Part shown: positions 1-64,000 of the stretch, piece by piece
How the letters are laid out: each line of letters begins with the position of its first letter
Numbering within the stretch: position 1 is the first letter of the stretch
Source of the DNA: Candidatus Magasanikiibacteriota bacterium
GTDB taxonomy: Bacteria; Patescibacteriota; Patescibacteriia; Magasanikbacterales; GWA2-37-8
NCBI GenBank assembly: GCA_041665405.1
Contig: JBAYIZ010000001.1
Location: 26,618-90,617, forward strand
Length of the DNA: 64,000 nucleotides
Reading direction: 5' to 3'
Notes under the pieces: generated by a model
What the model was told of the DNA's origin: nothing
The model's database searches: none
Seen by the model: only the letters and a program-made list of their open reading frames with translations
Position numbers and translations under genes: made by a program

Positions 1-732
1 GTATTTGCGGTGGGAAATTGTTTTCGGGCTGAACAACATGCTACCACTCGTCACCTCAATGAATTTACCGGATTGGATTTGGAATTTGGTATGATCGAAG
101 ATCATCGTGATGTAATGAATTTGGAAGTGGAAATGTTGCGCTATATTTTGGATCATTTGGACAAGACCGTTCCAAATGAATTGAAATTGTGGAATTATGT
201 GCGTCCAGAAATCCCAGCCGAAGTACCATCTTTTAAATTGCGCGAAGTGCAGCAATTAATTAAAACCGGAACTGGTGTAGATCACACCGCCGAACCAGAT
301 TTGGAACCAAGTGAAGAAAAATGGATTGGTGAATATGCCAAAACTAAATTAAATTCTGATCTTGTTTTTGTTACTCATTATCCAACATCCAAACGTCCGA
401 TGTACACCTATCCAGATGAAACCGATCCAGAATTCACCAAGAGTTTTGATTTGTTATTCAAAGGGGTGGAAATTACTTCTGGCGGACAAAGATTTAATGA
501 TTATAATCAGCTGGTAGAAAGCATGAAGAAAAAAGATTTGAATCCAGATGATTTCAAATTTTATTTGGAAGCGTTTAAGTATGGTATGCCGCCAGAAGGT
601 GGTTTGGGTCTGGGATTAGAGCGCCTCACTGCCAAATTGCTTGGTATTGATAATGTGAAATACGCTACACTATTCCCACGCGATTTGAATCGTATTGATT
701 TACAATTATCACCACCTGAAAATAAACAATAA
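1..732 (+). CDS. aspS: Aspartyl-tRNA synthetase, archaeal/eukaryal-type class II (AspRS/AsnRS family), C-terminal portion; 5' end lies outside window
   Basis: Class II aaRS motif 2 (FRAEQ..TRHLNEFTGLDLE) and motif 3 (GMPPEGGLGLGLERL); frame open to position 1. Confidence 0.75.
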   Translation, partial: VFAVGNCFRAEQHATTRHLNEFTGLDLEFGMIEDHRDVMNLEVEMLRYILDHLDKTVPNELKLWNYVRPEIPAEVPSFKLREVQQLIKTGTGVDHTAEPDLEPSEEKWIGEYAKTKLNSDLVFVTHYPTSKRPMYTYPDETDPEFTKSFDLLFKGVEITSGGQRFNDYNQLVESMKKKDLNPDDFKFYLEAFKYGMPPEGGLGLGLERLTAKLLGIDNVKYATLFPRDLNRIDLQLSPPENKQ

Positions 733-733
733 T

Positions 734-1018
734 ATGTTTTCTCCCTTACAAATCAGCATCTTGAAAGAATGCTATGAAAATAGGGGAAAGGTTAGTCGAC
801 AAATTTTTTTACGACTGTATAGAAATAAAAAAATTAAATCATTACCAGTCAAAATAATTACCCAAAGTTTAGAACGTCTTATCAAAAGGGGATATATTAT
901 CGGGTATTGTATTTTGAGGTCAGATAAAATATTTATCAAGGATATCAAAATCACCGCCGTGGGTATAAAAGCTTATGAGTTGTGGTGGGAAAAAAGACAG
1001 AGAAAGTTACCGTTTTAA
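734..1018 (+). CDS. Hypothetical small basic protein (possible winged-helix fold)
   Basis: ORF with ATG just after aspS stop; no recognisable motif; overlaps next gene start. Confidence 0.25.
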   Translation: MFSPLQISILKECYENRGKVSRQIFLRLYRNKKIKSLPVKIITQSLERLIKRGYIIGYCILRSDKIFIKDIKITAVGIKAYELWWEKRQRKLPF

Positions 1019-1020
1019 AA

Positions 1021-1713
1021 ATGACACCAGATATTAAATTAGAAAAGTTTCAGGGTCCACTCGATTTGTTGTTACAATTAATCGAGTTGGAAAAACTGAA
1101 CATCACTGAAGTTTCGTTATCGCAAATTACCGAACAGTTTTTGAATTTTTTGGATAAAATGGAAAAGGATCGTTCGGAAGAGCTGGCTGATTTTTTGGTG
1201 ATTGCCACAAAATTAGTTTATCTAAAATCAAGAACATTATTACCATATCTATATCCAGAAGAAGACGAAGGACCAAGTTTGGCGGATCAGCTCAAAATGT
1301 ATCAGCAATATATTTTGGCTAGTAAAAAGATCAACATTTATTGGAATCAGAACCGGATTGCCTATGGACGTGTAGAACCACCAGTAAAAAATACAGAATT
1401 TGTTTTGCCTCTCAATGCGCGGGGTGAAGATTTGCTGAAATCAATGGAAAAATTGGTGTCACGACTACGACCGATAAATCCATTGCCAAGAATCACTATT
1501 GATAGAGCTATATCGGTAAAACAAAAAGTTGATTCTATTTGGAACGCTTTGAAAATGCACAAAAAAATAAATTTCAAAGATTTGTTGGCTAGCGCCGAGA
1601 ATAAAACCGAAGTGATTGTAAGTTTTTTGGCGTTATTGGAATTGATGCGTGACCAAAAAGCTTTTATCAATCAGGATAGTGCATTTGGTAGTATGGAGAT
1701 AAATTTAGTATAA
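1021..1713 (+). CDS. scpA: Segregation and condensation protein A (ScpA kleisin)
   Basis: N-terminal FQGPLDLLLQLIE motif typical of ScpA; followed directly by scpB. Confidence 0.8.
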   Translation: MTPDIKLEKFQGPLDLLLQLIELEKLNITEVSLSQITEQFLNFLDKMEKDRSEELADFLVIATKLVYLKSRTLLPYLYPEEDEGPSLADQLKMYQQYILASKKINIYWNQNRIAYGRVEPPVKNTEFVLPLNARGEDLLKSMEKLVSRLRPINPLPRITIDRAISVKQKVDSIWNALKMHKKINFKDLLASAENKTEVIVSFLALLELMRDQKAFINQDSAFGSMEINLV

Positions 1714-1725
1714 AAATATTGTAAT

Positions 1726-2277
1726 ATGAATATTAACTCACAACTGGAAACAATTTTATTTGTGGCGAGTAAGCCGCTATCTTTGAAAAAAATTATTAAG
1801 GTTTTGCAAGTCGAAGAACCAATCGTCCAAGAGGCGCTCGCCAATCTATGTGCAAAATATAATAATCAAGAATCTGGCATAGTGGTTATTCAAAACAATG
1901 ATGAATGGCAAATGGTCGCCAATCCAGACAATCACGAATCCGCGGAGAATTTTTTGAAAGCAGAAGTAAGTGGTGAACTGACTAGACCACAACTAGAGAC
2001 CCTCACAGTTGTTTCTTATTGCGGGCCAATCACCAGACCAGAACTTGAACAAATTCGCGGGGTGAATTGTAGTCTTATTTTACGTAATCTTATGATGCGC
2101 GGATTGGTAAAAGAAGCAGACGATCCATCTGGATTATTGCCAAAATATGAAGTAACCATGGATTATCTTCGTCATCTGGGGATTAATAATTTGAATGAGT
2201 TGCCTGACTATGATAAACTGCACAATCACGAACATATTAGTAATACTTTGATGCAAACCAACGAAAGTGCGTCTTAA
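1726..2277 (+). CDS. scpB: Segregation and condensation protein B
   Basis: ScpB-like N-terminus (ETILFVASKPLSLKKI) with tandem winged-helix organisation; scpA-scpB synteny. Confidence 0.8.
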   Translation: MNINSQLETILFVASKPLSLKKIIKVLQVEEPIVQEALANLCAKYNNQESGIVVIQNNDEWQMVANPDNHESAENFLKAEVSGELTRPQLETLTVVSYCGPITRPELEQIRGVNCSLILRNLMMRGLVKEADDPSGLLPKYEVTMDYLRHLGINNLNELPDYDKLHNHEHISNTLMQTNESAS

Positions 2278-2288
2278 ACAGTTTGTCT

Positions 2289-3302
2289 ATGTCTAAAAAA
2301 CTTTTTGATTTTATTTCTTCTTTTGGTATGATGTTGGCCGGGGTCGTTTTGCTTTTTCTCGGTTCGGTATCATATCCTCAAGTTTCTCAAAAAGTTTCTT
2401 TTTTGCCCAAATCAAACCCAAGAATATTAATAGTGACCGGTGGCGACGAACAACCGGCAGTGCTTCCTATCAGCCATCCCAATGTTCCATTAAAAAACGA
2501 TCAAACAGAATGTGATGTAAAATTGACAGCTGTCACCTCTATTTTAATGGATGATAAAACTGACACAGTCTTGTTTGAAAAAAATGCCGACATGGTACGG
2601 CCACTGGCAAGTATTACAAAATTAATGTCTGCTTTAGTTTTGCTTGACCTTAACCCAGATTGGAATAAAGTGGTGGAAATTACGCCAGAGATTTATGATG
2701 CCAATAGTCATTTCATAAATGTTGGTGAAAAATTTACGATGGGTGATCTCTGGGATATCGCTTTGATAGGATCCTCCAATAGCGCCATTAATGCCCTAGT
2801 AAGTGGAAGTGGTTTAAAAAATGAAGAGTTTGTATTAAAAATGAATGAAAAAGCTCAAGATTTGCGCTTGCGCAGTATGCGATTTATCGAACCATCGGGT
2901 ATAGATGATAAAAATATTGGTAGCGCTCGTGATACTGCTCGACTATTAAAATATGCATTGGTAAGTGATAAGATTTTTAATACTTTACAAACACCAGAAT
3001 ATTATGCCAAGCCAATTGGTCAAAAGCAAAGAAGGATTTGGACAACAGATTGGCTTTTGTCCAAATGGGTACCAAATAAGTTTGGGGATTTGACCATCGC
3101 GGGCAAGACTGGATTTATTGATAATTCAAAATATAATTTTGCTGTACGTATCGAAAATGGTGGCAAGCGGGCTATTCGCACAGTCATATTGGGTGCGGAC
3201 ACGATGGAAGCAAGATTTAGCGAAGCGCGTGATTTGGCTACGTGGGCATTTGAACATTATTCATGGCCAGGAGATAGTGGTTATGAAAAACTCGCGATAT
3301 AA
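2289..3302 (+). CDS. D-alanyl-D-alanine carboxypeptidase (peptidase S11, PBP5/6-like) with N-terminal membrane anchor
   Basis: SxxK motif (SITK), SGS/SxN (SSNSAIN) and KTG motifs in the expected order. Confidence 0.75.
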   Translation: MSKKLFDFISSFGMMLAGVVLLFLGSVSYPQVSQKVSFLPKSNPRILIVTGGDEQPAVLPISHPNVPLKNDQTECDVKLTAVTSILMDDKTDTVLFEKNADMVRPLASITKLMSALVLLDLNPDWNKVVEITPEIYDANSHFINVGEKFTMGDLWDIALIGSSNSAINALVSGSGLKNEEFVLKMNEKAQDLRLRSMRFIEPSGIDDKNIGSARDTARLLKYALVSDKIFNTLQTPEYYAKPIGQKQRRIWTTDWLLSKWVPNKFGDLTIAGKTGFIDNSKYNFAVRIENGGKRAIRTVILGADTMEARFSEARDLATWAFEHYSWPGDSGYEKLAI

Positions 3303-3321
3303 ATATAAAAATATTCATATA

Positions 3322-3346
3322 CCCCAATTCACTTTGGGGTTTTTTA
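3322..3346 (+). terminator. Intrinsic terminator hairpin (CCCCAA..TTGGGG plus T-run)
   Basis: GC stem followed by TTTTTT after dacA-like stop. Confidence 0.55.
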
Positions 3347-3371
3347 TTTTTGTGGTATAATATACATTGTT

Positions 3372-4526
3372 ATGCAATTGAAAAGTATAAAAAATGTGAA
3401 ACATTTATTTGGTCAGCGTATTTTGGTACGAGTGGATTTTAATGTACCCATAAAAAATGGACAAGTAATGGACAATTATAAAATTCAAACTAGTTTACCA
3501 ACGATAAAATTTTTATTACACTGTGGCGCGCGAGTGGTATTGGTTAGTCATTTGGGACGCCCTACGAAAAAAGAAAAAAAGTTTTCGCTATTACCAGTTG
3601 CCAAAGAACTAGAAAAATTAATCGGCGTTAGAGTATATTTTGGTAATTTAGAAAATCGTGACGATTGGGAAGGAGAAAAATTAGTATTATTAGAGAATAT
3701 TCGTTTTTATAAAGAGGAAGAAGCAAATGATATAAATTTTGCCAAGCGTTTATCTCGGTTAGCGGACATGTTTGTTTTGGATGGTTTTGCAGTAGCACAC
3801 CGTGATAGCCCTTCTGTCAGTGGTGTGGCGAGATATTTGCCTGCATATGCTGGTCTGTTATTGATGTCGGAAATAGAGGGTCTATCTAATATTTTGTCCA
3901 AGCCGAAACAGCCGATGGTAGTGTTGTTGGGTGGTTTAAAAATTGAAACAAAGTTATCAATTTTAAAAAATCTATTACCAAAAGCCAGTAAGATTTTATT
4001 ATCAGGTGAGATATTTAATACTTATTTGTGGGCCAAGGGTTATGGTGTTGGCAATTCGATACTTGATAAGAAATTTAGAAGTGATGTTTTGCGCGATTTG
4101 AAAAATAAAAAAATAATAATGCCAGTAGATGTGGTAGCCGGAACTGCAAAAGGTAAGAATGCCCGTGTAGTTTCATTGGTCAAAAAGTTTGTTTTAAAAA
4201 AGGATGAGGGTATATATGATGTTGGACCAAAAACAGTTTTGTTATTTGCTAAGTATATAAAAACTGCCAATACTTTGATTTGTAATGGGGCGATGGGGAT
4301 GTTTGAACAAACGCCGTATCACCATGGTACCTATGCTTTGATGAATTTATTTGCTAGCAAATCAAAGGGAAAAGCATATGGTGTTTGTGGAGGAGGCGAG
4401 ACATTAGAAATTTTACGCCATCTTGATTTGTTAAATAGCGTGGATTTGGTTTCTACCGGTGGTGGAGCCATGCTCGAGTTTTTAAGCGGTAAAAAATTGC
4501 CTGGTTTAAAAAATTTAATAAAATAA
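3372..4526 (+). CDS. pgk: Phosphoglycerate kinase
   Basis: PGK N-terminal signature (RVDFNVP..., VLVSHLGRP) and full-length similarity. Confidence 0.9.
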   Translation: MQLKSIKNVKHLFGQRILVRVDFNVPIKNGQVMDNYKIQTSLPTIKFLLHCGARVVLVSHLGRPTKKEKKFSLLPVAKELEKLIGVRVYFGNLENRDDWEGEKLVLLENIRFYKEEEANDINFAKRLSRLADMFVLDGFAVAHRDSPSVSGVARYLPAYAGLLLMSEIEGLSNILSKPKQPMVVLLGGLKIETKLSILKNLLPKASKILLSGEIFNTYLWAKGYGVGNSILDKKFRSDVLRDLKNKKIIMPVDVVAGTAKGKNARVVSLVKKFVLKKDEGIYDVGPKTVLLFAKYIKTANTLICNGAMGMFEQTPYHHGTYALMNLFASKSKGKAYGVCGGGETLEILRHLDLLNSVDLVSTGGGAMLEFLSGKKLPGLKNLIK

Positions 4527-4585
4527 TTTAATATTAATTAATTTCGAATGAACAGCGAACGCTGTTGATTCGTTTGGGGGTTATT

Positions 4586-5443
4586 ATGCCTATCGTAACA
4601 AAGACCCCAACTATTCCTGTTACAGCAAAAAAAGAATGCTGTGGTAGTAGTTGGGAAACAGGTGGCCACATGGGTTGTGGTCATAGCCATTTTGCCAAAA
4701 AATTGATCAAGACATTGATCGGTATTTTGTTGGTTTATTTAATCGTGTTCACAGGAACATTGATCCGAAACAATGGTAAAAAATATTTTACTATTGGAAA
4801 AGCCGACACAATGGAACGTACTATTATGGTTGCAGGATATGGTAAGGTGAGTGGTAATAATGATATTGCGGTTACCACTATCGGATATTCCAACACTGAC
4901 AAAGATGTAGCCAAAGCACAGTTGGATAATAAAAAAGTTATGGATCAAATAACTTCTGAACTAAAAACTTTTGGTATAGCTGATAAAGATTTGCAAAGTA
5001 GTTATACTATTTATCCTGATTATAATTATACTCAAGATAAAGGTCAGCAATTAATTGGTTATAGAGTTTCCAACCAACTCACTATCAAGATTAGAGATTT
5101 GAGTAAAATCCCTCAAATTTTGGGATTAGCTGGAAAATATGGCGCAACCGAAGTTAGTGGTTTGAATTTCACCATTGATGATCCAGAAAATCTAAAGATG
5201 GACGCTCGTGCCAAAGCGTTGACTGATGCCAAAACTAAAGCTCAATATTTGTCAGAAAAATTGGGTGTACAACTGGGTTCAGTCGTTTCCTTCAATGAAT
5301 ATGAGGGATCAAGCGACGTGTATCCTATGAAAGTAATGTCCTCATACTCTACTGGTATGGGTGGTGGTGCGCCAGAATCAGTATCTAGTGGAAGTAAAGA
5401 CGTGGTAATGAATGTGAACGTAACTTTCGAAATATCTCAGTAG
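4586..5443 (+). CDS. SIMPL-domain (DUF541) protein with Cys/His-rich N-terminal tail and one TM helix
   Basis: C-terminal SIMPL-like domain; N-terminal CCGSSWETGGHMGCGHSHF followed by a hydrophobic helix; alternative TTG start at 4565. Confidence 0.65.
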   Translation: MPIVTKTPTIPVTAKKECCGSSWETGGHMGCGHSHFAKKLIKTLIGILLVYLIVFTGTLIRNNGKKYFTIGKADTMERTIMVAGYGKVSGNNDIAVTTIGYSNTDKDVAKAQLDNKKVMDQITSELKTFGIADKDLQSSYTIYPDYNYTQDKGQQLIGYRVSNQLTIKIRDLSKIPQILGLAGKYGATEVSGLNFTIDDPENLKMDARAKALTDAKTKAQYLSEKLGVQLGSVVSFNEYEGSSDVYPMKVMSSYSTGMGGGAPESVSSGSKDVVMNVNVTFEISQ

Positions 5444-5451
5444 TATAAACG

Positions 5452-5479
5452 AAAAAAGAGGTGTAAATACCTCTTTTTT
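5452..5479 (+). terminator. Intrinsic terminator (AAAAAAGAGGT..ACCTCTTTTTT)
   Basis: Perfect hairpin plus T-run after SIMPL gene; extended -10 TGgTATAAT follows at about 5494-5502. Confidence 0.55.
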
Positions 5480-5534
5480 AATTTCTTTTGTTATGGTATA
5501 ATGGATAACAAATAGCTATCTAATTTTTGATTGT

Positions 5535-6782
5535 ATGAAAATTAAGCAAATTGTTGGGAGGGAAATTTTGGATTCACGCGGCAATCCAACCGTGGAAGCC
5601 AAGTTAGTTTTGGAGAATGGTATCGTCAGTATTGCGAAAGTACCATCAGGTGCCTCTACTGGCTCGCATGAGGCATTGGAATTGCGTGATGGTGGTAAAC
5701 GTTATGGGGGCAAAGGTGTTTTGAAGGCAGTCAAAAATATCAACACTACTATTGCCAAAAAATTGGTCGGTTTGGAAGTGGAAGATTTGAAAAATTTGGA
5801 CAAAGTAATGATAGAATTGGACGGAACTAAAAATAAAACAAATTTAGGAGCGAATGCAATCCTGGCAGTATCGATGGCCGCCGCGAGAGCAGGAGCGGAA
5901 ACTAAAAAAATTCCACTTTATAAATATTTACGCCAGGTTTATTCTATTGCCGAAAAAGAATATCGTTTGCCGGTACCGATGATGAATATTTTGAATGGTG
6001 GACGTCATGCCGACAATGGTTTGTCTATCCAAGAGTTCATGATTATTCCTCGTCACAAATTGATGAGTGAACGTGTGCGGATGGGATCACAAATTTTTCA
6101 TGCTTTGGCCAATATTTTAAGTCAAAAAGGTTATGTTACTTCAGTAGGTGATGAAGGTGGTTTTGCTCCAGAACTTTTGAACAACGAACGGGCACTTCAG
6201 GTGATAATGGAAGCTATAAAATATACTGGATGGATTCCGGGAAAGAATGTGTTCCTAGGTTTAGACGTGGCCGCTTCAGAGTTTTTTCATAGTAAAAAAT
6301 ATTATTTTGTTAGTAAAAAACAAGGTTGGAGCGCAGATAAAATGATTGACGTGTATAAAGAGTGGGTTAAAAAATATCCAATAATCTCTATTGAAGATGG
6401 TTTGAGTGAGGATGATTGGGACAGTTGGAATAAGTTGACCAAAGAAATGGGTAGTAAAATTACTTTGGTCGGAGATGATTTATTTGTCACCAATACTGAA
6501 CGTTTACAAATGGGTATAGACCAAAAAGTTGGTAATGCTATTTTAATTAAACTTAATCAGATTGGGACAGTGAGTGAAACTATGGCGGCTATAATGCTCG
6601 CCAAGAAAAACGGCTATAAGGTAGCCGTTTCACATCGAAGTGGTGAAACTAGCGATACATTTATTGCTGATTTGGCAGTGGCAGTAAATTCAGAATTTAT
6701 CAAAACTGGCTCGCTATCTCGTTCGGAACGTGTTGAAAAATACAATCGTTTGATGGAAATCGAAGCTGAATTATCGGTTTAA
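5535..6782 (+). CDS. eno: Enolase
   Basis: Enolase N-terminal signature (EILDSRGNPTVEA) and full-length similarity. Confidence 0.95.
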   Translation: MKIKQIVGREILDSRGNPTVEAKLVLENGIVSIAKVPSGASTGSHEALELRDGGKRYGGKGVLKAVKNINTTIAKKLVGLEVEDLKNLDKVMIELDGTKNKTNLGANAILAVSMAAARAGAETKKIPLYKYLRQVYSIAEKEYRLPVPMMNILNGGRHADNGLSIQEFMIIPRHKLMSERVRMGSQIFHALANILSQKGYVTSVGDEGGFAPELLNNERALQVIMEAIKYTGWIPGKNVFLGLDVAASEFFHSKKYYFVSKKQGWSADKMIDVYKEWVKKYPIISIEDGLSEDDWDSWNKLTKEMGSKITLVGDDLFVTNTERLQMGIDQKVGNAILIKLNQIGTVSETMAAIMLAKKNGYKVAVSHRSGETSDTFIADLAVAVNSEFIKTGSLSRSERVEKYNRLMEIEAELSV

Positions 6783-6783
6783 T

Positions 6784-8328
6784 ATGCCCGAGCAAAAAAC
6801 AACTGTACTAGTAATCCTTGATGGTTGGGGTATTGGACAAACGGAAAATACTCTTGATCCAATCGTGCCAGAACATGCGCCGAATTATTTTGATTTTTTA
6901 AAAAAGTATCCCAACACCCAATTGGAGGCCAGTGCAGAAGCGGTAGGATTGTTCAAAAAACAGGAAGGAAATAGTGAAGCTGGTCATATCAATTTGGGAG
7001 CGGGGAGAGTAGTGAAGCAAGACGCTTTGTATGTTAGTGATGCGATAGCCGACGGCACTTTTTTCAAGAATAATGCTTTTTATCAAGCGTTGCATCATGT
7101 CAAAAAATATAATACAGCCGTGCATTTGATGGGGTTGTTGTCCAATCATAATAGCGCGCATTCATGCCCAGAGCATTTGTACGCTTTGTTGGAATTAATG
7201 AAAAAAGAAAAGATAAAAAAAGTTTTTTTGCATTTGTTTACAGACGGTCGTGACTCTGCTCCACATGATGCTGTGAATCATCTCAAAAAATTGAGAGACC
7301 ATATGAGTGGTGACGAAAAAATTGCTACTGTTATGGGGAGGTTGTATGCGATGGATAGAAATAAAAATTGGCATAGGACAAAAATGGCATACGAGGCAAT
7401 GACATTAGGGAAAGGCAAACTTGTGAGTACTGCCGAAGAAGCTCTTTTGAAAGCATATGATTGTGGGGAGTCGGATGAGTTTATTTCGCCGACCATAATT
7501 GTTGATCAAAATAAACCGATAGCCACAATAAAAAATAATGATGCAATCTTTTTTTTCAATCTTCGCAGTGATCGGGCGCGTGAAATAACAAAAGCATTCG
7601 TGCAACCAGATTTTGAAAAAGTAAATCCTGGGGCTTTCAAGCGAACACGCATACCAAAAAATACTAGGTTTGTCGCGTTGACTGATTTTGGTCCGGATTT
7701 ACCAGGTGTGTTGACCGCGTATCCCAGTCGCGATGTAAATAATAGTTTAGTACAGTTTTTGTGTCCCAAAAAACAACTATATGTGGCAGAATCAGAAAAA
7801 TTTGCTCACGTCACTTATTTCTTCAATGGTGGTTATGCTCAACATTTTTGTGATGAAGAATGGGTTAAAATACCAACTCCATCCGCAGAAAATTATGAAA
7901 ACAAACCAGAGATGAACGCCAAAGGAGTGGGTGATAAAGTAGTAGAGGCAATAGAATCTGGCAAATACGAATTTATTGTTTGTAATTTTGCCAACGCCGA
8001 TATGGTTGGCCATACTGGCAATTTCAAAGCTGCTCAAGAGGCAGTACAAGCCATTGATGAACAGTTGGGTAGAATAGTTCAGGCTTTGACAGCTGTTAAA
8101 GGGCAAGGTATAATCACAGCCGATCACGGCAATATTGAAGAGATGATAAATATGCGAACTGGCGGTATTGATACAGAACATTCATTGAACCCAGTACCCT
8201 GTATTATAATAGGTTCAGGCGCCAAGCAGATCAAAAAATCTGGCAAACTCGCTGATGTGGCCCCAACTTTGATCAAAATGATGGGGCTAAAAAAACCAAA
8301 AGAAATGACTGGTAAATCATTGATATAG
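6784..8328 (+). CDS. gpmI: 2,3-bisphosphoglycerate-independent phosphoglycerate mutase (iPGM), copy 1
   Basis: iPGM motifs ILDGWG and catalytic Ser region GNSEAGHINLGAGR. Confidence 0.9.
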   Translation: MPEQKTTVLVILDGWGIGQTENTLDPIVPEHAPNYFDFLKKYPNTQLEASAEAVGLFKKQEGNSEAGHINLGAGRVVKQDALYVSDAIADGTFFKNNAFYQALHHVKKYNTAVHLMGLLSNHNSAHSCPEHLYALLELMKKEKIKKVFLHLFTDGRDSAPHDAVNHLKKLRDHMSGDEKIATVMGRLYAMDRNKNWHRTKMAYEAMTLGKGKLVSTAEEALLKAYDCGESDEFISPTIIVDQNKPIATIKNNDAIFFFNLRSDRAREITKAFVQPDFEKVNPGAFKRTRIPKNTRFVALTDFGPDLPGVLTAYPSRDVNNSLVQFLCPKKQLYVAESEKFAHVTYFFNGGYAQHFCDEEWVKIPTPSAENYENKPEMNAKGVGDKVVEAIESGKYEFIVCNFANADMVGHTGNFKAAQEAVQAIDEQLGRIVQALTAVKGQGIITADHGNIEEMINMRTGGIDTEHSLNPVPCIIIGSGAKQIKKSGKLADVAPTLIKMMGLKKPKEMTGKSLI

Positions 8329-8329
8329 T

Positions 8330-9907
8330 ATGGCTTATAAATTAGTAACTCTTGTAATTTTTGACGGCTTGGGTGTGGCGCCTTCATCGGATGGCAACGC
8401 AGTTACACATGCCAAGATGACCAATTTTCAAAATTACATAAAAAATTATCCAGTGATGACTGTATATGCTTCAGGAAATGAGGTTGGTTTGTCTTTTGGA
8501 GAAATGGGTAATTCTGAAGTTGGACATTTGAATATTGGTGCGGGCCGAGTTTATTACCAGTCTTGCCCGCGTATTAATAATGAAATTGGCAATGGTGAAT
8601 TTTTCAAGAATCCAGCTTTTTTGGCGGCGGTAGAAAATGTCAAAAAAAATAAAACCAATCTTCATCTAGTGGGTTTGCTCGGGACAGGAAATGTGCACGC
8701 TAGCGATAGCCATTTGTATGCGCTCTTGGATTTTTGTGCACAAAATAAAATAGGTGATAGAGTATTTGTTCATGGAGTTTTGGACGGGCGAGATGCTCTA
8801 TATAATTCTGGAAAAACTTTTGTGACAGATTTGTTGGAAAAAATGAGAGTCACTAAAACTGGACAGTTGGCTTCATTGTCTGGACGTTTTTATGCGTTGG
8901 ACAGAGATAATCGTTGGGATCGTTGTGAAAAAGCTTACCAGGCCATGGCTTTGGGCAAGGCTGAGCGTAGTGGTGATGATCCGCTGAAAGTGATTGACGA
9001 TTCATATGCAGTAAAAAATTATGATGAGGAATTTACTCCAACTGTGATTACCAAAAAAGGTAAACCGGTTGTAACTATAAAAGAAAATGATTCAGTAATA
9101 TTTTTTAATTTCCGTCCTGATAGAGCACGTGAATTGACCAAAGCTTTTGTATTACCTGGGTTTAATAAATTTGAAAGAGAATATATAAAGAATTTGTTTT
9201 TTGTAACGATGACAGAATTTGAAAAAGATCTACCAGTGATGGTGGCTTATCCGCCGATTGTCGTACATAATTCATTGGCCGAAACAGTAAGTAAAGCCGG
9301 TAAAAAACAATTTCATGTGGCCGAGACAGAAAAATATGCGCATATTACTTTCTTTTTAAATGGTACAGTAGAAGATCCGTTTATTGGAGAAGATCGAATG
9401 ATCGTACCGTCACCAAAAGTATCTTCATATGCGGAAGCTCCAGAGATGTCTGCCGCTTCAGTTGCCAAAGAAGCGGTCAAAGCAATCGACAGTGGGAAGT
9501 ATGATTTGATCGCTCTAAATTTTGCCAATGCTGATATGGTCGGACATACAGGTGATTTGGCCGCCACAATAAAAGGTTGTGAAGCCGCTGATAAAGCATT
9601 TGGAGAAGTTGTTCATCATACTTTGGCTCAAGGTGGAGTGGTAGTGGTGACAGCTGATCATGGGAATGCAGAAGAAATTGTAAATTTACAAACAGGAGAA
9701 ATAGATAAAGAACACTCTACCAATCCTGTGCCACTATTAGTTATTAGTAAAGAATTTGAGGGGCAAGCCGGTCCAGCTGGTGAACCACCAGAAGGCGATT
9801 TGAGTCTGATGCATCCAGTGGGGGTACTCGCCGATGTAGCGCCGACAGTTCTGAGTCTTATGGGTGTGCAAATACCGTCGGAGATGACTGGGACGGCATT
9901 GATATAA
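8330..9907 (+). CDS. gpmI: iPGM paralog, copy 2 (tandem duplicate)
   Basis: Same family motifs (IFDGLG, GNSEVGHLNIGAGR); clearly diverged from copy 1. Confidence 0.85.
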   Translation: MAYKLVTLVIFDGLGVAPSSDGNAVTHAKMTNFQNYIKNYPVMTVYASGNEVGLSFGEMGNSEVGHLNIGAGRVYYQSCPRINNEIGNGEFFKNPAFLAAVENVKKNKTNLHLVGLLGTGNVHASDSHLYALLDFCAQNKIGDRVFVHGVLDGRDALYNSGKTFVTDLLEKMRVTKTGQLASLSGRFYALDRDNRWDRCEKAYQAMALGKAERSGDDPLKVIDDSYAVKNYDEEFTPTVITKKGKPVVTIKENDSVIFFNFRPDRARELTKAFVLPGFNKFEREYIKNLFFVTMTEFEKDLPVMVAYPPIVVHNSLAETVSKAGKKQFHVAETEKYAHITFFLNGTVEDPFIGEDRMIVPSPKVSSYAEAPEMSAASVAKEAVKAIDSGKYDLIALNFANADMVGHTGDLAATIKGCEAADKAFGEVVHHTLAQGGVVVVTADHGNAEEIVNLQTGEIDKEHSTNPVPLLVISKEFEGQAGPAGEPPEGDLSLMHPVGVLADVAPTVLSLMGVQIPSEMTGTALI

Positions 9908-9922
9908 AAACAAAATCCCTGA

Positions 9923-11071
9923 TTAGTTCAGGGATTTTATTATTTCTTCAGTAATGGTTTTTTCGGCATCCAATAAAGTAATATTTTCTAGAGATATTTT
10001 GACCTGTTCGCTCGTGCCACTAGGGTTGTGAGGTTTCAGGAGTAGGCGAGTATCATGTCCTTTTTTAGAATGTAAAATGCCGTTGATTGTTTTTTGCCCG
10101 TTCAGATTTTCAATCTCGTATAGTATTAATATCAAATCAATTTCCGGAGAGTTGCCAATGAGCTCAGGAATAATATCTTTTAGCTCTTCTTCATTGGCAC
10201 CGCAGTTGGTGAACTCTTCTTTGGTGACAGTGGTCCAAGCAAATCTTTTACTAGTTTCGATTTTTAATTTTGATAAGGCTGTACCCCAAAGCTTTAGGGT
10301 AGACAAACTACGAGTGCGATACAGATTCTGAATAATTTTTTCTCGGTTGGCACCGTGGTTAATCAACTCGCTGGCGGCTTGTAAAGTGAGGGGAGTAACG
10401 TTGGTAGTTTTGAAACTGTGAGTGGCGGCAATCATACCAGCCAACAGAGCAGTGGCGCTATTTTCATCAATCTGATTATCCCAGAGATGTTTGCTCAATC
10501 GATAAATCATTTCACCAATAGAAGTGGCGTTGAGATCAATATAATTTATTTGGCCATATCGTTCGTTGTTAGCGTGATAATCAATATTAACTATATTGTT
10601 TCGATAAAACAAATCAGTATTGTTTAAAAAAATCGGTCCCAATGTTTCGAGATCTGATGTCCCTAGAGTAATTATTAAATCATATTTATAAGCAGATTGT
10701 GCAGTACGCAATTCGTCCTTGGTAAGCAATCCGTCTTTTGGAGTTAAATAGATAGATAGCCAATTATCTTTTATATCATAACTTAGACTTTCAATTTTGG
10801 CGTGGGAGACATCAACTTTAATAATAAGTTTTTGTAAATGTTCGAGTTTGGATTTTATGTTTTTTAATCCGTTCAAAAGAGCAAGATTTTTGGATGGCAA
10901 AAAATTTGGACAGGCGATGTCGGCCGATTTGTGATTTTTTTCAAAAAAAGAAGACAAGGCCAAAGCAGAAGCAATCGCATCAGTATTTTCGTGGTTATTA
11001 AAAACTATCAAAACGTGTCGACAATTCTCAATTTCCTGTTTGATTTGTTGGATTTCATTTAACATAAGCAA
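9923..11071 (-). CDS. DHH/DHHA1-family phosphoesterase (NrnA-like), with variant DYH in place of the DHH motif
   Basis: DHH-family architecture (N-terminal Asp motifs, GTSD, C-terminal DHHA1-like region); motif III reads IDYHANN. Confidence 0.5.
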   Translation of the reverse strand: MLMLNEIQQIKQEIENCRHVLIVFNNHENTDAIASALALSSFFEKNHKSADIACPNFLPSKNLALLNGLKNIKSKLEHLQKLIIKVDVSHAKIESLSYDIKDNWLSIYLTPKDGLLTKDELRTAQSAYKYDLIITLGTSDLETLGPIFLNNTDLFYRNNIVNIDYHANNERYGQINYIDLNATSIGEMIYRLSKHLWDNQIDENSATALLAGMIAATHSFKTTNVTPLTLQAASELINHGANREKIIQNLYRTRSLSTLKLWGTALSKLKIETSKRFAWTTVTKEEFTNCGANEEELKDIIPELIGNSPEIDLILILYEIENLNGQKTINGILHSKKGHDTRLLLKPHNPSGTSEQVKISLENITLLDAEKTITEEIIKSLN

Positions 11072-11207
11072 TAGATGATTTTACCAATAAACAAGCGGTC
11101 TGTCAAGGGTCTTATCAACTTGCCATAATGTCCAAATTTAGGTAAAATATTAGGGTGATTAAAAATTCATTTTAAAATAAAAACGCTATAATAAGCTAAA
11201 TTTTTGT

Positions 11208-13853
11208 ATGAAGGAATTATCTAAGGCCTACGAACCGCAAAAATACGAGGATGAAATCTATAAAAAGTGGATGGATAGTGGGTTTTTTAATCCTGATACT
11301 TGTGTTGAAAAAGGTGTCTGTAAGGATGATTCACCGACATTTAGTATGGTTTTGCCTCCACCAAATGTCACCGGCACTCTTCATATTGGTCATGCCTCGA
11401 TGTTGGCGATAGAGGATTTAGTGACTAGATACAAGAGGATGCAAGGTTTTAAGACCTTGTGGTTGCCTGGGACTGATCATGCGGCGATTGCCACTCAGGC
11501 CAAAGTGGAGAAGCTTTTGATTGAAAAAGGTATAAAGGAACCGAAAAAAGAATTGGGCAGAGAAAAGTTTTTGGCGGAAGTAGAAAAATTTGCTCAGGAA
11601 TCGCATGACACTATTGTGAACCAATGTAAGAAAATGGGGTCAAGTTTGGATTGGAGTCGAGAGGCATTTACTTTGGATGTGGAAAGAAATTTGGCAGTGC
11701 GTACAGTTTTTAAAAAAATGTATGATGATGGTTTGATTTATCGCGGGTTACGATTGGTAAATTGGTGTCCACATTGCAAATCTACCTTGGCAGATGATGA
11801 AGTAGAACACAAAGATCAGATTGCTAAACTTTATACTTTCAAATATTCCAAAGATTTCCCAATTGCGATCGCTACTACTAGACCGGAAACAAAATTAGGC
11901 GACACTGCAGTGGCGGTCAATTCAAACGATAAACGTTATGCCAAATATATTGGCCAAGAATTTGTAATTAAAAATTTTGCTGGTGGCGCGGATTTGAAAA
12001 TTAAGATTATTGGTGAGGAAAGTGTGGATATGAAGTTTGGTACTGGTGCAGTGGGTGTGACTCCAGCGCATAGTGCGATTGATTATGAAATGGCGCAAAA
12101 AAATAATTTGCCGATTGTAAAAATTATCAATGAAGAAGGACAGATGACCAAAGAAGCAGGAGAAAAATATTTGGGTAAAGCAGTAAAGGTAGCACGAGCT
12201 GAAGTGGTGGAATGGTTGAAAGAAAATAATCTTTTGGAAAAAGAGGAAGAAGTGCCAAATAGTTTATCTATTTGTTATCGCTGTGGTTATGCGATAGAAC
12301 CGTTGCCTTCCAAACAGTGGTTTATTGGGGTAAATAAGGAATTTGTTCTGCCTCATTCCAATATTGATGGAATACAATCCGGCGAAAAAGTGACACTCAA
12401 AAAATTGATGCAGAAAGTGGTGACCAATAAACAAATTGAAATTATCCCAGACAGGTTTGAAAAAACTTATTTTCACTGGATAGATAATTTGCGTGATTGG
12501 TGTATATCTCGTCAACTTTGGTATGGACATAGAATTCCGGTGTGGTACAAGGGTGAAGAAGTTTATTCTGGAATTGATGCGCCTACAAGTGAAGGTTGGT
12601 CGCAGGATCCAGATACATTGGACACTTGGTTTAGCGCTGGATTGTGGAGTTTTTCTACTTTGGGTTGGCCAAATCAAACCAAAGATTTAAAAGATTTTCA
12701 TCCCACAACATTGCTTGAAACTGGTTATGATATTATATTTTTCTGGGTGGCGCGTATGATTCTCATGACCACTTATACATTGGGTACTATTCCATTTGAA
12801 ACAGTTTATTTACACGGTCTAGTGCGAGATGAAAAGGGTAGAAAGATGAGTAAGAGTTTAGGTAATGTGATTAATCCGCTAGACACCATTTCCAAATTTG
12901 GCGCTGATGCGACTAGATTGTCTTTGTTGTTGGGTAATACTCCTGGTAATGATTTGAAATTGTCTGAAGAAAAAGTAGAAGGGTTTAGAAATTTTACCAA
13001 TAAGTTGTGGAATATTTCACGGTTTATGTTGCTCAATATTCCGGAGCCAAAGATTGATGTAAAATTGCCTGAATTAAAAACTTTGTCTGATAAATGGATT
13101 ATTGGTTGTTTGAGTAAAGTAGTCATGGATGCTTCAACCATGATTGAAAATTATCAACTATCAGCCGCCGGAGAAAAACTTCGTGAATTTACCTGGGGCG
13201 ATTTAGCGGATTGGTATTTGGAAATTGCAAAAGTGGAGGGTGGTAAAGAAGAAATTTTAAATTATATTCTAAACACGGTTTTAAAACTATGGCATCCGTT
13301 CATGCCATTTGTGACTGAACAGATTTGGAGTGAAATTTATGGTGGACAAAGAATGTTAATAGTAGAGAAGTGGCCCAAACAGGAAAGTATCACAGAGAAC
13401 ACTATTGAGTTTGAAACAATTAGAAATATCGTTACTGGTATTCGTACTTTGCGTGCCGACAACAAAATTGAACCAATCAAAAAATTAGACGCCACTATTA
13501 GTGCGGGCGCAAAATTAAATTTGATCAAAGAAAATTCTGAAGTTATCAAAGCTTTGGCTCGTTTGGGAAATTTGGATATTGTGGAATCTGCCAAAAAATC
13601 TTCTACTGCCGCTGGGTTTGTGGAGGGTGGAGTTGAAGTGTTTATTGAGCTTGCTGGGGCAATTGATCTGGACAAAGAAAAAGAACGCCTGCAAAAAGAA
13701 TTTGAAACATTAACAAAATATATCAACGGAATAGAGAATAAATTGGCGAATGAAGAATTTGTGAGAAATGCTCCACCGGCCGTGATAGAAAAAGAAAGAC
13801 AAAAATTAGCAGAAGCACAAGTGAAATTAGATAAAATTGAAGCCCAACTATAA
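11208..13853 (+). CDS. valS: Valyl-tRNA synthetase
   Basis: Class I HIGH (TLHIGHA) and KMSKS motifs; C-terminal coiled coil; size 881 aa. Confidence 0.95.
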   Translation: MKELSKAYEPQKYEDEIYKKWMDSGFFNPDTCVEKGVCKDDSPTFSMVLPPPNVTGTLHIGHASMLAIEDLVTRYKRMQGFKTLWLPGTDHAAIATQAKVEKLLIEKGIKEPKKELGREKFLAEVEKFAQESHDTIVNQCKKMGSSLDWSREAFTLDVERNLAVRTVFKKMYDDGLIYRGLRLVNWCPHCKSTLADDEVEHKDQIAKLYTFKYSKDFPIAIATTRPETKLGDTAVAVNSNDKRYAKYIGQEFVIKNFAGGADLKIKIIGEESVDMKFGTGAVGVTPAHSAIDYEMAQKNNLPIVKIINEEGQMTKEAGEKYLGKAVKVARAEVVEWLKENNLLEKEEEVPNSLSICYRCGYAIEPLPSKQWFIGVNKEFVLPHSNIDGIQSGEKVTLKKLMQKVVTNKQIEIIPDRFEKTYFHWIDNLRDWCISRQLWYGHRIPVWYKGEEVYSGIDAPTSEGWSQDPDTLDTWFSAGLWSFSTLGWPNQTKDLKDFHPTTLLETGYDIIFFWVARMILMTTYTLGTIPFETVYLHGLVRDEKGRKMSKSLGNVINPLDTISKFGADATRLSLLLGNTPGNDLKLSEEKVEGFRNFTNKLWNISRFMLLNIPEPKIDVKLPELKTLSDKWIIGCLSKVVMDASTMIENYQLSAAGEKLREFTWGDLADWYLEIAKVEGGKEEILNYILNTVLKLWHPFMPFVTEQIWSEIYGGQRMLIVEKWPKQESITENTIEFETIRNIVTGIRTLRADNKIEPIKKLDATISAGAKLNLIKENSEVIKALARLGNLDIVESAKKSSTAAGFVEGGVEVFIELAGAIDLDKEKERLQKEFETLTKYINGIENKLANEEFVRNAPPAVIEKERQKLAEAQVKLDKIEAQL

Positions 13854-13863
13854 TATTTTATTT

Positions 13864-14985
13864 ATGCCAGGAGATCAACTAGGAAGATCAAATGAATTTG
13901 GTGGTGATTTTGGAAAGATAGGCACTATTGAAACACCAGAAAAAAAATTAGCTGTGGAATTGCTTGATAGCGTGCGGTCTTTTGCTAATAATATTTATCC
14001 GCGTTTAAGAGCAGTCTTAAATTTAAGGAAAATAAATAGAGGCGTTCTGGATGTAAAGGCAAAACAAGAATTGTCTGCTTTGTTAAAAGAGATTCCGACG
14101 TTGGTATGTTTGCAATTAAATAATTTTACCTTTTTAAAGAATAAAAATTTAACCGGCACTACTCAAGTTGAGCATGATTTAAACAATTTTTCTGCTGGAT
14201 TATTTGGCGTTGTTGAATTAATAAAAGAAAATGAGGAAGCGGGTTTGAAGGCAGTAGCGGCAAATGATTTGGGTGGTGTTTTGAACGATTTGCAATTAGT
14301 TTGTGAATACTCTCCGGGTTTTATTATTACTTTGGAGGATATATTGTTACATGAACAGAATTTAGAATCGGATAAAGAAAATGTAGGACAGCGGGCGTTG
14401 GATCTGGATTTTTTATTGGCTGGTATTCGTCAATTGGTAATGAGTGGGGCAGTGGACGGTCGGGTAAATAAATTATTTAGTAGTTTAAAATTTTTAAGCT
14501 CGGAAGGTATTTTAAAAGAAACCGAAGAGATTGTTACTCAGCCGGCAGTAATTGGAAATTTTTTATTTAATGTCATGCGCAATGCTAGTAAGGAAAAAAC
14601 AGACACCAAGCATGTAAATTTTTATATTTTACGCGAAGGTGACGAGTTGGTAATTCGTATTGTAGATGCTGGTATTGGGATGACCAAAGAACAACTTGAC
14701 CCCAATAGTAAGAAATTTATTTTTGGAACAGGTAAAGAAAGTTCAGGCACAGGTAGTACTGGAATCGGGTTGGCTGATGCTGATAAGCGATTAAGCAAAT
14801 ATGCAAATAGTCAGGTGCGCGTATGGAGTCGCCCTAGAGAAAATACAGAAGCGGACTATAATACTTTTCCATCAGATAATAATGATGAGATCCCAGTGGT
14901 AGTAATGGAAAGTGGCGAAGACGACTCAATCACTGGATTAGTTTCAACAGTTTTTGAACTTAGATTACCAATTATTCAAAAATAA
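13864..14985 (+). CDS. GHKL/HATPase_c-domain protein (histidine-kinase-like ATPase) with uncharacterised N-terminal half
   Basis: C-terminal N-box/D-box/G-box-like motifs (NFLFNVMRNA.., VDAGIGM, GTGSTGIGL); no canonical H-box seen; alternative start at 13837 overlaps valS. Confidence 0.5.
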   Translation: MPGDQLGRSNEFGGDFGKIGTIETPEKKLAVELLDSVRSFANNIYPRLRAVLNLRKINRGVLDVKAKQELSALLKEIPTLVCLQLNNFTFLKNKNLTGTTQVEHDLNNFSAGLFGVVELIKENEEAGLKAVAANDLGGVLNDLQLVCEYSPGFIITLEDILLHEQNLESDKENVGQRALDLDFLLAGIRQLVMSGAVDGRVNKLFSSLKFLSSEGILKETEEIVTQPAVIGNFLFNVMRNASKEKTDTKHVNFYILREGDELVIRIVDAGIGMTKEQLDPNSKKFIFGTGKESSGTGSTGIGLADADKRLSKYANSQVRVWSRPRENTEADYNTFPSDNNDEIPVVVMESGEDDSITGLVSTVFELRLPIIQK

Positions 14986-14998
14986 ATATTTTAATTTT

Positions 14999-16198
14999 AT
15001 GAAATTATCAACTGACCAACAGAAAATTGTAGAATTATTAAATAGGGGTGTAGAAAATATTTACCCTAAAAAAGAATTCTTGGAAGCGCGTCTCAAAGAG
15101 GAGAAACAGCTCGCTCTCTATACCGGTTATGATCCAACTGCGCCGACTTTGCATATCGGACATGCTATTACGATGATGAAATTGCGTCAATTTCAGGATT
15201 TGGGACACAAGGTGATAATGTTGATTGGCGATTTTACCGGCATGATCGGAGATCCGACTGATAAAACTTCCGCGCGCGTTCAGTTGACGCATGATCAGGT
15301 GATGGAAAACTGCAAAAATTATAAAGAACAAGCCAGCGCGATTTTGAACTTCAAAGGAGACAACCCGGTTGAAATAAAATATAACGGCGAATGGTTGGGG
15401 AAATTAAATTTGGCAGGAGTGTTGGATTTGACTTCACATTTTACAGTAGATAGATTATTGGAGCGTGACATGTTTGATAAGAGAAAAAAAGAAGGGAAAC
15501 CAATATTTTTGCATGAATTTTTATATCCAGTCATGCAGGCCTATGATAGTGTGGCGATGGATGTAGACGGAGAAGTGGGAGGCAATGACCAGACATACAA
15601 CATGTTGGCTGGTCGTGATTTGATGAAAGATTTAAAAAATAAAGAAAAGTTTGTTTTGACTTCAAAATTGTTGGTAGATAATAGTGGTAAAAAAATGGGT
15701 AAAAGTGAAGGCAATATGATTGCCTTGTCTGACACTCCTGAGGATATGTTTGGCAAAGTGATGAGCTGGACAGATGGTATGATTGTGAATGGTTTTATTT
15801 TGTGTACCAGATTACCGATGGACGAAATCAATGGAATAGAAAAAGATTTAAAATCTGGTACAAATCCACGCGATATCAAATTGAGATTGGCGAAAGAAAT
15901 TGTGGTGACTTTTGTGGGTGAAAAAGAGGCCGTTGTGGCCCAAGAATATTTTGTGCATACATTTAGTAAAAAAGAACAACCAGATGAAATGCCAGAAATA
16001 AAACCAAGTGCATATGACATTTCTACTTTATTGGTAGAAGCGGGTGTGTGCAAAAGCAAAGGGGAAGTGCGTCGAGTGATAGATCAGGGTGGAGTAAAAA
16101 TAAATGAAGAAAAAGTGGGTGAAAATGATTATACTCATGTTGTAAAACCAAATGATATCGTGCAAAAAGGCAGTCGTTGGTTTGTAAAAGTGAAATAA
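14999..16198 (+). CDS. tyrS: Tyrosyl-tRNA synthetase with C-terminal S4 domain
   Basis: HIGH (TLHIGHA) and KMSKS-like (KMGKS) motifs. Confidence 0.9.
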   Translation: MKLSTDQQKIVELLNRGVENIYPKKEFLEARLKEEKQLALYTGYDPTAPTLHIGHAITMMKLRQFQDLGHKVIMLIGDFTGMIGDPTDKTSARVQLTHDQVMENCKNYKEQASAILNFKGDNPVEIKYNGEWLGKLNLAGVLDLTSHFTVDRLLERDMFDKRKKEGKPIFLHEFLYPVMQAYDSVAMDVDGEVGGNDQTYNMLAGRDLMKDLKNKEKFVLTSKLLVDNSGKKMGKSEGNMIALSDTPEDMFGKVMSWTDGMIVNGFILCTRLPMDEINGIEKDLKSGTNPRDIKLRLAKEIVVTFVGEKEAVVAQEYFVHTFSKKEQPDEMPEIKPSAYDISTLLVEAGVCKSKGEVRRVIDQGGVKINEEKVGENDYTHVVKPNDIVQKGSRWFVKVK

Positions 16199-16206
16199 TA
16201 AATTTT

Positions 16207-17379
16207 ATGTTAAGACCTAGATTAGGAGCGGAGATGCCAACCCCATTTTCGGAAGCAGGCAATAGATATGAATCAGCCAAAGCTGAAGTGAAAGCTGGGC
16301 TTCTGGACATTTATCAGGAGTTCGTTGATTTGGTGTCCGGATGGGAATTGGATTTTAATGATCCAAATTGGCATAAAGCTTTTTTGGATATTGAAGATGG
16401 TATTAAAAGTACGGCGGCTAGTTTTGGTATTATAGATATTGAACGTCCCGTGGTTACTGAAATAAACAAATTTGAAATGGGTGGTAAATTGTCTAATGAA
16501 GAACGGATCGATCTGTTATTTAAATTACAGGCAATTAGACAAAAATTAGAATCTTTTGAATTAGTACACCGGAAAAAAATGGAAAAAGTGGGGATGATTA
16601 ATTTGTTGAGTAATAAAAAAGCTGAATTATTAGAAAGGAAAGAAAATTTGATTGGTAAAATGGCGAAAGGTTTAAGAGGAGAAGCAAAAAAAATAAACGG
16701 AGAACCGCAACTGGTAGTAGAAAAACCAGATTTAAGCGAAAAAGATTTGGCTAATTTTGAACCAGATGAAATAGCCCGAAGTTCAAAAGATATTACACCA
16801 AAAACCAAAATATATATTGGCCCACTATTTGTTGGAATTTTTAGTGAAAAGTATAAACATTTAGATTATATTTACACTTCATTTCCAGAAAATAGGGTAC
16901 ATAGAGAGACAGTAATGACAGGTGGCAAAACCAAACAACAGTTATTTGAAGAAATGCAAAAACAAAAAATCCAAGTTTATGACGAAGCGAAATTTTTGAT
17001 GAGAAGTGAAGATTTTTCTACCACCTCAGAAACTGAACAAGCAGATTTTGTCCGTCTCACCGTAAGAGATTTATTTAATGATTCAAATAGTCACACTACT
17101 GATGAGATTTACGAAAGAAAAAGACAACTTGGTTTAGAATTGTGTCAAAGTCAAGATGGACCAAATTATCGTTTACATTATACCAATCAACCACAAGGTG
17201 AGTGGTTACGAATGGGTATGAAACAAATCACCGACGCGGATGGCTATCCGGGCGTGTTCTATCTGGATTGTGATGGTGGCGGTGGCCTGAAGCTCCGCGT
17301 CCATTGGATGTCTCCGGGGGATCAGTGGCGTTCCGGTCATCAGTTCGTCTTTCGTCTCAGCAAGTATGAAACTAAATAA
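16207..17379 (+). CDS. Hypothetical protein with a central coiled coil and a GC-rich C-terminal segment
   Basis: Long ORF with no recognisable motif; last ~50 codons are visibly GC-rich. Confidence 0.4.
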   Translation: MLRPRLGAEMPTPFSEAGNRYESAKAEVKAGLLDIYQEFVDLVSGWELDFNDPNWHKAFLDIEDGIKSTAASFGIIDIERPVVTEINKFEMGGKLSNEERIDLLFKLQAIRQKLESFELVHRKKMEKVGMINLLSNKKAELLERKENLIGKMAKGLRGEAKKINGEPQLVVEKPDLSEKDLANFEPDEIARSSKDITPKTKIYIGPLFVGIFSEKYKHLDYIYTSFPENRVHRETVMTGGKTKQQLFEEMQKQKIQVYDEAKFLMRSEDFSTTSETEQADFVRLTVRDLFNDSNSHTTDEIYERKRQLGLELCQSQDGPNYRLHYTNQPQGEWLRMGMKQITDADGYPGVFYLDCDGGGGLKLRVHWMSPGDQWRSGHQFVFRLSKYETK

Positions 17380-17441
17380 ATCAGTTTCATAAATTTGAAA
17401 CTGTGAAACTTTGACACTTTGTCACTTTGATTAAAAATATT

Positions 17442-19160
17442 ATGTCATCATCAGAATTAATTTTAAAACTGATACAAAACGCTGGAGTTGAGGGTGAAAT
17501 CAAGTTATCTCCTGTACCAAAACCAGAGATGGGTGATTTGGCGTTTAGTTGTTTTGAATTGGCTAAAGCGCAAGGGAAAAATCCGGTGGAGTGCGCGAGG
17601 GATCTAGCTGCTAAAATAGATTCCCGTTTGCACGGGAATGACAATGTGGATGACTGCGTTGTTGAACGCGTGGTTGCTTTTGGTCCGTATGTAAATTTCT
17701 TTTTGAATTCTGGTTCAATTGCCAAGAATATTATTAGTGACATTCAAAAACAAGGCAAAAAATATGGTTTTAATGATGTTGGTAAAAGTAAAAAAGTAGT
17801 GATTGAATATCCTAGCAATAATACTCATAAAGAATTGCACATAGGTCATTTGCGAAATATTTGTATTGGAAATTCGTTGACTAATATTTTTAGAGTAAAT
17901 GGTTTTAATATTGAGCCAATCAATTATCTCAATGATTTTGGAGCGCATGTAGCCAAATGTTTGTGGGGTTTGGAAAAGTTTCACAAAGGTGAAAAACCAC
18001 CAAAAGGGGAGGAGCAAAAATGGTTGGGTGAAATTTATGCGGAGGCGAGCATATATTTGGAGGCACATCCTGAAGAAAAAGAAGAATCGTTTGCCATGCA
18101 AAAAAAATTGGAGGCACGCGACAGAAGTGTATGGTCAATATTTAAAAAAACTAGACAATGGAGTATCGATGGTTTTGATAAAGTGTTCAAAGAATTGGGG
18201 GTCAAACATAATCGAGTTTTTTACGAGCAAGATGTCAAAGATGATGGCCAAAAAATTGTGGATAATCTATTGAATACAAAAATTGCTCAAGTGGGTGAGG
18301 GTGGAGCAATCATTGTTGATTTGAATAAATTTAATTTAGATATTGGTTTGTTGCGTAAGAGTAATGGTGCTGGGTTATATCTGACTAGCGATTTGGGATT
18401 GGCGGTAGCTAAAAATAAGAAATACAAAAATATTTCCGAGAGTATTCACCTGACTGGCAGTGAACAAAATTTTTATTTCAAACAATTGTTCAAAATTTTA
18501 GAATTGGCTGGATATAAATATAAGATGACCCATATTGGCTACGGGTTGGTAATGTTGCCAGAAGGTAAGATGTCTTCACGCACTGGTAAGGTTGTTTTGT
18601 ATGATGATGTGAGAGATTTGGTTTATAATAAAGTGTTGGAAGAAACAACCAAACGCCATCCTGACTGGAATAAAAAGAAGCTGGCGAATGTGTCTTTGAA
18701 AATCGCTTTGGCCGCCATTAAATTTGAGTTCCTAAAGCACGAAGCCAATAAGACAATAATTTTTGATGCGGCAATGGCGACGAAGTTTGAAGGTTTTACG
18801 GGACCATATATTTTGTATATGGTAGCGCGTATCAATAGTATGTTGCGTAAAGGAAAAGTGAAATTGAAAAATATCGATTTTAGTTTATTAAAAGAAAGCG
18901 AAGAAAAACAGTTGGTATTATTGTTAGGGGAATATGGCGAAGTAATAAAGAAATCTTTTGATAATTATAATCCTTCGGTTTTGACCAAATATAGTTTTGA
19001 TGTGGCACAGGCATTTAGTAATTTTTATGCTAAACACAGCGTTTTAAATAATGAAAATACAGAGTTGGTGAAAGCGCGTTTGGCTCTGTGTGGTGCTACC
19101 AAACAGGTGTTGGAAAATTGTTTGGCCACTATGTCTATTGAGGTGATTGATATAATGTAG
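17442..19160 (+). CDS. argS: Arginyl-tRNA synthetase
   Basis: Class I HIGH (ELHIGHLRN), DALR-like C-terminus; size 573 aa. Confidence 0.9.
   Translation: MSSSELILKLIQNAGVEGEIKLSPVPKPEMGDLAFSCFELAKAQGKNPVECARDLAAKIDSRLHGNDNVDDCVVERVVAFGPYVNFFLNSGSIAKNIISDIQKQGKKYGFNDVGKSKKVVIEYPSNNTHKELHIGHLRNICIGNSLTNIFRVNGFNIEPINYLNDFGAHVAKCLWGLEKFHKGEKPPKGEEQKWLGEIYAEASIYLEAHPEEKEESFAMQKKLEARDRSVWSIFKKTRQWSIDGFDKVFKELGVKHNRVFYEQDVKDDGQKIVDNLLNTKIAQVGEGGAIIVDLNKFNLDIGLLRKSNGAGLYLTSDLGLAVAKNKKYKNISESIHLTGSEQNFYFKQLFKILELAGYKYKMTHIGYGLVMLPEGKMSSRTGKVVLYDDVRDLVYNKVLEETTKRHPDWNKKKLANVSLKIALAAIKFEFLKHEANKTIIFDAAMATKFEGFTGPYILYMVARINSMLRKGKVKLKNIDFSLLKESEEKQLVLLLGEYGEVIKKSFDNYNPSVLTKYSFDVAQAFSNFYAKHSVLNNENTELVKARLALCGATKQVLENCLATMSIEVIDIM
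17617..17645. repeat. Copy 1 of a dispersed palindromic repeat (TAGATTCCCGTTTGCACGGGAATGAcAAT), in frame inside argS
   Basis: Near-identical copies at 30191-30219 and about 52430-52451. Confidence 0.7.
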
Positions 19161-19163
19161 ATT

Positions 19164-20258
19164 ATGATATACGAAAAAATTATTCGTCCGATTTTATTTA
19201 AAACAGATCCTGAATGGATTCATAATTTTGTTATATCTGGCTTATCAATAGTGAGTAGTTTGCCATTAGTATCGAATGTGATAGCTAAATATTTTAATGT
19301 TAACGACTCGTCTCTGATTACATCTGTAGGAAAAGTAAAGTTGAACAATCCTGTTGGTTTGGCGGCTGGTTTTGATAAAAATGTTACTGCTCCACTGGCG
19401 TATAATATGCTCGGTTTTGGTTACGCAGAATTGGGGTCGGTAACTTATAGTGGACAACCGGGTAATCCAAAGCCTCGTTTATGGCGTTTACCAAAAGACC
19501 AGTCGTTGATTGTTTATTATGGTCTATATAATATTGGAGCAAAAAATATTTTAGAAAAAATGAAAAAACTTAAAGCTCGTAAAATTCCTTTGGGTATTAG
19601 CATCGCGCCGACTACGGGTCTAATTTTGTCGGAAATGACCGCTGACTATTTACGAAGTTTTGAAATTTTGTATCCATATGCTGACTTTATCACTCTCAAT
19701 GTAAGTTGTCCCAATGTGGCTGGGTGTGATTTGTTTGCCCAAATTTCTTTTATAAGAGAATTGGTTAGTGCTATAAATGATTTTAAGAAATCAAAAAATA
19801 TTGATCTGGATATTTTTGTTAAAATTGGGCCAGATATGGACAACGAGCAATATGATGAAATTTTGGATATTTGTGTAGCTAATAATGTGACGGCAATTAT
19901 TGCTACTAATTTAATAAAAAAACGTGAAAGTATAAAATCTTTGAGTGAACCAAAAATATTATCTCATCCAGGTGGAATATCTGGAAGGCTTTTAAGAGAA
20001 CGAAGTAATGAGGTGATCAAACATCTGTATGCTCGTGCCAATGGTCGGTTGAAGATCATCGGTTTAGGAGGAGTTTTTTCTGCGCAAGATGCTTATGATA
20101 AGATAAAATGCGGAGCTAGTGCGATTCAGCTAATCACTGGGTTTATTTACAATGGACCGTGGGCGATGAAAAATATTAATAAGGGGTTGGTAGAATTGCT
20201 TAAAAAAGACGGATATAAAAATATTAGTGAAGCGGTGGGAAGAAGTGTTGTAAAGTAG
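19164..20258 (+). CDS. pyrD: Dihydroorotate dehydrogenase (family 2-like)
   Basis: DHODH signatures (GLAAGFDKN, C-terminal GGV..GASAIQL TIM-barrel motifs). Confidence 0.85.
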   Translation: MIYEKIIRPILFKTDPEWIHNFVISGLSIVSSLPLVSNVIAKYFNVNDSSLITSVGKVKLNNPVGLAAGFDKNVTAPLAYNMLGFGYAELGSVTYSGQPGNPKPRLWRLPKDQSLIVYYGLYNIGAKNILEKMKKLKARKIPLGISIAPTTGLILSEMTADYLRSFEILYPYADFITLNVSCPNVAGCDLFAQISFIRELVSAINDFKKSKNIDLDIFVKIGPDMDNEQYDEILDICVANNVTAIIATNLIKKRESIKSLSEPKILSHPGGISGRLLRERSNEVIKHLYARANGRLKIIGLGGVFSAQDAYDKIKCGASAIQLITGFIYNGPWAMKNINKGLVELLKKDGYKNISEAVGRSVVK

Positions 20259-20260
20259 CT

Positions 20261-21319
20261 ATGATTAATGACATGAATTTTAAAAAAGATATTTATCAGC
20301 TACCAACTCCAGATAAAGTGTATGATTGGCAGGGGATACGATGGGAAATTTTTTTAGCTAAAAATTTCTCTAGCCAATGGGTAAATGAAACGACTCATAA
20401 TTTGGTATTAAAGTGTCGGCAGTCTTTTGAGCGTTATGGTGAAATTAGCCTAGAGGACGATTATGACAACAAATCATTAGTTTTATTAGCTAGAGTTCAT
20501 TTTGAAAATGAAAATGGACAGCAGGAAGAATTTTTCTCATTACGTTTGATACCAGCACAGGGTGAGCCTTTTTTAACCGAAGATTTACAGGTCATATTGC
20601 ATGGTGGGGGGAATTTGTATGAATTAATAAAAGATAAATTACATTTTGGACATTCTGAATCTCATAAATATATATTTACAATTTCTCGTTTTTGTGGTCT
20701 TTCTTTAATTCCCAGTAATCAAAATCATTTAAAACATACCACCCTCAGTTTAGTTATTTTGTGGCTATTCGCTTTAGAGGGTGTTCCAAAACCTCACAAA
20801 GATATTGCTATAACGGCGATGTTTAATCGCCATATTTTTAGTAAGGTAAGTCGTTTGAAAATAAATAACAAAGAGTTTGTTTTATCTCTGCCAGAGATCC
20901 ACGAGACCCTATCTTTGTCGATAGAAAATTTTGGTAATTTTTTTCCTGGTCCAGTAGCCTTTCATTATCCAGCTTATTTTTTCAATTTACCTGAATTGAT
21001 ATCTTGGTTTAGAAAAATATTTGATGATAAAAAAATTAATCTAGATACTATCAAACATTGTTGGGGAACGGAGATTGATTGGGTTCAAATAGAAAAAGAA
21101 TTATCACATGATAAAATGGCAGTAATAAAAAAGATGCACGGCTTGGGCAAAATGTTGAATGGTTGCACACCTTTGCCTGGGTGTAAACTAAATAGTGTTG
21201 AGTTGAGAAACGATTTAGAAGAAGCAGTGAAAAGTTCATTAGTTTTAAAATTAATCAAATTAGAAGATTTGGAAAAAATATTGAAAAAATTTCTAGATAA
21301 TATATCTTTTATCGTTTAA
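20261..21319 (+). CDS. Hypothetical protein
   Basis: No recognisable motif; immediately upstream of the E1-like gene. Confidence 0.4.
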   Translation: MINDMNFKKDIYQLPTPDKVYDWQGIRWEIFLAKNFSSQWVNETTHNLVLKCRQSFERYGEISLEDDYDNKSLVLLARVHFENENGQQEEFFSLRLIPAQGEPFLTEDLQVILHGGGNLYELIKDKLHFGHSESHKYIFTISRFCGLSLIPSNQNHLKHTTLSLVILWLFALEGVPKPHKDIAITAMFNRHIFSKVSRLKINNKEFVLSLPEIHETLSLSIENFGNFFPGPVAFHYPAYFFNLPELISWFRKIFDDKKINLDTIKHCWGTEIDWVQIEKELSHDKMAVIKKMHGLGKMLNGCTPLPGCKLNSVELRNDLEEAVKSSLVLKLIKLEDLEKILKKFLDNISFIV

Positions 21320-21323
21320 TTGT

Positions 21324-22580
21324 ATGATTGTAAATCGTTTTATTCGGAAACCATATGTATTTGAGGGGATACAAGCGATTAAAAATAATTTGATTAAAAA
21401 AGGTGAAGACGGGGCGATTGAAATACTTTATCATGATAATTGGATTTCAATTCCACCGGCTAATCAGTTTGATCTGACTGCGGCCACTATTTTTGGTTTG
21501 AATGAGCGCCTAACTCTAGCCGCTCTCTCACCAGTAACCGATAGTTCTGGGTTAACTTTGCGTGAACAGTTCAATGACGAATGGATGAAATATACACAAG
21601 CGCTCGAATCAGAAGATTTATTTTCCTATGGTTATTTTGCGTATTATGAGGAAAAAAATCATCTCGTTCATTATTGTGATCCTTATTGGCATAAAGTGGT
21701 AGCGGTGGCCAGTAATTCTACTTTATTATCTGATCCAGAACTGAAATTAAAATGGAAAGAAGTTAGAGAAATTTTTGCTAATACAGTTGTTGGAGTAGCT
21801 GGTTGTAGTGTGGGTAGCAATATTATTCACAATGTTATGATGGACATGCGTCCAGATAAGATAAAAATAGCCGATAAAGTACCATATAAAATGGAAAATA
21901 TTAATCGTGTCCGTTTGGGGTATTGGGATATGGTAAAGAGTAATGCAGATAAAGCTGGCCTAATGGATGTGGGATTAAAAAATAAAGCGCATGTAGTGGC
22001 TGATCAAATTTATGGCATGGACCCCTTTACTGATGTTTATGTTTATGATGAAGGACTGAGCAATGAAAATGTAGCTAGTTTTTTTGATGGTGGCGGTACG
22101 GAGCCAAAACTGGATATAATAGTAGAAGAAATAGATGATCCACAGAGTAAATTGTTCATTCGACAAGAAGCCAAAAAACGTCACATACCTTTGATTATGG
22201 CTAGCGATATGGGTTCGATGGTACAAATTGAAGTCTCACGTTATGATTTGGATGAAAATCTTCCTTTGACTTATGGAGTTGATGATGGTGCTTTTATTGA
22301 CGCAGTAGAAAATATTTCCAAAGCAGGTTCGGATAGAAAGTTATTTTTTCAGTTTGTAGATACTTTGATTGGTCGCGATTACTATGAAGATGAATTGCAG
22401 AGAATCATTGAAGAAAAATGTGAGATTCCGACATCTACCATTGTCCCTCAATTGGGTTCTACAGCAGCCTTGTCTGGAGCACTAGTGGCTGAGTTGATAG
22501 CTAGAATTCGTCTAGGTTATAAATATCCTCCTCGTTTTTCTTTTAATAAGAAAACTTTGGAAGTGAAAATTTATCAATAG
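21324..22580 (+). CDS. E1-like / ThiF-MoeB-superfamily adenylyltransferase-fold protein with ~140-aa N-terminal extension
   Basis: Rossmann GxGxxG-like VVGVAGCSVGSNI...D..KIADKV...NINR, then IPLIMASDMGS and GSTAALSGALVAELIA, in E1 order. Confidence 0.55.
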   Translation: MIVNRFIRKPYVFEGIQAIKNNLIKKGEDGAIEILYHDNWISIPPANQFDLTAATIFGLNERLTLAALSPVTDSSGLTLREQFNDEWMKYTQALESEDLFSYGYFAYYEEKNHLVHYCDPYWHKVVAVASNSTLLSDPELKLKWKEVREIFANTVVGVAGCSVGSNIIHNVMMDMRPDKIKIADKVPYKMENINRVRLGYWDMVKSNADKAGLMDVGLKNKAHVVADQIYGMDPFTDVYVYDEGLSNENVASFFDGGGTEPKLDIIVEEIDDPQSKLFIRQEAKKRHIPLIMASDMGSMVQIEVSRYDLDENLPLTYGVDDGAFIDAVENISKAGSDRKLFFQFVDTLIGRDYYEDELQRIIEEKCEIPTSTIVPQLGSTAALSGALVAELIARIRLGYKYPPRFSFNKKTLEVKIYQ

Positions 22581-23686
22581 TTGATAATAACTTTGGAGAG
22601 CGGCCACCTAGGAGAGTGTGGCCGTTTTTTGTCTTCGTCCCTTTTTAGGTAACCCATTCGAAATAGGGTCATGATTCGGCTAGTTGTTCCCAAAAATGAC
22701 ATGGAAAATAATTTATTAATTAAAGTCACTTCGGCGATACCAGCATGTACAGCGCAATAGATACCTTCGGCCGTAAGTTGCAAAAAAATTTCTTCCATCA
22801 CCTTGCCGGCTTCGAGCCAACTTTCAATAGTATCTTCTTGAGAAGTGAGAAAACAAACAGTGGGTGATTTTTCAATACCGATTTTTCCGCCCATAGAAAA
22901 TTTCAATCCATCCTCTGGCCTTAAAGCGGTTTCTCCTTTTAATCCTGAATGTAATCTTTGGGCTTCATCATCTGCTAAACCAAATCCTACGCCTGGCATG
23001 CCGACAAAACTTTCTGTATCATTGGGTAATAGCCACTCTCCCAGTTCATGACTGAATTTTTTGGAGTTTATAACAAAGTTGTCTGCTTGACCCTGAAATT
23101 CTCCAATAGTAAGACGACGCCAACGATCTGACACTAAATGTATTTCTATTTTTTCATTATTAATACTTTCTATTTTTTCTAAAATTTCGATTGGAATTGG
23201 AGTTTGTTCATTGTATTCAGCTCTGGTTACCTGACGATTGAAAATAGCGAGATAATTTTTTTCTAAACTATCATCGGGAGTATCAGAAATGAATTTGATT
23301 TTTGCTAGTGCAATCAACTCAGGATCGGGGATTCCCGGTTTAAAATCTTCTTTTGATGAATTTAATATTTTAATTTCTGTTTTATATCCAAAATAACGGC
23401 TGGACACTTCAATATTCTTTAACGCACATCCGGAGCTGATAACCGTTTGGCGCCCATTGATGTCTGAGGCTGGTAAAATAAAATGTATATTTATAAACAT
23501 CATTATTTCCATCTCTTCCAGATTGATTTCAAATCGCCAAGGTTGGGTGTTGTGGGTGTTGGGGGCCAAATGTCCCACCAGACAGAAGTGTTGTAGCTGT
23601 TCTTTTGGTGAAAGTCCTTTGAATTGATCTTTTTTCCATGGCGTGCTTTTCCAAATATTGTAGTTTTCTCCAGAAAAATTATCCAT
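22574..23686 (-). CDS. Nitroreductase-superfamily (FMN-dependent, SagB/NADH-oxidase-like) protein, long two-lobed form
   Basis: N-terminal nitroreductase signature HLAPNTHNTQPWRF; 370 aa, longer than a simple nitroreductase. Confidence 0.55.
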   Translation of the reverse strand: MDNFSGENYNIWKSTPWKKDQFKGLSPKEQLQHFCLVGHLAPNTHNTQPWRFEINLEEMEIMMFINIHFILPASDINGRQTVISSGCALKNIEVSSRYFGYKTEIKILNSSKEDFKPGIPDPELIALAKIKFISDTPDDSLEKNYLAIFNRQVTRAEYNEQTPIPIEILEKIESINNEKIEIHLVSDRWRRLTIGEFQGQADNFVINSKKFSHELGEWLLPNDTESFVGMPGVGFGLADDEAQRLHSGLKGETALRPEDGLKFSMGGKIGIEKSPTVCFLTSQEDTIESWLEAGKVMEEIFLQLTAEGIYCAVHAGIAEVTLINKLFSMSFLGTTSRIMTLFRMGYLKRDEDKKRPHSPRWPLSKVIINY

Positions 23687-23762
23687 ATCTTATAGTTTTT
23701 TATCTTAAAATAGTGTATAATATAATTATTAAATTATAACAGCTGTGTAATCTTTAAGCAAT

Positions 23763-25406
23763 ATGTTTAGTTTTGATACTCAAGATTTTCAACTCCTCTT
23801 GAGTTTTATTACATTTTTCGCCTCTACAGCCTTGGGGGTTTTGACCTATACCAGAGATCGTAAAAGCTGGACCAATCGTTTGTTTGGTTTGTTGGCGTTT
23901 TTGATTGATGCTTATATAGTGATAAATTTTTTGTCTTTGCATCCGCCAATTTCTACACCAGAGAGTCAGCTGTTCTGGATTAGATTGGTAATGTTTGTTT
24001 GTTCTTTTATTGGGCCTACTTTGCTGTTGTTAGTTATGTGTTTTCCTGGAAGTGTTTTTGGTGTTAAGAAAAAATTTTTTATTCCGATATTGTTGTTGAT
24101 GTTGGTATCAGCGGCTGCGTCTTTGTTGCCTTTGGTTTTTAAATCAATTGAATATCCTAACGGAAGTCCCGTACCAGTACCTGGACCAGGGATAGTTGTT
24201 TTTCTGTTAGACTTTGTTGGTTTGTTTATTGTCAGCTTTGGAGTGCTTATTTATAAATACCGTAAAGCGGTTGATGAAGAAAAAACCAAATTATTATTAT
24301 TTTTATTGGGTGTATTATTTACCTTTACCTTGATGGGTGTACTTACGGTGATTGCGGTGGTAGTTTTCAAATCATCTGCGGGAGTATTTTTGGGGCCAAT
24401 TTCGTTTGTGATCTTGTCTTCGTTTGTAGCTTTTGCCATTATCAAGCACGGCTTGTTTAATGTTAAGGTTATTACTACTAAAGTATTAATTGGCATTTTG
24501 TGGATAGTGTTCTTTTCAAGAATTTTTCTTTATGAATCCACCCAACAACTAATTATTAATTTGGCTTTATTTTTAATAATATTTGTTTTTGGTTTTGGTT
24601 TAGCTCGTAGTGTCGAACGTGAAGTAAAACAAAAAGACGAGGCGTCTGCTTTAGCCGTTTCTTTGGAGCAGGCAAACTTACGCTTGCAGGAGCTGGACAA
24701 ACAAAAAACTGAATTTCTTTCTATAGCTTCCCACCAATTACGCACTCCACTTTCTATATTAAAAGGGTATATTGAATTAATTCAAGATGGTGGATATGGA
24801 AAAATAACTAAACAGACAAATCAAATTCTGAAAAACATGGATGAGAGTAATGAACACCTGATTAAATTGGTGGATGACTTTTTGGATATTTCTCGCATTG
24901 AACAGGGGCGAACAAAATATGATTTTAAAAATTTCAATTTATCTCATACTATAGATGGTGTATTATTTGAATTATGTAAGCGCGCGGACGATAAAGGATT
25001 AAAATGTATATGGCATGATGGCACAGTATTTGAAATAGTTGGAGATGAAGAAAAAATTCGCCATGTTATTTTCAATTTTGTGGATAATGCTATTAAATAT
25101 TCTGAGGATGGAAATGTGAAAATTGATTTGAAAAACAATAATGGGGGTGTTGATGTGACTGTTAGAGATAGTGGATTTGGTTTTGGTAAGGTTGATGGAG
25201 CCAATTTTTTTCAGAAATTTTATCGTGGGGAAAACGTCAAAAATACGAATGTTACTGGTACCGGTTTGGGGTTGTATGTTTGTCGTAAATTCATTGAAGC
25301 GCATGGTGGCAAAGTGTGGGCGCATAGCGCTGGGCTTGGAAAAGGTAGTGAATTTGGCTTTTGGTTGCCGCTAAAGCCCCCTGCTACGGTTTCTGGTAAA
25401 GTTTAG
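23763..25406 (+). CDS. Sensor histidine kinase with ~7-TM N-terminal domain
   Basis: H-box SIASHQLRTPLS, HATPase_c N/D/G boxes (FNFVDNAIKY, RDSGFGF, GTGLGLYV); multiple N-terminal hydrophobic helices. Confidence 0.85.
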   Translation: MFSFDTQDFQLLLSFITFFASTALGVLTYTRDRKSWTNRLFGLLAFLIDAYIVINFLSLHPPISTPESQLFWIRLVMFVCSFIGPTLLLLVMCFPGSVFGVKKKFFIPILLLMLVSAAASLLPLVFKSIEYPNGSPVPVPGPGIVVFLLDFVGLFIVSFGVLIYKYRKAVDEEKTKLLLFLLGVLFTFTLMGVLTVIAVVVFKSSAGVFLGPISFVILSSFVAFAIIKHGLFNVKVITTKVLIGILWIVFFSRIFLYESTQQLIINLALFLIIFVFGFGLARSVEREVKQKDEASALAVSLEQANLRLQELDKQKTEFLSIASHQLRTPLSILKGYIELIQDGGYGKITKQTNQILKNMDESNEHLIKLVDDFLDISRIEQGRTKYDFKNFNLSHTIDGVLFELCKRADDKGLKCIWHDGTVFEIVGDEEKIRHVIFNFVDNAIKYSEDGNVKIDLKNNNGGVDVTVRDSGFGFGKVDGANFFQKFYRGENVKNTNVTGTGLGLYVCRKFIEAHGGKVWAHSAGLGKGSEFGFWLPLKPPATVSGKV

Positions 25407-25478
25407 GGGTTATAGACCGTTGTAATTTTTTCATAAATATTGTAAAATAAAAGTAATAAATATTTAATCTAATTTTTT

Positions 25479-25952
25479 ATGATGTTCCAAAAATCCACTC
25501 CAAAAAATATCGTTGAAGAAGAACCCCAATTTGAAACTCCAGCTGTAACTGAACGAGTGGATGAAGTAGAGACAATAGTAGGCCCTTCAGTAAATGTGGA
25601 GGGTGATTTTGCTTCTGAAGGAAATATTATTGTCAAAGGAACAGTATCAGGCAGTGTGCATACGAGTCGATTTTTATATGTAGAAATAGGGGCAAAGATT
25701 ATGGCCAATGTAAGGGCTGGAAATGCAAAAATTTCTGGTGAAGTGAAAGGAAATTTAAAAATTAAAGAAACTCTAGAACTCACTTCGACCGCTAAGGTGT
25801 TGGGAGATATCGAAGCAAAAGTTTTGTCAGTAGAACCAGGAGCATTGCTTTTCGGCAAGGTGTCCATGCCAGGTATAGAAGGTGCTGATGTGAAAGGTTC
25901 GAAAACACGTATTTCACGTCGTAGTGAAGATGTGGTTGAAGTTGGAGAATAG
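25479..25952 (+). CDS. Bactofilin-family cytoskeletal protein
   Basis: Repetitive beta-helical bactofilin (DUF583) pattern (VKGTVSGSVH.., ISGEVKGNLK.., VLGDIEAKV). Confidence 0.7.
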   Translation: MMFQKSTPKNIVEEEPQFETPAVTERVDEVETIVGPSVNVEGDFASEGNIIVKGTVSGSVHTSRFLYVEIGAKIMANVRAGNAKISGEVKGNLKIKETLELTSTAKVLGDIEAKVLSVEPGALLFGKVSMPGIEGADVKGSKTRISRRSEDVVEVGE

Positions 25953-25990
25953 ATAAAATTGCGTAGGCAATTTTAATACGACAGAAATGT

Positions 25991-26755
25991 ATGTACGTTT
26001 ATCTTTATGACAATTTTTTGCGGCAAAAAAAGTATGATTCCTTAATCAAAGCGGTGGAGGTGCGTTTGACTGATTATGGAATTGCTGGAAAAATTTTGCG
26101 TTTAAACAATTTTATTGATCCAAAACAGATTATTGATGATGAAATAAAGCGTGGTGCCAAAACGATTGTGATAGTGGGAAATGACGCGACTTTCGGATAT
26201 GTGTTGTCACGAGCGGCTACTTGTAATTGTACGTTCGGTTTTTTGCCAGTTGGCGCGGATAATACGATTTCTGAGGTATTAGGAATTCCGGTTGGTGTTG
26301 AGGCGTGTGACGTTTTGTCCAAAAGGCGCAAGGAAAGTTTGGATGTGGGTTGGATGAATAATCGATATTTCGTTTCTCAATTGCATGTGTTGCCAGCAAA
26401 GCTGAAAGTCGTATATGATGAGAGATTTGTAGTGACTGCCAATGAAAAAATGGAAGTGGTAGTTTGCAACTTGCAACCTTATTATTGGAAAAAAGATAAA
26501 AAAGATCAATCAGATCAGGTGGTGCATCCGCAAGACGGCAAGTTGGAGGCGTTTTTAAGACCATTGACAAAGCAGGGGTGGTGGGGATATAAATATGAGG
26601 ACCCAAGTGTATTTCCATTCGAGGAAATGGAGATAGTGTCTGATTCACCATTCACCGTTGAAGCTGACGGAAAAGTTTCCAAAGAGATAAAAGTGAAAAT
26701 CAAATTGGCACACGGGAAGATAGACATGGTGGTCGGTAGGAATAGGCAGTTTTAA
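25991..26755 (+). CDS. Diacylglycerol-kinase catalytic-domain lipid kinase (YegS/BmrU-like)
   Basis: DAGK_cat motifs (IVIVGNDATFGYV, GFLPVGADNT). Confidence 0.65.
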   Translation: MYVYLYDNFLRQKKYDSLIKAVEVRLTDYGIAGKILRLNNFIDPKQIIDDEIKRGAKTIVIVGNDATFGYVLSRAATCNCTFGFLPVGADNTISEVLGIPVGVEACDVLSKRRKESLDVGWMNNRYFVSQLHVLPAKLKVVYDERFVVTANEKMEVVVCNLQPYYWKKDKKDQSDQVVHPQDGKLEAFLRPLTKQGWWGYKYEDPSVFPFEEMEIVSDSPFTVEADGKVSKEIKVKIKLAHGKIDMVVGRNRQF

Positions 26756-26760
26756 AATAA

Positions 26761-26843
26761 GCCCAGGTGGCGAAATGGTAACCGCACAGCCTTGAGGTGG
26801 CTGCGACCGTAAGGTCTTGGAAGTTCAACTCTTCTCCTGGGCA
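26761..26843 (+). tRNA. tRNA-Leu (anticodon GAG), class II with long variable arm
   Basis: Cloverleaf reading GCCCAGG..CCTGGGC-A; anticodon loop TTGAGGT; similarity to bacterial tRNA-Leu. Confidence 0.85.
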
Positions 26844-26857
26844 CGTAAGATTATTTT

Positions 26858-27100
26858 ATGCGATATTTTATTGGAATAATTTGTGTCATAGTCGGGTCAT
26901 TGTTAGTTTTGAAAACTGAATGGTTTCATGAAAATTTTGGAACGATCGGCTGGGCTGAAGAGCATCTTGGAACTAGTGGTGGTAGTCGTTTGTTGTACAA
27001 GTTGTTGGGTCTGGTAGCTATTTTCATTGGTTTTTTACTGGTTACCAACATGTTTCAAGGGTTTTTGATGGGAACAATTGGTAAAATATTTATAAGGTAA
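26858..27100 (+). CDS. Small membrane protein, hypothetical
   Basis: Two predicted TM helices; no motif. Confidence 0.3.
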   Translation: MRYFIGIICVIVGSLLVLKTEWFHENFGTIGWAEEHLGTSGGSRLLYKLLGLVAIFIGFLLVTNMFQGFLMGTIGKIFIR

Positions 27101-27111
27101 TAGACTAAAAT

Positions 27112-27660
27112 ATGTCACATGCAGGGCGCGCGTTAATTGATCCATTTAGTATTTTTACTAAAATAGGGTTGGAAAAAGGGATGAAAGTCGCCGATATGGG
27201 CTGTGGCCGTACTGGACATTTTGTCTTTCCTGCTGCTAGAATAGTTGGTGATACTGGGGTAGTGTATGCTGTCGATATCCTAAAAGAAGTTCTAGAGAAT
27301 ATAACTAGTTGGGTCAAATCTCGTGGCTTGGACAATGTGCAGGTAATTTGGTCGGATATTGAAGTGCCAAACAAGACACCAATTCCAGCAAAAAGTTTAG
27401 ACAGATGCTTTTTTATGAATGTGTTGTTTGGAATAAAAAATAAACAAGCGACATTGTCTGAAGCGACACGTTTGGTAAAAGATGATGGTCAAGTTGTTAT
27501 AGTGGACTGGTCAAAGAGGTTAGGGACACTTGGACCGTCCGATGAAGCCATGATTGATCCTAAAAAATTAACGGAATTGGCTGGTCAATGTGGTTTGAAA
27601 TTAGATAAAGAAATTTTAGTTAGTGATTACCATTATTGTTTGATATTTAAGAAAATATAA
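27112..27660 (+). CDS. Class I SAM-dependent methyltransferase
   Basis: Motif I VADMGCGRTG and downstream AVDI acidic motif. Confidence 0.7.
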   Translation: MSHAGRALIDPFSIFTKIGLEKGMKVADMGCGRTGHFVFPAARIVGDTGVVYAVDILKEVLENITSWVKSRGLDNVQVIWSDIEVPNKTPIPAKSLDRCFFMNVLFGIKNKQATLSEATRLVKDDGQVVIVDWSKRLGTLGPSDEAMIDPKKLTELAGQCGLKLDKEILVSDYHYCLIFKKI

Positions 27661-27662
27661 TT

Positions 27663-28076
27663 ATGCAAGTGCAAAATATTCTGAAGGCGTCGTATTGGTT
27701 CTATCAACCGTTTATCGCTGTTGGGGGAGTAAAGTGGTTTTGGATTGTTGGTTTTTTGGCTTTGGTTTTGGCAGGAATGGTCGCCAAAATTGTGCGAATT
27801 TATAATCAAAAAATAAGCCAGAGTACCAGAGAAGTTTTACGTCGTGCTGGTAATATGCTTATTATCACTGGTTTGCTTGGTCTGTTGTGGATGTTTTTCC
27901 GTCAACAGCAGGTAGCATTTTTGGCTTGGAGGTTCTGGTTGGTTTTGTGGATTGTGTTATTTGTATGGTGGGGTTATAAAGTTATTTTTTATGCCACCAA
28001 AAGATTGCCTTTGATTAGTACTGAACAAGCAAAAAAGGATTTGATGGAAAGATATATGCCAAAAAGTAAAAAATAA
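27663..28076 (+). CDS. Membrane protein, hypothetical
   Basis: Three to four hydrophobic helices; no motif. Confidence 0.35.
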   Translation: MQVQNILKASYWFYQPFIAVGGVKWFWIVGFLALVLAGMVAKIVRIYNQKISQSTREVLRRAGNMLIITGLLGLLWMFFRQQQVAFLAWRFWLVLWIVLFVWWGYKVIFYATKRLPLISTEQAKKDLMERYMPKSKK

Positions 28077-28078
28077 TT

Positions 28079-28438
28079 ATGCATCCTGGGAGGGATAAAA
28101 AATTCGGTAAGTGGGGTGAAGATCAAGCCTGTGCGTTTTTACAACGGCACGGGTTTTTTATTGTGGAGAGAAATTATTTTGCGACGGTGGGCGAAATAGA
28201 TATAGTTGCCAAACAAGATGGTGATTATTATTTTGTGGAAGTAAAAACTCGCGTGGCAGGGGAGATGGCCAGTGATTTGGCGATAACACCTACCAAAAAG
28301 CATAAACTAGAAAAAACTATCAAAAAATATTGTTATCAACGGAATGTACCAGACACGGGTTTGATTTTGGCGGGGTTGTTGGTAGTTTATGACAGAGGGG
28401 CTAAATCAGTCTCATTTCGCCTAGTTGTGATGGAATAA
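28079..28438 (+). CDS. yraN: YraN-family (UPF0102) endonuclease
   Basis: GEDQA..FL..HGF...ERNY...GEIDIVA...FVEVKTR pattern typical of UPF0102. Confidence 0.8.
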   Translation: MHPGRDKKFGKWGEDQACAFLQRHGFFIVERNYFATVGEIDIVAKQDGDYYFVEVKTRVAGEMASDLAITPTKKHKLEKTIKKYCYQRNVPDTGLILAGLLVVYDRGAKSVSFRLVVME

Positions 28439-28514
28439 AATGGCGATTGTTTTTTGTTAAATGAATATGCGCGATTGACAATCTGGCGAAAATGGATTAG
28501 TATTATACTCAAAT

Positions 28515-28928
28515 ATGGACAATTCAAAATTACATATTGTGGCCATCACTGGTTACTTGCGCAAGGGTGATCAATTTTTGATCTTAAAAAGAAGTCCAAA
28601 TGAAATTGCCTTTCCCAGCAAGTGGACCATCCCTGGTGGAAAAGTTGAAGGTGCTAGCAGTGTTGTTGGTACTTTAAAGAGGGAAATTTTAGAAGAAACT
28701 GGTTTGGGAATCAAGGACAAAGTAGATTTTTTCAGTGAGTCAGAGTTTACTCGTCCAGACGGTTATCATGTGCTGGTGCTGTCATTTATTTGTGAATACG
28801 ATTCTGGTGAGGTGCAGATTGAGAAAGATTCATTCAGCGAGTTTGCTTGGATTAACAAAGAAACGTTTACCAATTACGATTTAATAGAAGGCATTAAAAA
28901 AGATTTTAATTTATTATTTAATAAATAA
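28515..28928 (+). CDS. NUDIX hydrolase
   Basis: Nudix box GGKVEGASSVVGTLKREILEETGL. Confidence 0.8.
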   Translation: MDNSKLHIVAITGYLRKGDQFLILKRSPNEIAFPSKWTIPGGKVEGASSVVGTLKREILEETGLGIKDKVDFFSESEFTRPDGYHVLVLSFICEYDSGEVQIEKDSFSEFAWINKETFTNYDLIEGIKKDFNLLFNK

Positions 28929-28933
28929 CACAT

Positions 28934-29518
28934 ATGGATATGAATTTTAAAGAAGAGCGTTCTTATGTCATGATCAAGCCTGATGGTGTTAAAAAAGGTT
29001 TGACTGGGGAAATTATTCGTCGATTCGAACAACGTGATTTAAAAATTGTTGCATTGGAAATGTTTCAACCGACTAGAGATCAAATAGATAATCATTATCC
29101 AAAAGAAGAGGCTTGGATTCGCCGTTTGGGACAAAAAACTTTGGGCACTTATGAAAAGTACGGTATTGATGCTATCAAAGAACTTGGTACTGGTGATGAT
29201 TTAGAAATTGGTAAGATGGTCCGAGGCTGGTTGCTTGACTATATGGTCTCTGCTCCATTAGTACGTATGGTAGTTGAGGGTGTACATGCAGTAGATATGG
29301 TGCGTAAAATTTGTGGGGCAACTTTGCCTTATTTGGCTGATATGGGTACTATTCGTGGTGACTATTCCGCCGATTCACCAGCTGTCGCTAATTCAGAACA
29401 TCGCGCTGTAATGAATATGGTACATGCTTCTGAAACTGCCGCTGAAGCTCAGCATGAGATTGCTTACTGGTTTGGAGAACGTGAAGTGATTTTCCCTTAT
29501 AAACGTTTTGGAGAATAA
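28934..29518 (+). CDS. ndk: Nucleoside diphosphate kinase (long form with insertion)
   Basis: NDK N-terminus ERSYVMIKPDGVKKGLTGEIIRRFE and C-terminal NMVHASE..AEAQHEIAYWF. Confidence 0.8.
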   Translation: MDMNFKEERSYVMIKPDGVKKGLTGEIIRRFEQRDLKIVALEMFQPTRDQIDNHYPKEEAWIRRLGQKTLGTYEKYGIDAIKELGTGDDLEIGKMVRGWLLDYMVSAPLVRMVVEGVHAVDMVRKICGATLPYLADMGTIRGDYSADSPAVANSEHRAVMNMVHASETAAEAQHEIAYWFGEREVIFPYKRFGE

Positions 29519-29527
29519 AAAAATATT

Positions 29528-29555
29528 TTGACACATTTTTTAGTCATGGTATAAT
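29528..29555 (+). promoter_or_regulatory. Near-consensus sigma70-type promoter (TTGACA - 16/17 nt - TATAAT)
   Basis: Seen directly in sequence after ndk; reads into 29583-29808. Confidence 0.45.
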
Positions 29556-29687
29556 AGATATGTTCCGATGAAGAGGCTAAAAATGTTCTACAATCTTTAT
29601 ATTTTGGATAGCCAATATTTGATCTTCCCGTGGGAATATCGTGCGGCTAACCACCCTAAATTTTAGGGACATAAGGCCTTTAATCGG

Positions 29688-29808
29688 AATAACAAAAAGG
29701 ACAAGTAATAGTAACTTTTTCGCTTTCCTCGCCTCGCGAGAGGCTCAGGGAATCGCCTCGGGCTCATAACCCGCTCAAAAGTAACTATTACTTGTCCTTT
29801 TTGTTATC
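29688..29808. repeat. Long near-perfect inverted repeat (~30-bp arms ATAACAAAAAGGACAAGTAATAGTAACTTTT / reverse complement) around a 57-nt GC-rich core
   Basis: Arms match at 29/30 positions; core contains nested GC hairpins. Confidence 0.7.
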
Positions 29809-29811
29809 GAA

Positions 29812-30171
29812 TTATATTTTAGTTTTGAAGTAGTTGATGATTTCATCTTGACCGTTGTAGCAATTTGCTCCGTCCCAGTAAAAAGGGACACCCATACCGT
29901 CTACTGTGCTTAGTCCACATTGTTTCCAAATTTTTGTCATAAGTATGGCGTTGTCTTGATTGTTCCATACTTCCTTTGTAGTGAATTGAACTTTGTCATG
30001 AACTTTGTTGGTAACAACAAAATCATCTACAATTTTACAGTGTGGGCAACCGTCACCAAAAAACAAGATAGATTCTTTTGGAATACCAGATGCTGTATTT
30101 GGCATAAAGATAAGCCAGATAGCAAAGGCCACAATGGCTAGGGTGATAATATAGGGTAGTGCTTTTTTCAT
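29812..30171 (-). CDS. Membrane-anchored thioredoxin-fold thiol:disulfide oxidoreductase (CPHC)
   Basis: N-terminal TM helix, CxxC motif GDGCPHCK, thioredoxin-like length. Confidence 0.6.
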   Translation of the reverse strand: MKKALPYIITLAIVAFAIWLIFMPNTASGIPKESILFFGDGCPHCKIVDDFVVTNKVHDKVQFTTKEVWNNQDNAILMTKIWKQCGLSTVDGMGVPFYWDGANCYNGQDEIINYFKTKI

Positions 30172-30190
30172 ATAAAAATATTATTTTTAA

Positions 30191-30219
30191 TAGATTCCCG
30201 TTTGCACGGGAATGATAAT
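30191..30219. repeat. Copy 2 of the dispersed palindromic repeat; likely terminator of rpmB
   Basis: TAGATTCCCGTTTGCACGGGAATGATAAT; 7-bp stem with 5-nt loop. Confidence 0.7.
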
Positions 30220-30298
30220 GTATTTTTAATTATAGCTTATTCTAAATAAATAGGCAATAAAAAATCCTCCCAAATGTTTGGAAGGATTTTTGGAATGG

Positions 30299-30472
30299 TT
30301 ATGCTTTTTTTGAAGCGGTACGGCGGCAAGTAGAACAGGCTTTTACCTTCTCTTTTCCAACCATAAGTAGTTGAAGATTTGGGTGTTGACGACGTGGAAC
30401 ACGGCGTTTACTGTGACTGACATGATTGGCGCGAGCGCTAGTTTTGCCGCAAACTGTGCAAGATTTACTCAT
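30299..30472 (-). CDS. rpmB: 50S ribosomal protein L28
   Basis: Reverse-strand translation MSKSCTVCGKTSARANHVSHSKRRVPRRQHPNLQ... matches the L28 consensus; 57 aa, below the ORF-track cutoff. Confidence 0.8.
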   Translation of the reverse strand: MSKSCTVCGKTSARANHVSHSKRRVPRRQHPNLQLLMVGKEKVKACSTCRRTASKKA

Positions 30473-30568
30473 AAGATTGATTCTTTAGTGATATTAGGAT
30501 ATAATTGATGATGAAATTATAGTAAATAATATGCCTTTTGTCAATAGAAAGGCCTAAATTAATGTTAT

Positions 30569-31171
30569 ATGGACTTTATTTCACTACTCTTTTATTTTTT
30601 TGTTATCATTCCTTCAGCTATTATTCATGAATATGCTCATGGTTGGATGGCCTATCAGCTGGGTGATCCTACTGCCAAATATGCTGGTAGATTGACGATT
30701 GATCCGCGCGTACATATTGATAAATGGGGGACTATCATCATGCCTATTGGTTTATTTCTATTAACTGGTGGTAAATTTTTATTTGCTTATGCTAAACCAG
30801 TTCCGTATAATCCATATAATCTAAAGGATCAAAAATGGGGGCCAGCTTTGGTGGGAGTTGCAGGGCCCTTAGCAAATTTTTTGTTAGCCGCTTGTTTTGG
30901 AATTTTGGTGCGCATGTTTCCAACTAGTTTGTTTGCGCCATTTTTTGCCATAATTGTGATGGCCAATATTACTCTGATGGTCTTCAACTTGTTACCAATT
31001 CCGCCATTGGATGGATCGAAAATTTTGTATGCCATTTTACCGCCAGGCGCACATCAGGTACGAACATTTTTGGATCGTTATGGTTTTATGATTATGTTGT
31101 TTTTTGTTTTCTTTTTATTTGATATTGTCCGTCCGATTATTGATGGTCTGGTACGATTGCTAATTGGTTAA
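30569..31171 (+). CDS. Site-2 protease-like zinc metalloprotease (peptidase M50 family), membrane
   Basis: HEXXH (HEYAHG) in the first TM region and a second conserved acidic/LDG motif; polytopic. Confidence 0.7.
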   Translation: MDFISLLFYFFVIIPSAIIHEYAHGWMAYQLGDPTAKYAGRLTIDPRVHIDKWGTIIMPIGLFLLTGGKFLFAYAKPVPYNPYNLKDQKWGPALVGVAGPLANFLLAACFGILVRMFPTSLFAPFFAIIVMANITLMVFNLLPIPPLDGSKILYAILPPGAHQVRTFLDRYGFMIMLFFVFFLFDIVRPIIDGLVRLLIG

Positions 31172-31173
31172 TT

Positions 31174-32364
31174 ATGTTGCCGATATTATCCGTTTCAGAA
31201 TTTATTGAACAGATAAACGGCATTATAACCGGTGAGTTTATTATTGAAGGTGAAGTTTCACAATATAAAATTTCTCAAGGTAAATGGATTTTTTTTGATC
31301 TCAAAGATGATAAAGCAGTAGTAAATTGTTTTGCTACTGTTTTTAATTTATCACAACCATTGGAAGATGGAATGAAAATCAGAGTGTTGGGATATCCAAA
31401 AGTGCATGATAAAAGCGGACGGTTTAGTGTGACGGTACAGAAAGTTGAATTAGTGGGTGAGGGAAGTCTGAAAAAAGCATATTTACTATTGAAAAAGAAA
31501 TTGACTGATGAAGGTTTGTTTTTATCTGATCGCAAACGTAAATTATCAGAATTACCTGCCAAAATAGGAGTGATAGCTTCACGGGATAGTGCGGCCTTTG
31601 GAGATTTTGTCAGAATACTAAACAATCGTTGGGCGGGTATAGAAATAAATTTATTTAATGTGGCAGTGCAAGGTGAACAGGCAGTTGGTGAAATCACTGA
31701 GGCGTTTAATTATTTTAATACACGTGAGACTGGTTGTGATGTGTTGGTGTTAATTCGCGGTGGTGGATCACTGGAAGACTTAGCGGCTTTCAACAGTGAA
31801 ACCGTGGTACGCGCAGTCTATGGTAGTAAAATACCAGTAATCTGTGGGGTAGGGCATGAACGCGATGAATCATTGTGTGATTTCGCCGCCGATGTTCGGG
31901 CTTCGACACCGTCCAATGCAGCGGAAATAGCTGTCCCTGATAAACATGATTTTATTTCTGGTTTGGATTTTTCCGTTCAACATATTTTGAATACACTTGA
32001 TCATAAGATCACGAAACAACGTCGCAGTGTAGAACAGTATTTTTTTACTATCTCATCTATCTTAGAGGCGCCATTACAAAGCTGTCGCAATTTGATGGAA
32101 AATTTTAAACACACTCAGTTGATTTTGCAAACCAGTGTGTCTAGGAAAAAAGAGTTTGTATTATCTGCCGAGAGATTGTTTAAAAATGTCGATCCCAAAC
32201 AAGTATTAAAACGAGGGTATAGTATTGTGCGTAATCTAAAAGGTGTTATCGTACGAGGCGCTTCGCAAGTGGACGTAGGGGATGAACTTATGATAGAATT
32301 TGGACAAGGAAGTATTAAAACTGAAGTGTTAGATTTAAAAAATAAACAAACTAAATTGATATAA
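31174..32364 (+). CDS. xseA: Exodeoxyribonuclease VII large subunit
   Basis: N-terminal OB fold and the catalytic-core region CGVGHERDESLCDFAADVRASTPSNAAE. Confidence 0.85.
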   Translation: MLPILSVSEFIEQINGIITGEFIIEGEVSQYKISQGKWIFFDLKDDKAVVNCFATVFNLSQPLEDGMKIRVLGYPKVHDKSGRFSVTVQKVELVGEGSLKKAYLLLKKKLTDEGLFLSDRKRKLSELPAKIGVIASRDSAAFGDFVRILNNRWAGIEINLFNVAVQGEQAVGEITEAFNYFNTRETGCDVLVLIRGGGSLEDLAAFNSETVVRAVYGSKIPVICGVGHERDESLCDFAADVRASTPSNAAEIAVPDKHDFISGLDFSVQHILNTLDHKITKQRRSVEQYFFTISSILEAPLQSCRNLMENFKHTQLILQTSVSRKKEFVLSAERLFKNVDPKQVLKRGYSIVRNLKGVIVRGASQVDVGDELMIEFGQGSIKTEVLDLKNKQTKLI

Positions 32365-32365
32365 T

Positions 32366-32557
32366 ATGACCACTGAAAAAAAATTTAATTTTGCTAAGTC
32401 GTATCAAGAATTACAAAAGATTGTGGAGTGGTTTGAAAAAACGGATGTCGACCTAGAAGAAGGTATTACAAAATTTGAAGAGGGGGCGAAGATTGTAAAA
32501 GATCTGAAGGAATATTTGGAAAAAATGGAAAATAAAATTAAAGAATTAAAAAAATAA
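32366..32557 (+). CDS. xseB: Exodeoxyribonuclease VII small subunit
   Basis: 63-aa helical protein immediately after xseA (LEEGITKFEEGAKIVKDL). Confidence 0.8.
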   Translation: MTTEKKFNFAKSYQELQKIVEWFEKTDVDLEEGITKFEEGAKIVKDLKEYLEKMENKIKELKK

Positions 32558-32582
32558 TTTTATTAAATTTTAAATTATAAAT

Positions 32583-32921
32583 ATGTCTTTACTTTTACGT
32601 TGGTTAATTAGTGCTGGTTCATTAATGTTGGTTGCGTATGTAGTTCCAGGAATTAGTGTAGCCAGTTTTTATTCGGCTTTGATCGCGGCCTTGGTTTTGG
32701 GTTTGGTAAACGCACTTATTCGTCCGATTATTATTTTGCTGACATTGCCAGTAAACATTTTGACACTGGGTCTTTTTACTTTGGTTATTAACGCTTTATT
32801 GTTTTGGTTAGTTGCCACCATGGTTAAGGGTTTTACAGTAAGTGGTTTTATGCCGGCATTTTTGGGAGCTCTGGTAGTATGTGTGGTTAGTTGGGTGTTA
32901 AATGGAATTTTTAATAAATAA
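32583..32921 (+). CDS. DUF360/YvlD-type 4-TM membrane protein (phage-holin-IV-like superfamily)
   Basis: Characteristic small 4-TM pattern (LVAYVVPGISV..., LVNALIRPIIILLTLP). Confidence 0.65.
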   Translation: MSLLLRWLISAGSLMLVAYVVPGISVASFYSALIAALVLGLVNALIRPIIILLTLPVNILTLGLFTLVINALLFWLVATMVKGFTVSGFMPAFLGALVVCVVSWVLNGIFNK

Positions 32922-32928
32922 TTTTGTT

Positions 32929-33504
32929 ATGAACAGAACGATAAAATTATTAATATTCTCTTCTATTTTTGTAGACACCGGGTTTGGTTTCATCGGTCCG
33001 ATGTTGTCTATTTTTATAAAAGAAAATTTAATTGGTGGTACTATTTTTACGGCCGGTATGGCCAGTGCTGTTTATTTGATAGTGAAATCAGTATTACAAT
33101 TACCGTTTGCCCATTATGTCGATAAACATGATGACAAAGTAAAATGGCTATTGGTTGGTACGGCGGCTATGGCGGTGGTACCTTTTATGTATATATTTTG
33201 TGCCAATGTATGGTACATTTATCTGGCACAAATATTTTTGGGTTTGGGTTCAGCATTGGCTTATCCGACCTGGGCGGGTTTGTGGAGTACACATCTAGAC
33301 AAAAGAAAAGAAAGTTATGAATGGAGTTTGTATTCCACTTTGACCGGTTTGGGTACAGCTATTATTGCCAGTTTGGGAGCGGCTATTGCTCAGTGGTATA
33401 GTTTTGAAGCAGCTTTTGCCCTAGTTGGTTTATTAGCAGTAATTGGTTTTGTGATATTATTAGGCTTACAAAAAAGTGATGTAAAGTTATTGAATAAAAT
33501 GTAG
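32929..33504 (+). CDS. MFS-like membrane protein, half-size (~6 TM); possibly truncated or split
   Basis: Six hydrophobic helices with a motif-A-like loop (AHYVDKHDDKVKWLL) after TM2; only ~190 aa. Confidence 0.4.
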   Translation: MNRTIKLLIFSSIFVDTGFGFIGPMLSIFIKENLIGGTIFTAGMASAVYLIVKSVLQLPFAHYVDKHDDKVKWLLVGTAAMAVVPFMYIFCANVWYIYLAQIFLGLGSALAYPTWAGLWSTHLDKRKESYEWSLYSTLTGLGTAIIASLGAAIAQWYSFEAAFALVGLLAVIGFVILLGLQKSDVKLLNKM

Positions 33505-33671
33505 ATTGCAACATATGAAAAACTACGCCAGCAATCGTGCCCAAAAAGGTAAAACGGCTTTTAGAACACCGAGCATGTATAAGGCTAATAAGGCAATTGC
33601 AATAAACAAATATCGCGCTTATGACAAAGGTTTGAGCTCTAGTTTAGAAAATTTGAAACAAATAAAAAATT

Positions 33672-34364
33672 ATGAATAAAAATAAAGTTGTAGTATTGTC
33701 TTTGGGAGGTTCGTTAATTGTCCCAAAAACAGGTTTTGATATTATTTTTTTAAAAAAATTTAAGAATTTTGTTTTAAAGCGTATTCGACTGGGTGAAAGA
33801 TTTATCATTGTGTGTGGTGGGGGAAATACGGCACGAGTATATCAAGAAGGGGTTAAAGCAGTGAGTGAATTGACCAGTGAAGATGTGGATTGGATCGGCA
33901 TACACTCTACTCGTCTCAACGCTCATTTTATGCGTACTATTTTTCGTAAATGGGCACATCCAGTAGTAGTAAAAAATCCAACTATAAAACTGAAATGGAA
34001 AAGTCCGATTTTAATAGCTGGTGGTTGGAAGCCAGGGTGGTCAACGGATTATGATGCAGTCAAGTTGGCAGAATTGTATGGAGCCAAACAAGTGATCAAT
34101 TTATCCAATGTGGAATATGTTTACGACAAAGATCCAAATAAATTTAATGATGCTAAAAGAATAGAAAATATTAATTGGAAAGATTTTAGAAAAATCGTCG
34201 GAAATAAATGGATTCCAGGTGCCAATTTACCGTTTGATCCAATAGCTAGTAAAGAAGCGCAGAAAGATGGATTGACCGTTGCTATAATTAAGGGTGACAA
34301 TCTGGAAGAAATTGTAAAGGTAATAAATGGGGGAGAAAAGATTGTTGGAACCATTATTAAATAA
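33672..34364 (+). CDS. pyrH: Uridylate (UMP) kinase, archaeal-type amino-acid-kinase fold
   Basis: VVLSLGGSLI..., IVCGGGNTAR, GIHSTRLNA motifs; ~230 aa like archaeal PyrH. Confidence 0.7.
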   Translation: MNKNKVVVLSLGGSLIVPKTGFDIIFLKKFKNFVLKRIRLGERFIIVCGGGNTARVYQEGVKAVSELTSEDVDWIGIHSTRLNAHFMRTIFRKWAHPVVVKNPTIKLKWKSPILIAGGWKPGWSTDYDAVKLAELYGAKQVINLSNVEYVYDKDPNKFNDAKRIENINWKDFRKIVGNKWIPGANLPFDPIASKEAQKDGLTVAIIKGDNLEEIVKVINGGEKIVGTIIK

Positions 34365-34376
34365 TATTAATAAACA

Positions 34377-34406
34377 AAAAATCACCTTCTATGGTGATTT
34401 TTTGTT
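34377..34406 (+). terminator. Intrinsic terminator (AAAATCACC..GGTGATTTTTT)
   Basis: Perfect 9-bp stem plus T-run after the pyrH-like gene. Confidence 0.6.
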
Positions 34407-34490
34407 TTCCTCAAAAGAATAAAATAATCTTCTAAGGGAAGCCAGCGCCGACCGGTTGTGGAACCGGCCGGCGCTGTTGGCTACAGTAGG

Positions 34491-34577
34491 CTACGGCAGG
34501 TGGTTGAAGATGCCGACAATCACCGGCACAACAAGAGCTGCCAAGCACACGACGGTAATTTTCTGTCTTTTGGTCAT
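34491..34577 (-). CDS. Putative 28-aa hydrophobic peptide (MTKRQKITVVCLAALVVPVIVGIFNHLP) with Shine-Dalgarno site and GC-rich terminator, inside GC-rich islet 1
   Basis: GAGGAcctcATG start context; single TM-like segment; strong GC hairpin (34443-34476) immediately downstream. Confidence 0.3.
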   Translation of the reverse strand: MTKRQKITVVCLAALVVPVIVGIFNHLP

Positions 34578-34925
34578 GAGGTCCTCAACGATTCAGTCGA
34601 TTTTGATTGCCCACCGCGCGGAGTTGCGACGAGGGATATCTAATTTGATAAATATCAAACCAAATACCCCTGTCGCAATCGTTTGTGTCCTTTCTGTAGA
34701 ATGATATGGTTTGGCTAATTAGCAAAACCAGATACTTTTAAAAGAACGATGAATTATAATATGCTAAAAACGGGTAAAATGTCAATGGTTGAGGCTAGAA
34801 AGTTGACTTACGAGTAAATTAGTGATATTGTCTGCGCAAGTATCCGGACAGGCAACTATGCTCTGTGCCGGGTCATCATGACCGTATGCGACTTCAATGT
34901 CGTTGATTCACTGCAAGGAGACCCC

Positions 34926-35189
34926 ATGAATCGTCTTCGTGAGAAGCTGTCCCTGTTGTTGGCGCTGACCTTCAAGAACGACGTCACGGCCAAGGAGCTC
35001 GACGATGGCTTCACCGAGGTGAGCGACGCCTTCGACGCCGACGTGAACGAGGCGTTCCCGCCCGAGGACACCAGCGGCGACGGCACGGCCGCCACCGCCG
35101 AGGTCGCCGAGACGGTCGCCGAAGCACCCGCCCCGGCCCCCGAGCCCGATCCCGCGCCCGAGGCCGATGACAAGGGCGTCGAGCCGTAG
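34926..35189 (+). CDS. Small acidic protein with Ala/Pro/Glu-rich tail, encoded in GC-rich islet 1
   Basis: AAGGAG SD before ATG; strong GC third-position bias in this frame only; alternative upstream ATG at 34878. Confidence 0.45.
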   Translation: MNRLREKLSLLLALTFKNDVTAKELDDGFTEVSDAFDADVNEAFPPEDTSGDGTAATAEVAETVAEAPAPAPEPDPAPEADDKGVEP

Positions 35190-35266
35190 TCGCCGCGTAG
35201 CGGTCATGTGAGGCCGAGTGGGGAGGACTTCCTCCCCGCTCGGTCCTCGCAGCTACAAATCTGCTC

Positions 35267-35295
35267 TTGACAAAATTTACTCAATCCGTTATTAT
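35267..35295 (+). promoter_or_regulatory. Consensus promoter TTGACA - 17 nt - TATTAT upstream of rplJ
   Basis: Exact -35 hexamer and good -10 with 17-nt spacer. Confidence 0.55.
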
Positions 35296-35426
35296 ATCCG
35301 CACCATAGACAGCAGGTGGCGAAAGCCTTAATTACCTGCCGAGGTACAAAAGCTATTTTAGTATAGGTCGATTTGTACTGTATTATCTGTCTGTGGAAAC
35401 ACAGATTTTTTTGTTAAAAAATCACT
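35296..35426 (+). promoter_or_regulatory. rplJ 5' leader with hairpins (candidate L10 autoregulatory leader)
   Basis: Hairpins GCAGGT..ACCTGC and TCTGTG-gaaa-CACAGA between the promoter and rplJ start. Confidence 0.4.
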
Positions 35427-35945
35427 ATGCCAAAAACAAGACAACAAAAAATAAAAACCATTGAGTCCTTGACTGGTGGCTTGAAAGACAGCAAAGGTGC
35501 TGTATTTGCCAGTTTTGCTGGTTTGAAAGTAGCTGACTTCGAAGAGTTGCGCAAACAAGCTCGCTCTGAAAATGTTCAGGTACAGGTAGCCAAAAAAACA
35601 TTGGTAAAAAGAGTGTTTGACGATCTGGGCGTTTCTGCCGATCCAAAAACATTTGCCGGTGGCGTGGTTACTTTGTCCGGTGCGGATGAAGTTACTGCGG
35701 CCAAAGTATTTGGTAACTTTGCCAAAACTCATGAGACAGTTTCAATTTTCGGTGGTATCTTGGAAGGTAAATTTATTGATGCGATGAGCGTCAAACATTT
35801 GTCTACTTTACCAAGTAAACAACAATTGTTGGGTCAATTGGTTGGTACTCTCAACGCACCAGTATCTGGTTTCGTGAATGTACTGGCTGGCAACCTGCGC
35901 AATTTAGTAAATGTTCTTAATAATATTAAAACAGCAAAAGTTTAA
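35427..35945 (+). CDS. rplJ: 50S ribosomal protein L10
   Basis: L10 family similarity over the full length; followed by rplL. Confidence 0.9.
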   Translation: MPKTRQQKIKTIESLTGGLKDSKGAVFASFAGLKVADFEELRKQARSENVQVQVAKKTLVKRVFDDLGVSADPKTFAGGVVTLSGADEVTAAKVFGNFAKTHETVSIFGGILEGKFIDAMSVKHLSTLPSKQQLLGQLVGTLNAPVSGFVNVLAGNLRNLVNVLNNIKTAKV

Positions 35946-35960
35946 TTAATATATAAATTT

Positions 35961-36365
35961 ATGACAGAAGAAAAAAATGTTGTAGTTCCAGAAAAGTTTA
36001 AAGCTTTCGTGGAACAAGTAGAAAAAATGTCCGTTTTAGATTTGGCCGAATTGGTCAAAGTATTGGAAGAGAAATTTGGTGTTTCCGCTGCCGCTCCAGC
36101 TATGATGATGGCCGCCGCTCCTGCCGCTGGTGGCGCTGCTGTCACAGAAGAGAAAACAGAATTCAATGTTGAATTGACTGATGCCGGTGCAAACAAGATC
36201 AATGTGATCAAAGCAGTGAAAGAAGTAACTGGTTTGGGTTTGGCTGATGCCAAAGCTTTGGTAGACGGCGCTCCAAAAATGATCAAAGAAGGTCTAAAGA
36301 AAGACGAAGCCGAAGCTATGAAGAAAAAGATTGAGGAAGCTGGTGGTAAAGTAACTTTGAAATAA
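35961..36365 (+). CDS. rplL: 50S ribosomal protein L7/L12
   Basis: Ala-rich hinge and conserved C-terminal domain ([28 protein letters not shown]...GGKVTLK). Confidence 0.95.
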
Positions 36366-36391
36366 TACCTCTCAGCTCAATAAAAACAAAA

Positions 36392-36418
36392 ACACGACCA
36401 ATTTGGTCGTGTTTTTTT
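36392..36418. terminator. Bidirectional intrinsic terminator between rplL and the convergent gene
   Basis: ACACGACC-aattt-GGTCGTGT hairpin flanked by A-run and T-run. Confidence 0.6.
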
Positions 36419-38762
36419 ATAGATTGATTTCCCAGAGTTTGTTATTATCCAAAATGTAGGCAATTTTATTTTCTTCGTCGATTATCATACTGGATGGGTT
36501 TTTCCATTCTTTGGCAGTAATTTGGTTTTTTAGACGGCCATCTTTTTGCAGAATAATCAAACGTTTGTCGGTATTGTCCAATAAATAAATATATTGTTTA
36601 TCAGTGTATGTCCAAATTTGGCTACCTGTTTTTAACGCTGGGTCTAACCCAGAAATTTCGAATGGTTGTTTATTGCCGGCAGTCAGTTTTTCGATTGATC
36701 CATCGGTGCGACTGACAAACATGTCACCGTCGGTGGTGAGTGATAACCCGTCTTTTATATTAACCGAAATATCTTTTATCCACTCTTTACCCAAGCCAAA
36801 ACCGGTTTTTATATTGTCATGTTTATAAATTTGGTTATTATTTGTGTCTAAACTATAAAGACGACGATTGTAAATAATTAGGCTACTAATTTTAGCATCG
36901 GTTTTGGGATAAGAAACATCAGCTGATTCAAGGGAAAAGTTTTTTGGATTGTAGAATGTGATGGTTTTATTATCAGACAAAATGGCCGCGTAATCATTTT
37001 CTTTTGGTATCGCTAGGTCGTTGAAATTGTTTAGGCTGGTGTTTAGATATTTTGGTTGTTTGGTTAACAAATCATAAATAACAATGGTAGATGAATTGGA
37101 AGGTAATACCAAAATTTGATTATTTATTTTGGCTAGGTGAGCCAAATTCATTGCTTGGGTACTCAACTCGAAAATCAGATCTGGTGTCGCAATTATTTCT
37201 TTGCGGATTTGAGCAAGAGTAGTGTTTATTTGCTGGTTGAACTCGTCGCATTCTTTCTTATATTTTTTACAATTTAACTGAGAGATCAAATTTTTTACTA
37301 TCTGAGATTCGTTGAGGGCGGTAATATCATCTTTGTAAATAGTCGCGCTTTCAGCGATGTCTTTGTGGGCGATAATATCTCTAATGATTTCCTGGGATTG
37401 TTTTTCTTGGGCCAATCGTACTTGGGTAGATCGAATAAAGAGAATACTAGAGATAAAAACGATTAGTATCAAGGCGCTCAAGGTAAAGAAAATCTTGGTT
37501 GTTCTTGGTAAGTTTTTAATTCCCAATTTAAAGATATACCATTGTCTTGACCAATTTTCTAAAATATTACGACGACGATTTTGATAATTGGTAGCGACAA
37601 AAAATAGTAATGATATTCCGTGTCCAAGACTTATCAACAAATTGAAGACAAGTAATAAAAATAGCCAAATAAAGTGAATAGTATATTTGATTCCTATCCA
37701 AGTCATTTTTAAACTAGCATTTAGATATTGTTTGTAAATGTCAAATCTTTGGGGAGTGGGTGGTTTGGCATGATACTGTCTCAGATGAGCTGAGTTGATT
37801 TCCGCTGGCATGGTTGGTGGTAAATTCTTGGGTTGTTTTGATGTTTCATCCTCAAACTCGTCCTGAAAAGCGGTTTTAATTCGGTTGTTCATTTTTGGAA
37901 ACAGTGAAGGTGACATAGTGCTGGCAGTATTTTTTTCTGTTGCAAATAGGTTGTGCAACGATTTCACCGATCCACCTTTTGGAAGAGGCTGTCTCTTGGC
38001 GCTGGTCATGATTGATGGTCTTTCTTCGTTGAGATGGATGACCATACCGCCAAATGAAAATTCGTTTCGGATGTCGGATAATACACGCTCGATATGCTGG
38101 GCACTCTGACGAGATGGGCGAGTAGTAATAATTTTTTGCAGACGATCATCACTAAAGTATTCATTTAGCTGGGGCGTACCAATAAATAGGAAGTCATTAG
38201 GGGTGATTTTACCCTCGACTATTTGAGAGAAAAGTTGGTCGTTGGTTTCACCCTGGTTATCAGAAATCAGATCCATTTTTTTGTATAGGTCATCTTTGGT
38301 TTTATAAAAAAGCAACATTTTGGGATTGCCACAGAATGAAAAAACAATATCCTGTTCTTTGATGACTCCAACGACACAATGACGCTTGATCTGTTCTTCT
38401 TCCTCCAGTTGGTTTTCTCGGTTGATATTTTTTAAAACTGTTTCTAATGAATTCTCACCAATGTTTTGTGGTGCTTCATAATAACGAGATTCTATCTCAT
38501 CAATAATATTTTGTAGTTTGACGATGTCTTTGGTAGTGGTGAAATTTAGTTCACAAACAGCAAAAAAATAACCCTTTTGTCTCTCTTTTTCATTTGAGGG
38601 TTCGGTAATATGAAGGAGCACATGGGACTTTTCCCGGTTACCACCTTCAATAAAAAACTCGTGCAATTGTAGCTTGTAATCCATAAACGCTTGTAGTATA
38701 CTATATTTATTGTCGATAGTCCAATAAATATTAGGGGTAAAAGTGGGTAGCTTTCGGCTCAT
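36417..38762 (-). CDS. Large hypothetical membrane protein: N-terminal cytoplasmic domain, central TM segments, C-terminal beta-propeller-like repeats
   Basis: Hydrophobic helices around residues 340-440; repeated Y/N-rich beta-strand segments at the C-terminus; no firm family match. Confidence 0.45.
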   Translation of the reverse strand: MSRKLPTFTPNIYWTIDNKYSILQAFMDYKLQLHEFFIEGGNREKSHVLLHITEPSNEKERQKGYFFAVCELNFTTTKDIVKLQNIIDEIESRYYEAPQNIGENSLETVLKNINRENQLEEEEQIKRHCVVGVIKEQDIVFSFCGNPKMLLFYKTKDDLYKKMDLISDNQGETNDQLFSQIVEGKITPNDFLFIGTPQLNEYFSDDRLQKIITTRPSRQSAQHIERVLSDIRNEFSFGGMVIHLNEERPSIMTSAKRQPLPKGGSVKSLHNLFATEKNTASTMSPSLFPKMNNRIKTAFQDEFEDETSKQPKNLPPTMPAEINSAHLRQYHAKPPTPQRFDIYKQYLNASLKMTWIGIKYTIHFIWLFLLLVFNLLISLGHGISLLFFVATNYQNRRRNILENWSRQWYIFKLGIKNLPRTTKIFFTLSALILIVFISSILFIRSTQVRLAQEKQSQEIIRDIIAHKDIAESATIYKDDITALNESQIVKNLISQLNCKKYKKECDEFNQQINTTLAQIRKEIIATPDLIFELSTQAMNLAHLAKINNQILVLPSNSSTIVIYDLLTKQPKYLNTSLNNFNDLAIPKENDYAAILSDNKTITFYNPKNFSLESADVSYPKTDAKISSLIIYNRRLYSLDTNNNQIYKHDNIKTGFGLGKEWIKDISVNIKDGLSLTTDGDMFVSRTDGSIEKLTAGNKQPFEISGLDPALKTGSQIWTYTDKQYIYLLDNTDKRLIILQKDGRLKNQITAKEWKNPSSMIIDEENKIAYILDNNKLWEINL

Positions 38763-38786
38763 TTAAAATTTAAAAAATAAGTAACT

Positions 38787-39383
38787 ATGCTTGAACACCT
38801 ATTTGGTTCAATAACTCGGATTAAACTTTTACGCTTGTTTTATGGGAATCCAGAACGAGCGTATTTTGTACGTGAGCTTTCTCGCGCTATTGAAATCCAG
38901 CTAAATGCTGTTCGTCGAGAGTTGGCCAATTTAGAGGAAATAGGGATTATCAAACAAATTGAATTTGGTCAATCAAAGGAAGAAGAGGCCGGTACTGAGA
39001 GATCAAAATATTATAAAATAAATACTGGTTTTTTTCTTCATGACGAACTGGGGGCATTATTAGAAAAAACTCAAATTTTGGAAGAGCGTAATTTTATTGA
39101 TTTGCTAAAGAAGCGAGCTGGTGATATGAAAGCCATGATTTTGACTGGTTTTTTTACCAAAGCAGATGAAGTTGGCACCGATATATTATTTGTCGGCAAT
39201 GTCAAAACAATCGCTATTGCCAAGGTGATGCGTGACTTTGAAAAGTTTTTAAATCGTTCCATCCGTTACACTATTTTGGATGAAAAAGAGTTCTCTGAAA
39301 GACGCGAGATTGGCGATCGTTTTCTGTACTCTATTTTTGAGGCTAAGCATATTTTTGCAGTGGATGAATTAAAATTAGGTTAA
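38787..39383 (+). CDS. Winged-helix (ArsR-like HTH) domain protein with C-terminal uncharacterised domain
   Basis: N-terminal ITRIKLLRLFYGNPERAYFVRELSRAIEIQLNAVRRELANLEEIGII fits a wHTH. Confidence 0.45.
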   Translation: MLEHLFGSITRIKLLRLFYGNPERAYFVRELSRAIEIQLNAVRRELANLEEIGIIKQIEFGQSKEEEAGTERSKYYKINTGFFLHDELGALLEKTQILEERNFIDLLKKRAGDMKAMILTGFFTKADEVGTDILFVGNVKTIAIAKVMRDFEKFLNRSIRYTILDEKEFSERREIGDRFLYSIFEAKHIFAVDELKLG

Positions 39384-39389
39384 AGTTTT

Positions 39390-39764
39390 ATGTATTTGTT
39401 GATTGATAATTCATTAGATGATAAAGTCGTTTTTCATTATTGCTTGGATACCAAATGGGTTCAGCGAGAATTTGATAGAACCGAGCAAATCATTTTGGGA
39501 TTATTGGAACAGTTATTGTTGGAAGAAAACAAACAGCTTTCAGACTTGCGTGGTTTGGCGGTGGTGGTTGGTAAAGGTAAGTTTACGGCCACCCGTATTG
39601 CCGTCACTATAGCCAACACTTTGGCGTATTCTTTACAGATACCAGTTGTTGCGGTGGATGGTTGGACTGAAAATTTAAAAAAAAATATTCAAGCATCGCC
39701 AGTCGGTCAATACGTTAGTGCACAATATAGTGCGCCAGCCAATATTGGTGGTGTTAAACACTAG
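39390..39764 (+). CDS. tsaB: TsaB/YeaZ-like protein, short form
   Basis: LSDLRGLAVVVGKGKFTATRIAVTIANTLAYSLQIPVVAVDG matches the TsaB N-terminal ASKHA fold; only 124 aa. Confidence 0.55.
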   Translation: MYLLIDNSLDDKVVFHYCLDTKWVQREFDRTEQIILGLLEQLLLEENKQLSDLRGLAVVVGKGKFTATRIAVTIANTLAYSLQIPVVAVDGWTENLKKNIQASPVGQYVSAQYSAPANIGGVKH

Positions 39765-39768
39765 TCAC

Positions 39769-41256
39769 ATGTTATCAGATTATCAACGTTATCGTCTTTA
39801 CGAAATTTTACCTGGGTTATCAGTCTGGATGACTTTGATAGTGGGTGTTTTGTTATCGTTTTTCTTTCCATTGATAATGATATATGTGGTTATCATTTTT
39901 GATGTATATTGGGTATTACGTGTGGTCTATTTTGCCTTCTATCTTATTCTATCTTGGAATCGATTTCGCAAGGCGGTCAAGGCCGATTGGATGTCCAAAT
40001 TAAAAACTGAATTTCCGAAATGGGAAGACAAAAAAAATGTAGTATTCTTGCCTTTGGCTAATGAAAATTATGAGGTGGTAGCGGGGACGTTGCAAGCTCT
40101 CTTGAATTCTACTTTTTCAGCGAACAAATTGTATGTAATAATTTCTGGAGAGGCTCGACGTCAGGATAATTGGAACAAAGTGCAAACAAAAGTTAAAGAG
40201 AATTTTAGTGACAAATTTGCTGACATTTTATATTATACTCACCCAGACAACTTGTTGGATGAGATACCTGGCAAGGGATCAAATATTCACAATGCGGAGT
40301 TGGAATTTAAAAAATATGCTGACGCTCGTCAATGGAACTATAGTGAAATTATAATCTCAGTGTTTGATATTGATACGGTCGTACATCCTCAATATTTTGC
40401 TCATCTCAACTATATGTACTGTCTGCATCCACATCCAGAGTTGAGTTCTTTCCAACCTATTACTTTGTATAATAACAACATGTGGGAATCCCCGTCGATA
40501 TTACGCATTATGGCTTTTGGTACTAGTTTTTGGATGTTATTTTCTTTAGCGCGGTTGGATGGTTTGGTGACATTTTCATCCCACAGTATGAGTTTTAAGG
40601 CGGCATTAGAAAGTGGTGGTCATGCCAAGGATATTGTTAGTGAAGATTCTAGAATATTTTTTCAATGTTGGTTGCGTTACAGTGGCAATTATACCGTTAC
40701 CCCTCTTTATATTCCAGTTTCCATGGATACGGTGCGGGATGAAAGTTGGTTTAAAAGTTTGAAAAATTTATATTTGCAACAACGTCGTTGGGCTTGGGGC
40801 ACAGAAAATATTCCTTATCTATTGTGGCAGTTTAAAAAACATCCAGAGATTAGTTGGTGGAAGAAAACGATAATTATGTTTCATGAGTGGGAAGGTAAAT
40901 GGAGTTGGGCTGTAGTAGCGATACTTTTGACCATATTAGGTCGTTTACCGTTATGGGTGGCGAACAATGAAGTTCGTCAGAGCGCGTTATTTTTCAACAC
41001 TCCGCACGTATTAGAAAATTTGATGGCTATGGCCACATTCGGCTTGATTTTCTCGGCAGTTATTAGCATGTTAATTTTACCACCTCGTCCAGAAAGTCAT
41101 CCCAAATATAAGTATTTGTTTATGGTATTGCAGTGGCTATTGGTACCAGTTTCTCTGATTTTATTTTCTTCAGCACCTTGTATTGATGCTATGACTCATC
41201 TCATGTTTGGAAAATATTTAGGTTTTAATGTCTCAACTAAAAAGAGAGCTATATAA
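39769..41256 (+). CDS. Processive family-2 glycosyltransferase (cellulose/chitin-synthase-like) membrane protein
   Basis: DxD (FDIDTV), ED (SEDSRIFF) and Q(Q/R)xRW (QQRRWAWG) motifs with flanking TM helices. Confidence 0.7.
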   Translation: MLSDYQRYRLYEILPGLSVWMTLIVGVLLSFFFPLIMIYVVIIFDVYWVLRVVYFAFYLILSWNRFRKAVKADWMSKLKTEFPKWEDKKNVVFLPLANENYEVVAGTLQALLNSTFSANKLYVIISGEARRQDNWNKVQTKVKENFSDKFADILYYTHPDNLLDEIPGKGSNIHNAELEFKKYADARQWNYSEIIISVFDIDTVVHPQYFAHLNYMYCLHPHPELSSFQPITLYNNNMWESPSILRIMAFGTSFWMLFSLARLDGLVTFSSHSMSFKAALESGGHAKDIVSEDSRIFFQCWLRYSGNYTVTPLYIPVSMDTVRDESWFKSLKNLYLQQRRWAWGTENIPYLLWQFKKHPEISWWKKTIIMFHEWEGKWSWAVVAILLTILGRLPLWVANNEVRQSALFFNTPHVLENLMAMATFGLIFSAVISMLILPPRPESHPKYKYLFMVLQWLLVPVSLILFSSAPCIDAMTHLMFGKYLGFNVSTKKRAI

Positions 41257-41258
41257 AT

Positions 41259-42695
41259 ATGCGTATTTTTAAAATCATTTTAATTACAATATTGGTACTA
41301 CTTATTGGTGTAGCGGGTTTTGCCTATTGGTCTATTCGTTCTGGTAATTTACAAAAAGTGGTGGTCAATGAAGTAGCCAACCAACTAGCATCCAACCCAG
41401 CAGAAAAAAATATTTTGCAAACGGTAATGGGTTTTGAAAAACCCCGCACTTACCTTATTTTGTTTTTAAACAATACTGAGCTACGTCCGGGTGGTGGATT
41501 TATTGGTGCTTATGCGTTATTACAAATGGACAAAGGTACGCCAAATCTATTGAAAGTGGAAGGTACAGAAATTTTGGATAATACAGGCAAAAAAGATTTT
41601 GAATCAGTGGCACCGGATCCAATTACCAAATATTTGAAAGTATCGAGATGGTATTTCCGAGATAGTAATTGGTCCCCAGATTTTGCTAGTTCATCTCAAA
41701 AATCAGTTGATTTATTTTTGAGACAAGGGGGATTGGGAGATGTTGGAGATATTGACGCGGTTATCGGTTTTACTCCAACAGTGATTGAAGAGGTATTAAA
41801 AATACACGGTCCTATAGTAATGAATGGTGAAGAATTTAATGCTGGAAATTTTACAGAAAAACTGGAGTATGAGGTTGAATATGGGTACAGGGCAAAAGGA
41901 ATTGAGTTCGCAGAACGCAAAAATATGTTACGCGATCTGGCATATGGTTTGCTTTCAAATCTGCGTTATGATGTTTTTACCAAATGGCAGAAATATTATG
42001 ATTTATCTCAACGTTTATTAAAAGAAAAACAAGTGGTATTTTTCGCGCGAAACAGTGATGAACAAAATATTTTAGTTGGTAAAGATTGGGCAGGTAAAAT
42101 GAAATTTAACTCAGGCGATTTTTTATTATGGGCAGACGCTAATCTGGGTGCATTAAAAACTGATGCGTCGATAGTGCGCGAATTGAGCTACATGATTTAT
42201 CCGACAAGTTCTGATAAGTTTCTGGCCACTGTCAAAATGAAATATATTCATCAGGGTAAATTTGATTGGCGTACTTCACGTTATCGCGATTACGCTCGTG
42301 TGTTTGTCCCCGTTGGTAGCAGGCTGATCAAGTCTACTGGTACTATGGAAGCCGAAAAATCTACTAAACCCGGGGTGATTGGTTCAGGGATAGAAAATGG
42401 GTATCAATGGTTTGGTGGTTTTATAGCAGTAGAACCAGGTCACACATCGGAATTGAGTTTTTCATATTATTTGCCAGAGAATATTACCGCGGCTATTAAA
42501 AATGGAGAGTATAATTTATTAACCCAAAAACAAATTGGTACCAATAATGTTAAGTTGACTTTAAAGTTGGATTTTGGTAAAAAACTAGTATCGGCGACAC
42601 CGGGTGAAAACCCAATAAAACATGGAGATAATTTGTATGAATTGCTGACAGACTTAAAAGAGGACAGGGAATTTAAAGTAATAATGGGGAAATAG
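41259..42695 (+). CDS. DUF4012-domain protein with N-terminal TM anchor
   Basis: Characteristic LFLNNTELRPGGGFIGAY motif. Confidence 0.7.
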   Translation: MRIFKIILITILVLLIGVAGFAYWSIRSGNLQKVVVNEVANQLASNPAEKNILQTVMGFEKPRTYLILFLNNTELRPGGGFIGAYALLQMDKGTPNLLKVEGTEILDNTGKKDFESVAPDPITKYLKVSRWYFRDSNWSPDFASSSQKSVDLFLRQGGLGDVGDIDAVIGFTPTVIEEVLKIHGPIVMNGEEFNAGNFTEKLEYEVEYGYRAKGIEFAERKNMLRDLAYGLLSNLRYDVFTKWQKYYDLSQRLLKEKQVVFFARNSDEQNILVGKDWAGKMKFNSGDFLLWADANLGALKTDASIVRELSYMIYPTSSDKFLATVKMKYIHQGKFDWRTSRYRDYARVFVPVGSRLIKSTGTMEAEKSTKPGVIGSGIENGYQWFGGFIAVEPGHTSELSFSYYLPENITAAIKNGEYNLLTQKQIGTNNVKLTLKLDFGKKLVSATPGENPIKHGDNLYELLTDLKEDREFKVIMGK

Positions 42696-42696
42696 T

Positions 42697-43704
42697 ATGT
42701 TTATCAAGAAAATCGGAATTGATTTGGGGACGACAAATGTTTTGGTTTATGTACCTAAAAAAGGGATTGTTTTGAACGAACCCAGTGTAGTGGCGATATC
42801 CAAAGCGGACGGCAAAGTGCTGGCGGTTGGTTTGGAGGCCAAAGATATGTTGGGGCGTACTCCGGATACTATTATTGCTGAACGTCCGCTCAAAGATGGA
42901 GTGATTGCCAATTATCAGATCACTGAAGCGATGTTACGATATTTTATTAATAAGGCTTTGGGTGGTGCGCGTTTGTTTCGTCCAGAAGTGATGGTGGCAG
43001 TACCAGCTGGTATTACCTCTACCGAAAGACGTGCGGTGATTGATGCGACCATCGCGGCGGGAGCACGCGCGGCTTATATTATTAAGGAACCTATAGTGGC
43101 GGCTATTGGTGCAGACATTCCAATCGGTGCCGCTTCCGGGCATATGATTATCGATATTGGCGGCGGTACGGCAGAAATTGCGGTGATTTCTTTGGGTGGT
43201 ATTGTTTCAAGTGGTTCGGCACGTGTTGGTGGATGCAAATTTGATAGAGCTATTATGGAACATATTCGTCAAAAATATAATTTGGCGATTGGGGAGCGTA
43301 CATCGGAAGAGGTAAAGATTACCGTGGGTTCGGCGATGTTTATGGACAAGCCATTGTCAATGGAAGTAAAGGGACGTGATATGATTCATGGACTGCCTCG
43401 CACTATCACTGTGACTTCTGATGATACTACGGAAGCTTTACAACATGAGTTGGGTGTATTGATCGATGCAATCAAAACCGTACTATATGATACCCCTCCA
43501 GAATTATCGGCAGATGTAATGGATAAAGGAATTATTATGTCTGGTGGATCTTCTTTATTGCGTAATTTGGATGAGTTGGTGGCGCAGGCGACTGGCGTGC
43601 CGACTTATTTGGCGGAGGAGCCTCTTTTGTGTGTGGCGAAGGGGACGGGGATTGCATTGGATAATTTGGATAGTTACAAGCGGAGTATTCTTGCGACTAA
43701 ATAA
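42697..43704 (+). CDS. mreB: Rod-shape-determining actin homolog MreB
   Basis: MreB signatures (GIDLGTTN, DIGGGTAE) and full-length similarity. Confidence 0.9.
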   Translation: MFIKKIGIDLGTTNVLVYVPKKGIVLNEPSVVAISKADGKVLAVGLEAKDMLGRTPDTIIAERPLKDGVIANYQITEAMLRYFINKALGGARLFRPEVMVAVPAGITSTERRAVIDATIAAGARAAYIIKEPIVAAIGADIPIGAASGHMIIDIGGGTAEIAVISLGGIVSSGSARVGGCKFDRAIMEHIRQKYNLAIGERTSEEVKITVGSAMFMDKPLSMEVKGRDMIHGLPRTITVTSDDTTEALQHELGVLIDAIKTVLYDTPPELSADVMDKGIIMSGGSSLLRNLDELVAQATGVPTYLAEEPLLCVAKGTGIALDNLDSYKRSILATK

Positions 43705-43756
43705 TTTCTTCATTTTTTCAGACAAACTTTATAAAACATATATTTTAAAACACGTG

Positions 43757-43812
43757 TCAGTTTTGTCTTGACAAAACTGCACTCTCACTCACTTCGGCTG
43801 TGAGGCCGAAGT
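43757..43812 (+). terminator. Two consecutive hairpins after mreB (perfect palindrome CAGTTTTGTC-TT-GACAAAACTG, then ACTTCGGC..GCCGAAGT)
   Basis: Seen directly in sequence. Confidence 0.5.
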
Positions 43813-43877
43813 TCCGTGGCGGTTTTAAAATACATGTTTTATAATGTTTGTCTTCTGAATACGTTAACATTTATTTT

Positions 43878-44987
43878 ATGTTAGTTGGGATTGATTGTTC
43901 GCATGCTAACAAGGTTCAGCGGACGGGGGTGGAGGAATATTGTTGGCAGGTAATTCAGGAATTAAAAAAAATAATACCCGAAGATGTTCGGGTGGTTTTG
44001 TATTCTAATACTAAATTATTGCCAGAGTTGTCTGTGATACCAGCCAATTGGGAAGTGAAGATTTTGACTTGGCCTTTGGGGAAAATGTGGAGTCAGATTC
44101 GGTTGGTGTTTGAACTTTGGAAAAATTCACCGGATGTTTATTTTTCGCCTGGGCAGTTGTTGCCATTTTTTGTGCCAAAAAATTCTGTGGTGATGGTGCA
44201 TGATAGTGCATTTGAGGCGCATCCAAATGCGTATAGATTTTTTGGGAGACAGTATTTAAAATGGATGAATCGGTTGATTATTAAAAAAGCCAAACTAATT
44301 TTAACTTCTACTGAGTTCAACAAAAAAGAGATGTTGAAATATTATTATAATTATTTTATCAATATTTCAGAATTGGAAAATAAGATAAAAGTGATACCTT
44401 TGGCTTATGATGATAAAAAATTCAATTTAGAAAAATCCGCCGGTCAAAATATTTATGGTAAATATATTTTATCTATTGGTCGCCTGGAAGAAAAAAAGAA
44501 TACCAAGAGAATTATTGAGGCGTTTGATTTGGTTAAAAAACAGGTTTCGGATTTGAAATTGGTTTTGGTGGGAAAGCCGGGGACTGGATTTGAAGATGTG
44601 CAATGGGCGATTGAGCACAGCGAGTTTAAAAAAGATATTATTTTGCTTGGGTTTGTAGAAAAAGATGAATTGGTAAATATTTTGAAAAACGCGCAAGTGT
44701 TTGTTTTTCCTTCACTGTATGAAGGGTTTGGCATTCCAGCCTTGGAGGCGATGGCAGTGGGAGTGCCAGTGGTGGCGAGTTGCGGTAATGCTTTGGAAGA
44801 AGTTGGGGGTGGGGCAGTAGATTATGCTAATCCGTTGGATGAGCATAATATTGCCGATGCAATTTTGAAACTATTGAACGATGAAAATTATCGTCAACAA
44901 AAAATACGATTAGGTTTGGAAGAAGAAAAAAAATATTCTTGGCAGAAAACAGCACTATTAACCTGGAATGAGATAAAATCAAAATAA
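43878..44987 (+). CDS. Family GT1/GT4 glycosyltransferase
   Basis: C-terminal EGFGIPALEAMAVGVPVVAS motif; possible upstream start at 43848. Confidence 0.8.
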   Translation: MLVGIDCSHANKVQRTGVEEYCWQVIQELKKIIPEDVRVVLYSNTKLLPELSVIPANWEVKILTWPLGKMWSQIRLVFELWKNSPDVYFSPGQLLPFFVPKNSVVMVHDSAFEAHPNAYRFFGRQYLKWMNRLIIKKAKLILTSTEFNKKEMLKYYYNYFINISELENKIKVIPLAYDDKKFNLEKSAGQNIYGKYILSIGRLEEKKNTKRIIEAFDLVKKQVSDLKLVLVGKPGTGFEDVQWAIEHSEFKKDIILLGFVEKDELVNILKNAQVFVFPSLYEGFGIPALEAMAVGVPVVASCGNALEEVGGGAVDYANPLDEHNIADAILKLLNDENYRQQKIRLGLEEEKKYSWQKTALLTWNEIKSK

Positions 44988-45171
44988 TATTTAATAAGCC
45001 TCTGGCTTTTATCTGCATTCGTTCGGAAATTAAAAACTATAGTTTTTAATTTCTCTCACTCATTTTGATAATAAAAAATCCTCGATAGAATCGGGGATTT
45101 TTTAACCCATTAAATTCAGTTCTCTCTTGAATTTAATGGGAGGGAGGGGCCGAAGCGCCGAGAACCTCCGC

Positions 45172-45651
45172 CTAGAGGGAATTCTCGTCGTGGCACCTCC
45201 GGAAATAGAGTTCGCCGAGATGTTGTGCCATGTCCGCGAGACGGTTGGCAGTTTCATCATCGGTCGTTAGATGGCGAACGTTGCGCAGATTTCTCACCTG
45301 CGCTCTGATTTCGTCAGTCGTTGGTGGAACGGATGCCGTTAGGTAGGCCAGTACGTAGGTCGCATGGACCTCATACCAACCACCGAAGCCGACGTTCGAC
45401 CGGAATAGCTCCTGGGCAGTGATCCTTGCCCAGTCATTCCCGGTCAATTTCCACCAAATAAGCGCGATGTCAGCGAGACTATCTCTCGTTGTCACCGCAT
45501 CCTCTAGCTCGCTAGTGGCCAACTCCTGTTGGATGTAGGTTGCTCCGCCCAATTCTTCCAGGGTTTTCCTGGCTTCTTGGTCGGATCCTCTCCGCCACAA
45601 GTTTGTCACCTTGCAGTGAACAAACTCGAGCTGCCTATTTCTTGCGCTCAT
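45172..45651 (-). CDS. Hypothetical protein encoded in GC-rich islet 2
   Basis: 159-aa ORF with composition unlike its neighbours; 13-bp perfect inverted repeat (45108-45143) just past its 3' end. Confidence 0.45.
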   Translation of the reverse strand: MSARNRQLEFVHCKVTNLWRRGSDQEARKTLEELGGATYIQQELATSELEDAVTTRDSLADIALIWWKLTGNDWARITAQELFRSNVGFGGWYEVHATYVLAYLTASVPPTTDEIRAQVRNLRNVRHLTTDDETANRLADMAQHLGELYFRRCHDENSL

Positions 45652-45805
45652 GTTTGTCCTCTACAACGTACCGCTCCATGCGGTAAACATTAGACAGTAT
45701 CATAAATTACTGTTTTTGTCAACGGAGTCTGTGCACAACTTTTGACTTTTTTGCTAAAATGTGGTATTATTAAAATAAATAAATAGATTAAATTAAATTT
45801 ATAAT

Positions 45806-48388
45806 ATGAATAAACCAAATAGAGAAAATAAGGGAGTTCCACTAGAAACCCAAGTAGCTGGTGGTGACAGGGCTGAAAGTGCTTCCAGAGCGGTAGATGA
45901 AAGAATCGGTAAAGAAGTCGCTGGTGATTATTCTGGTTTTTCAGCTGAGCAACTATTTGACATGCTTCAGGCTGACCTAAAGGTTAGAAAGAGTGAATAT
46001 AAAAAAGCAATTGATGAGGGCGCAACACCCGAGGTTGATGAGAATGGGAAACCTAAGGAAATCAAAGGGTTTAATAAGGAATCTGATCTTTACAAAGCTT
46101 GGCTCAAAGCGGTTAGTTATAACAGAATAAAAGCTTTGGAAAATGAGGAAACAAAATTACGCACTCAAATAGAAGAAGGTATAGATGCAGGTAAAGCATT
46201 AGAAGTCACTGACAAACTTAATCAATGGAGAGGAGTAGTTGCAAAAACAGAGGAAGCTAGAGAGGCTATGAAGTTGGGGAGAAAATTAGAAGAACACCGA
46301 CGAGCTATTGCAGAAGAAAAAAGAGCATTGGAAGCAAAAGGTCATGAGCTGTCTACCGGTGATTTTCCCTTACCAATTCAAGCAGAGTTAGCAGTCTTGG
46401 AGGGGAAAGAAAACCTTACAAATGCTCAATCAGCTCTGGCTGATGCAGTTTCCTCGGGTGGTCTATCTTCTGAGGCTGCCGAAGATGTGGTAACAAATGC
46501 TGTACAAGAAGCTATAACAAACGTGGACATTCCGCCTGCCCCAGAAAGTCCTGCAGTATCTATTACGGACCTTAACAAATTTTTGGGTGATTCATCCAAA
46601 GGAGTAGAGGTTGGTGCCGATTCCAAAGCATATGATATTATTAAATTGTATTTTGCTGATCAATTGGCTAGAGACGCAAAAAAGAATATTAAAACAAGGG
46701 AGCCATTTCTAGCAAATGAAATTAATAAATTTGTAGGGAATGACGTCTTTTTTGCTAATTTGTTAATAAATAATACTGAATTTTTAACAGTGGCGCAACA
46801 GTTTTTTGATACCAGAATTGGAATATTTAGTAACAAAGCACTTGCCAAAGTTGCATTGAATCTTCATAATTGGTTAGAGCTTGCTCGTCATAATTACGAT
46901 CAAGAGAAAAAAAACCAAACCCCAGAAGCTCGTGAAGCACGTGCGCAAACACTTTTAGACAATAAAATTAAAAAAGAAATTTCTTGGCAAGAGAGTCAGG
47001 CAGAGCGAGCAAGAAATTCAGCGGCTGAAATTGCTTCCAGACCAGCGTTACCCACAGAGGAAGAGCTCAATTTCGGAGCAGAAATTCCTGAATCAGATTT
47101 AACAGAAATTATTGAAGAAGATCAGACGAAACCTGTTGAAATTTTAACGGAGCCTCTTATAGTAAGTGAGGTAGAATCAAAATTAAGAGAAAAAATAAAA
47201 ATATTAGAAGAAAAAAAGGCGGTATTAGAAAGTTTGACATGGCTTAAGAGAGGTGCGAAATTGAAAACTAAAAAAGAAATTGGTAAAATTTCTGACGATA
47301 TAAATAGTTTAACTGGAGAGTTAATACGTATTAGTGATAAAGTTATAGTTGAGAACCCAACGATAACGGAAACAAAACCTGAATTAGTTGCCAAGGTTAG
47401 AGAGCTTAAGGCAGATATGAAGTCTGGTATGGTTGCAAGGGATCCAGGTAAATATAATAAATTAATAATGGGAGTGATGGCGCTACTTACAACGTTTGTG
47501 GCTACTCAAGAAGGATCAAAAACAAGAAGGGTTAACGCGAAACAACCAGAAAGAGCGGCGGCGGTGAAAATTGTAGAGACCCCAGCGTCTAGACTTGCAA
47601 AAAAAGTAGACACATCAAATATAATGTCGGTAAATCGAACTCCTACTCCAAGTAGAAATTCAGGTCCAAATTTTACAGCCGCTCCAAGAGGGGTAACTGG
47701 AGAATTTGAGGCAGAAGTTGCTTCTCCAGGTGGGGAGGTTGCAAAGAGACCGATGTCAAGAGTTGATCAAACACCTAGTGAAGTTGCAAAGAACGGCAAA
47801 AAAGCTAGAAATGGTTCAAGAGTAGAATCAATACCAAGCGGTATTGTAGAAACAAAAGGTTACGAACAAAGATTGAATAAATTAAATGTTGAAAGAGAAG
47901 GGTATGAAAAAGAGAGAGATGGATTATTAAACAAAACTCCAGGAGCGCCAATTCTAGATATACTTAAAGTTAGTGATAAAACAAAAGGTTCTAAAGAGGC
48001 GAGAATTAGCAGACTTGGAGATTTGATTCAAGCTGTTGATGCAGAAATTTTGGCACTTCAAGTAGCAGAAAAGCAGAAACAAGTTGATAAAGAAAATGAA
48101 CAATATCAAGTACCAACTTCCGCTCCGTTAGACTTTTCAGGAATTACAAGAACAGGGCCTGCAGAACCAGGGTCAGATACATGGGCTAACAGGAATGCTT
48201 TAAATGCTGATTTAGAAGCTAGAAAAGCAGTGACTGCTCTAAAAGTAGCTGGAATTCCATCTGCTGAAGACGCCACAGCGGCGGCTCGTGCTAGACAAGA
48301 GGAAGCACGTAATTTGGCAAGTAGACCAAACCCAATTGGGGATGTTAAGATACAGACTGGAAATAATAATGATTTGAGTAGTAAATAA
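45806..48388 (+). CDS. Large (860 aa) hypothetical protein with N-terminal globular part, extensive coiled coil, low-complexity C-terminus
   Basis: Heptad-like charged repeats and K/E-rich stretches; consensus-like promoter TTGACT-17-TATTAT upstream; codon usage differs from neighbours. Confidence 0.5.
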   Translation: MNKPNRENKGVPLETQVAGGDRAESASRAVDERIGKEVAGDYSGFSAEQLFDMLQADLKVRKSEYKKAIDEGATPEVDENGKPKEIKGFNKESDLYKAWLKAVSYNRIKALENEETKLRTQIEEGIDAGKALEVTDKLNQWRGVVAKTEEAREAMKLGRKLEEHRRAIAEEKRALEAKGHELSTGDFPLPIQAELAVLEGKENLTNAQSALADAVSSGGLSSEAAEDVVTNAVQEAITNVDIPPAPESPAVSITDLNKFLGDSSKGVEVGADSKAYDIIKLYFADQLARDAKKNIKTREPFLANEINKFVGNDVFFANLLINNTEFLTVAQQFFDTRIGIFSNKALAKVALNLHNWLELARHNYDQEKKNQTPEAREARAQTLLDNKIKKEISWQESQAERARNSAAEIASRPALPTEEELNFGAEIPESDLTEIIEEDQTKPVEILTEPLIVSEVESKLREKIKILEEKKAVLESLTWLKRGAKLKTKKEIGKISDDINSLTGELIRISDKVIVENPTITETKPELVAKVRELKADMKSGMVARDPGKYNKLIMGVMALLTTFVATQEGSKTRRVNAKQPERAAAVKIVETPASRLAKKVDTSNIMSVNRTPTPSRNSGPNFTAAPRGVTGEFEAEVASPGGEVAKRPMSRVDQTPSEVAKNGKKARNGSRVESIPSGIVETKGYEQRLNKLNVEREGYEKERDGLLNKTPGAPILDILKVSDKTKGSKEARISRLGDLIQAVDAEILALQVAEKQKQVDKENEQYQVPTSAPLDFSGITRTGPAEPGSDTWANRNALNADLEARKAVTALKVAGIPSAEDATAAARARQEEARNLASRPNPIGDVKIQTGNNNDLSSK

Positions 48389-48396
48389 TTAAAATA

Positions 48397-48424
48397 AAAA
48401 ACCGGCTGATTGCCGGTTTTTTAT
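48397..48424 (+). terminator. Intrinsic terminator (AAAACCGGC-tgatt-GCCGGTTTTTT)
   Basis: Perfect 9-bp GC stem plus T-run. Confidence 0.65.
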
Positions 48425-48479
48425 TTTGCTTGTCGTTTGCCAAAATAACAGTTTTTTGGTATCATATCTACATAAAAAT

Positions 48480-49376
48480 ATGCAGTTTATAGGCCAATCG
48501 CACATAACGTCATTTTTTGATTTAGCTGTAAAAAATAGCAAGCTTGGCCATGCTTATTGTTTTGTTGGTGCGTCGCACATAGGGAAACGCACTTTGGCCA
48601 ACACACTGGCTGCTCAGATTTTGGGGGTTGATGTCGAAAAATTAAAATTCAATCCAGACTACTATTATGTCGAACGCCTAGAGGATGAGAAGACTGGAAA
48701 AAAGAAAAAAGAAATTTCCGTTGATCAATCCAGAGAATTGCGTGAAAAGTTTTCAAATAGATCTTGGTTGAATGGATATAAAGTGGCGGTTATCGATGAA
48801 GCCGAATTGCTCAATGAAGAATCTGGTAATGCCCTTTTAAAAATAATAGAAGAACCGCCAGACAAAAGTATTATTTTTTTATTAACAGAAAATGATGCGC
48901 TGTTGCTGCCGACCATACGATCACGTTGTCAGATATTTCAATTCGCACCCGTGCCTGAAAATGAAATGGAAAAGTTGGTAAACACTCTTAGCGACAGCCA
49001 AGATAAAAAAGAAATTGTAGAATTATCTTGGGGGCGACCAGGGAGAGCGATAAATTTATGTAAAGATTTCGAATTGTTAGGTGAAAATATTAAAGAAAAA
49101 AAACGTTGGCAAAAATTACTTGCGACACCAGTATACGAGCGCTGGAAAGCGATGGATGATGTATTGAGTGAAAAAGGTGGTGTGATAAAAACAAAAGAGA
49201 AACTTGATCCGATTCTAGATTGCTGGACAATGCTGTGGAGAGAAAAGATGTTGAGTGAGAATATTCACGGTGAACAGTGTCGATTGATAATTGACGAAAT
49301 AAAAAATATTAAAAATTTATTGGCTATCAATGTGAATCCACGTTTGGCCATTGAAAATTTATTAACAAAATTTTAA
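48480..49376 (+). CDS. holB: DNA polymerase III delta-prime subunit (AAA+ clamp-loader subunit)
   Basis: Walker-A-like GHAYCFVGASHIGKRT, DEAEL, SRCQ sensor motif; alternative TTG start at 48426. Confidence 0.75.
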   Translation: MQFIGQSHITSFFDLAVKNSKLGHAYCFVGASHIGKRTLANTLAAQILGVDVEKLKFNPDYYYVERLEDEKTGKKKKEISVDQSRELREKFSNRSWLNGYKVAVIDEAELLNEESGNALLKIIEEPPDKSIIFLLTENDALLLPTIRSRCQIFQFAPVPENEMEKLVNTLSDSQDKKEIVELSWGRPGRAINLCKDFELLGENIKEKKRWQKLLATPVYERWKAMDDVLSEKGGVIKTKEKLDPILDCWTMLWREKMLSENIHGEQCRLIIDEIKNIKNLLAINVNPRLAIENLLTKF

Positions 49377-49395
49377 AAAATATTATATTTAATTT

Positions 49396-50481
49396 ATGAA
49401 AAAGATACCTTTATTATTGTTGGCACTGGTGGTCGGTTTGTTGACTACGGGTGCTGGTTGTTTAACATTTGGAGCGGCTCAGCCTACAGGGCCGATGGGT
49501 ATGTATCAATCGGCTGATAAGGGTGAAACTTGGAAGCAAATTGCGGCGATGCCGACTGTGGCTGGTGCGAAGAGTATCGCTGGTATTAAAACGTATCGCT
49601 TGCATACCGATCCAAGTGATCCCAATGCTATTTATTTAGCCACTCGAGGTCAGGGGTTGTATTATACTTATAATAATGGTGCAAGCTGGGAAACAGTACC
49701 AGCTATGGCCGGAAAATTTATATATGGGTTGGCTGTTAGTCCAAAAGATAAATGTACAATTTTTGTAAGTGATGGACAACATATTTTCAAAACCGATGAT
49801 TGTCTACGTACTTGGACGAATGTCTACACTGAAGAACGTCCTGATCAGAGAGTAGTTTCGGTGGCGGTAGATTTTGGTAATAGTAATATGGTATATGCCG
49901 CGGAACTAGGTGGAGATATTTTGGTAAGTAATAATTCTGGCACTAGTTGGCGCGTAACTCAGCGTTTTAATTTTCAATTACAATATTTAGTATCCGACCA
50001 ATTTAATCCTGGACGGGTTTATGTTGCTGGTTATACTAATGGCATCTTTAGGTCAGATGATTCTGGTACTACCTGGAAAGATATGTCTGATGGGTTGGAT
50101 AGTTTTGCTGAAGCTAATAAATTTTATCGATTGGTTTTGAATCCTGGCAAGAAGGACAGTTTGTTTTGGGTGTCAAAGTTTGGTATTTTGAGATCTGATG
50201 ATGCCGGAGCTACTTGGACTGATTTGAAATTGATTACCCCTCCTGGCAGTGTTAATATTTATGCCTTTGATATCAATGCCAAAAATCAGAATGAAATGTA
50301 TTACACTGGTACTATTTTGGGAGAGAAAAATGCACATGTTCGATCTACATTTTATAAAACAACCGATGGCGGAAAAAATTGGGTGACCAAAAAACTTCCT
50401 ACTAACACTATCCCAGTCGGTGTTTTAATAAACACCGTTAAAGACAGTATAGTGTCTATGGGTTTTGCAATTTTAGATTAA
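49396..50481 (+). CDS. Lipoprotein with BNR/Asp-box repeats (Ycf48/sialidase-like beta-propeller)
   Basis: Signal peptide with lipobox-like LTTGAGC; six SxDxGxTW repeats (SADKGETW, NNGASWE, SNNSGTSW, SDDSGTTW, SDDAGATW, TTDGGKNW). Confidence 0.7.
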   Translation: MKKIPLLLLALVVGLLTTGAGCLTFGAAQPTGPMGMYQSADKGETWKQIAAMPTVAGAKSIAGIKTYRLHTDPSDPNAIYLATRGQGLYYTYNNGASWETVPAMAGKFIYGLAVSPKDKCTIFVSDGQHIFKTDDCLRTWTNVYTEERPDQRVVSVAVDFGNSNMVYAAELGGDILVSNNSGTSWRVTQRFNFQLQYLVSDQFNPGRVYVAGYTNGIFRSDDSGTTWKDMSDGLDSFAEANKFYRLVLNPGKKDSLFWVSKFGILRSDDAGATWTDLKLITPPGSVNIYAFDINAKNQNEMYYTGTILGEKNAHVRSTFYKTTDGGKNWVTKKLPTNTIPVGVLINTVKDSIVSMGFAILD

Positions 50482-50496
50482 TAATAAATTTTATAT

Positions 50497-51045
50497 ATGC
50501 AAATCAGTGATTTTAAGGAGGATTTTGAAAAGGTCTTGGAGTTTCTTAAAAAAGATATTGTCGGTTTGCGTACTGGACGCGCCTCGGTTGCCATGGTAGA
50601 GGATATCTCTATTGAAGCTTATGGGACATTTCAAGCTTTGAAAGCATTGGCGTCAATTTCTGTGGCGGATGCCAAAACTGTAAATATTGAACCATGGGAC
50701 AAAACAGTTTTGGGAGCGATTGAAAAAGGGATTCGTGATTCAGGGATTGGAGTGAGCCCGGTAAATGATGGGCGATTGATTCGAGTAATTTTACCAAATC
50801 TTACTTCTGAACGTCGTCATGAATTGACTAAAGTATTGCACGAAAAATTGGAAAACGCTCGTGTATCATTGCGCAAAGTGCGTCAAGAAATTCGGGAATT
50901 TGTTGAAGCGGAAGAAGAAAGCAAATCAATTAGTGAAGATGAAAAATTTAAATTGTTCGAAGAATTAGAAAAACACGTTAAAGAATATAATGATAAAATA
51001 AAGGAGATTGGTGAAAATAAAGAATCTGAAATTAATACTATATAA
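50497..51045 (+). CDS. frr: Ribosome recycling factor
   Basis: RRF family similarity (GLRTGRASVAMVEDI...). Confidence 0.9.
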   Translation: MQISDFKEDFEKVLEFLKKDIVGLRTGRASVAMVEDISIEAYGTFQALKALASISVADAKTVNIEPWDKTVLGAIEKGIRDSGIGVSPVNDGRLIRVILPNLTSERRHELTKVLHEKLENARVSLRKVRQEIREFVEAEEESKSISEDEKFKLFEELEKHVKEYNDKIKEIGENKESEINTI

Positions 51046-51047
51046 AT

Positions 51048-52415
51048 ATGCCAAAAGATTTAGAAAAGGTAGTTTCGTTGTGCAAGAGGAGAGGGTTTGT
51101 TTTTCCTGGTAGTGAAATCTATGGTGGACTGGCCAATACGTGGGATTACGGACCGCTTGGACATTTACTCAAGCAAAATATTAAAAAAGCTTGGTGGAAA
51201 TTTTTTGTGCAGGAACGTAGTGATATGGTGCCTCTCGACAGCGCCATTATTATGAATCCAAAAGTGTGGGAGGCTTCTGGGCATTTGCAAAATTTCAGTG
51301 ATGAATTGGTGGAATGTAAAAAATGTCATCATCGTTTTCGTACTGATCATTTGTTGGAAATAGAGAGTTTAAAACCAGAATATGATAAAGGCCAACCAAA
51401 ATCGTTGAGTGAATTGAGCTGTCCGGATTGCGATGGAAATTTGACCGAACCAAAAAGTTTTAATTTAATGTTTAAGACTTTTTTGGGCACCAATGAAGAT
51501 AGTGCAACCACCGCATATTTGAGACCGGAAACTGCCGGTGGTATGTTTGTAAATTTTAAAAATATTTTGAATTCAACCCGTCGTCGTTTGCCATTTGGTA
51601 TTGCACAGATTGGCAAATGTTTCCGTAATGAGATTACTCCAGGGAATTTTATTTTTCGCACGCGTGAGTTTGAAATTGGTGAACTTGAATATTTTATCAA
51701 TCCCAAAGATTGGGAAAAAGTATTTGAAATGTGGCTCTCTGAAATCAAGCGTTGGTGGAAAGATATCATGCAAATCAATATGGATAATTTGGTTTGGCAT
51801 GAAATTCCAGAAAATGAACGTGCTTTTTATAGTAAGCGTACGCTAGATATTGAATATAAATATCCTTTTGGGGTGAAAGAATTACATGGTATTGCTTATC
51901 GTACAGATCATGATTTATCTCGTCACGAAAAAGTGAGTGGTCAAGATTTGCATTATACCGATCCAGAAACCAATGAAAAGTTTTTACCACATGTGATAGA
52001 ACCAACTTTTGGTATTGATCGCATGTTGTTGGTATCTTTGTTGGAGGCCTATACCGAAGAAGAAGCTCCTACATCCAAAGAAGGTGAAACAGAGGCACGT
52101 ATAGTAATGAAATTCCCAAAACATCTGGCGCCTATTCAAGTGGCTATTTTGCCGCTTTCTAAAAAAGAAGAATTATCTAGTGTTGCTCGCGACTTGGCAG
52201 ATGGTTTGCGTAAAACCTTCAGTGTGGATTATGACGAGACACAAAGTATTGGCAAGCGCTATCGCCGACAAGATGAAATCGGCACACCATATTGTGTAAC
52301 TGTCGATTTTGATTCGTTGGAAGATAAAAAAGTGACTGTGCGCGATCGTGATACTATGGTTCAGGATAGAATTGAAATATCCGAATTGAAAAATTATCTG
52401 AACAGTAAGTTTTAA
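51048..52415 (+). CDS. glyQS: Glycyl-tRNA synthetase, alpha2 (GlyQS) type
   Basis: RGFVFPGSEIYGGLANTWDYGPLG N-terminus and class II motifs. Confidence 0.9.
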   Translation: MPKDLEKVVSLCKRRGFVFPGSEIYGGLANTWDYGPLGHLLKQNIKKAWWKFFVQERSDMVPLDSAIIMNPKVWEASGHLQNFSDELVECKKCHHRFRTDHLLEIESLKPEYDKGQPKSLSELSCPDCDGNLTEPKSFNLMFKTFLGTNEDSATTAYLRPETAGGMFVNFKNILNSTRRRLPFGIAQIGKCFRNEITPGNFIFRTREFEIGELEYFINPKDWEKVFEMWLSEIKRWWKDIMQINMDNLVWHEIPENERAFYSKRTLDIEYKYPFGVKELHGIAYRTDHDLSRHEKVSGQDLHYTDPETNEKFLPHVIEPTFGIDRMLLVSLLEAYTEEEAPTSKEGETEARIVMKFPKHLAPIQVAILPLSKKEELSSVARDLADGLRKTFSVDYDETQSIGKRYRRQDEIGTPYCVTVDFDSLEDKKVTVRDRDTMVQDRIEISELKNYLNSKF

Positions 52416-52429
52416 TCAGTAGATTCCCG

Positions 52430-52451
52430 TTTTCACGGGAATGACAAATTG
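52430..52451. repeat. Copy 3 of the dispersed palindromic repeat (TAGATTCCCGTTTTCACGGGAATGAcAAA); likely glyQS terminator
   Basis: One substitution relative to copies 1 and 2. Confidence 0.7.
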
Positions 52452-52455
52452 AGTT

Positions 52456-53745
52456 ATGTATAAAATTTCAAAATTAAAAAATAAAATCACACTTATTACT
52501 GTACCGCTAAAAGGTACAAAGGCGACGACGGTATTAGTGTTAGTACCAGTTGGTTCTCGTTACGAACACAAAAAGATTTCTGGTGCTTCGCATTTTGTAG
52601 AACACCTCATGTTCAAGGGTACACAAAAACGTCCTACCGCTCAAGACATCTCGAAAATTTTGGATGCCTCTGGTGCAGACTATAACGCTTTTACTAGCAA
52701 GGATTATACTGGATATTATGTGAAGATAGCTGGTGTGAAGCAAGCGATAGCCTTTGATTTGATTGCTGATATGGTTTTTAACTCAAAATTGGATGCAGTG
52801 GAAATTGAAAAAGAAAAAGGTGTTATTGTGGAGGAATTACGTATGTACGAAGATAATCCTACTATGGGTATTGGTTTATTGTATGAGCAGGTAGTATTTG
52901 GTGATTGTCCGTTGGGTTGGGATGAGGGTGGTAGTGAAGAAACTGTCCGCGGTATGTCACGTGATGATTTGTGGAATTATTATCAGGCCGCCTACAAACC
53001 AGAAAACATGGTATTGGTGGTGGCGGGAAATGTGGATGCAAAATTAAAAAAACATTTACAACATTTCTTGAATCATGATTCACAAAAAAATAAATCTAAA
53101 GCAACTATTCGGAAAAATAATTTTGAAAAATTTGTTTGGCCTACGGAAAAATTATCGTTGGAAAAACGGGTGGCGGTAAAAGAAAAACCACTCGATCAAT
53201 CACACGTGATTATTGGTTTTCCCGGTCTGTCTCTAAACCATTCCGATCGTTATGTGTTGTCTGTATTGTTGAATATCTTGGGTGGAGGTATGAGTTCAAG
53301 ATTGTTTGTTGAGGTGAGAGAAAAACGTGGATTAGCATATATGGTTCGGGCCGGTTCAAATAATTTCCGAGATGTTGGTACTGCCTATATTCAGGCTGGT
53401 TTGGATCCGTTGCGTTTAGGTGAAGCAATAAAAGTAATTAGGGAAGAATTGAAAAAGATTTGTGAGACGGTGGTAACTGAAAAAGAACTCAAGGATGCGA
53501 AATCCAACATGTCTGGTCGTATGACATTGGGTATGGAAGATAGTAGCGCGCAAGCTGAGTGGTTTGCCAAGCAGTTTTGGATGATGGATAAAATCAATAC
53601 CTATGAACAAGTGTTGAAAAAAATAAAAAAAGTAACTGCGAAAGATGTTCAAAGGTTAGCTAAAAAGATTTTTGATTGGGGACAGGTACATGTGGCCGTG
53701 ATTGGTAAAATAAAAAAAGAAGAAGTAATTAAAATATTAAAATAA
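52456..53745 (+). CDS. Peptidase M16 (insulinase/pitrilysin-like) zinc protease
   Basis: Inverted zinc motif HxxEH (HFVEHLMFKGT) plus downstream Glu. Confidence 0.8.
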   Translation: MYKISKLKNKITLITVPLKGTKATTVLVLVPVGSRYEHKKISGASHFVEHLMFKGTQKRPTAQDISKILDASGADYNAFTSKDYTGYYVKIAGVKQAIAFDLIADMVFNSKLDAVEIEKEKGVIVEELRMYEDNPTMGIGLLYEQVVFGDCPLGWDEGGSEETVRGMSRDDLWNYYQAAYKPENMVLVVAGNVDAKLKKHLQHFLNHDSQKNKSKATIRKNNFEKFVWPTEKLSLEKRVAVKEKPLDQSHVIIGFPGLSLNHSDRYVLSVLLNILGGGMSSRLFVEVREKRGLAYMVRAGSNNFRDVGTAYIQAGLDPLRLGEAIKVIREELKKICETVVTEKELKDAKSNMSGRMTLGMEDSSAQAEWFAKQFWMMDKINTYEQVLKKIKKVTAKDVQRLAKKIFDWGQVHVAVIGKIKKEEVIKILK

Positions 53746-53750
53746 ATCGT

Positions 53751-54506
53751 ATGTCTTCATCCAAAAAAGTTTATCTTTTTGCCAATTGGAAGATGTATTT
53801 GGATTATGACGAAAGTAACATTTTGGCCAATGCTTTGGGTGTGGCCTCATCAAAATTTTCTAAGAAAATCAAAATGGTTATATTTCCTAGTGCTTTGTCT
53901 TTTTATCCGGTCGCGCAAGTATTGGGGGATGTCGGTATCGTTAGTGGTGCGCAAAATGTATATTACGAGGATAAGGGAGGATTTACGGGAGAAAATTCTG
54001 CGGTAATGTATAAAAATGCCGGTGCAAAATATGCTCTGGTGGGACATTCAGAACGACGCCATTTGTTTCATGAATCTAACCATGATGTTCATCAAAAAAT
54101 GGAGGCGTTTTTATTGGTTGGTCTGACGCCAGTACTGTGTGTAGGAGAAACAGAAAAAGAAAGGAATGAAAACAAAGCCAAAGATGCAGTTGAGATACAA
54201 TTACGCGCGGCGTTGGATCGTCTAAAATGGAAACCAAAAACAAAATTAATTGTTGCATACGAACCCGTTTGGGCGGTTGGCACAGGAAATTATTGCGACC
54301 CAATTGAGGCAGAAAAAATGTGTTTGATGATTTTCAAGATGGTTAGCGCATTGGCTAAAAATGTTGAAGTGATAGTATTGTATGGTGGCAGTGTGAATGG
54401 AAAAAATATCAAGGAATATACCAAACAGCCCAATATCAACGGTGTTTTGGTCGGTGGCGCTTCTACCAAGCTTGACAGTTGGTTACAAATTGTGCAAAAT
54501 GCCTAA
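53751..54506 (+). CDS. tpiA: Triosephosphate isomerase
   Basis: NWKM, GHSERR and AYEPVWAVGTG signatures. Confidence 0.9.
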   Translation: MSSSKKVYLFANWKMYLDYDESNILANALGVASSKFSKKIKMVIFPSALSFYPVAQVLGDVGIVSGAQNVYYEDKGGFTGENSAVMYKNAGAKYALVGHSERRHLFHESNHDVHQKMEAFLLVGLTPVLCVGETEKERNENKAKDAVEIQLRAALDRLKWKPKTKLIVAYEPVWAVGTGNYCDPIEAEKMCLMIFKMVSALAKNVEVIVLYGGSVNGKNIKEYTKQPNINGVLVGGASTKLDSWLQIVQNA

Positions 54507-54512
54507 ACTTAT

Positions 54513-55412
54513 ATGTTAAATATCTTGTTTTTATTGGTAACGCTAATTTGTCTAGGTGTAGTCGGTTTTGTTATTTGGAAAAAAATTCCGCAATTATCCA
54601 ATTTAGATGTGGATAATTTGCCACAGGAAAAAACCTCTCGTAAAAAACGTGAGATTATTACTAAACGTATTGAGGCACACAGTCGCGAGGCAAGAGTTAA
54701 ATTGGGAGAAAAACTTCGCCCCGTGGATAAAATATGGCGTGAGTTCCAATTAAAATTTCGAGTGTATGTTGGGAAAATCGAGCGTCTTATTCATCATGAA
54801 GACATGATAAAAACAAAACAGGAACAGAGTCTTTTGACAGTAGAGGAGAAAGAATCAAGACTGAAAAATTTGATACAAGATGGAGAAAATAATTTGTCAT
54901 TGGAAAATCTGGATAAGGCTGAGCGCATATTTATCGCGGCTATTAAAATTGATGTGAAGTCAGCATCAGCATATCGTGGTCTGGCTGAAGTTTATTTGAA
55001 AAAAGGCGCGGTCGAAGAGGCCAAACAGACATTTGCATTTTTATTACAATTAGAACCAGAAAATGATGCAGTGATGGTAAGACTGGCAGAAATGGCCGAA
55101 GCGGAAAATAATATTGATGAGGCTATAGAATATTATCAGAGGGCGATGGTGGCCAATGATTCATTGTCACCACGTTTTGCACATCTGGCGGAATTACTAT
55201 TAAAAGTTGGTCAGCCGTTAGTGGCCAAGGAAGCGGTAATTCAAGCAGTGGAACTGGAACCACAGAATCCAAAATATCTTGACTTGCTGATTGAAACTGC
55301 TATACTATGTCAAGATAAAAAACTAGCTGGTGATGCTTATCAAAATTTGCGCTTGGTAAATCCAGAAAATTCCAAGTTGGCAGATTTTAGACATCGAATT
55401 GAAAAAATATAA
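54513..55412 (+). CDS. TPR-repeat protein with N-terminal TM anchor
   Basis: N-terminal hydrophobic helix; repeated A..Y..A..helix-pair patterns typical of TPR. Confidence 0.55.
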   Translation: MLNILFLLVTLICLGVVGFVIWKKIPQLSNLDVDNLPQEKTSRKKREIITKRIEAHSREARVKLGEKLRPVDKIWREFQLKFRVYVGKIERLIHHEDMIKTKQEQSLLTVEEKESRLKNLIQDGENNLSLENLDKAERIFIAAIKIDVKSASAYRGLAEVYLKKGAVEEAKQTFAFLLQLEPENDAVMVRLAEMAEAENNIDEAIEYYQRAMVANDSLSPRFAHLAELLLKVGQPLVAKEAVIQAVELEPQNPKYLDLLIETAILCQDKKLAGDAYQNLRLVNPENSKLADFRHRIEKI

Positions 55413-55413
55413 T

Positions 55414-55486
55414 GCCGTTGTAGCTCAGTTGGTAGAGCATCTCCATGGTAAGGAGAAGGTCCGCGGTTCAAATCCGCGTAACGGCT
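55414..55486 (+). tRNA. tRNA-Thr (anticodon GGU)
   Basis: Cloverleaf GCCGTTG..TAACGGC-T; anticodon loop ATGGTAA; similar to E. coli tRNA-Thr(GGU). Confidence 0.85.
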
Positions 55487-55587
55487 CTAGTTAAGATACC
55501 ATTGCGGTATCTTTCTTTGATAAATATAGCCTAGATAAGACTTTGACAATCTGGAATCTATGTGGTAGAATCTAAACTGTTATATTA

Positions 55588-55660
55588 GCCGGGTTAGCTC
55601 AGTTGGTAGAGCAGCACTTTTGTAAAGTGCGGGTCGCAGGTTCGAGTCCTGTTCCCGGCT
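55588..55660 (+). tRNA. tRNA-Thr (anticodon UGU)
   Basis: Cloverleaf GCCGGGT..CCCGGC-T; anticodon stem GCACT/AGTGC; loop TTTGTAA. Confidence 0.85.
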
Positions 55661-55674
55661 CTTTTTTACAAGTT

Positions 55675-56067
55675 ATGCATACTAAAATTAAAGGGGATAT
55701 AGGGGAATTATTAGTAGCGGCAGATCTTTTAGAAAAAGGGTGGATGGTTTCGCTGCCAATCAGCGAAAACACCAGATACGACTTGATAATCGAAAAAAAT
55801 GGAAAAATAAAACGGGTACAAGTAAAAGCGGTTGTACCAAAGAATGGGGCAATGATTATCAATTGTCGGTCGTCAAATAATTGGAATGTTATAAACTACA
55901 CAAAGAAAGATTTTGAAATTTTAGCCGCAGTGGATATAATTTCAAAAAATGTTTATTATATACCAGTAAAATGTATAAATAGAAGATGCATTAATTTACG
56001 ACTAACAGCGTCGAAAAATAGACAAGAGAAAAATATAAATTTAGCAAAGAGTTTTTTGAAAATATAA
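55675..56067 (+). CDS. PD-(D/E)XK-type nuclease-like small protein, wedged between tRNA-Thr and intron-containing tRNA-Tyr
   Basis: GDIGE...YDLII..EKNGKIKRVQVK resembles a G-E / D / E-x-K restriction-endonuclease-like core; true start taken as ATG 55675. Confidence 0.45.
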   Translation: MHTKIKGDIGELLVAADLLEKGWMVSLPISENTRYDLIIEKNGKIKRVQVKAVVPKNGAMIINCRSSNNWNVINYTKKDFEILAAVDIISKNVYYIPVKCINRRCINLRLTASKNRQEKNINLAKSFLKI

Positions 56068-56072
56068 TTATT

Positions 56073-56338
56073 GGGCAGATACCAAAGTGGTTAAATGGGA
56101 CAGACTGTGAACAATTGCAGCTCTTAGGGGAAACCCTAGGATGAACTCTCTGGGATAACGGTGAAGGCTAATGGGGGTGCTAATACCGTGGGAACTCCGA
56201 AATGTTCGGGGAGCGCCGTAGAGACTAGATACCAGAGTACCCTTCGTGGGTAAAGATATAGTCCATGCCGTAAGGAAACTTATGGATAAGTGAAATCTGT
56301 TGGCTCCGCCTTCGAAGGTTCGAATCCTTCTCTGCCCA
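56073..56338 (+). tRNA. tRNA-Tyr (anticodon GUA) interrupted by a group I intron in the anticodon loop
   Basis: Exons reconstitute GGGCAGATACCAAAGTGGTTAAATGGGACAGACTGT|AAATCTGTTGGCTCCGCCTTCGAAGGTTCGAATCCTTCTCTGCCCA, closely matching bacterial tRNA-Tyr including the long variable arm. Confidence 0.8.
56109..56292 (+). ncRNA. Group I intron (~184 nt, subgroup-IC3-like, no ORF)
   Basis: Starts G and ends G; IGS GCAG can pair with the exon end CUGU (G-U at splice site); P2 TAGGG-GAAA-CCCTA; CGTAGAGACTAGA matches the P7/J6-7 core of the Azoarcus tRNA-Ile intron. Confidence 0.7.
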
Positions 56339-56394
56339 CTTAGACCGCCATAGCTTTTGCGAAGGCAGTCCAAAATAAATTATTAATTGAACAT

Positions 56395-56547
56395 ATGTCA
56401 CAAGAAAAATTGGCAAAATTGGAGTGTTCAGAATGTAAGCGTGTGAGTTATTTTACAACTCGCAACAAAAAGCTAAAGACTCGCTTGCAATTGAAAAAAC
56501 ACTGCAAACATTGCAAAAAACACAATGAATTTAAGGAAACAAAATAA
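56395..56547 (+). CDS. rpmG: 50S ribosomal protein L33
   Basis: Translation MSQEKLAKLECSECKRVSYFTTRNKKLKTRLQLKKHCKHCKKHNEFKETK has the L33 C4 zinc ribbon and NK...L.LKK..C..C motif; 50 aa, below the ORF-track cutoff. Confidence 0.8.
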   Translation: MSQEKLAKLECSECKRVSYFTTRNKKLKTRLQLKKHCKHCKKHNEFKETK

Positions 56548-56559
56548 GCCTTTTGGTTT

Positions 56560-57345
56560 ATGAGTTTTTTTACCACTCTATACAATAGTTTGTATAATTT
56601 TAAATGGCTTCGTGACCAGAAGAATAATTCGAGCTGGGCTTGGGGCTATTTTTTTCTATTGATATTTTTGGTGGCTGGTTTATCGACTGTTTCTCTGGGG
56701 TATAAATATTTTGAAGAAGCTCCAAAATTAAAGCAGATGGTATATAGTGAATTGCCTGAATTTCAAGCAGAAGTAAAGGATGGGCAATTACAAGTGACTG
56801 GTATAGAACAGCCATATATAAAAAGTTTTGAAAATTTTGCTATCGTGGTAGATACAGTAGCGACTGGTACACTGGATATAAAAAGTTTTGTAAAACAAGA
56901 TACACAGTCAGTATTGTTGGTCACCAAAGATAATTTTGAAGTATATGACGGTCAAAGTAAAACCATCAAGAAACAATCAGTAAAAGAATTTAATAATTCC
57001 AAAACAGATCGAGCTGATGTTTTGAAGATTGCTGATAGTGCATTTAGCAATAAGATTATCTGGATGGTAATAATTTTCTGTTTTGTTATATTGTTTATAT
57101 TTTTTGTTGTTAGTAATTTGCTCAACGTGCTGTTTATCAGTTATTTGTTTTACTCTATTACGAAATATAAAAAGTTGGGCTGGAAATTTAAGGAAGTATT
57201 TACTGTTGGTTTGTTTACTGTGACCTTGCCATTAATTCTCACTCAAGCTGCTCCAAGTTTTTATCTAAATTGGGTATTCATGTTGGTGTTTGCTGGTTGG
57301 ATGTATTTGGTGGTGATTAAAAAAGATAAGGTGGTAAAAGAATAG
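56560..57345 (+). CDS. Hypothetical membrane protein
   Basis: TM helices at the N-terminus and in the C-terminal third; no motif. Confidence 0.4.
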   Translation: MSFFTTLYNSLYNFKWLRDQKNNSSWAWGYFFLLIFLVAGLSTVSLGYKYFEEAPKLKQMVYSELPEFQAEVKDGQLQVTGIEQPYIKSFENFAIVVDTVATGTLDIKSFVKQDTQSVLLVTKDNFEVYDGQSKTIKKQSVKEFNNSKTDRADVLKIADSAFSNKIIWMVIIFCFVILFIFFVVSNLLNVLFISYLFYSITKYKKLGWKFKEVFTVGLFTVTLPLILTQAAPSFYLNWVFMLVFAGWMYLVVIKKDKVVKE

Positions 57346-57378
57346 CAAATAGTGTATAGTATTTTTGCAGACAAACAT

Positions 57379-57449
57379 AGGGGCGTCGTATAGTGGTAGT
57401 ACTTCTCTCTCCAAAAGAGATTGCGTGGGTTCGATTCCTACCGCCCCTG
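57379..57449 (+). tRNA. tRNA-Trp (anticodon CCA)
   Basis: AGGGGCG..CGCCCCT-G acceptor; anticodon loop CTCCAAA; close to E. coli tRNA-Trp. Confidence 0.85.
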
Positions 57450-57455
57450 CTAAGT

Positions 57456-57486
57456 AAAACCAGATGAATTATAATCTGGTTTTTTG
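57456..57486 (+). terminator. Intrinsic terminator (AAACCAGAT..ATCTGGTTTTTT)
   Basis: 9-bp stem plus T-run after tRNA-Trp. Confidence 0.6.
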
Positions 57487-57537
57487 ATTGACGGTTAACC
57501 ATAAAAAATCGTATACTATACAGTATTATATACAAAC

Positions 57538-58773
57538 ATGAATCAAGCCCACGCACTGAAAATTCTCCAATCTGGCGATAACGTTTTTCTCACCGGTTCT
57601 GCCGGAAGCGGAAAGACTTTTTTATTGAATCAATTCATTGATTATCTCAAAAGCAACAAAACAAAAGTGGGAATAACGGCGTCTACTGGTATCGCCGCCA
57701 CCCATTTGAACGGGCGTACTATTCATTCTTGGTGTGGGATGGGGATAGCCAAAAAAATGACCAAAAAACAAATTAACAAGGTTTTGAAACGGAAAGATTT
57801 GTTTGATCGTATAAAAAGCGCTCAGGTTTTAATCATTGATGAGATCTCGATGTTGGACGCGGCTAGTTTGGATTTGGTAGATAAAATTTGCAAGGCGGCC
57901 AAAAATCCGTTTATGCCATTTGGAGGAATGCAAATTGTTTTGTGTGGTGATTTTTTTCAACTACCACCTATTGGTAAAGATGCAAAATTTTCGTTTCAGG
58001 CATTTTCTTGGGAGGAAGCCGGTATTAAGGTTTGTTATTTGGATGAACAGTTTCGCCAAGACGATTCGGAGTTTTTAAAAGTTTTAAATAAAATTCGTAC
58101 CAATGAAGCAGGTGAAAAAGAATTGGCAATTCTAAAAAATAGATTACATAAAAAAGTTACTCATTTGCCAAAGGTCACCAAACTCTATACTCACAATGTA
58201 AATGTGGATATGCTCAATGAATTGGAGCTTTCAAATATTGAACAGCCAGAAGAAATATTTCAGATGATCGAACAAGGTCCACAAGATCTCGTTGAATTTT
58301 TAAAAAAGAGCTATCCAGTTGTGTCTGCATTAAAATTAAAAGTAGGCGCGATAGTGATGTTTATTAAAAATAATTTCGAAGCTGGGTATGTAAACGGCAC
58401 TCTAGGACAAGTGGTGGATTTTGATGAAGATGGCTTGCCAGTAATTAAAACAAAAAATAAAAATCGTTTGGTGGCCAAACCAGTAAGTTGGAATATTGAA
58501 GAAGACGAAACAATATTAGCGAGTATCAAACAAGTGCCTCTGCGTTTGGCTTGGGCGATAACCGTACACAAAAGTCAGGGGATGAGTTTGGATGCCGCTG
58601 AAATTGATTTATCCAAATCATTTGAACGGGGGATGGGGTATGTGGCTTTGTCACGTGTGCGTGCACTAGATGGTATTTGTCTGTTGGGTATAAATGAGAT
58701 GGCTTTGAAGGTGAATGAAGCAGTTGTAAAAAAAGATAAGGAGTTCAAGAAGTTATCCGCGAAAAATAAATGA
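57538..58773 (+). CDS. PIF1/RecD-family ATP-dependent DNA helicase
   Basis: Walker A GSAGSGKT, Walker B LIIDEISM, C-terminal AITVHKSQG motif. Confidence 0.8.
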   Translation: MNQAHALKILQSGDNVFLTGSAGSGKTFLLNQFIDYLKSNKTKVGITASTGIAATHLNGRTIHSWCGMGIAKKMTKKQINKVLKRKDLFDRIKSAQVLIIDEISMLDAASLDLVDKICKAAKNPFMPFGGMQIVLCGDFFQLPPIGKDAKFSFQAFSWEEAGIKVCYLDEQFRQDDSEFLKVLNKIRTNEAGEKELAILKNRLHKKVTHLPKVTKLYTHNVNVDMLNELELSNIEQPEEIFQMIEQGPQDLVEFLKKSYPVVSALKLKVGAIVMFIKNNFEAGYVNGTLGQVVDFDEDGLPVIKTKNKNRLVAKPVSWNIEEDETILASIKQVPLRLAWAITVHKSQGMSLDAAEIDLSKSFERGMGYVALSRVRALDGICLLGINEMALKVNEAVVKKDKEFKKLSAKNK

Positions 58774-58850
58774 AGTATTTATTTAGTTATTAGCAACTGA
58801 TATACTAGAGTAGTATTAGAAAAATGAATTTAGTTTTTATTAGATTATAT

Positions 58851-59261
58851 ATGTCTAATGGATCAAGTATTCGTATACCTGAACACGAGCTAAACATAAC
58901 ATTCGCGCGGTCTGGTGGCGCGGGTGGGCAAAATGTAAACAAAACATCGACTAAGGCTATCGTCCATTGGTCTATTAGTCGTTCAAAAGTTTTGTCTTGG
59001 GAGGAAAAAGTACTAGTAAGAACCAAATTGGCAAATAGAATAAATAATAATGACGAAGTAGTGATAATGTCCGAGGAAGAACGTTCGCAATCGCAAAATC
59101 GTGCGCTGGCTGTAGCGCGATTGCAGATGTTGGTGGCGCGTGCTTTGCATGTGCCAAAATCACGACGACCGACTCGGCCAACGAAAGCATCAAAAGTACG
59201 TCGTATTGAATCAAAAAAAATCCGCTCACTAGTGAAAGAGGGAAGGAAAGCGATAGAATAG
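58851..59261 (+). CDS. arfB: ArfB-like peptidyl-tRNA hydrolase (class I release-factor GGQ domain with basic tail)
   Basis: GGQ motif in SGGAGGQNVNKTSTKA and Arg/Lys-rich C-terminus; ORF-track start at 58824 possible. Confidence 0.7.
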   Translation: MSNGSSIRIPEHELNITFARSGGAGGQNVNKTSTKAIVHWSISRSKVLSWEEKVLVRTKLANRINNNDEVVIMSEEERSQSQNRALAVARLQMLVARALHVPKSRRPTRPTKASKVRRIESKKIRSLVKEGRKAIE

Positions 59262-59262
59262 T

Positions 59263-59514
59263 ATGTATTATCTCTACATACTTGAATGTGCAGACAAGAC
59301 ATTGTATACTGGTATTACTGTGGATTTGGATCGTCGGGTAAATGAGCATAATATGTCGAAATTGGGGGCCAAATATACGCATGCGCGACGACCGGTGAAA
59401 TTGGTATATTCCAAAAAGTTTAGAAATCGCTCTTTGGCATCAAAGGCAGAGAGTAAGATAAAACAAATGACAAGAGAGGAAAAAATAGAAGTAGTTCATT
59501 CGTTCAAAAAATAA
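59263..59514 (+). CDS. GIY-YIG-domain protein (YhbQ/UPF0213-like)
   Basis: YYLYILECADKTLYTGITVDLDRRVNEHN is a textbook GIY-YIG N-terminus. Confidence 0.8.
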   Translation: MYYLYILECADKTLYTGITVDLDRRVNEHNMSKLGAKYTHARRPVKLVYSKKFRNRSLASKAESKIKQMTREEKIEVVHSFKK

Positions 59515-59616
59515 AAAACGTCTTTAGACGATGGGTATTGGTGATTGTGTCTGGTCTGTGCGATCACATTCATCGTTTGGAGGCGAATCAGGTTGTTCTT
59601 TTCCCAGGAGGTGCTC

Positions 59617-59859
59617 ATGAGCCGGGTGTATTGCGGGTGCTCAGACGAACCCATTGCCAGGATCGACGATCGGAAGGATCTTTCCTTCAGTGGGCTTTGT
59701 GAGGCCTGTTACCAGAGGGGTGGAGATTACGGACGGCCGGTGGACGTCCCTGTCATCGTCCGCCCTGCCTCGGGTACTGCGGATGTCCTTCCTTTTGTGC
59801 CCAAGAGGAAGACGACGCAGAAGGAGAGGAGGGCCACCGCGGTGTTGAAGGTGGGCTAG
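59617..59859 (+). CDS. Small Cys-containing protein (putative 4-Cys zinc ribbon CxC...CxxC with basic tail), encoded in GC-rich islet 3
   Basis: GGAGGtgctcATG SD; 80 aa; GC-rich unlike neighbours; alternative upstream start at 59545. Confidence 0.4.
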   Translation: MSRVYCGCSDEPIARIDDRKDLSFSGLCEACYQRGGDYGRPVDVPVIVRPASGTADVLPFVPKRKTTQKERRATAVLKVG

Positions 59860-59941
59860 CTCCACGTAGTCAGAGTTCTGTGGCCGACTCGTTAAACAAA
59901 GGCCACACAGATATAAAATAACAATTTTAAAAAAGCTTTAT

Positions 59942-59985
59942 AAAACCATACGCTAATGGTATGAATTTGACAGCGTATGGTTTTT
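59942..59985 (+). terminator. Strong hairpin (AAAACCATACGCT..AGCGTATGGTTTTT)
   Basis: 12-bp stem plus T-run between islet 3 and mntH. Confidence 0.55.
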
Positions 59986-60063
59986 GTGTTTTAATATAGA
60001 CAACATTACTCTTCTATTTATAAGTTTCTTCTTCTTATCGTTTTTATAGCTGAATTTCGGCTG

Positions 60064-61428
60064 TTGTCTATTTTTTATTTTATGACTCATGTCAATTGGT
60101 TTAAATCTCGTAATTGGGTGAACGCGGACATTACTTTAGATAAAAGTTTGTCTGAATCACACAAATCTATCCCTGTCCCAAAAGGAATGCCTTTTTGGAA
60201 AAAGATGTTGGCATTTTCTGGTCCTGGTTATCTGGTAGCAGTTGGATATATGGATCCAGGAAATTGGGCTACCGATTTAGCGGGTGGTTCTAAATTTGGA
60301 TATACTTTATTATTTGTTATTTTGCTATCAAATTTGTTTGCAATGTTGTTGCAACATTTATCGGCCAAATTAGGCATTGTGACCGGTCGTGACCTAGCGC
60401 AAATTTGTCGTGATAATTTTGGTAAACGTACTAGCATATTTCTTTGGTTAATGGCAGAGATTATGATCGTGGCTTGCGATTTAGCAGAGGTAATTGGTTC
60501 AGCGATAGCGTTGAATTTACTATTCAAAATTCCGTTGATTGTCGGTGTGCTCATTACCGCTGCCGATGTTTTTATTTTATTATTATTACAAAATAAAGGA
60601 TTTCGTTATCTCGAAGCGTTGGTAATTGTTTTGGTAGGAACGGTCATGGCCGCATTTGGTTTTGAATTGTTTTTTTCTCAACCATCAATTAGCGCAATTT
60701 TTGGTGGATTTGTTCCGACTGCCGAATTATTTACCAATAAAGAAATGCTATATATTGGTATTGGTATTCTCGGAGCTACAGTGATGCCACATAATTTATA
60801 TTTGCATTCGGCTATCGTACAGACACGTGCTTACGAAGAAACAGAAGAAGGAAAAAAAGAAGCGGTTAAATTTTTGACGATTGATTCGACTGTGGCTTTG
60901 TTGTTTGCGTTTTTTATCAATGCGGCAATTTTGATTGTGTCTGCTTCCACTTTCTTTACACGCGGGATGAACGGTATAGCAGAAATTTCTCAAGCATATG
61001 ATTTGTTAACACCGCTGTTGGGTGCTAGTTTGGCAAGCATTTTATTTGCAGTTGCCTTATTGGCTTCTGGTCAAAATTCTACTATTACCGGTACTTTGGC
61101 TGGGCAGATTATTATGGAAGGATTCTTAAAAATAAAATTAGTGCCATGGTTGCGTCGTTTGATTACTCGCGGGTTGGCTATTATTCCAGCGGTGGGGGTG
61201 ATTTTATACTTTGGCACTGGTAGTTTGACCAAACTTCTTATTTTGAGCCAAGTAGTATTAAGTATTCAATTGCCGTTTGCAGTTTTTCCGCTAGTTTATT
61301 TTACTAGCAGCAAGAAACATCTTGGTAATTTTGCTAATGGGTTACTGATTAAAATATTGGCTTGGCTAATTGCCGGCATTATCGCAGGATTAAATATTTA
61401 TTTGGTTACGATGCTATTGCTGGGTTAA
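60064..61428 (+). CDS. mntH: NRAMP-family divalent metal (Mn2+/Fe2+) transporter
   Basis: GPGYLVAVGYMDPGNWATDLAGG and MPHNLYLHS signatures; ~11-12 TM. Confidence 0.9.
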   Translation: MSIFYFMTHVNWFKSRNWVNADITLDKSLSESHKSIPVPKGMPFWKKMLAFSGPGYLVAVGYMDPGNWATDLAGGSKFGYTLLFVILLSNLFAMLLQHLSAKLGIVTGRDLAQICRDNFGKRTSIFLWLMAEIMIVACDLAEVIGSAIALNLLFKIPLIVGVLITAADVFILLLLQNKGFRYLEALVIVLVGTVMAAFGFELFFSQPSISAIFGGFVPTAELFTNKEMLYIGIGILGATVMPHNLYLHSAIVQTRAYEETEEGKKEAVKFLTIDSTVALLFAFFINAAILIVSASTFFTRGMNGIAEISQAYDLLTPLLGASLASILFAVALLASGQNSTITGTLAGQIIMEGFLKIKLVPWLRRLITRGLAIIPAVGVILYFGTGSLTKLLILSQVVLSIQLPFAVFPLVYFTSSKKHLGNFANGLLIKILAWLIAGIIAGLNIYLVTMLLLG

Positions 61429-61435
61429 ATATTTT

Positions 61436-62197
61436 TTGTTAGAATGGATGGGTATGAAAATTATCTTCTTAGGAACAAATGGTTGGTATGATTCGGCTGT
61501 TGGTAGTACAGTTAGTGCTCTTATCGATAGTAAAGACGCCTACATCATTTTAGACGCTGGATTTGGTATTGTTAAAGCTCGAGACTATATTAAAGAAGAC
61601 AAGCCGGTGTATTTATTTTTGACTCATTTTCACATGGATCATGTTTGTGGTTTGCATGCGTTATCTCGCCTAAACATAAAACAGCCCCTGACTATTTTTA
61701 GTCACAGTGGTTTGAAAAAAATGTTGAAAACGATTTTTGATCATCCCTATGCTATGCCGCTGTCAGACATGAGTTTTCAAATCAAAACGGTAGAGTTAAA
61801 GGAAGGTAATTTTATTCAGCCGATAAAATTTGAATGTCGCAGTTTGGATCACATTGATTATACTTTTGGTTATCGCTTTTATTTAGAGGATAAAATTATT
61901 TCTTATTGTAGTGATACTAAGCCGTGTATTAATGATATAAAATTGGCAGATGGCGCTGATTTGTTAATACATGAATGTGGTTGGAATATTCGACCGGCAG
62001 ATGATTTTTGGGGACATACCGATCCAGAGGGGGCAGGGGAGGTAGCCGCAAAAGCGAGAGCCAAAAAACTTTGTCTGACACATTTTGGCCCCAATGCTTT
62101 TGAAACACGCGCCAAAAGATTCGATGGTCAAAAACGAGCGAGAAAAATTTTCAAAAATACCCTGTCTGCGTTTGATGGTATGGTAGTGAAAGTATAA
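61436..62197 (+). CDS. Metallo-beta-lactamase-fold hydrolase (RNase Z-like)
   Basis: HxHxDH motif (THFHMDHVCG) and downstream His/Asp ligands. Confidence 0.7.
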   Translation: MLEWMGMKIIFLGTNGWYDSAVGSTVSALIDSKDAYIILDAGFGIVKARDYIKEDKPVYLFLTHFHMDHVCGLHALSRLNIKQPLTIFSHSGLKKMLKTIFDHPYAMPLSDMSFQIKTVELKEGNFIQPIKFECRSLDHIDYTFGYRFYLEDKIISYCSDTKPCINDIKLADGADLLIHECGWNIRPADDFWGHTDPEGAGEVAAKARAKKLCLTHFGPNAFETRAKRFDGQKRARKIFKNTLSAFDGMVVKV

Positions 62198-62355
62198 AAT
62201 AATTAAGATAAAAATCCGCCATTTAAATAAGGCGGATTCTTTTTTTGCTACACTACAACGAAATGCACCGTCTTGACAGTTATTTACATTTAATATATTA
62301 TATACCTATACCTATGGTCTAGGTACTAACATAAATTAATAAATAATGTAAAATT

Positions 62356-62631
62356 ATGATAGAACCATACAAAGGAAAAATCAAGTTGAGTCTCAAAAAA
62401 GCTCAAGGACAGCTTAAATTATTGGATAAAATGATTGAAGAAGATCGCTATTGTATTGATGTGGCTCAACAGATCAATGCCGCGATTGGTTTGTTAAAAC
62501 AAATAAATAACACCATTTTAGAAAATCATTTGCAAAGTTGTGGTACCAATAAACTGAATTCCAGGAGCACTGAAGAAAAAGCTCAGTTTATCAAAGAATT
62601 AATTAAAACTTTTAATTTAACTGGTAAATAA
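62356..62631 (+). CDS. csoR: CsoR/RcnR-family metal-sensing transcriptional repressor
   Basis: Four-helix-bundle pattern with Cys...His...Cys ligands (YCIDVAQQ...ENHLQSC). Confidence 0.7.
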   Translation: MIEPYKGKIKLSLKKAQGQLKLLDKMIEEDRYCIDVAQQINAAIGLLKQINNTILENHLQSCGTNKLNSRSTEEKAQFIKELIKTFNLTGK

Positions 62632-62635
62632 TATT

Positions 62636-64000
62636 ATGCCTAAATTTATTGTCCCTATTAAAGGGATGCATTGTAAATCATGTGAAATTTTAGTCGAACA
62701 AAACTTGAACAAAGTTTGTGGAGTAGTCAAAGCAGACGTTGATCATAAAATCGGTCAAGCGGTAGTGTATTTCGAAAATACAAAACCAGCACAGGAGCAA
62801 ATCGCTTCGGCAGTCGAGGAATCCGGATATAAAATTGGCATAAAAGAAAAAAATGGTTGGTTGTCCAAAGATGTTAGTGATTATCAAAATTTATTGTATG
62901 GTGCCGTGATATTGTTTGTGTTCTATTTCATAGCGCGTAGTTTCGGTATATTTAATGTCAATGTTAATACTGAAAATAGCGGTTTAGGCGTAGTATTATT
63001 AGTAGGTTTAGTTGCAGGTATTTCCACCTGTATGGCGATGGTTGGTGGTTTGGTGCTAGGGCTGTCAGCTCGTCATGCAGAACTTCATCCAGAGGCTTCG
63101 GCACAACAAAAATTTCGTCCCCACATTTATTTTAATTTAGGTAGAGTAATTGGTTTTGCGTTATTAGGTGGAATTATTGGCTTGCTTGGTTCGGCCTTCA
63201 AAATTTCTGCTGGATTTTTAGGAGTACTTACTATTATCGTCAGTTTAGTAATGATTTTCTTAGGTTTAAAATTAATTAATATTTTTCCATTTTTACAAGA
63301 TAAAAATATTGTCTTACCAAAAAGTATCGCCAAATTTTTTGGGCTAGGAAAAGAAAATAGAGAATATAGTCATCGTGGTGCGATAATTTCTGGTGCGGCG
63401 ACTTTTTTTCTGCCTTGTGGTTTTACACAGGCGATGCAACTCTACGCCGTAAGTTCTGGTAGTTTCACTCAGGGTGCTCTGATAATGGGATTGTTTGCAC
63501 TCGGTACGGCACCAGGCCTGCTCGGTATTGGTGGTTTGTCTTCAATCTTCAAAGGAAAAAAAGCACGAATATTTTTTGCGGCAGCTGGTATCGCGATAAT
63601 TATATTCGGTTGGTATAATATTAGTAATGCCAGCCGATTGTTTGGAAATGGATCAGTGGATGTCGCCACCACCGCAGTCACTAGTGATGCACAAGTGATA
63701 AATATGGTTCAGGGTTTTGATGGATATAGTCCAAATGTTTTCACAATACAAAAGGGCCGTCAGGTAAAATGGGTGATTAAATCGGAAACATCATTTTCGT
63801 GTGCCAGCTATATCGTAATGCCGAAATTTAATATTAGTCAGCCGTTAAAGAAGGGTGAAAATATTATTACCTTTATGCCGACAGAAACTGGTGAGATTCC
63901 ATTTTCTTGTTCTATGGGTATGTATACTGGAAAATTTATTGTGGTAGATAAAGTAACTTTTTTACCAGCAGTGCAAAAAGTATCAGCAGCACCAATAGCA
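62636..64000 (+). CDS. Heavy-metal-associated (HMA, MxCxxC) domain fused to a DsbD/CcdA-like polytopic membrane domain and a C-terminal soluble domain; 3' end outside window
   Basis: GMHCKSC metal-binding motif; ~8 TM helices with Cys pairs (STCMA, LPCGF); frame open to the window end. Confidence 0.6.
   Translation, partial: MPKFIVPIKGMHCKSCEILVEQNLNKVCGVVKADVDHKIGQAVVYFENTKPAQEQIASAVEESGYKIGIKEKNGWLSKDVSDYQNLLYGAVILFVFYFIARSFGIFNVNVNTENSGLGVVLLVGLVAGISTCMAMVGGLVLGLSARHAELHPEASAQQKFRPHIYFNLGRVIGFALLGGIIGLLGSAFKISAGFLGVLTIIVSLVMIFLGLKLINIFPFLQDKNIVLPKSIAKFFGLGKENREYSHRGAIISGAATFFLPCGFTQAMQLYAVSSGSFTQGALIMGLFALGTAPGLLGIGGLSSIFKGKKARIFFAAAGIAIIIFGWYNISNASRLFGNGSVDVATTAVTSDAQVINMVQGFDGYSPNVFTIQKGRQVKWVIKSETSFSCASYIVMPKFNISQPLKKGENIITFMPTETGEIPFSCSMGMYTGKFIVVDKVTFLPAVQKVSAAPIA

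Follow-up and report, generated by a model that had tools for sequence, protein, structure and literature searches.

The open reading frame (ORF) that lies between tRNA-Thr(UGU) and an intron-bearing tRNA-Tyr in this genome of Candidatus Magasanikbacteria is a real and intact relative of the homing endonuclease I-Ssp6803I, located outside any intron. We hold with about even confidence that it is a free-standing homing endonuclease of the Pfam family PF11645 that would spread by intronless homing at the tRNA-Thr(UGU) gene of these bacteria. The group I intron of the adjacent tRNA-Tyr is an element separate from it. The features of the region are collected in Table 1, with positions given for the window, i.e. 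the whole stretch of 64,000 nucleotides that was analysed; the other loci mentioned are designated by an L and a number.

Table 1. The endonuclease gene and the tRNA cluster in which it is found (positions in the window).
Feature	Position	Strand	Evidence
tRNA-Thr(GGU), first gene of the cluster	55414..55487	+	ARAGORN; Rfam tRNA 68 bits
Sigma-70-like promoter, TTGACA-17-TAGAAT, TG extension	55543..55571	+	consensus match only, 11/12
tRNA-Thr(UGU), ORF-linked allele, C30-G40, no encoded CCA	55588..55661	+	ARAGORN
Free-standing PD-(D/E)XK endonuclease gene, I-Ssp6803I family	55675..56067	+	PF11645, 2OST, AF2/Foldseek, conserved D36/Q49/K51, dN/dS
tRNA-Tyr(GUA) 5' exon, last base U35	56073..56108	+	ARAGORN on spliced construct
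Group I intron without ORF, 184 nt, tRNA-Tyr anticodon loop	56109..56292	+	Rfam RF00028
tRNA-Tyr(GUA) 3' exon	56293..56339	+	ARAGORN on spliced construct
rpmG (ribosomal protein L33), right-hand flank of the tRNA cluster	56395..56547	+	ORF list

The gene starts with an ATG at 55675 and ends with a TAA at 56065-56067, coding for a product of 130 aa. It is separated by 13 nt from tRNA-Thr(UGU) and by 5 nt from tRNA-Tyr, and the placement between the two tRNAs given in the original prediction holds. An alternative reading of 154 aa from a TTG codon (55603..) was rejected; it starts inside tRNA-Thr and is wrong because every orthologue starts at MHTK, in agreement with what had been assumed before. 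No recognisable Shine-Dalgarno sequence was found in the 13-nt leader of the window ORF. The best match to a promoter consensus in the region is located ca. 17 nt upstream of tRNA-Thr(UGU), within a 100-nt spacer that is missing in L001 and in the ORF-less relatives. Judging from this match, it is the likely promoter of a transcript covering tRNA-Thr(UGU), the ORF and tRNA-Tyr, and co-transcription of the ORF with the tRNAs is probable. It is surrounded by tRNAs, rpmG and the gene of a TPR protein; these are housekeeping genes and do not form a defence island, and partner defence genes are absent. The flank is conserved, with rpmG (PF00471) found after the tRNA cluster in relatives as well.

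The family of the protein is clear. The Pfam model PF11645 (PDDEXK_5) matched residues 1-127 of 130 with an E value of 2.5e-27 and 96 bits (cutoff 26.1), and the sequence search against PDB produced a single significant match, the structure of I-Ssp6803I (2OST, E 7e-8). The AF2 model of the protein (pLDDT 87.5) was used in a Foldseek search and the best matches were the four chains of 2OST (E 5.6e-9, TM 0.75-0.78), followed at a great distance by the nuclease domain of SPARDA and by Hjc resolvases, so that comparison with the PD-(D/E)XK families recovered the nuclease fold that had been anticipated. The conserved core of the protein is K6-G7-D8-I9-G10-E11 ... E31 ... D36 ... E40 ... Q49-V-K51. 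Across 28 homologues D36 and Q49 are invariant and position 51 is K or R. These three residues align with YDL...VQVK of I-Ssp6803I, and it is on the alignment to 2OST that the assignment of catalytic residues is based. Both PF11645 and 2OST confirm the PD-(D/E)XK nuclease of the original prediction, and its E-x-K motif has to be corrected, since the site is Q-x-K as in I-Ssp6803I. PADLOC assigned the protein to its 'HEase' (homing endonuclease) model with an E value of 3e-10, plus a weak 17-bit match to TmtA; together with the housekeeping character of the neighbours, this speaks against the defence or toxin nuclease that had also been suggested. An identical protein from a Candidatus Magasanikbacteria MAG is named 'group I intron-associated PD-(D/E)XK endonuclease' at NCBI, and membership of PF11645 is thus already known; a look-up of the ORF by exact sequence returned no contig. 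To our knowledge, the only PD-(D/E)XK homing endonuclease characterised so far is I-Ssp6803I, which is intron-encoded.

We analyzed the orthologous loci recovered by genome and metagenome scans, the window and 16 further ones, with proteins 54-90% identical and all derived from metagenomes (MAGs). The constant neighbour was tRNA-Thr(UGU), which directly precedes the ORF, at 9-47 nt, in 16/16 of the loci with upstream sequence. What follows the ORF is variable. The next gene is an intact tRNA-Tyr in L004, L014-L017, L019, L020 and L023, an intact tRNA-Thr(GGU) in L002, L003 and L018, and fpg in L021. An intron-bearing tRNA-Tyr follows in the window, L001, L006 and L022, and in L005 the next gene is a tRNA-Thr(GGU) bearing an unrelated intron. 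Hence, the next tRNA has an intron in 5/17 loci, and the other 12 (11 with intronless tRNAs, plus L021 with fpg) do without it. The original prediction had suspected a link between the ORF and the tRNA-Tyr intron, a connection that is not supported, the ORF being found at intronless loci in the majority of its relatives. Its broader suggestion of homing biology fares better, the nearest characterised relative being indeed the homing endonuclease of a tRNA group I intron. Several of the loci carry the depositor labels 'uncultured Gammaproteobacteria' or 'Nanoarchaeia', which are doubtful because these loci share the Magasanikbacteria synteny.

The tRNA-Thr(UGU) gene that accompanies the ORF is also of a particular kind. 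The pair 30-40 of its anticodon stem is C-G in 16/16 of the ORF-bearing loci, on at least four acceptor-stem backgrounds, and G-C in 10/10 of the ORF-less lineages, which include a Moranbacteria genome and L086; the comparison covers cellular loci, the tRNA-Thr(UGU) found beside viral homologues being too diverged. The anticodon stems of the first group read (G/A)CACT/AGTG(A/C), or ATTCT/AGAAG in L006, and that of the window is GCACT/AGTGC (55614-55618 and 55626-55630). Those of the second group are ACGGT/ACCGT, GCTGT/ACAGC or ACAGT/ACTGT. By our own arithmetic, such a perfect separation would appear by chance with a probability of 1/C(26,10), ca. 2e-7, a figure that ignores phylogeny and is certainly inflated by relatedness. 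The association is confounded by phylogeny, as most of the ORF-bearing loci may belong to one or two clades in which ORF and allele were both inherited vertically. Besides, the T-arm and acceptor sequences vary among the ORF-bearing alleles although they are nearer to the ORF than the anticodon stem is, something that a simple co-conversion tract does not predict.

To sample ORF-less relatives we used homologues of the upstream TPR protein to retrieve syntenic loci. Three of them, L058, L060 and L062, with TPR proteins 80-84% identical to that of the window, have the arrangement Thr(GGU)-Thr(UGU)-Tyr-rpmG and lack both ORF and intron; L071 also lacks the two. That ORF and intron would be missing together from the tRNA-Tyr loci of relatives, as the original prediction had considered, is true for L058, L060, L062 and L071 and fails for L064, L066, L067 and L086, which have the intron without the endonuclease ORF. 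The Thr(UGU)|Tyr slot of Magasanikbacteria was thus seen in four states: empty, endonuclease only, intron only, and endonuclease plus intron. In the host tree, built with a single protein (TPR) of metagenome-assembled genomes, these states are interleaved. For example, L001 (ORF and intron) is sister to L058 (neither), and L062 (neither) is sister to L064, which has the intron and, in place of the endonuclease, an unrelated ORF of 202 aa. The latter ORF and the intron are found also in L086, whose TPR protein is 92% identical to that of L019, an ORF-bearing and intronless locus. The stand-alone ORF is present (window, L001) or absent (L058, L060, L062) among relatives with the same synteny, and the endonuclease ORF, the intron and the 202-aa ORF are all patchily distributed among close relatives. 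The proteins of the ORF type form ca. 33 clusters at 50% identity or more; the flanking TPR protein has 390. When the window was compared with L001, the dS of the ORF was 0.84, and that of the adjacent TPR gene was ca. 2.5, i.e. saturated. The lower value of the ORF suggests that it has been exchanged more recently than the two genomes diverged.

These patterns are what we would expect from intronless homing, an established pathway for free-standing endonucleases (PMC3984707). By analogy with the Seg and Mob enzymes of T4-type phages, the endonuclease would cut chromosomes that lack the ORF in, or next to, a conserved neighbouring gene. I-Ssp6803I is a tetrameric DNA endonuclease with a long pseudo-palindromic target (PMC3384342) and acts on tRNA-fMet, and following this precedent the likely target in the tRNA-Thr(UGU) gene would be its anticodon stem-loop, which is pseudo-palindromic. 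The break would be repaired from an ORF-bearing copy, with the flanking conserved tRNA genes serving as homology arms, and this repair would introduce both the ORF and the tRNA-Thr(UGU) allele linked to it. With its 30-40 pair flipped, that allele would have both half-sites of the palindrome altered and would be immune; as the structure of the tRNA is kept, such a flip could be an economical way of escaping a symmetric enzyme. The intron of the downstream tRNA would be a separate element, sometimes carried along and sometimes already present. For this protein we infer DNA cleavage, the target site and the mechanism of immunity, as well as the co-transcription with the tRNAs.

We have also considered the possibility that the nuclease no longer homes and has been domesticated for the benefit of the host, for example to attack incoming DNA with tRNA clusters of foreign origin or with rival selfish ORFs, or for another role in DNA repair or recombination. 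This appears unlikely to us, yet it is a serious rival because purifying selection on the gene is strong. The dN/dS values of the informative pairs were 0.02, 0.05 and 0.15, as low as those of the neighbouring housekeeping-type TPR gene, and they indicate that the protein is functional. The ORF is intact in 16/17 loci, the exception being L001 with an in-frame stop at codon 24. Its position has been kept over a deep divergence (54-65% amino-acid identity), and the nuclease domain of the SPARDA defence system is among its fold relatives. Such strong selection, together with the long persistence implied by the dS of 0.84 between the window and L001, also fits a host-beneficial gene. However, the ORF is found in a minority of lineages, as the cluster counts given above illustrate, it is missing from the closest relatives, and one close copy (L001) is a pseudogene. 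Partner defence genes are absent, and PADLOC matched no model other than that of homing endonucleases at a convincing level. For these reasons we prefer intronless homing over domestication.

The intron requires a separate discussion. ARAGORN missed the unspliced tRNA-Tyr because a group I intron splits its anticodon loop after U35, and when the two exons in Table 1 were joined a canonical tRNA-Tyr(GUA) was obtained; its exons are 100% identical to the tRNA-Tyr of L062, which has no intron. With Rfam RF00028 the window intron was detected in a narrow search (48.8 bits, E 1e-11) and was not reported in a search over 4 kb at E<0.1. The homologous introns of related loci scored 50-52.5 bits, which equals or exceeds the gathering score, and among ten homologous introns 21 of the 44 predicted pairs had compensatory changes. 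The endonuclease ORF ends at 56067, before tRNA-Tyr starts at 56073 and well before the intron starts at 56109, and consequently it is not an intron-encoded gene in the classical sense. The regular partner of the tRNA-Tyr intron is instead the unannotated 202-aa ORF (6/6 lineages). In L064 and L066 it occupies the same slot as the window ORF and is followed by the same intron. In L067 the intron is found with no ORF. The intron of the window is 99% identical to that of L064, 96% to that of L066 and 95% to that of L001. It appears that in the lineage of the window the PD-(D/E)XK cassette replaced the 202-aa ORF and the intron was left in place. As for the nature of the 202-aa ORF, Pfam, PHROGs, PADLOC and the sequence search against PDB detected an N-terminal HTH only, with no LAGLIDADG, Foldseek against PDB had no match at E<0.1, and viral models provided weak matches only (E 1e-3 or higher, TM 0.33 or lower), of which a few carry the name LAGLIDADG or endonuclease.

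Collaborative (trans) homing would still connect enzyme and intron. The enzyme would cut intronless tRNA-Tyr or tRNA-Thr(GGU) where the intron inserts, which in the window is 41 nt past the ORF stop codon, the ORF-less intron would protect the site and both would be co-converted. The prototype of PF11645 does cut the anticodon region of a tRNA, and collaborative homing has been documented in phages (PMC3984707). The pair L005/L018 bears on this. The two loci are near-identical, with ORFs that are 1 aa apart (dS 0.14), and differ only by the intron in tRNA-Thr(GGU), the exons being identical. This pair shows a recent gain or loss of the intron right beside the ORF, as collaborative homing would have it. 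On the other hand, practically the same enzyme stands in L018 beside an uninterrupted insertion site of identical sequence, and therefore the enzyme coexists with the site that it would be expected to cut. The same applies more widely. The next gene lacks an intron in 12/17 loci, 11 of which keep an uninterrupted downstream tRNA, an indirect indication that intron protection is not needed. The tRNA-Tyr exons around the insertion site in the intron-bearing L006 are the same as in the intronless L002, L004 and L005. Nor is an intron commoner with the ORF (5/17) than without it (4/8 ORF-less lineages of the flank-based sample, which is small and was partly retrieved through the 202-aa ORF). An apparent anchoring of the ORF to intron-bearing tRNAs in the first loci (4/7) was given up when this comparison removed the enrichment. 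Finally, the intron of the window is closer to those beside the 202-aa ORF than to that of L001, and the constant neighbour of the ORF is tRNA-Thr(UGU) and not the intron. We thus regard collaborative homing as improbable, although individual enzymes might use it. The adjacency to an intron-bearing tRNA-Tyr looks largely coincidental, because the ORF always accompanies tRNA-Thr(UGU) and lies outside any intron.

The perfect linkage of the ORF with a variant anticodon stem could also be read at the level of RNA. In such an addiction-like module the protein would cleave transcripts or pre-tRNA of tRNA-Thr(UGU) with the common anticodon stem, and the variant tRNA would be resistant. The ORF is indeed embedded in what is probably a tRNA transcription unit, and a tRNA-splicing endonuclease (3AJV) shares the fold distantly (E 6e-3). 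We find this very hard to sustain, given that the nearest relative, I-Ssp6803I, is a DNA endonuclease, that each locus has a single tRNA-Thr(UGU) gene and so offers no second tRNA species as a target, and that we found no evidence of RNase activity for PF11645. Intronless homing at the tRNA-Thr(UGU) gene would account for the same linkage through DNA cleavage.

Distant homologues of the protein (26-49% identity) were also found inside tRNA clusters, in CPR bacteria, in genomes labelled as DPANN and in phages. Among near-full-length genome and metagenome loci, 15/33 had a tRNA within 100 nt and 26/33 within 300 nt. The partners are recurrent: Arg(UCU), Ser(GCU), Pro...His, Leu(UAA)|Lys and Thr(UGU). 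In IMG/VR a tRNA was located within 100 nt in 21/32 viral loci, often in arrays of up to 22 tRNAs, and the nearest viral relatives adjoin tRNA-Thr(UGU) too. When annotated phage records were checked, the homologue was within a tRNA cluster in 5/6. It is found at Arg|Val in Synechococcus phage Sf-FR1, 3 nt before tRNA-Ser GCU in the T5-like phage SelmaRatti, in a tRNA cluster in a Kuttervirus, 2 nt after tRNA-Asn in a haloarchaeal virus and in a 12-tRNA array in a Felixounavirus. Some of the phage homologues are annotated as 'Holliday junction resolvase'. A resolvase of the Hjc type, or another structure-specific nuclease lying by chance in the tRNA cluster, is nevertheless the least credible explanation, since apart from that annotation it has only Hjc structures among the fold matches (E 6e-3 to 0.16, TM 0.4-0.5), six orders of magnitude worse than I-Ssp6803I, Pfam gives PF11645 and no Hjc family, and a systematic association with tRNAs over 80 or more loci would be unexpected for a resolvase; the Hjc-like resolvase of the original prediction is dropped on the same grounds.

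A literature search for the tRNA-cluster pattern of PF11645 homologues found no paper. We put forward, as a tentative generalization that may well prove too broad, that the PF11645 nucleases would make up a widespread class of free-standing homing endonucleases, not described until now, with a specialisation for tRNA genes. One tRNA would go with each subfamily (Thr-UGU, Arg-UCU, Ser-GCU, or Pro/His), and the class would be present in CPR bacteria, DPANN archaea and tRNA-rich phages. They would act as gene drives that replace tRNA alleles, with the flip of an anticodon-stem pair providing immunity of the target, and in Magasanikbacteria two unrelated ORF families would compete for the same slot.

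Relatives of I-Ssp6803I are then free-standing residents of tRNA clusters in CPR bacteria, DPANN-labelled genomes and phages. If homing is true, tRNA genes would be a general class of targets of selfish nucleases, not only in T4 and T5 phages but also in cellular genomes, and this would help to explain tRNA clusters that appear rearranged and with swapped alleles. The four states of the slot would also provide a testable natural system for the joining of an endonuclease gene and an ORF-less intron. [quoted passage not shown] On the practical side, the family could yield small endonucleases (about 130 aa) with long sites and new specificities.

Among the known systems, the closest is I-Ssp6803I itself, encoded in the tRNA-fMet group I intron of Synechocystis PCC 6803. 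Both proteins share the Pfam family PF11645, the fold and the D...Q-x-K motif, both are of similar size (130 aa versus about 150 aa) and both are tied to a tRNA gene. However, they are only about 25-27% identical, and the ORF is located in an intergenic spacer next to tRNA-Thr(UGU) in a CPR host, whereas I-Ssp6803I is intron-encoded, associated with tRNA-fMet and cyanobacterial. In genomic arrangement the ORF resembles the Seg and Mob endonucleases of phage T4, one of which, the free-standing homing endonuclease SegB, lies in the tRNA gene cluster of that phage (PMC13096335). As in those cases, there is a small nuclease ORF between conserved genes (here tRNAs), patchy among relatives. Its linkage to a variant of tRNA-Thr(UGU) would fit co-conversion and an immune target, with the reservations on phylogeny and on the variable T-arm and acceptor stem made above. 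Unlike the T4 enzymes, it has a PD-(D/E)XK fold instead of GIY-YIG or HNH and resides in a cellular CPR chromosome and not in a phage genome, and its homing is something that we infer. A free-standing ORF beside an intron-bearing gene is also the arrangement of F-CphI and the psbA intron of cyanophage S-PM2, described as collaborative homing (Zeng, Bonocora and Shub 2009, as cited in PMC3984707). In our case, unlike that of F-CphI, ORFs of the window type and the intron are not consistently co-inherited, and in L018 the enzyme stands beside an uninterrupted site, so that the convergence between target site and insertion site by which collaborative homing is defined finds no support. The archaeal Hjc resolvases and the nuclease domain of SPARDA have in common with the ORF protein the minimal restriction-endonuclease-like core fold, but the structural match is much weaker, there is no match at the level of sequence families and the genomic context is a different one.

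The slot that the PD-(D/E)XK ORF fills in the window, from tRNA-Thr(UGU) to tRNA-Tyr, is held in relatives by a strongly conserved family of 202-aa ORFs. This family comprises more than 198 clusters across Patescibacteria, and 33 columns are invariant in an alignment of 32 of its sequences. In all six lineages examined, a Moranbacteria genome among them, the next gene after the ORF is the intron-bearing tRNA-Tyr, no more than about 5 nt away. The protein has an HTH at the N-terminus followed by a C-terminal domain; no Pfam family corresponds to the ORF, and fold comparison gave no convincing match for the C-terminal domain. We consider it a candidate for a new intron-associated endonuclease or maturase. 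At one syntenic locus without the PD-(D/E)XK ORF (L067:3597-3625), only a short spacer separates tRNA-Thr(UGU) from the intron-bearing tRNA-Tyr, and it is similar to both ends of the spacer around the 202-aa ORF in L064 and L066. The spacer looks like either a clean deletion of the 202-aa ORF or the state preceding its insertion.

Features located in the window and at the loci of relatives
Feature	Location	Strand	Remarks
202-aa ORF	L064:3638-4246, L066:3626-4234, L074:1501-2109, L078:1501-2109, L086:3544-4152		outside window
GIY-YIG domain ORF	L004:3206-3472, also L016 and L017		88 aa; Pfam E 3e-15
Large serine recombinase gene	L064:4586-5900, L086:5344-5903	(-)	shortly downstream of tRNA cluster
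Terminator-like hairpin	window 55493-55513		within 100-nt spacer
Near-consensus extended -10 promoter, predicted	window 55543-55571		within 100-nt spacer
Ribosomal protein L10 leader	window 35285-35420		RF00557, 75 bits

Other ORFs were found in or near the tRNA cluster. The GIY-YIG ORF of L004, located between tRNA-Tyr and tRNA-Thr(GGU), is the second nuclease-type ORF of a cluster that also has the PD-(D/E)XK ORF, and the cluster of L086 includes an ORF of the 23S_rRNA_IVP family. The large serine recombinase appears in two lineages (L064 and L086). The tRNA-Tyr 3' exon of L064 carries two substitutions with respect to its close relatives; an element integrated at tRNA-Tyr may have its junction here.

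The PD-(D/E)XK orthologue in L001, 90% identical, is a pseudogene, intact apart from codon 24, where TGG has become TGA (L001:3067-3069), and it fits what is expected of a decaying selfish endonuclease gene. The 100-nt spacer that separates both tRNA-Thr genes in the window (55488-55587) is specific to it, the corresponding spacer being only 12-39 nt in L001 and in the relatives without the PD-(D/E)XK ORF. The tRNAs and the L10 leader were the only Rfam features above threshold in the window, with no further introns at the gathering threshold.

The MAG contigs L002, L004, L005, L006, L007 and L011 were labeled by their depositors as 'uncultured Gammaproteobacteria', or as Nanoarchaeia and Pacearchaeota. 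Such taxonomic labels look unreliable, since L002-L006 share the TPR/tRNA/rpmG synteny of Magasanikbacteria.

Finally, the comparison of L005:3435-3608 with L018:2898-2966, two near-identical loci with the PD-(D/E)XK orthologue, revealed that what distinguishes them is a group I intron (26.9 bits, Rfam) that interrupts tRNA-Thr(GGU) after U36 and is unrelated to that of tRNA-Tyr. This is a recent polymorphism of intron presence and absence, in a tRNA for which we know of no previously reported group I intron.

Follow-up and report, generated by a model that had tools for sequence, protein, structure and literature searches.

A predicted 184-nucleotide group I intron in the anticodon of a Patescibacteria tRNA-Tyr(GUA) gene, and its endonuclease neighbour

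The tRNA-Tyr(GUA) gene at positions 56073-56338 (forward strand) of the window, the whole 64-kb stretch of Magasanikbacteria DNA that was analysed, is split after U35 by a 184-nt insert (56109-56292). To judge from its sequence, the insert is very probably a group I intron, presumably catalytic, of a lineage that targets the four bases CUGU. A preliminary description of this DNA had proposed a group I intron in the anticodon loop of tRNA-Tyr; a covariance-model match, homology and covariation all back that proposal.

The split tRNA-Tyr gene and its predicted intron

Exon 1 (56073-56108, forward strand; GGGCAGAUACCAAAGUGGUUAAAUGGGACAGACUGU) supplies the 5' strand of the acceptor stem, the D arm, the 5' strand of the anticodon stem and C32, U33, G34 and U35, laid out as GGGCAGA-UA-CCA-AAGUGGUUAAA-UGG-G-ACAGA-CUGU. 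Exon 2 (56293-56338, forward strand; AAAUCUGUUGGCUCCGCCUUCGAAGGUUCGAAUCCUUCUCUGCCCA) contributes A36, A37 and A38, the 3' strand of the anticodon stem, a 13-nt variable arm, the T arm, the 3' strand of the acceptor stem and the discriminator A, laid out as AAA-UCUGU-UGGCUCCGCCUUC-GAAGG-UUCGAAU-CCUUC-UCUGCCC-A; CCA is not encoded. The spliced product, on which both exon assignments rest, has 82 nt and is called tRNA-Tyr(gta) by ARAGORN, with a 7-bp acceptor stem, a 3-bp D stem and the long variable arm of the bacterial class II form. Joining U35 to A36 restores the anticodon GUA within the loop CUGUAAA. The gene is thus split by 184 nt, and its joined flanks give a canonical class II tRNA-Tyr, both as originally described.

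Neither default ARAGORN nor the Rfam tRNA model detects the sole tRNA-Tyr seen in the window, and an ARAGORN scan found no second one within the 64 kb. The intron-aware mode of ARAGORN, suggested earlier as a check, does find the locus but shifts the boundary and miscalls it as tRNA-Ser(tga). The shifted 3' boundary behind that call is excluded: the last G of the insert is invariant among homologous introns, whereas several relatives have A or U in place of the G two bases before the 3' splice site, with covariation at its P9.0 partner, 56266. Unless group I introns at 35/36 are taken into account, estimates of tRNA sets and genome completeness in Patescibacteria will miss copies of tRNA-Tyr. 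The split gene sits at the usual Thr(UGU)-Tyr place of the tRNA cluster, as does the tRNA-Tyr of relatives. The nearest DNA relative of the locus is a Magasanikbacteria metagenome-assembled genome (MAG), L120, whose exons are 100% and intron 94.6% identical to those of the window, while the flanking spacers have diverged. An NCBI protein of 'Candidatus Magasanikbacteria bacterium' matches the neighbouring protein at 100% identity, which places the host in Patescibacteria.

Searched with an E-value threshold in a 501-nt slice, the Rfam group I model RF00028 matches 56082-56285 in full (model positions 1-253) with 48.8 bits and an E-value of 1.8e-11. The covariance-model check recommended at the outset therefore gave a significant match, though one 1.2 bits under the gathering score of 50, and a search of the whole window at the Rfam gathering threshold returned no group I match. 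The intron of another Magasanikbacteria genome, L101 (213 nt, P5a intact; 82% identity to that of the window over conserved columns), exceeds the gathering score with 70.4 bits. A profile of 21 homologous introns has a single match in the 64-kb window, at the intron locus (E 9e-59). Minimum-free-energy folding of the intron alone is unexceptional (z = -1.45) and uninformative, because it cannot represent the P3/P7 pseudoknot.

A fold drawn on the window sequence was compared across 21 aligned tRNA-Tyr introns, the window copy and 20 from other Patescibacteria genomes. Standard pairs fill 94.4% of 1112 cells, vs 34-42% in controls whose 3' partners were shifted by 1-3 columns; both sides change in 27 of 53 pairs, and the covariation score is 0.409 vs 0.05-0.12 in these controls, with none of 500 shuffles reaching any of these measures. 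Compensatory change backs P2, P3, P6a, P8, P9 and P9.0. P1, the P4 core, P6 and P7 show no variation and hence provide no covariation evidence. All core helices of a P1-P9 fold, including the P3/P7 pseudoknot, can be drawn. The grounds foreseen for abandoning the assignment do not apply, since the model match is significant and the P3-P7 pairings are drawable.

The insert (184 nt, no open reading frame) begins and ends with G (56109, 56292). In P1 (56105-56120), exon CUGU (56105-56108) pairs with the guide GCAG (56117-56120) through a U35.G wobble at the 5' splice site, and G56109.U56116 and A56110-U56115 lengthen the helix; all four pairs of the guide are invariant in the 21 introns, as are the splice-site U.G pair, GCAG itself and the terminal G56292, so that the last G, guide and wobble noted in the preliminary description prove general to the set. 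The GAAA-capped P2 that it reported is also there: an 8-bp hairpin (56122-56141; 56122-56129 with 56134-56141, L2 at 56130-56133) in which both sides change in all eight pairs and 94.6% of cells are paired. P3 joins 56147-56153 to 56232-56238, where pair counts in the alignment reveal compensatory changes at four of seven pairs, for example CG:11/UA:10 and UA:10/CG:9. The P4-P6 domain (56158-56217) combines P4 (56158-63 with 56184-89), its core invariant, P5 (56166-68 with 56179-81), which covaries, the invariant P6 (56190-91 with 56216-17) and the covarying P6a (56195-201 with 56205-211).

The 5' strand of P7 (56221-56227) consists of G56221, a bulged A56222 and GACUA (56223-27); its partner UAGUCC (56259-56264), identified from the RF00028 match and the alignment, follows the J8/7 segment AAAGAU. 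All six P7 pairs can form and all are invariant, a property fixed beforehand by the pattern used for retrieval. P7 is presumed to be the guanosine-binding helix, pseudoknotted with P3. Between them lies no insert of the P7.1/P7.2 kind, as judged from the alignment, and CGTAGAGACTAGA occupies 56217-56229. The P8 hairpin (56239-56251; 56239-42 with 56248-51) changes on both sides in three of four pairs. The 3' end (56265-56292) is made of P9.0 (56265-66 with 56290-91; CG:11, UA:6, UG:3, AU:1), P9 (56268-74 with 56279-85, L9 GAAA at 56275-78), in which six of seven pairs show compensatory change, and the invariant terminal G. All these elements lie on the forward strand.

The length of 184 nt is explained by a missing P5a hairpin and by short P6a and P8 loops. 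In the alignment, the window intron and its L120 counterpart have a 10-nt L5, vs a P5a region of 15-45 nt in the other 19 tRNA-Tyr introns, and both are also short in the P6a and P8 loops. With P5a lost, the window intron is a naturally minimised group I ribozyme and, if it splices, could serve as a compact model; the Azoarcus intron, at 205 nt, is about 20 nt longer.

On the established group I pathway, an RNA with this anatomy, model match, homology and covariation would be expected to splice as follows. The pre-tRNA would fold so that exon CUGU (C32-U35) pairs with the guide GCAG to form P1, and an external guanosine held in P7 would attack the phosphate after U35. The terminal G56292 would next occupy the guanosine site, the freed 3' OH of U35 would attack the phosphate after G56292, and U35 would be joined to A36, releasing a mature tRNA-Tyr with the anticodon GUA.

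Two other readings of the locus have been weighed. After the loss of P5a, the ribozyme might be so reduced that it splices in vivo only with a protein cofactor or RNA chaperone. The 10-nt L5 of the two short introns, set against the 15-45-nt region of their 19 relatives, and the fall of the RF00028 score from 70.4 bits in L101 to 48.8 bits in the window point in this direction, and the absence of P5a could weaken folding of the window intron. Yet all core helices and both GAAA tetraloops (L2 and L9) are kept, and between the window and L120 the short form is 94.6% conserved while protein genes differ more (86% identity for the endonuclease gene described below); that the intron is conserved above this gene suggests that the short form is functional, and an obligate helper is quite improbable. 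It is scarcely credible that the locus is a tRNA pseudogene in decay, with an inactive remnant of an intron inside it. Standard tRNA finders miss it and it does not encode CCA, but its exons are perfectly canonical and identical in L120, compensatory changes in 21 genomes have kept the intron helices paired, and the gene holds the usual Thr(UGU)-Tyr position in a 64-kb window with no other tRNA-Tyr. An intact tRNA-Tyr gene interrupted by a group I intron is the reading preferred here.

Lineage and host range

Homologues were retrieved by scanning one-genome-per-species contigs with the core pattern CCGTAGAGACTAGATACC-N(10-40)-GATATAGTCC, which returned at least 120 loci, nearly all of them in Patescibacteria MAGs. 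A locus was classified when exon 1 ended in CUGU, the guide was GCAG, the intron ended in G and exon 2 restored the anticodon stem. By this rule, tRNA genes interrupted at 35/36 comprise at least 21 tRNA-Tyr (the window included), at least about 37 tRNA-Asp and at least 24 tRNA-Asn. Introns of the three hosts have an identical P7/J6-7 core and the CUGU/GCAG combination throughout, the latter being required by the classifier (CTGT...GCAG). To judge from exons and guides, the lineage is one directed at the CUGU common to the anticodon loops of tRNA-Tyr, tRNA-Asp and tRNA-Asn (GUA, GUC and GUU), and the window intron is a shortened member that appears to have lost the P5a extension. Presence of the intron is patchy within Magasanikbacteria, since L101 bears the intron and the tRNA-Tyr of L168 is uninterrupted.

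A neighbour-joining tree of 183 well-aligned columns, drawn without support values, places the window intron in a nine-member clade of tRNA-Tyr introns; the rest of the tRNA-Tyr set is dispersed among tRNA-Asp introns (L047, L084) or tRNA-Asn introns. Nearest neighbours have the same host tRNA in 62 of 76 cases. The tree, bare of support values as it is, hints at occasional switching between tRNAs that present the same four-base target, for which reverse splicing offers a known conceptual route (PMC3984707). One intron lineage resides on the CUGU common to the three tRNA hosts, with signs of host switching.

Several extensions of this host range were tried and dropped. Two ARAGORN 'His' calls proved to be tRNA-Asn and tRNA-Asp and one 'His' assignment by the classifier was spurious, leaving no tRNA-His member in a search whose CTGT...GCAG rule would let a tRNA-His with UUGU escape. 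A relaxed splice-site classifier applied to 33 unresolved loci yielded noise only; by eye, many of these loci have tRNA-Asn-like 3' halves behind longer inserts. Viral contigs were abandoned as a source of homologues after a motif scan (GTAGAGACTAGA..GATATAGTC) gave 42 phage loci: the exons that were read belong to other tRNAs (Leu UAA, Ile UAU), and no tRNA-Tyr was identified among these.

The upstream endonuclease gene

A free-standing gene for a PD-(D/E)XK homing-endonuclease-like protein of 130 aa lies at 55675-56067 on the forward strand. The gap to tRNA-Thr(UGU) on its upstream side is 13 nt, and that from the end of its stop codon to tRNA-Tyr is 5 nt; the reading frame is wholly upstream of exon 1, hence outside the intron, which has no reading frame of its own. 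The preliminary description overlooked this gene. The protein matches Pfam PF11645 (E 2.5e-27, 96 bits vs a cut-off of 26.1) and aligns over residues 3-119 (E 6.8e-8) to PDB 2OST ('Putative endonuclease'), in our reading I-Ssp6803I, the enzyme that acts as homing endonuclease for the Synechocystis (cyanobacterial) tRNA-fMet intron. All 10 residues invariant in 29 relatives are kept and the YD...VQVK motif is conserved; the conserved D36, Q49 and K51 are the putative catalytic residues. I-Ssp6803I acts as a tetramer and recognises a pseudo-palindromic target of 23 bp (PMC3384342). The L120 copy is 86% identical at the gene level but has an in-frame stop at codon 24; with 36 synonymous and 13 non-synonymous codon differences from the window copy, it fits a history of past constraint followed by decay.

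Protein look-ups and one metagenome scan located 40 distinct close relatives of the endonuclease (at least 45% identity). In 29 of 32 close relatives, tRNA-Thr(UGU) is the neighbour found within 120 nt on the upstream side. Among the 35 close-clade loci with a downstream flank, 14 are followed by an intron-less tRNA-Tyr, two by tRNA-Thr(GGU) and a single one (L178) by an intron-bearing tRNA-Tyr. Distant relatives adjoin tRNA-Arg(UCU), Ala, Ile or Thr(GGU), and some lie inside tRNA-Arg(UCU) introns (L228, L236). Viewed from the intron side, the endonuclease gene is found only at the window locus and L120 among the 120 intron loci listed, which makes L120 the one instance among the 20 tRNA-Tyr intron loci listed from other genomes. 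Weak tblastn matches of the protein P0007 at seven tRNA-Tyr intron loci were discarded and taken for translated tRNA sequence; they cover residues 2-48 only of a 175-aa call that is longer than its relatives.

The endonuclease gene looks like an independent selfish element with no fixed partner in the intron, because its relatives nearly always follow tRNA-Thr(UGU) and adjoin an intron-less tRNA-Tyr at 14 of 35 loci. As a free-standing resident of the tRNA cluster, it most simply spreads by intronless homing, and its place beside the intron suggests that two selfish elements have met in one hot spot. Alternatively, endonuclease and intron could form a mobile unit, in which endonuclease-free Thr(UGU)-Tyr alleles are cut and repair from the donor brings in the endonuclease gene along with the intron that begins 41 nt downstream, co-converted by hitch-hiking or trans homing. 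The intron-bearing tRNA has an intact endonuclease gene beside it in the window and a disrupted copy in L120; in an independent lineage, L178, an endonuclease 55% identical also lies beside an intron-bearing tRNA-Tyr. I-Ssp6803I, whose role in tRNA-intron homing is proven, belongs to the family, and both co-conversion of flanking markers and trans (collaborative) homing are established in phage systems (PMC3984707). The Thr(UGU)-Tyr spacer, moreover, spans about 19-24 nt in endonuclease-free relatives, so the endonuclease gene is a discrete insertion. Linkage tells against such a unit: downstream tRNA-Tyr genes without the intron outnumber the one with it by 14 to one among the 35 close-clade loci, one of the 20 listed tRNA-Tyr intron loci of other genomes has the gene, and the L178 intron resembles that of the window no more closely than it does other tRNA-Tyr introns (76-79%). 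Nor could a cutter of the insertion site coexist with the uninterrupted tRNA-Tyr of 14 lineages; since these lineages keep the gene beside such a tRNA-Tyr, a target at the insertion site is unlikely.

A strict collaborative (trans) homing pair was accordingly rejected as the main reading on the inconsistent linkage, and a co-converted mobile unit is doubtful. It is likewise doubtful, though conceivable, that PF11645 genes, as widespread residents of the Thr(UGU)-Tyr spacer in Patescibacteria, occasionally drag along the ORF-less tRNA-Tyr intron into intron-free alleles by co-conversion during intronless homing. If they did, ORF-less tRNA introns would have a DNA-level route of horizontal transfer that the published census, restricted to intron-encoded endonucleases, would have missed. 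The preferred reading of the pair remains that of two independent elements in one tRNA cluster.

Comparison with known introns and endonucleases

The closest published counterpart comes from a survey of 95 complete Patescibacteria genomes (Nakagawa et al., 2026, mSystems; bioRxiv July 2025; PMC13011429), which lists a group I intron at 35/36 of tRNA-Tyr(GUA) in Doudnabacteria GCA_016699995.1 (Table 1; sequence in Table S3). This intron is 76% identical to that of the window, scores 136.6 bits against the profile of 21 introns, and has the same host tRNA, insertion after CUGU, guide GCAG, helix order and long identical core blocks (GGGATAACGGTGAA, AATACCGTGGGAACTC, GAGCGCCGTAGAGACTAGATACC, AAGATATAGTCCA). 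It differs in length (192 nt vs 184 nt), the window intron being without the P5a hairpin, and in its Patescibacteria class, the window belonging to Magasanikbacteria; the window copy also has a homing-endonuclease gene directly upstream, and free-standing genes are unmentioned in the survey (PMC13011429). Host tRNA and position were therefore already published in 2026, and the window intron is a new member from another class. The tRNA-Tyr 35/36 placement, initially thought unusual, is not so: that view is out of date because the site is listed in Table 1 of the survey (PMC13011429), and at least 20 further examples are reported here. Insertions at 35/36 are enriched in Patescibacteria (19 of 28), and the 333 bacterial tRNA introns of the census range from 184 to 894 nt (PMC13011429); the window intron matches the minimum, bearing out the expectation that it would be among the most compact.

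Two Patescibacteria introns, one in tRNA-Asn and the other in tRNA-Asp, have been shown to splice in vitro, precisely at 35/36 and in a GTP-dependent manner, and replacing the terminal G by C abolishes splicing of tested introns (PMC13011429). The tested introns, in tRNA-Asp(GUC) and tRNA-Asn(GUU), have in common with the window intron the insertion after CUGU, the guide (G)GCAG and the terminal G. The tRNA-Asp intron (196 nt) has the P1-P9 layout of the window intron, without P7.1/P7.2, but sits in a different host tRNA, is 49% identical and scores 26 bits with the family profile. The tRNA-Asn intron is 42% identical, scores 18.5 bits and has an additional insert separating P7 from P3'.

As to subgroup, the segment GUAGAGACUAGA of the window intron is what we take to be the core of the Azoarcus tRNA-Ile intron; a string search of the literature for the Azoarcus core sequence found no match. 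The small IC3 tRNA introns (Azoarcus tRNA-Ile, cyanobacterial tRNA-Leu and others) resemble the window intron in their size, anticodon-loop site and U.G splice site, in having L2 and L9 closed by GAAA tetraloops and, presumably, in the GUAGAGACUAGA core. They differ in insertion site (33/34, 34/35 or 36/37 vs 35/36), and the IC3-labelled introns in the available part of Table S5 have a longer P9 region (CAGACCACAAAC...GUGGUAAG) where the window intron has a single P9 hairpin. In the same part of the table (PMC13011429), IC3-labelled bacterial tRNA introns carry GGTGTAGAGACTAGACGG and score 39-50 bits with the family profile, vs 8.9 bits for an IA1-labelled one. Best-model typing assigns no Patescibacteria tRNA intron to IC and 25 of the 28 introns at 35/36 to IA (PMC13011429); such labels seem unstable, however, because near-identical tRNA-Arg introns in the part of Table S5 considered are labelled IC3 and IB3 (PMC13011429). 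The earlier claim of an Azoarcus-type core thus stands in part: CGTAGAGACTAGA is present and the IC3-labelled introns of that part carry GGTGTAGAGACTAGACGG, but the published typing is without IC in Patescibacteria. Kinship with Azoarcus and the IC3 introns is plausible from the core sequence, set against a typing that puts no Patescibacteria tRNA intron in IC.

The endonuclease gene has counterparts of two kinds. With I-Ssp6803I, the window protein has the Pfam family PF11645 in common; the difference is that the window gene is free-standing between two tRNA genes, outside the intron. Phage T4 SegB (cited in PMC3984707) is, like the window gene, an endonuclease gene wedged between tRNA genes. 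Such a gene would be expected to spread by intronless homing, the conserved tRNA genes on either side serving as homology arms. The likeness is one of function alone, SegB being a phage gene of a different nuclease family, GIY-YIG.

With an intron lineage on the CUGU of three tRNA hosts and a homing-endonuclease family in the same tRNA cluster, the window extends the picture drawn in 2026 and does not change it. It adds an intron whose length ties that of the shortest known bacterial tRNA group I intron in the 333-intron census, at least 20 further tRNA-Tyr examples, and an association, previously unreported, between the Thr(UGU)-Tyr tRNA cluster and free-standing endonuclease genes of the PF11645 family.

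Intron lineage across tRNA hosts

The lineage to which the tRNA-Tyr intron of the window belongs is also found, inserted between positions 35 and 36, in tRNA-Asp genes (at least about 37) and tRNA-Asn genes (at least 24) recovered by the genome-contig scan (L043-L162). In a rough distance tree, the tRNA-Tyr introns are non-monophyletic, which suggests that the intron may have switched between tRNAs that have the exon sequence CUGU in common. Among the matches listed, 33 loci are unclassified; many carry tRNA-Asn-like 3' halves preceded by longer inserts, possibly endonuclease-bearing introns.

ARAGORN, with introns allowed, called the window gene (56073-56338) as tRNA-Ser(tga) with a 184-nt intron, a call rejected as its boundary is off by two bases; a two-base error of the same kind has been described for tRNA-Asn and tRNA-Asp (Nakagawa et al., 2026; PMC13011429). 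In the viral contigs (L001-L042), the loci whose exons were read lie in other tRNAs, among them tRNA-Leu(UAA) in L002-L004 and tRNA-Ile(UAU) with an insertion at 34/35 in L014 and L025, where the GAGCGCCGTAGAGACTAGATACC core is the same as in the window.

The nearest relative and the surroundings of the gene

The closest relative among the matches listed is L120, a Magasanikbacteria locus (JAVHOZ010000058.1) in which the tRNA-Tyr exons are identical to those of the window and the intron, also 184 nt, is 94.6% identical. Its endonuclease gene (about 5883-6275 of the locus, minus strand) has an in-frame stop in place of W at codon 24, so that the called protein, P0002, has only 107 aa. Upstream synteny with the window is kept (TIM, a TPR protein and two tRNA-Thr) and is lost right after tRNA-Tyr, where L120 has signal peptidase and HisRS and the window has rpmG and DUF1189.

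In the window, a promoter-like TTAGCA-16-TATAAT site (56041-56068, plus strand; 10/12 match) lies within the endonuclease ORF, at its 3' end, and stops 5 nt before tRNA-Tyr; this AT-rich stretch holds more such matches than expected (14 vs 4.5), and the site is a candidate only. A ribosomal protein L10 leader (35285-35420, plus strand; RF00557, 75 bits) is an ordinary feature unrelated to the intron.

PF11645 endonuclease genes beside and inside tRNA genes

Free-standing PF11645 (I-Ssp6803I-family) endonuclease genes are tucked between tRNA genes in the window (55675-56067, plus strand) and in loci L163-L248. Among close relatives, tRNA-Thr(UGU) lies at most 120 nt upstream in 29 of 32, and an intron-less tRNA-Tyr directly downstream in 14 of 35; in more distant relatives, the neighbours are tRNA-Arg(UCU), Ala, Ile or Thr(GGU). 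In the 2026 survey of Patescibacteria introns (PMC13011429), we saw no reference to free-standing copies, and of 10 PF11645 publications listed, none deals with them in its title or abstract. PF11645 ORFs also reside inside tRNA-Arg(UCU) group I introns inserted at 34/35 (L228, 360-1029; L236, 2290-2990); the family is therefore both intron-encoded and free-standing beside tRNA genes.

Follow-up and report, generated by a model that had tools for sequence, protein, structure and literature searches.

How did a short GC-rich segment with a single small gene come to lie between two native genes of a CPR chromosome, and is that gene of any use there? The question is raised by the interval between a GIY-YIG domain gene and the NRAMP transporter gene mntH in a genome of Candidatus Magasanikiibacteriota. 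We analysed a stretch of 64,000 nt from contig JBAYIZ010000001.1 of this genome (called the window below). A first-pass annotation of the same stretch had described the segment as one of three GC-rich islets with one small gene each, and had explained them by recurrent acquisition from a high-GC source or by a common mobile vehicle. We conclude that the segment, islet 3, is foreign, carries a single gene and was acquired recently, in a real yet fairly ordinary event of horizontal gene acquisition. Our preferred reading, with a probability of roughly 0.55, is that a foreign single-gene unit of ~400 bp came from a donor that uses Shine–Dalgarno (SD) sites and has ~60% GC, and that it occupies a slot between the GIY-YIG gene and mntH in which cargo is prone to be swapped.

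A GC-rich insert between the GIY-YIG gene and mntH

The interval from the GIY-YIG stop codon (59514) to the mntH ATG (60082) and its flanks contain the following features.

59263..59514, + strand: left flank, native gene for an 83-aa GIY-YIG domain protein (Pfam PF01541, E 4.9e-17)
59515..59930, + strand: islet 3, the whole foreign insert (GC profile, assembly identity, alignment of relatives)
59519..59585, + strand: strand-specific 67-nt RNA hairpin (folding against shuffles)
59606..59611, + strand: SD sequence AGGAGG, with a 5-nt spacer to the ATG
59617..59859, + strand: orphan ORF of 80 codons, ATG at 59617 and TAG at 59859 (ORF list, codon-position GC)
59879..59907, + strand: weak GC hairpin TGTGGCC-n15-GGCCACA, 3' of the ORF, with no T-run
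59942..59984, bidirectional: native terminator, perfect 13-bp stem (59942-59954/59972-59984) and T-run
60082..61428, + strand: right flank, native mntH (NRAMP; Pfam PF01566, E 2.6e-133)

A 200-nt GC profile placed the patch where the first-pass annotation had seen it, between the GIY-YIG gene and the NRAMP transporter: across 59518-59942 the GC fraction peaked at 0.59-0.62, and the 99th percentile of all 200-nt windows was 0.555. The islet is ~400 bp long with 56-62% GC, compared with a window mean of 37% (37.4%). Its composition was that of foreign DNA in both overall GC (0.60 versus 0.37) and GC at third codon positions (GC3; 0.72 versus ~0.3 in native genes). The left boundary coincides with the GIY-YIG stop codon (59514), and on the right, homology with a related locus (L003) resumes at ~59935. 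Nearly the whole insert is filled, in this order, by the 67-nt hairpin, AGGAGG, the 80-codon ORF and the weak T-less hairpin.

About 25 nt of AT-rich sequence separates the 3' hairpin from the terminator at 59942-59984. Since the left arm of this terminator already aligns with L003, we regard it as native and outside islet 3. The '12-bp-stem terminator' annotated downstream of the ORF is thus present, but its stem has 13 bp and it does not belong to the islet. It folds with a z-score of −3.0 on the + strand and −7.3 on the − strand, and its loop holds the conserved mntH −35 sequence TTGACA (59966-59971). The weak GC hairpin between ORF and terminator had also been annotated, as GTGGCC...GGCCAC; it exists, but with a 7-bp stem (59879-59885/59901-59907), a 15-nt loop, −12 kcal/mol and a z-score of −1.6 it is weak.

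Related genomes carry other cargo in the same slot

Related loci were retrieved via the NRAMP and PIF1 proteins. The best NRAMP relatives were Paceibacterota and Magasanikbacteria MAGs, and the mntH start (MTHVNWFK) matches those of relatives. The GIY-YIG gene is 75-78% identical in four related loci (L003, L084, L085 and L087) and is kept whatever the cargo beside it. The encoded nuclease has no DNA-binding domain.

In L003, the GIY-YIG gene is followed by an unrelated gene for 142 aa (X140) with a hairpin and then by mntH. The alignment of L003 with the right flank starts at TTTATAAAACCATAC ('TTTAT(A/T)AAAC(C/T)ATAC'), within ~25 nt of the islet end. L084 has no insert directly after the GIY-YIG gene; here the order is GIY-YIG, an FAD-type oxidoreductase-like gene (− strand; named from its N-terminal motif alone), a RibD_C-like gene (− strand), X140 and mntH. 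A different ORF, of 179 aa with 51-54% GC and an AT-rich promoter, lies between the GIY-YIG gene and the oxidoreductase gene in L085, the contig of which stops before mntH. Upstream of mntH, a GC-rich gene is missing from three further loci (L005, L007 and L010).

Comparison of islet occupancy among relatives was a check that the first-pass annotation had proposed. Islet 3 is missing from the five closest relatives found, where the flanking genes are the same: GIY-YIG is kept in L003, L084 and L085 and mntH in L003 and L084, and the cargo between or after them is different or absent. Searches with blastn-short and tblastx revealed no similarity, in any frame, between islet 3 and the cargo of relatives. 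Because relatives carry nothing similar, islet 3 is specific to the species or strain, and because its GC3 has barely ameliorated, it is probably recent. We also considered that islet 3 might be a degraded remnant of X140 and rejected this, as the two have no similarity in any frame. Scans of viral contigs for two cargo families of the relatives, X140 and Y250, gave no match.

Four islets led by SD sites in a host that does not use them

GC-rich islet units in the window number four (1a, 1b, 2 and 3), with a GC range of 54-69%. The three companions of islet 3 are as follows.

34443..34676, − strand: islet 1a, with an ORF for a 28-aa hydrophobic peptide (34491-34577), SD GAGGA and two strong flanking hairpins
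34816..35250, + strand: islet 1b, up to 76% GC, with SD AAGGAG and an ORF for an acidic, Ala/Pro-rich 87-aa orphan (34926-35189)
45120..45700, − strand: islet 2, 54% GC, with SD AGAGGA and an ORF for a 159-aa orphan (45172-45651)

The first-pass annotation had counted three islets; there are four units. The islet 1b ORF has a GC3 of 0.90 and is accompanied by a 19-bp GC hairpin without a T-run (z −6.7). The length of the islet 2 ORF was significant against shuffles (p 0.006). Host-style, AT-rich promoter-like sequences of the form TTGAC(A/T) precede islets 1b and 2. Searches with the islet 1b protein found only itself (NCBI WCV83_00320, from a Candidatus Magasanikbacteria MAG). The islet 2 protein likewise found only itself, with a back-translated scan of viral contigs also negative, and neither protein had a match in the INPHARED phage records. 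A patch of ~50% GC at 56.1-56.4 kb was rejected as a further islet, as it is a group I intron (56109-56292). This intron apart, each GC-rich patch outside native genes is explained by an islet ORF.

The islets differ from the rest of the window in their translation signals. An SD core was present in only 1/63 upstream regions, the sole case being the islet 2 gene. When any start was allowed in the 58 long ORFs, a core preceded 3.7% of the candidate starts, compared with 5.0% of random positions. The native genes of the host use no SD sites. All four islet ORFs (4/4), in contrast, have an SD sequence, and all are intact. Moreover, the islet hairpins lack T-runs, whereas the native terminators have them. 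Composition, amino-acid usage and expression signals together point to a donor unlike the host. Foreign SD-led genes in an SD-less host provide a simple additional marker of foreign origin, and they raise a testable question, namely whether such genes are translatable there. We consider this contrast and the swap-prone slot to be the parts most worth pursuing.

The ORF of islet 3 probably encodes a protein

The 80-codon ORF specifies a protein that begins MSRVYCGC (MSRVYCGCSDEP...LCEACYQRGG...PKRKTTQKERRATAVLKVG), with cysteines at positions 6, 8, 28 and 31 and a basic C-terminal tail. The arrangement AGGAGG-n5-ATG is in the sequence, which bears out the first-pass description of an 80-aa ORF with a strong SD, CxC...CxxC and a Lys/Arg-rich tail. 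Two other in-frame starts exist, TTG 59593 (88 aa) and TTG 59545 (104 aa). The JGI gene caller chose TTG 59593, which is preceded by GGAGG at 59579. An antisense ORF (59641-59865, 74 aa) was rejected because no SD precedes it and its GC pattern over the codon positions is the wrong one.

Compared with 2000 dinucleotide shuffles, the length of the ORF had a p-value of ~0.05, which is marginal by itself for DNA of 56% GC. Its codon-position GC1/2/3 is 0.58/0.51/0.72, compared with ~0.45/0.35/0.33 in native genes. The order GC3 > GC1 > GC2 was found only in the ORF's own frame (chi-square on codon-position counts, p ~0.02) and looks like that of a coding sequence evolved in a GC-rich genome. Given this pattern and the correctly spaced SD, the ORF is probably a genuine coding sequence.

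Of expression signals of its own, islet 3 showed a donor-type SD and hairpins on both sides, and no sigma-70-like promoter was found upstream of the ORF. Transcription would probably occur by read-through from the pif1-arfB-GIY-YIG operon, and the transcript would stop at the native terminator (59942-59984). The ORF may then be translated in its present host, possibly poorly, since the host does not use SD sites.

These circumstances also suit an alternative in which islet 3 is non-functional passenger DNA, a foreign fragment fixed by chance whose donor leftovers are of no use and are not expressed. The orphan protein offers no evidence of conservation, the host does not use SD sites, no promoter of the islet's own was found, and the slot clearly tolerates turnover. 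Barely ameliorated GC3 would also mean that the insert is young enough to have stayed intact without selection. A random piece of 400 bp, however, would rarely consist of exactly one complete gene with its start signals and hairpins and hardly anything more, and this is so in all four islets. In addition, the host-style promoter-like sequences upstream of islets 1b and 2 suggest integration into host expression. We consider the passenger explanation unlikely, while giving it appreciable weight.

A strand-specific hairpin at the 5' end

The 67-nt hairpin, which is absent from the first-pass annotation and is newly described here, lies directly 3' of the GIY-YIG stop codon; its end is 20 nt upstream of the SD and 31 nt upstream of the ATG. 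Its 28 pairs comprise 10 G-C, 9 A-U and 9 G·U. On the + strand it folds at −31.9 kcal/mol (z −4.5; 0/200 shuffles as good), compared with −9.5 kcal/mol (z −0.4) on the − strand. A strand bias of this kind marks a structure under selection in the + strand RNA. The 3' arm of the hairpin sequesters the upstream GGAGG (59579-59583) that would serve the alternative start TTG 59593; the main SD stays free.

At the RNA level, the G·U-rich hairpin might stabilize the 5' end of the mRNA. It could also be an RNase III-type processing site at which the foreign cistron is separated from the message of the GIY-YIG gene, or represent the donor's upstream terminator.

A GC-rich patch within an AT-rich genome classically signals structured RNA. 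The functional product of islet 3 might then be an RNA, either a small structured one or a leader acting in cis, with the ORF incidental to high GC. The strand-specific 5' hairpin with its G·U pairs agrees with this, as do the folding of the whole region, which is better than that of shuffles (z −3.3), and the fact that another GC-elevated patch is an RNA, the group I intron. The opposite strand, however, scored about the same (z −3.15), so most of the fold signal comes from the terminal hairpins, and the ORF body was not unusually structured (z −0.5 and −2.1). Only the 5' hairpin was significantly and strand-specifically stable. Rfam gave nothing credible for islet 3, either at the gathering score or at E ≤ 5, and the codon-position GC periodicity and SD-ATG geometry indicate coding. 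We regard an RNA product as improbable.

An orphan protein with four cysteines

The mini-protein is an orphan in the collections searched. The homology search that the first-pass annotation had called for returned no credible match other than the protein itself. In a word-indexed search of 5.8 billion protein clusters, it matched only itself. A full HMMER search of 1.84 billion representatives added two Cys-free repeat proteins, which we judged spurious because their scores were summed over 6 repeats. The protein had no match in Pfam (E ≤ 0.1), NCBIfam (E ≤ 1), PHROGs or PADLOC, and only a chance match (E 1.6) among PDB sequences. Back-translated scans of viral and metagenome contigs for the protein found nothing, and no credible match to islet 3 emerged from tblastn and blastn searches of the INPHARED phages or the PLSDB plasmids.

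The first-pass annotation had proposed a zinc ribbon. Zinc ribbons have two CxxC(H) knuckles, with both ligand pairs on the β-hairpin turns of a small β-sheet. The mini-protein has the spacing C-x-C-x19-C-x-x-C, four Cys within 26 residues, in which only the second pair is CxxC, and it matches no curated profile. A single-sequence AlphaFold model of low confidence (pLDDT 50) has strands at residues 2-6 and 12-16 and a helix at 27-35; Cys6 and Cys8 are on the β-hairpin, and Cys28 and Cys31 at the N-terminus of the helix. In this low-confidence model the Cys geometry appears treble-clef-like rather than ribbon-like, and the β-hairpin and helix start would fit a Cys4 zinc site. A Foldseek search of the PDB with the model gave no meaningful match. 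Ribbon identity is thus not upheld.

The tail (residues 61-80) carries a net charge of ~+6 by sequence count. One may reasonably guess at a structural zinc site and a basic tail that binds nucleic acid: the N-terminal 35 residues would probably chelate one Zn via Cys6/8/28/31, and the Lys/Arg-rich tail probably contacts nucleic acid. The mini-protein is one more small Cys4 orphan, the role of which is not assignable from sequence.

Four Cys within 26 residues and a position immediately upstream of the NRAMP gene and a metal-homeostasis cluster could also indicate a metal-handling accessory that serves as metallochaperone, buffer or regulator to the adjacent genes (mntH and genes for an MBL-fold protein, a CsoR-type repressor and an HMA-DsbD-cupredoxin protein). 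Between islet 3 and mntH, however, lie a strong terminator and the conserved promoter of mntH itself. Relatives retain the metal cluster without the islet 3 gene, and elsewhere the slot holds unrelated cargo. As islet 3 is foreign, its adjacency to mntH is likely coincidental, and we regard a role in metal handling as very improbable.

A common vehicle for the islets is not supported

That the window has several islets with one gene and a terminal hairpin each could suggest a defined mobile vehicle common to all of them, for example a cassette of the integron type, a derivative of a MITE or IS, or a unit associated with a homing endonuclease. The GIY-YIG gene adjoins islet 3, and a homing endonuclease and group I intron lie 3.5 kb away. 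We compared the islet boundaries, as had been proposed with the vehicle idea. No boundary motif, repeat, 3' element or protein similarity was shared among the islets by blastn-short and tblastx, with the relatives' cargo included. A repeat scan of islet 3 detected neither terminal inverted repeats nor a target-site duplication, and no second copy was present in the window or in the 164 related loci (1.49 Mb). The islet therefore lacks the terminal repeats, target duplication and multiple copies of IS/MITE-type elements.

With a length of 29 nt and a stem of 7 bp, the 3' hairpin falls short of an attC site, and by inspection it has no paired core sites; the inverted-repeat scan was otherwise empty. 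The GIY-YIG gene, finally, is native and is kept in relatives without islet 3. Because the islets share no boundaries or 3' element and range widely in GC (54-69%), we interpret them as independent acquisitions and not as products of one vehicle, an idea that we consider highly improbable. The other proposal, recurrent acquisition from a high-GC source, fared better: foreign acquisition is supported by codon GC and SD sites, and a high-GC source is plausible, with no donor found.

The insert recurs in other assemblies

The exact GIY-YIG protein is also encoded on two other contigs, from Logan SRR6484324 and JGI 3300037810. Both match islet 3 at 100% identity. The Logan contig is base-for-base identical over the whole of islet 3 and both junctions; the JGI contig is identical over the left junction and stops 2 nt beyond the stop codon of the ORF. 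Islet 2 is present in the same two assemblies. The three assemblies carrying islet 3 may share one sample or reads. According to the first-pass annotation, absence of the islets from other assemblies would have spoken against them; islet 3 was instead identical in two further ones, and it is no assembly artefact. An assembly or binning chimera, with reads of a high-GC organism misjoined into the CPR contig, could account for the abrupt compositional change and the lack of homologues anchoring the sequence, but the chance of this is negligible given the junctions reproduced by the Logan contig (both) and the JGI contig (the left one), the presence of islet 2 in the same two assemblies, and the exact fit of the insert, with a stop codon on one side and a native terminator/promoter on the other.

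Possible origin of the islets

The preferred reading, a foreign unit in a swap-prone slot, leaves several sources for islet 3; the donor could have been a cell, or its phage or plasmid. The most likely route of entry would be uptake of environmental or host DNA followed by illegitimate recombination. Natural competence has been demonstrated in CPR Saccharibacteria (PMC10633639), and horizontal gene transfer (HGT) into Patescibacteria is documented (PMC12455944). Protein, viral, metagenome, phage and plasmid searches identified no donor lineage for islet 3. That three proteins of three (islets 1b, 2 and 3) are orphans would suggest a source that is poorly sampled and evolves fast, for example the mobile elements or phages of hosts that have not been sampled, and not a high-GC phylum that is well known.

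A broader idea, which we consider doubtful, is that the islets are the trace of recurrent 'gene sampling' within the CPR clade of this genome, in which whole small genes of high-GC neighbours, hosts or phages are taken up at a small number of tolerant slots between genes. If this were true, captured genes would bring along donor-type SD sites and T-less terminators, and the composition and signals of the islets could point to the host lineage of the episymbiont. The SD-led orphans, including the Cys4 mini-protein, could then be a separately translated set of host-interaction or conflict genes. Units of 0.4 kb would escape HGT detectors that depend on a donor or on a long island, so that gene influx into CPR genomes may be underestimated. 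Donors traced in the same sample could help to identify the hosts of uncultivated Magasanikbacteria.

Comparison with known systems

Like the GC-rich structured RNAs of AT-rich genomes, islet 3 is an intergenic patch rich in GC and has a stable hairpin specific to one strand; it differs from them in that its body is periodic in the manner of coding sequence, is not exceptionally structured and has no Rfam match. The mini-protein resembles Cys4 zinc fingers (ribbon or treble clef) in its two Cys pairs ~20 residues apart, small size, basic tail and predicted β-hairpin knuckle and helix N-terminus. Unlike them, it has no profile match, its first pair is CxC, and its fold is predicted with low confidence.

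Integron cassettes also combine a promoterless small orphan ORF with an imperfect hairpin behind it. The attC site, with its paired core sites, is an imperfect palindrome of 57-141 nt located 3' of the ORF. Islet 3 has, by inspection, no attC-type core sites and too short a hairpin, and the islets form no cassette array and have no common 3' element.

Foreign genes in streamlined CPR genomes, often with donors that were not recovered, were also reported in a survey of HGT in groundwater Patescibacteria, which covered genomic islands, single transferred genes with identifiable donors, and prophages (PMC12455944). Islet 3 differs from these cases as a 0.4-kb unit with a single orphan gene.

In phages, the term moron denotes an independent ORF unit that is inserted between resident genes and has an atypical composition. 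Although islet 3 is located in a CPR chromosome and not in a prophage, and has no detected promoter, no known donor, integrase or att site and an absolute orphan as cargo, it shares with morons and other single-gene islets an unusual GC content, a single small ORF that has a translation signal of its own and is followed by a hairpin, an intergenic insertion that spares the neighbouring genes, and presence or absence among relatives.

GC-elevated cargo in related loci

Directly upstream of mntH, three of the related genomes carry members of a family of ~140 aa and 48-51% GC, here called X140, in which no Pfam domain was found. The window is without X140, and islet 3, a GC-rich patch with an 80-codon orphan ORF, lies in its place. 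A further GC-rich ORF, different from the other cargo, is located directly 3' of the GIY-YIG gene of another relative (L085).

L003, 2702-3130: X140 copy
L006, 606-1040: X140 copy, Shine-Dalgarno (SD) sequence AGGAGG
L084, 10019-10513: X140 copy
L085, 3574-4113, plus strand: ORF of 179 aa, 51-54% GC

The product of the L085 ORF has a signal-peptide-like N-terminus. The high GC is confined to the coding part; the promoter (TTGACT-17-TATACT) and the terminators are AT-rich and host-like.

In the window, islet 3 is followed by a metal-homeostasis cluster (60082-64000) that encodes NRAMP, an MBL-fold protein, a CsoR-type metal repressor and an HMA-DsbD_2-cupredoxin fusion protein. The corresponding loci of relatives contain a second family, Y250, whose members have 229-290 aa, 48-53% GC and a transmembrane helix at the N-terminus; a Pfam scan of the L004 member found no domain.

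L003, 5945-6634, minus strand: Y250 copy between the MBL-fold gene and csoR
L004, 2695-3558, minus strand: Y250 copy between the MBL-fold gene and csoR
L006, 3442-4314, minus strand: Y250 copy between the MBL-fold gene and csoR
L010, 7118-7858, minus strand: Y250 copy after the MBL-fold gene

No csoR was detected at the L010 locus carrying Y250. The family is missing from the window, where the corresponding spacer measures just 159 bp. We conclude that there is a second slot prone to swapping, the Y250 site, and that its cargo too is elevated in GC.

Companion islets and their expression signals

Three other GC-rich patches of the window contain small ORFs led by SD sequences.

34443-34676, minus strand: islet 1a, ORF 34491-34577, SD GAGGA
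34816-35250, plus strand: islet 1b, GC up to 76%, SD AAGGAG
45120-45700, minus strand: islet 2, 54% GC, SD AGAGGA

The islet 1a ORF encodes a hydrophobic peptide of 28 aa (MTKRQKITVVCLAALVVPVIVGIFNHLP). Its 5' leader includes a 22-bp hairpin (z, the folding stability relative to shuffles, −5.2) and a GC hairpin follows at the 3' side (z −4.7). The peptide resembles type I toxins or small membrane peptides. Islet 1b, immediately ahead of the L10 leader and rplJ, encodes an acidic, Ala/Pro-rich orphan of 87 aa with a GC content at third codon positions of 0.90; a host-style promoter-like sequence (TTGACT) precedes the ORF, which is followed by a GC hairpin of 19 bp that lacks a T-run. The islet 2 ORF (159 aa) is likewise an orphan and has a promoter-like TTGACA sequence. 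It is flanked by a glycosyltransferase terminator on one side and, on the other, by a divergent 860-aa gene for which no Pfam match was obtained.

The native genes of the organism show no Shine-Dalgarno usage. Across the whole window, an SD core was present in just one of 63 ORF upstream regions, which are AT-rich, and SD sequences before candidate starts were not enriched (3.7% versus a background of 5.0%).

The conserved −35 element of mntH (TTGACA, 59966-59971) is situated in the loop of a terminator upstream of the gene (59942-59984), the 3' arm of which falls within the promoter spacer. Through this overlap of terminator and promoter, initiation at mntH could be coupled to read-through from upstream.

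An intron-split tRNA-Tyr gene

The patch of ~50% GC at 56.1-56.4 kb is explained by a tRNA-Tyr(GUA) gene whose anticodon loop is interrupted by a group I intron of 184 nt.

55675-56067, plus strand: PD-(D/E)XK endonuclease gene (Pfam PDDEXK_5, E 2.5e-27)
56073-56338, plus strand: tRNA-Tyr(GUA) gene, intron 56109-56292

Standard tRNA scans of the window did not pick up the split gene; once joined, its exons fold as tRNA-Tyr in ARAGORN. The intron matched Rfam Intron_gpI with 48.8 bits (E 1.8e-11), slightly below the gathering score of 50. The endonuclease gene is positioned directly 5' of tRNA-Tyr and not within the intron, and we take its product to be a tRNA-intron homing endonuclease of the I-Ssp6803I type.
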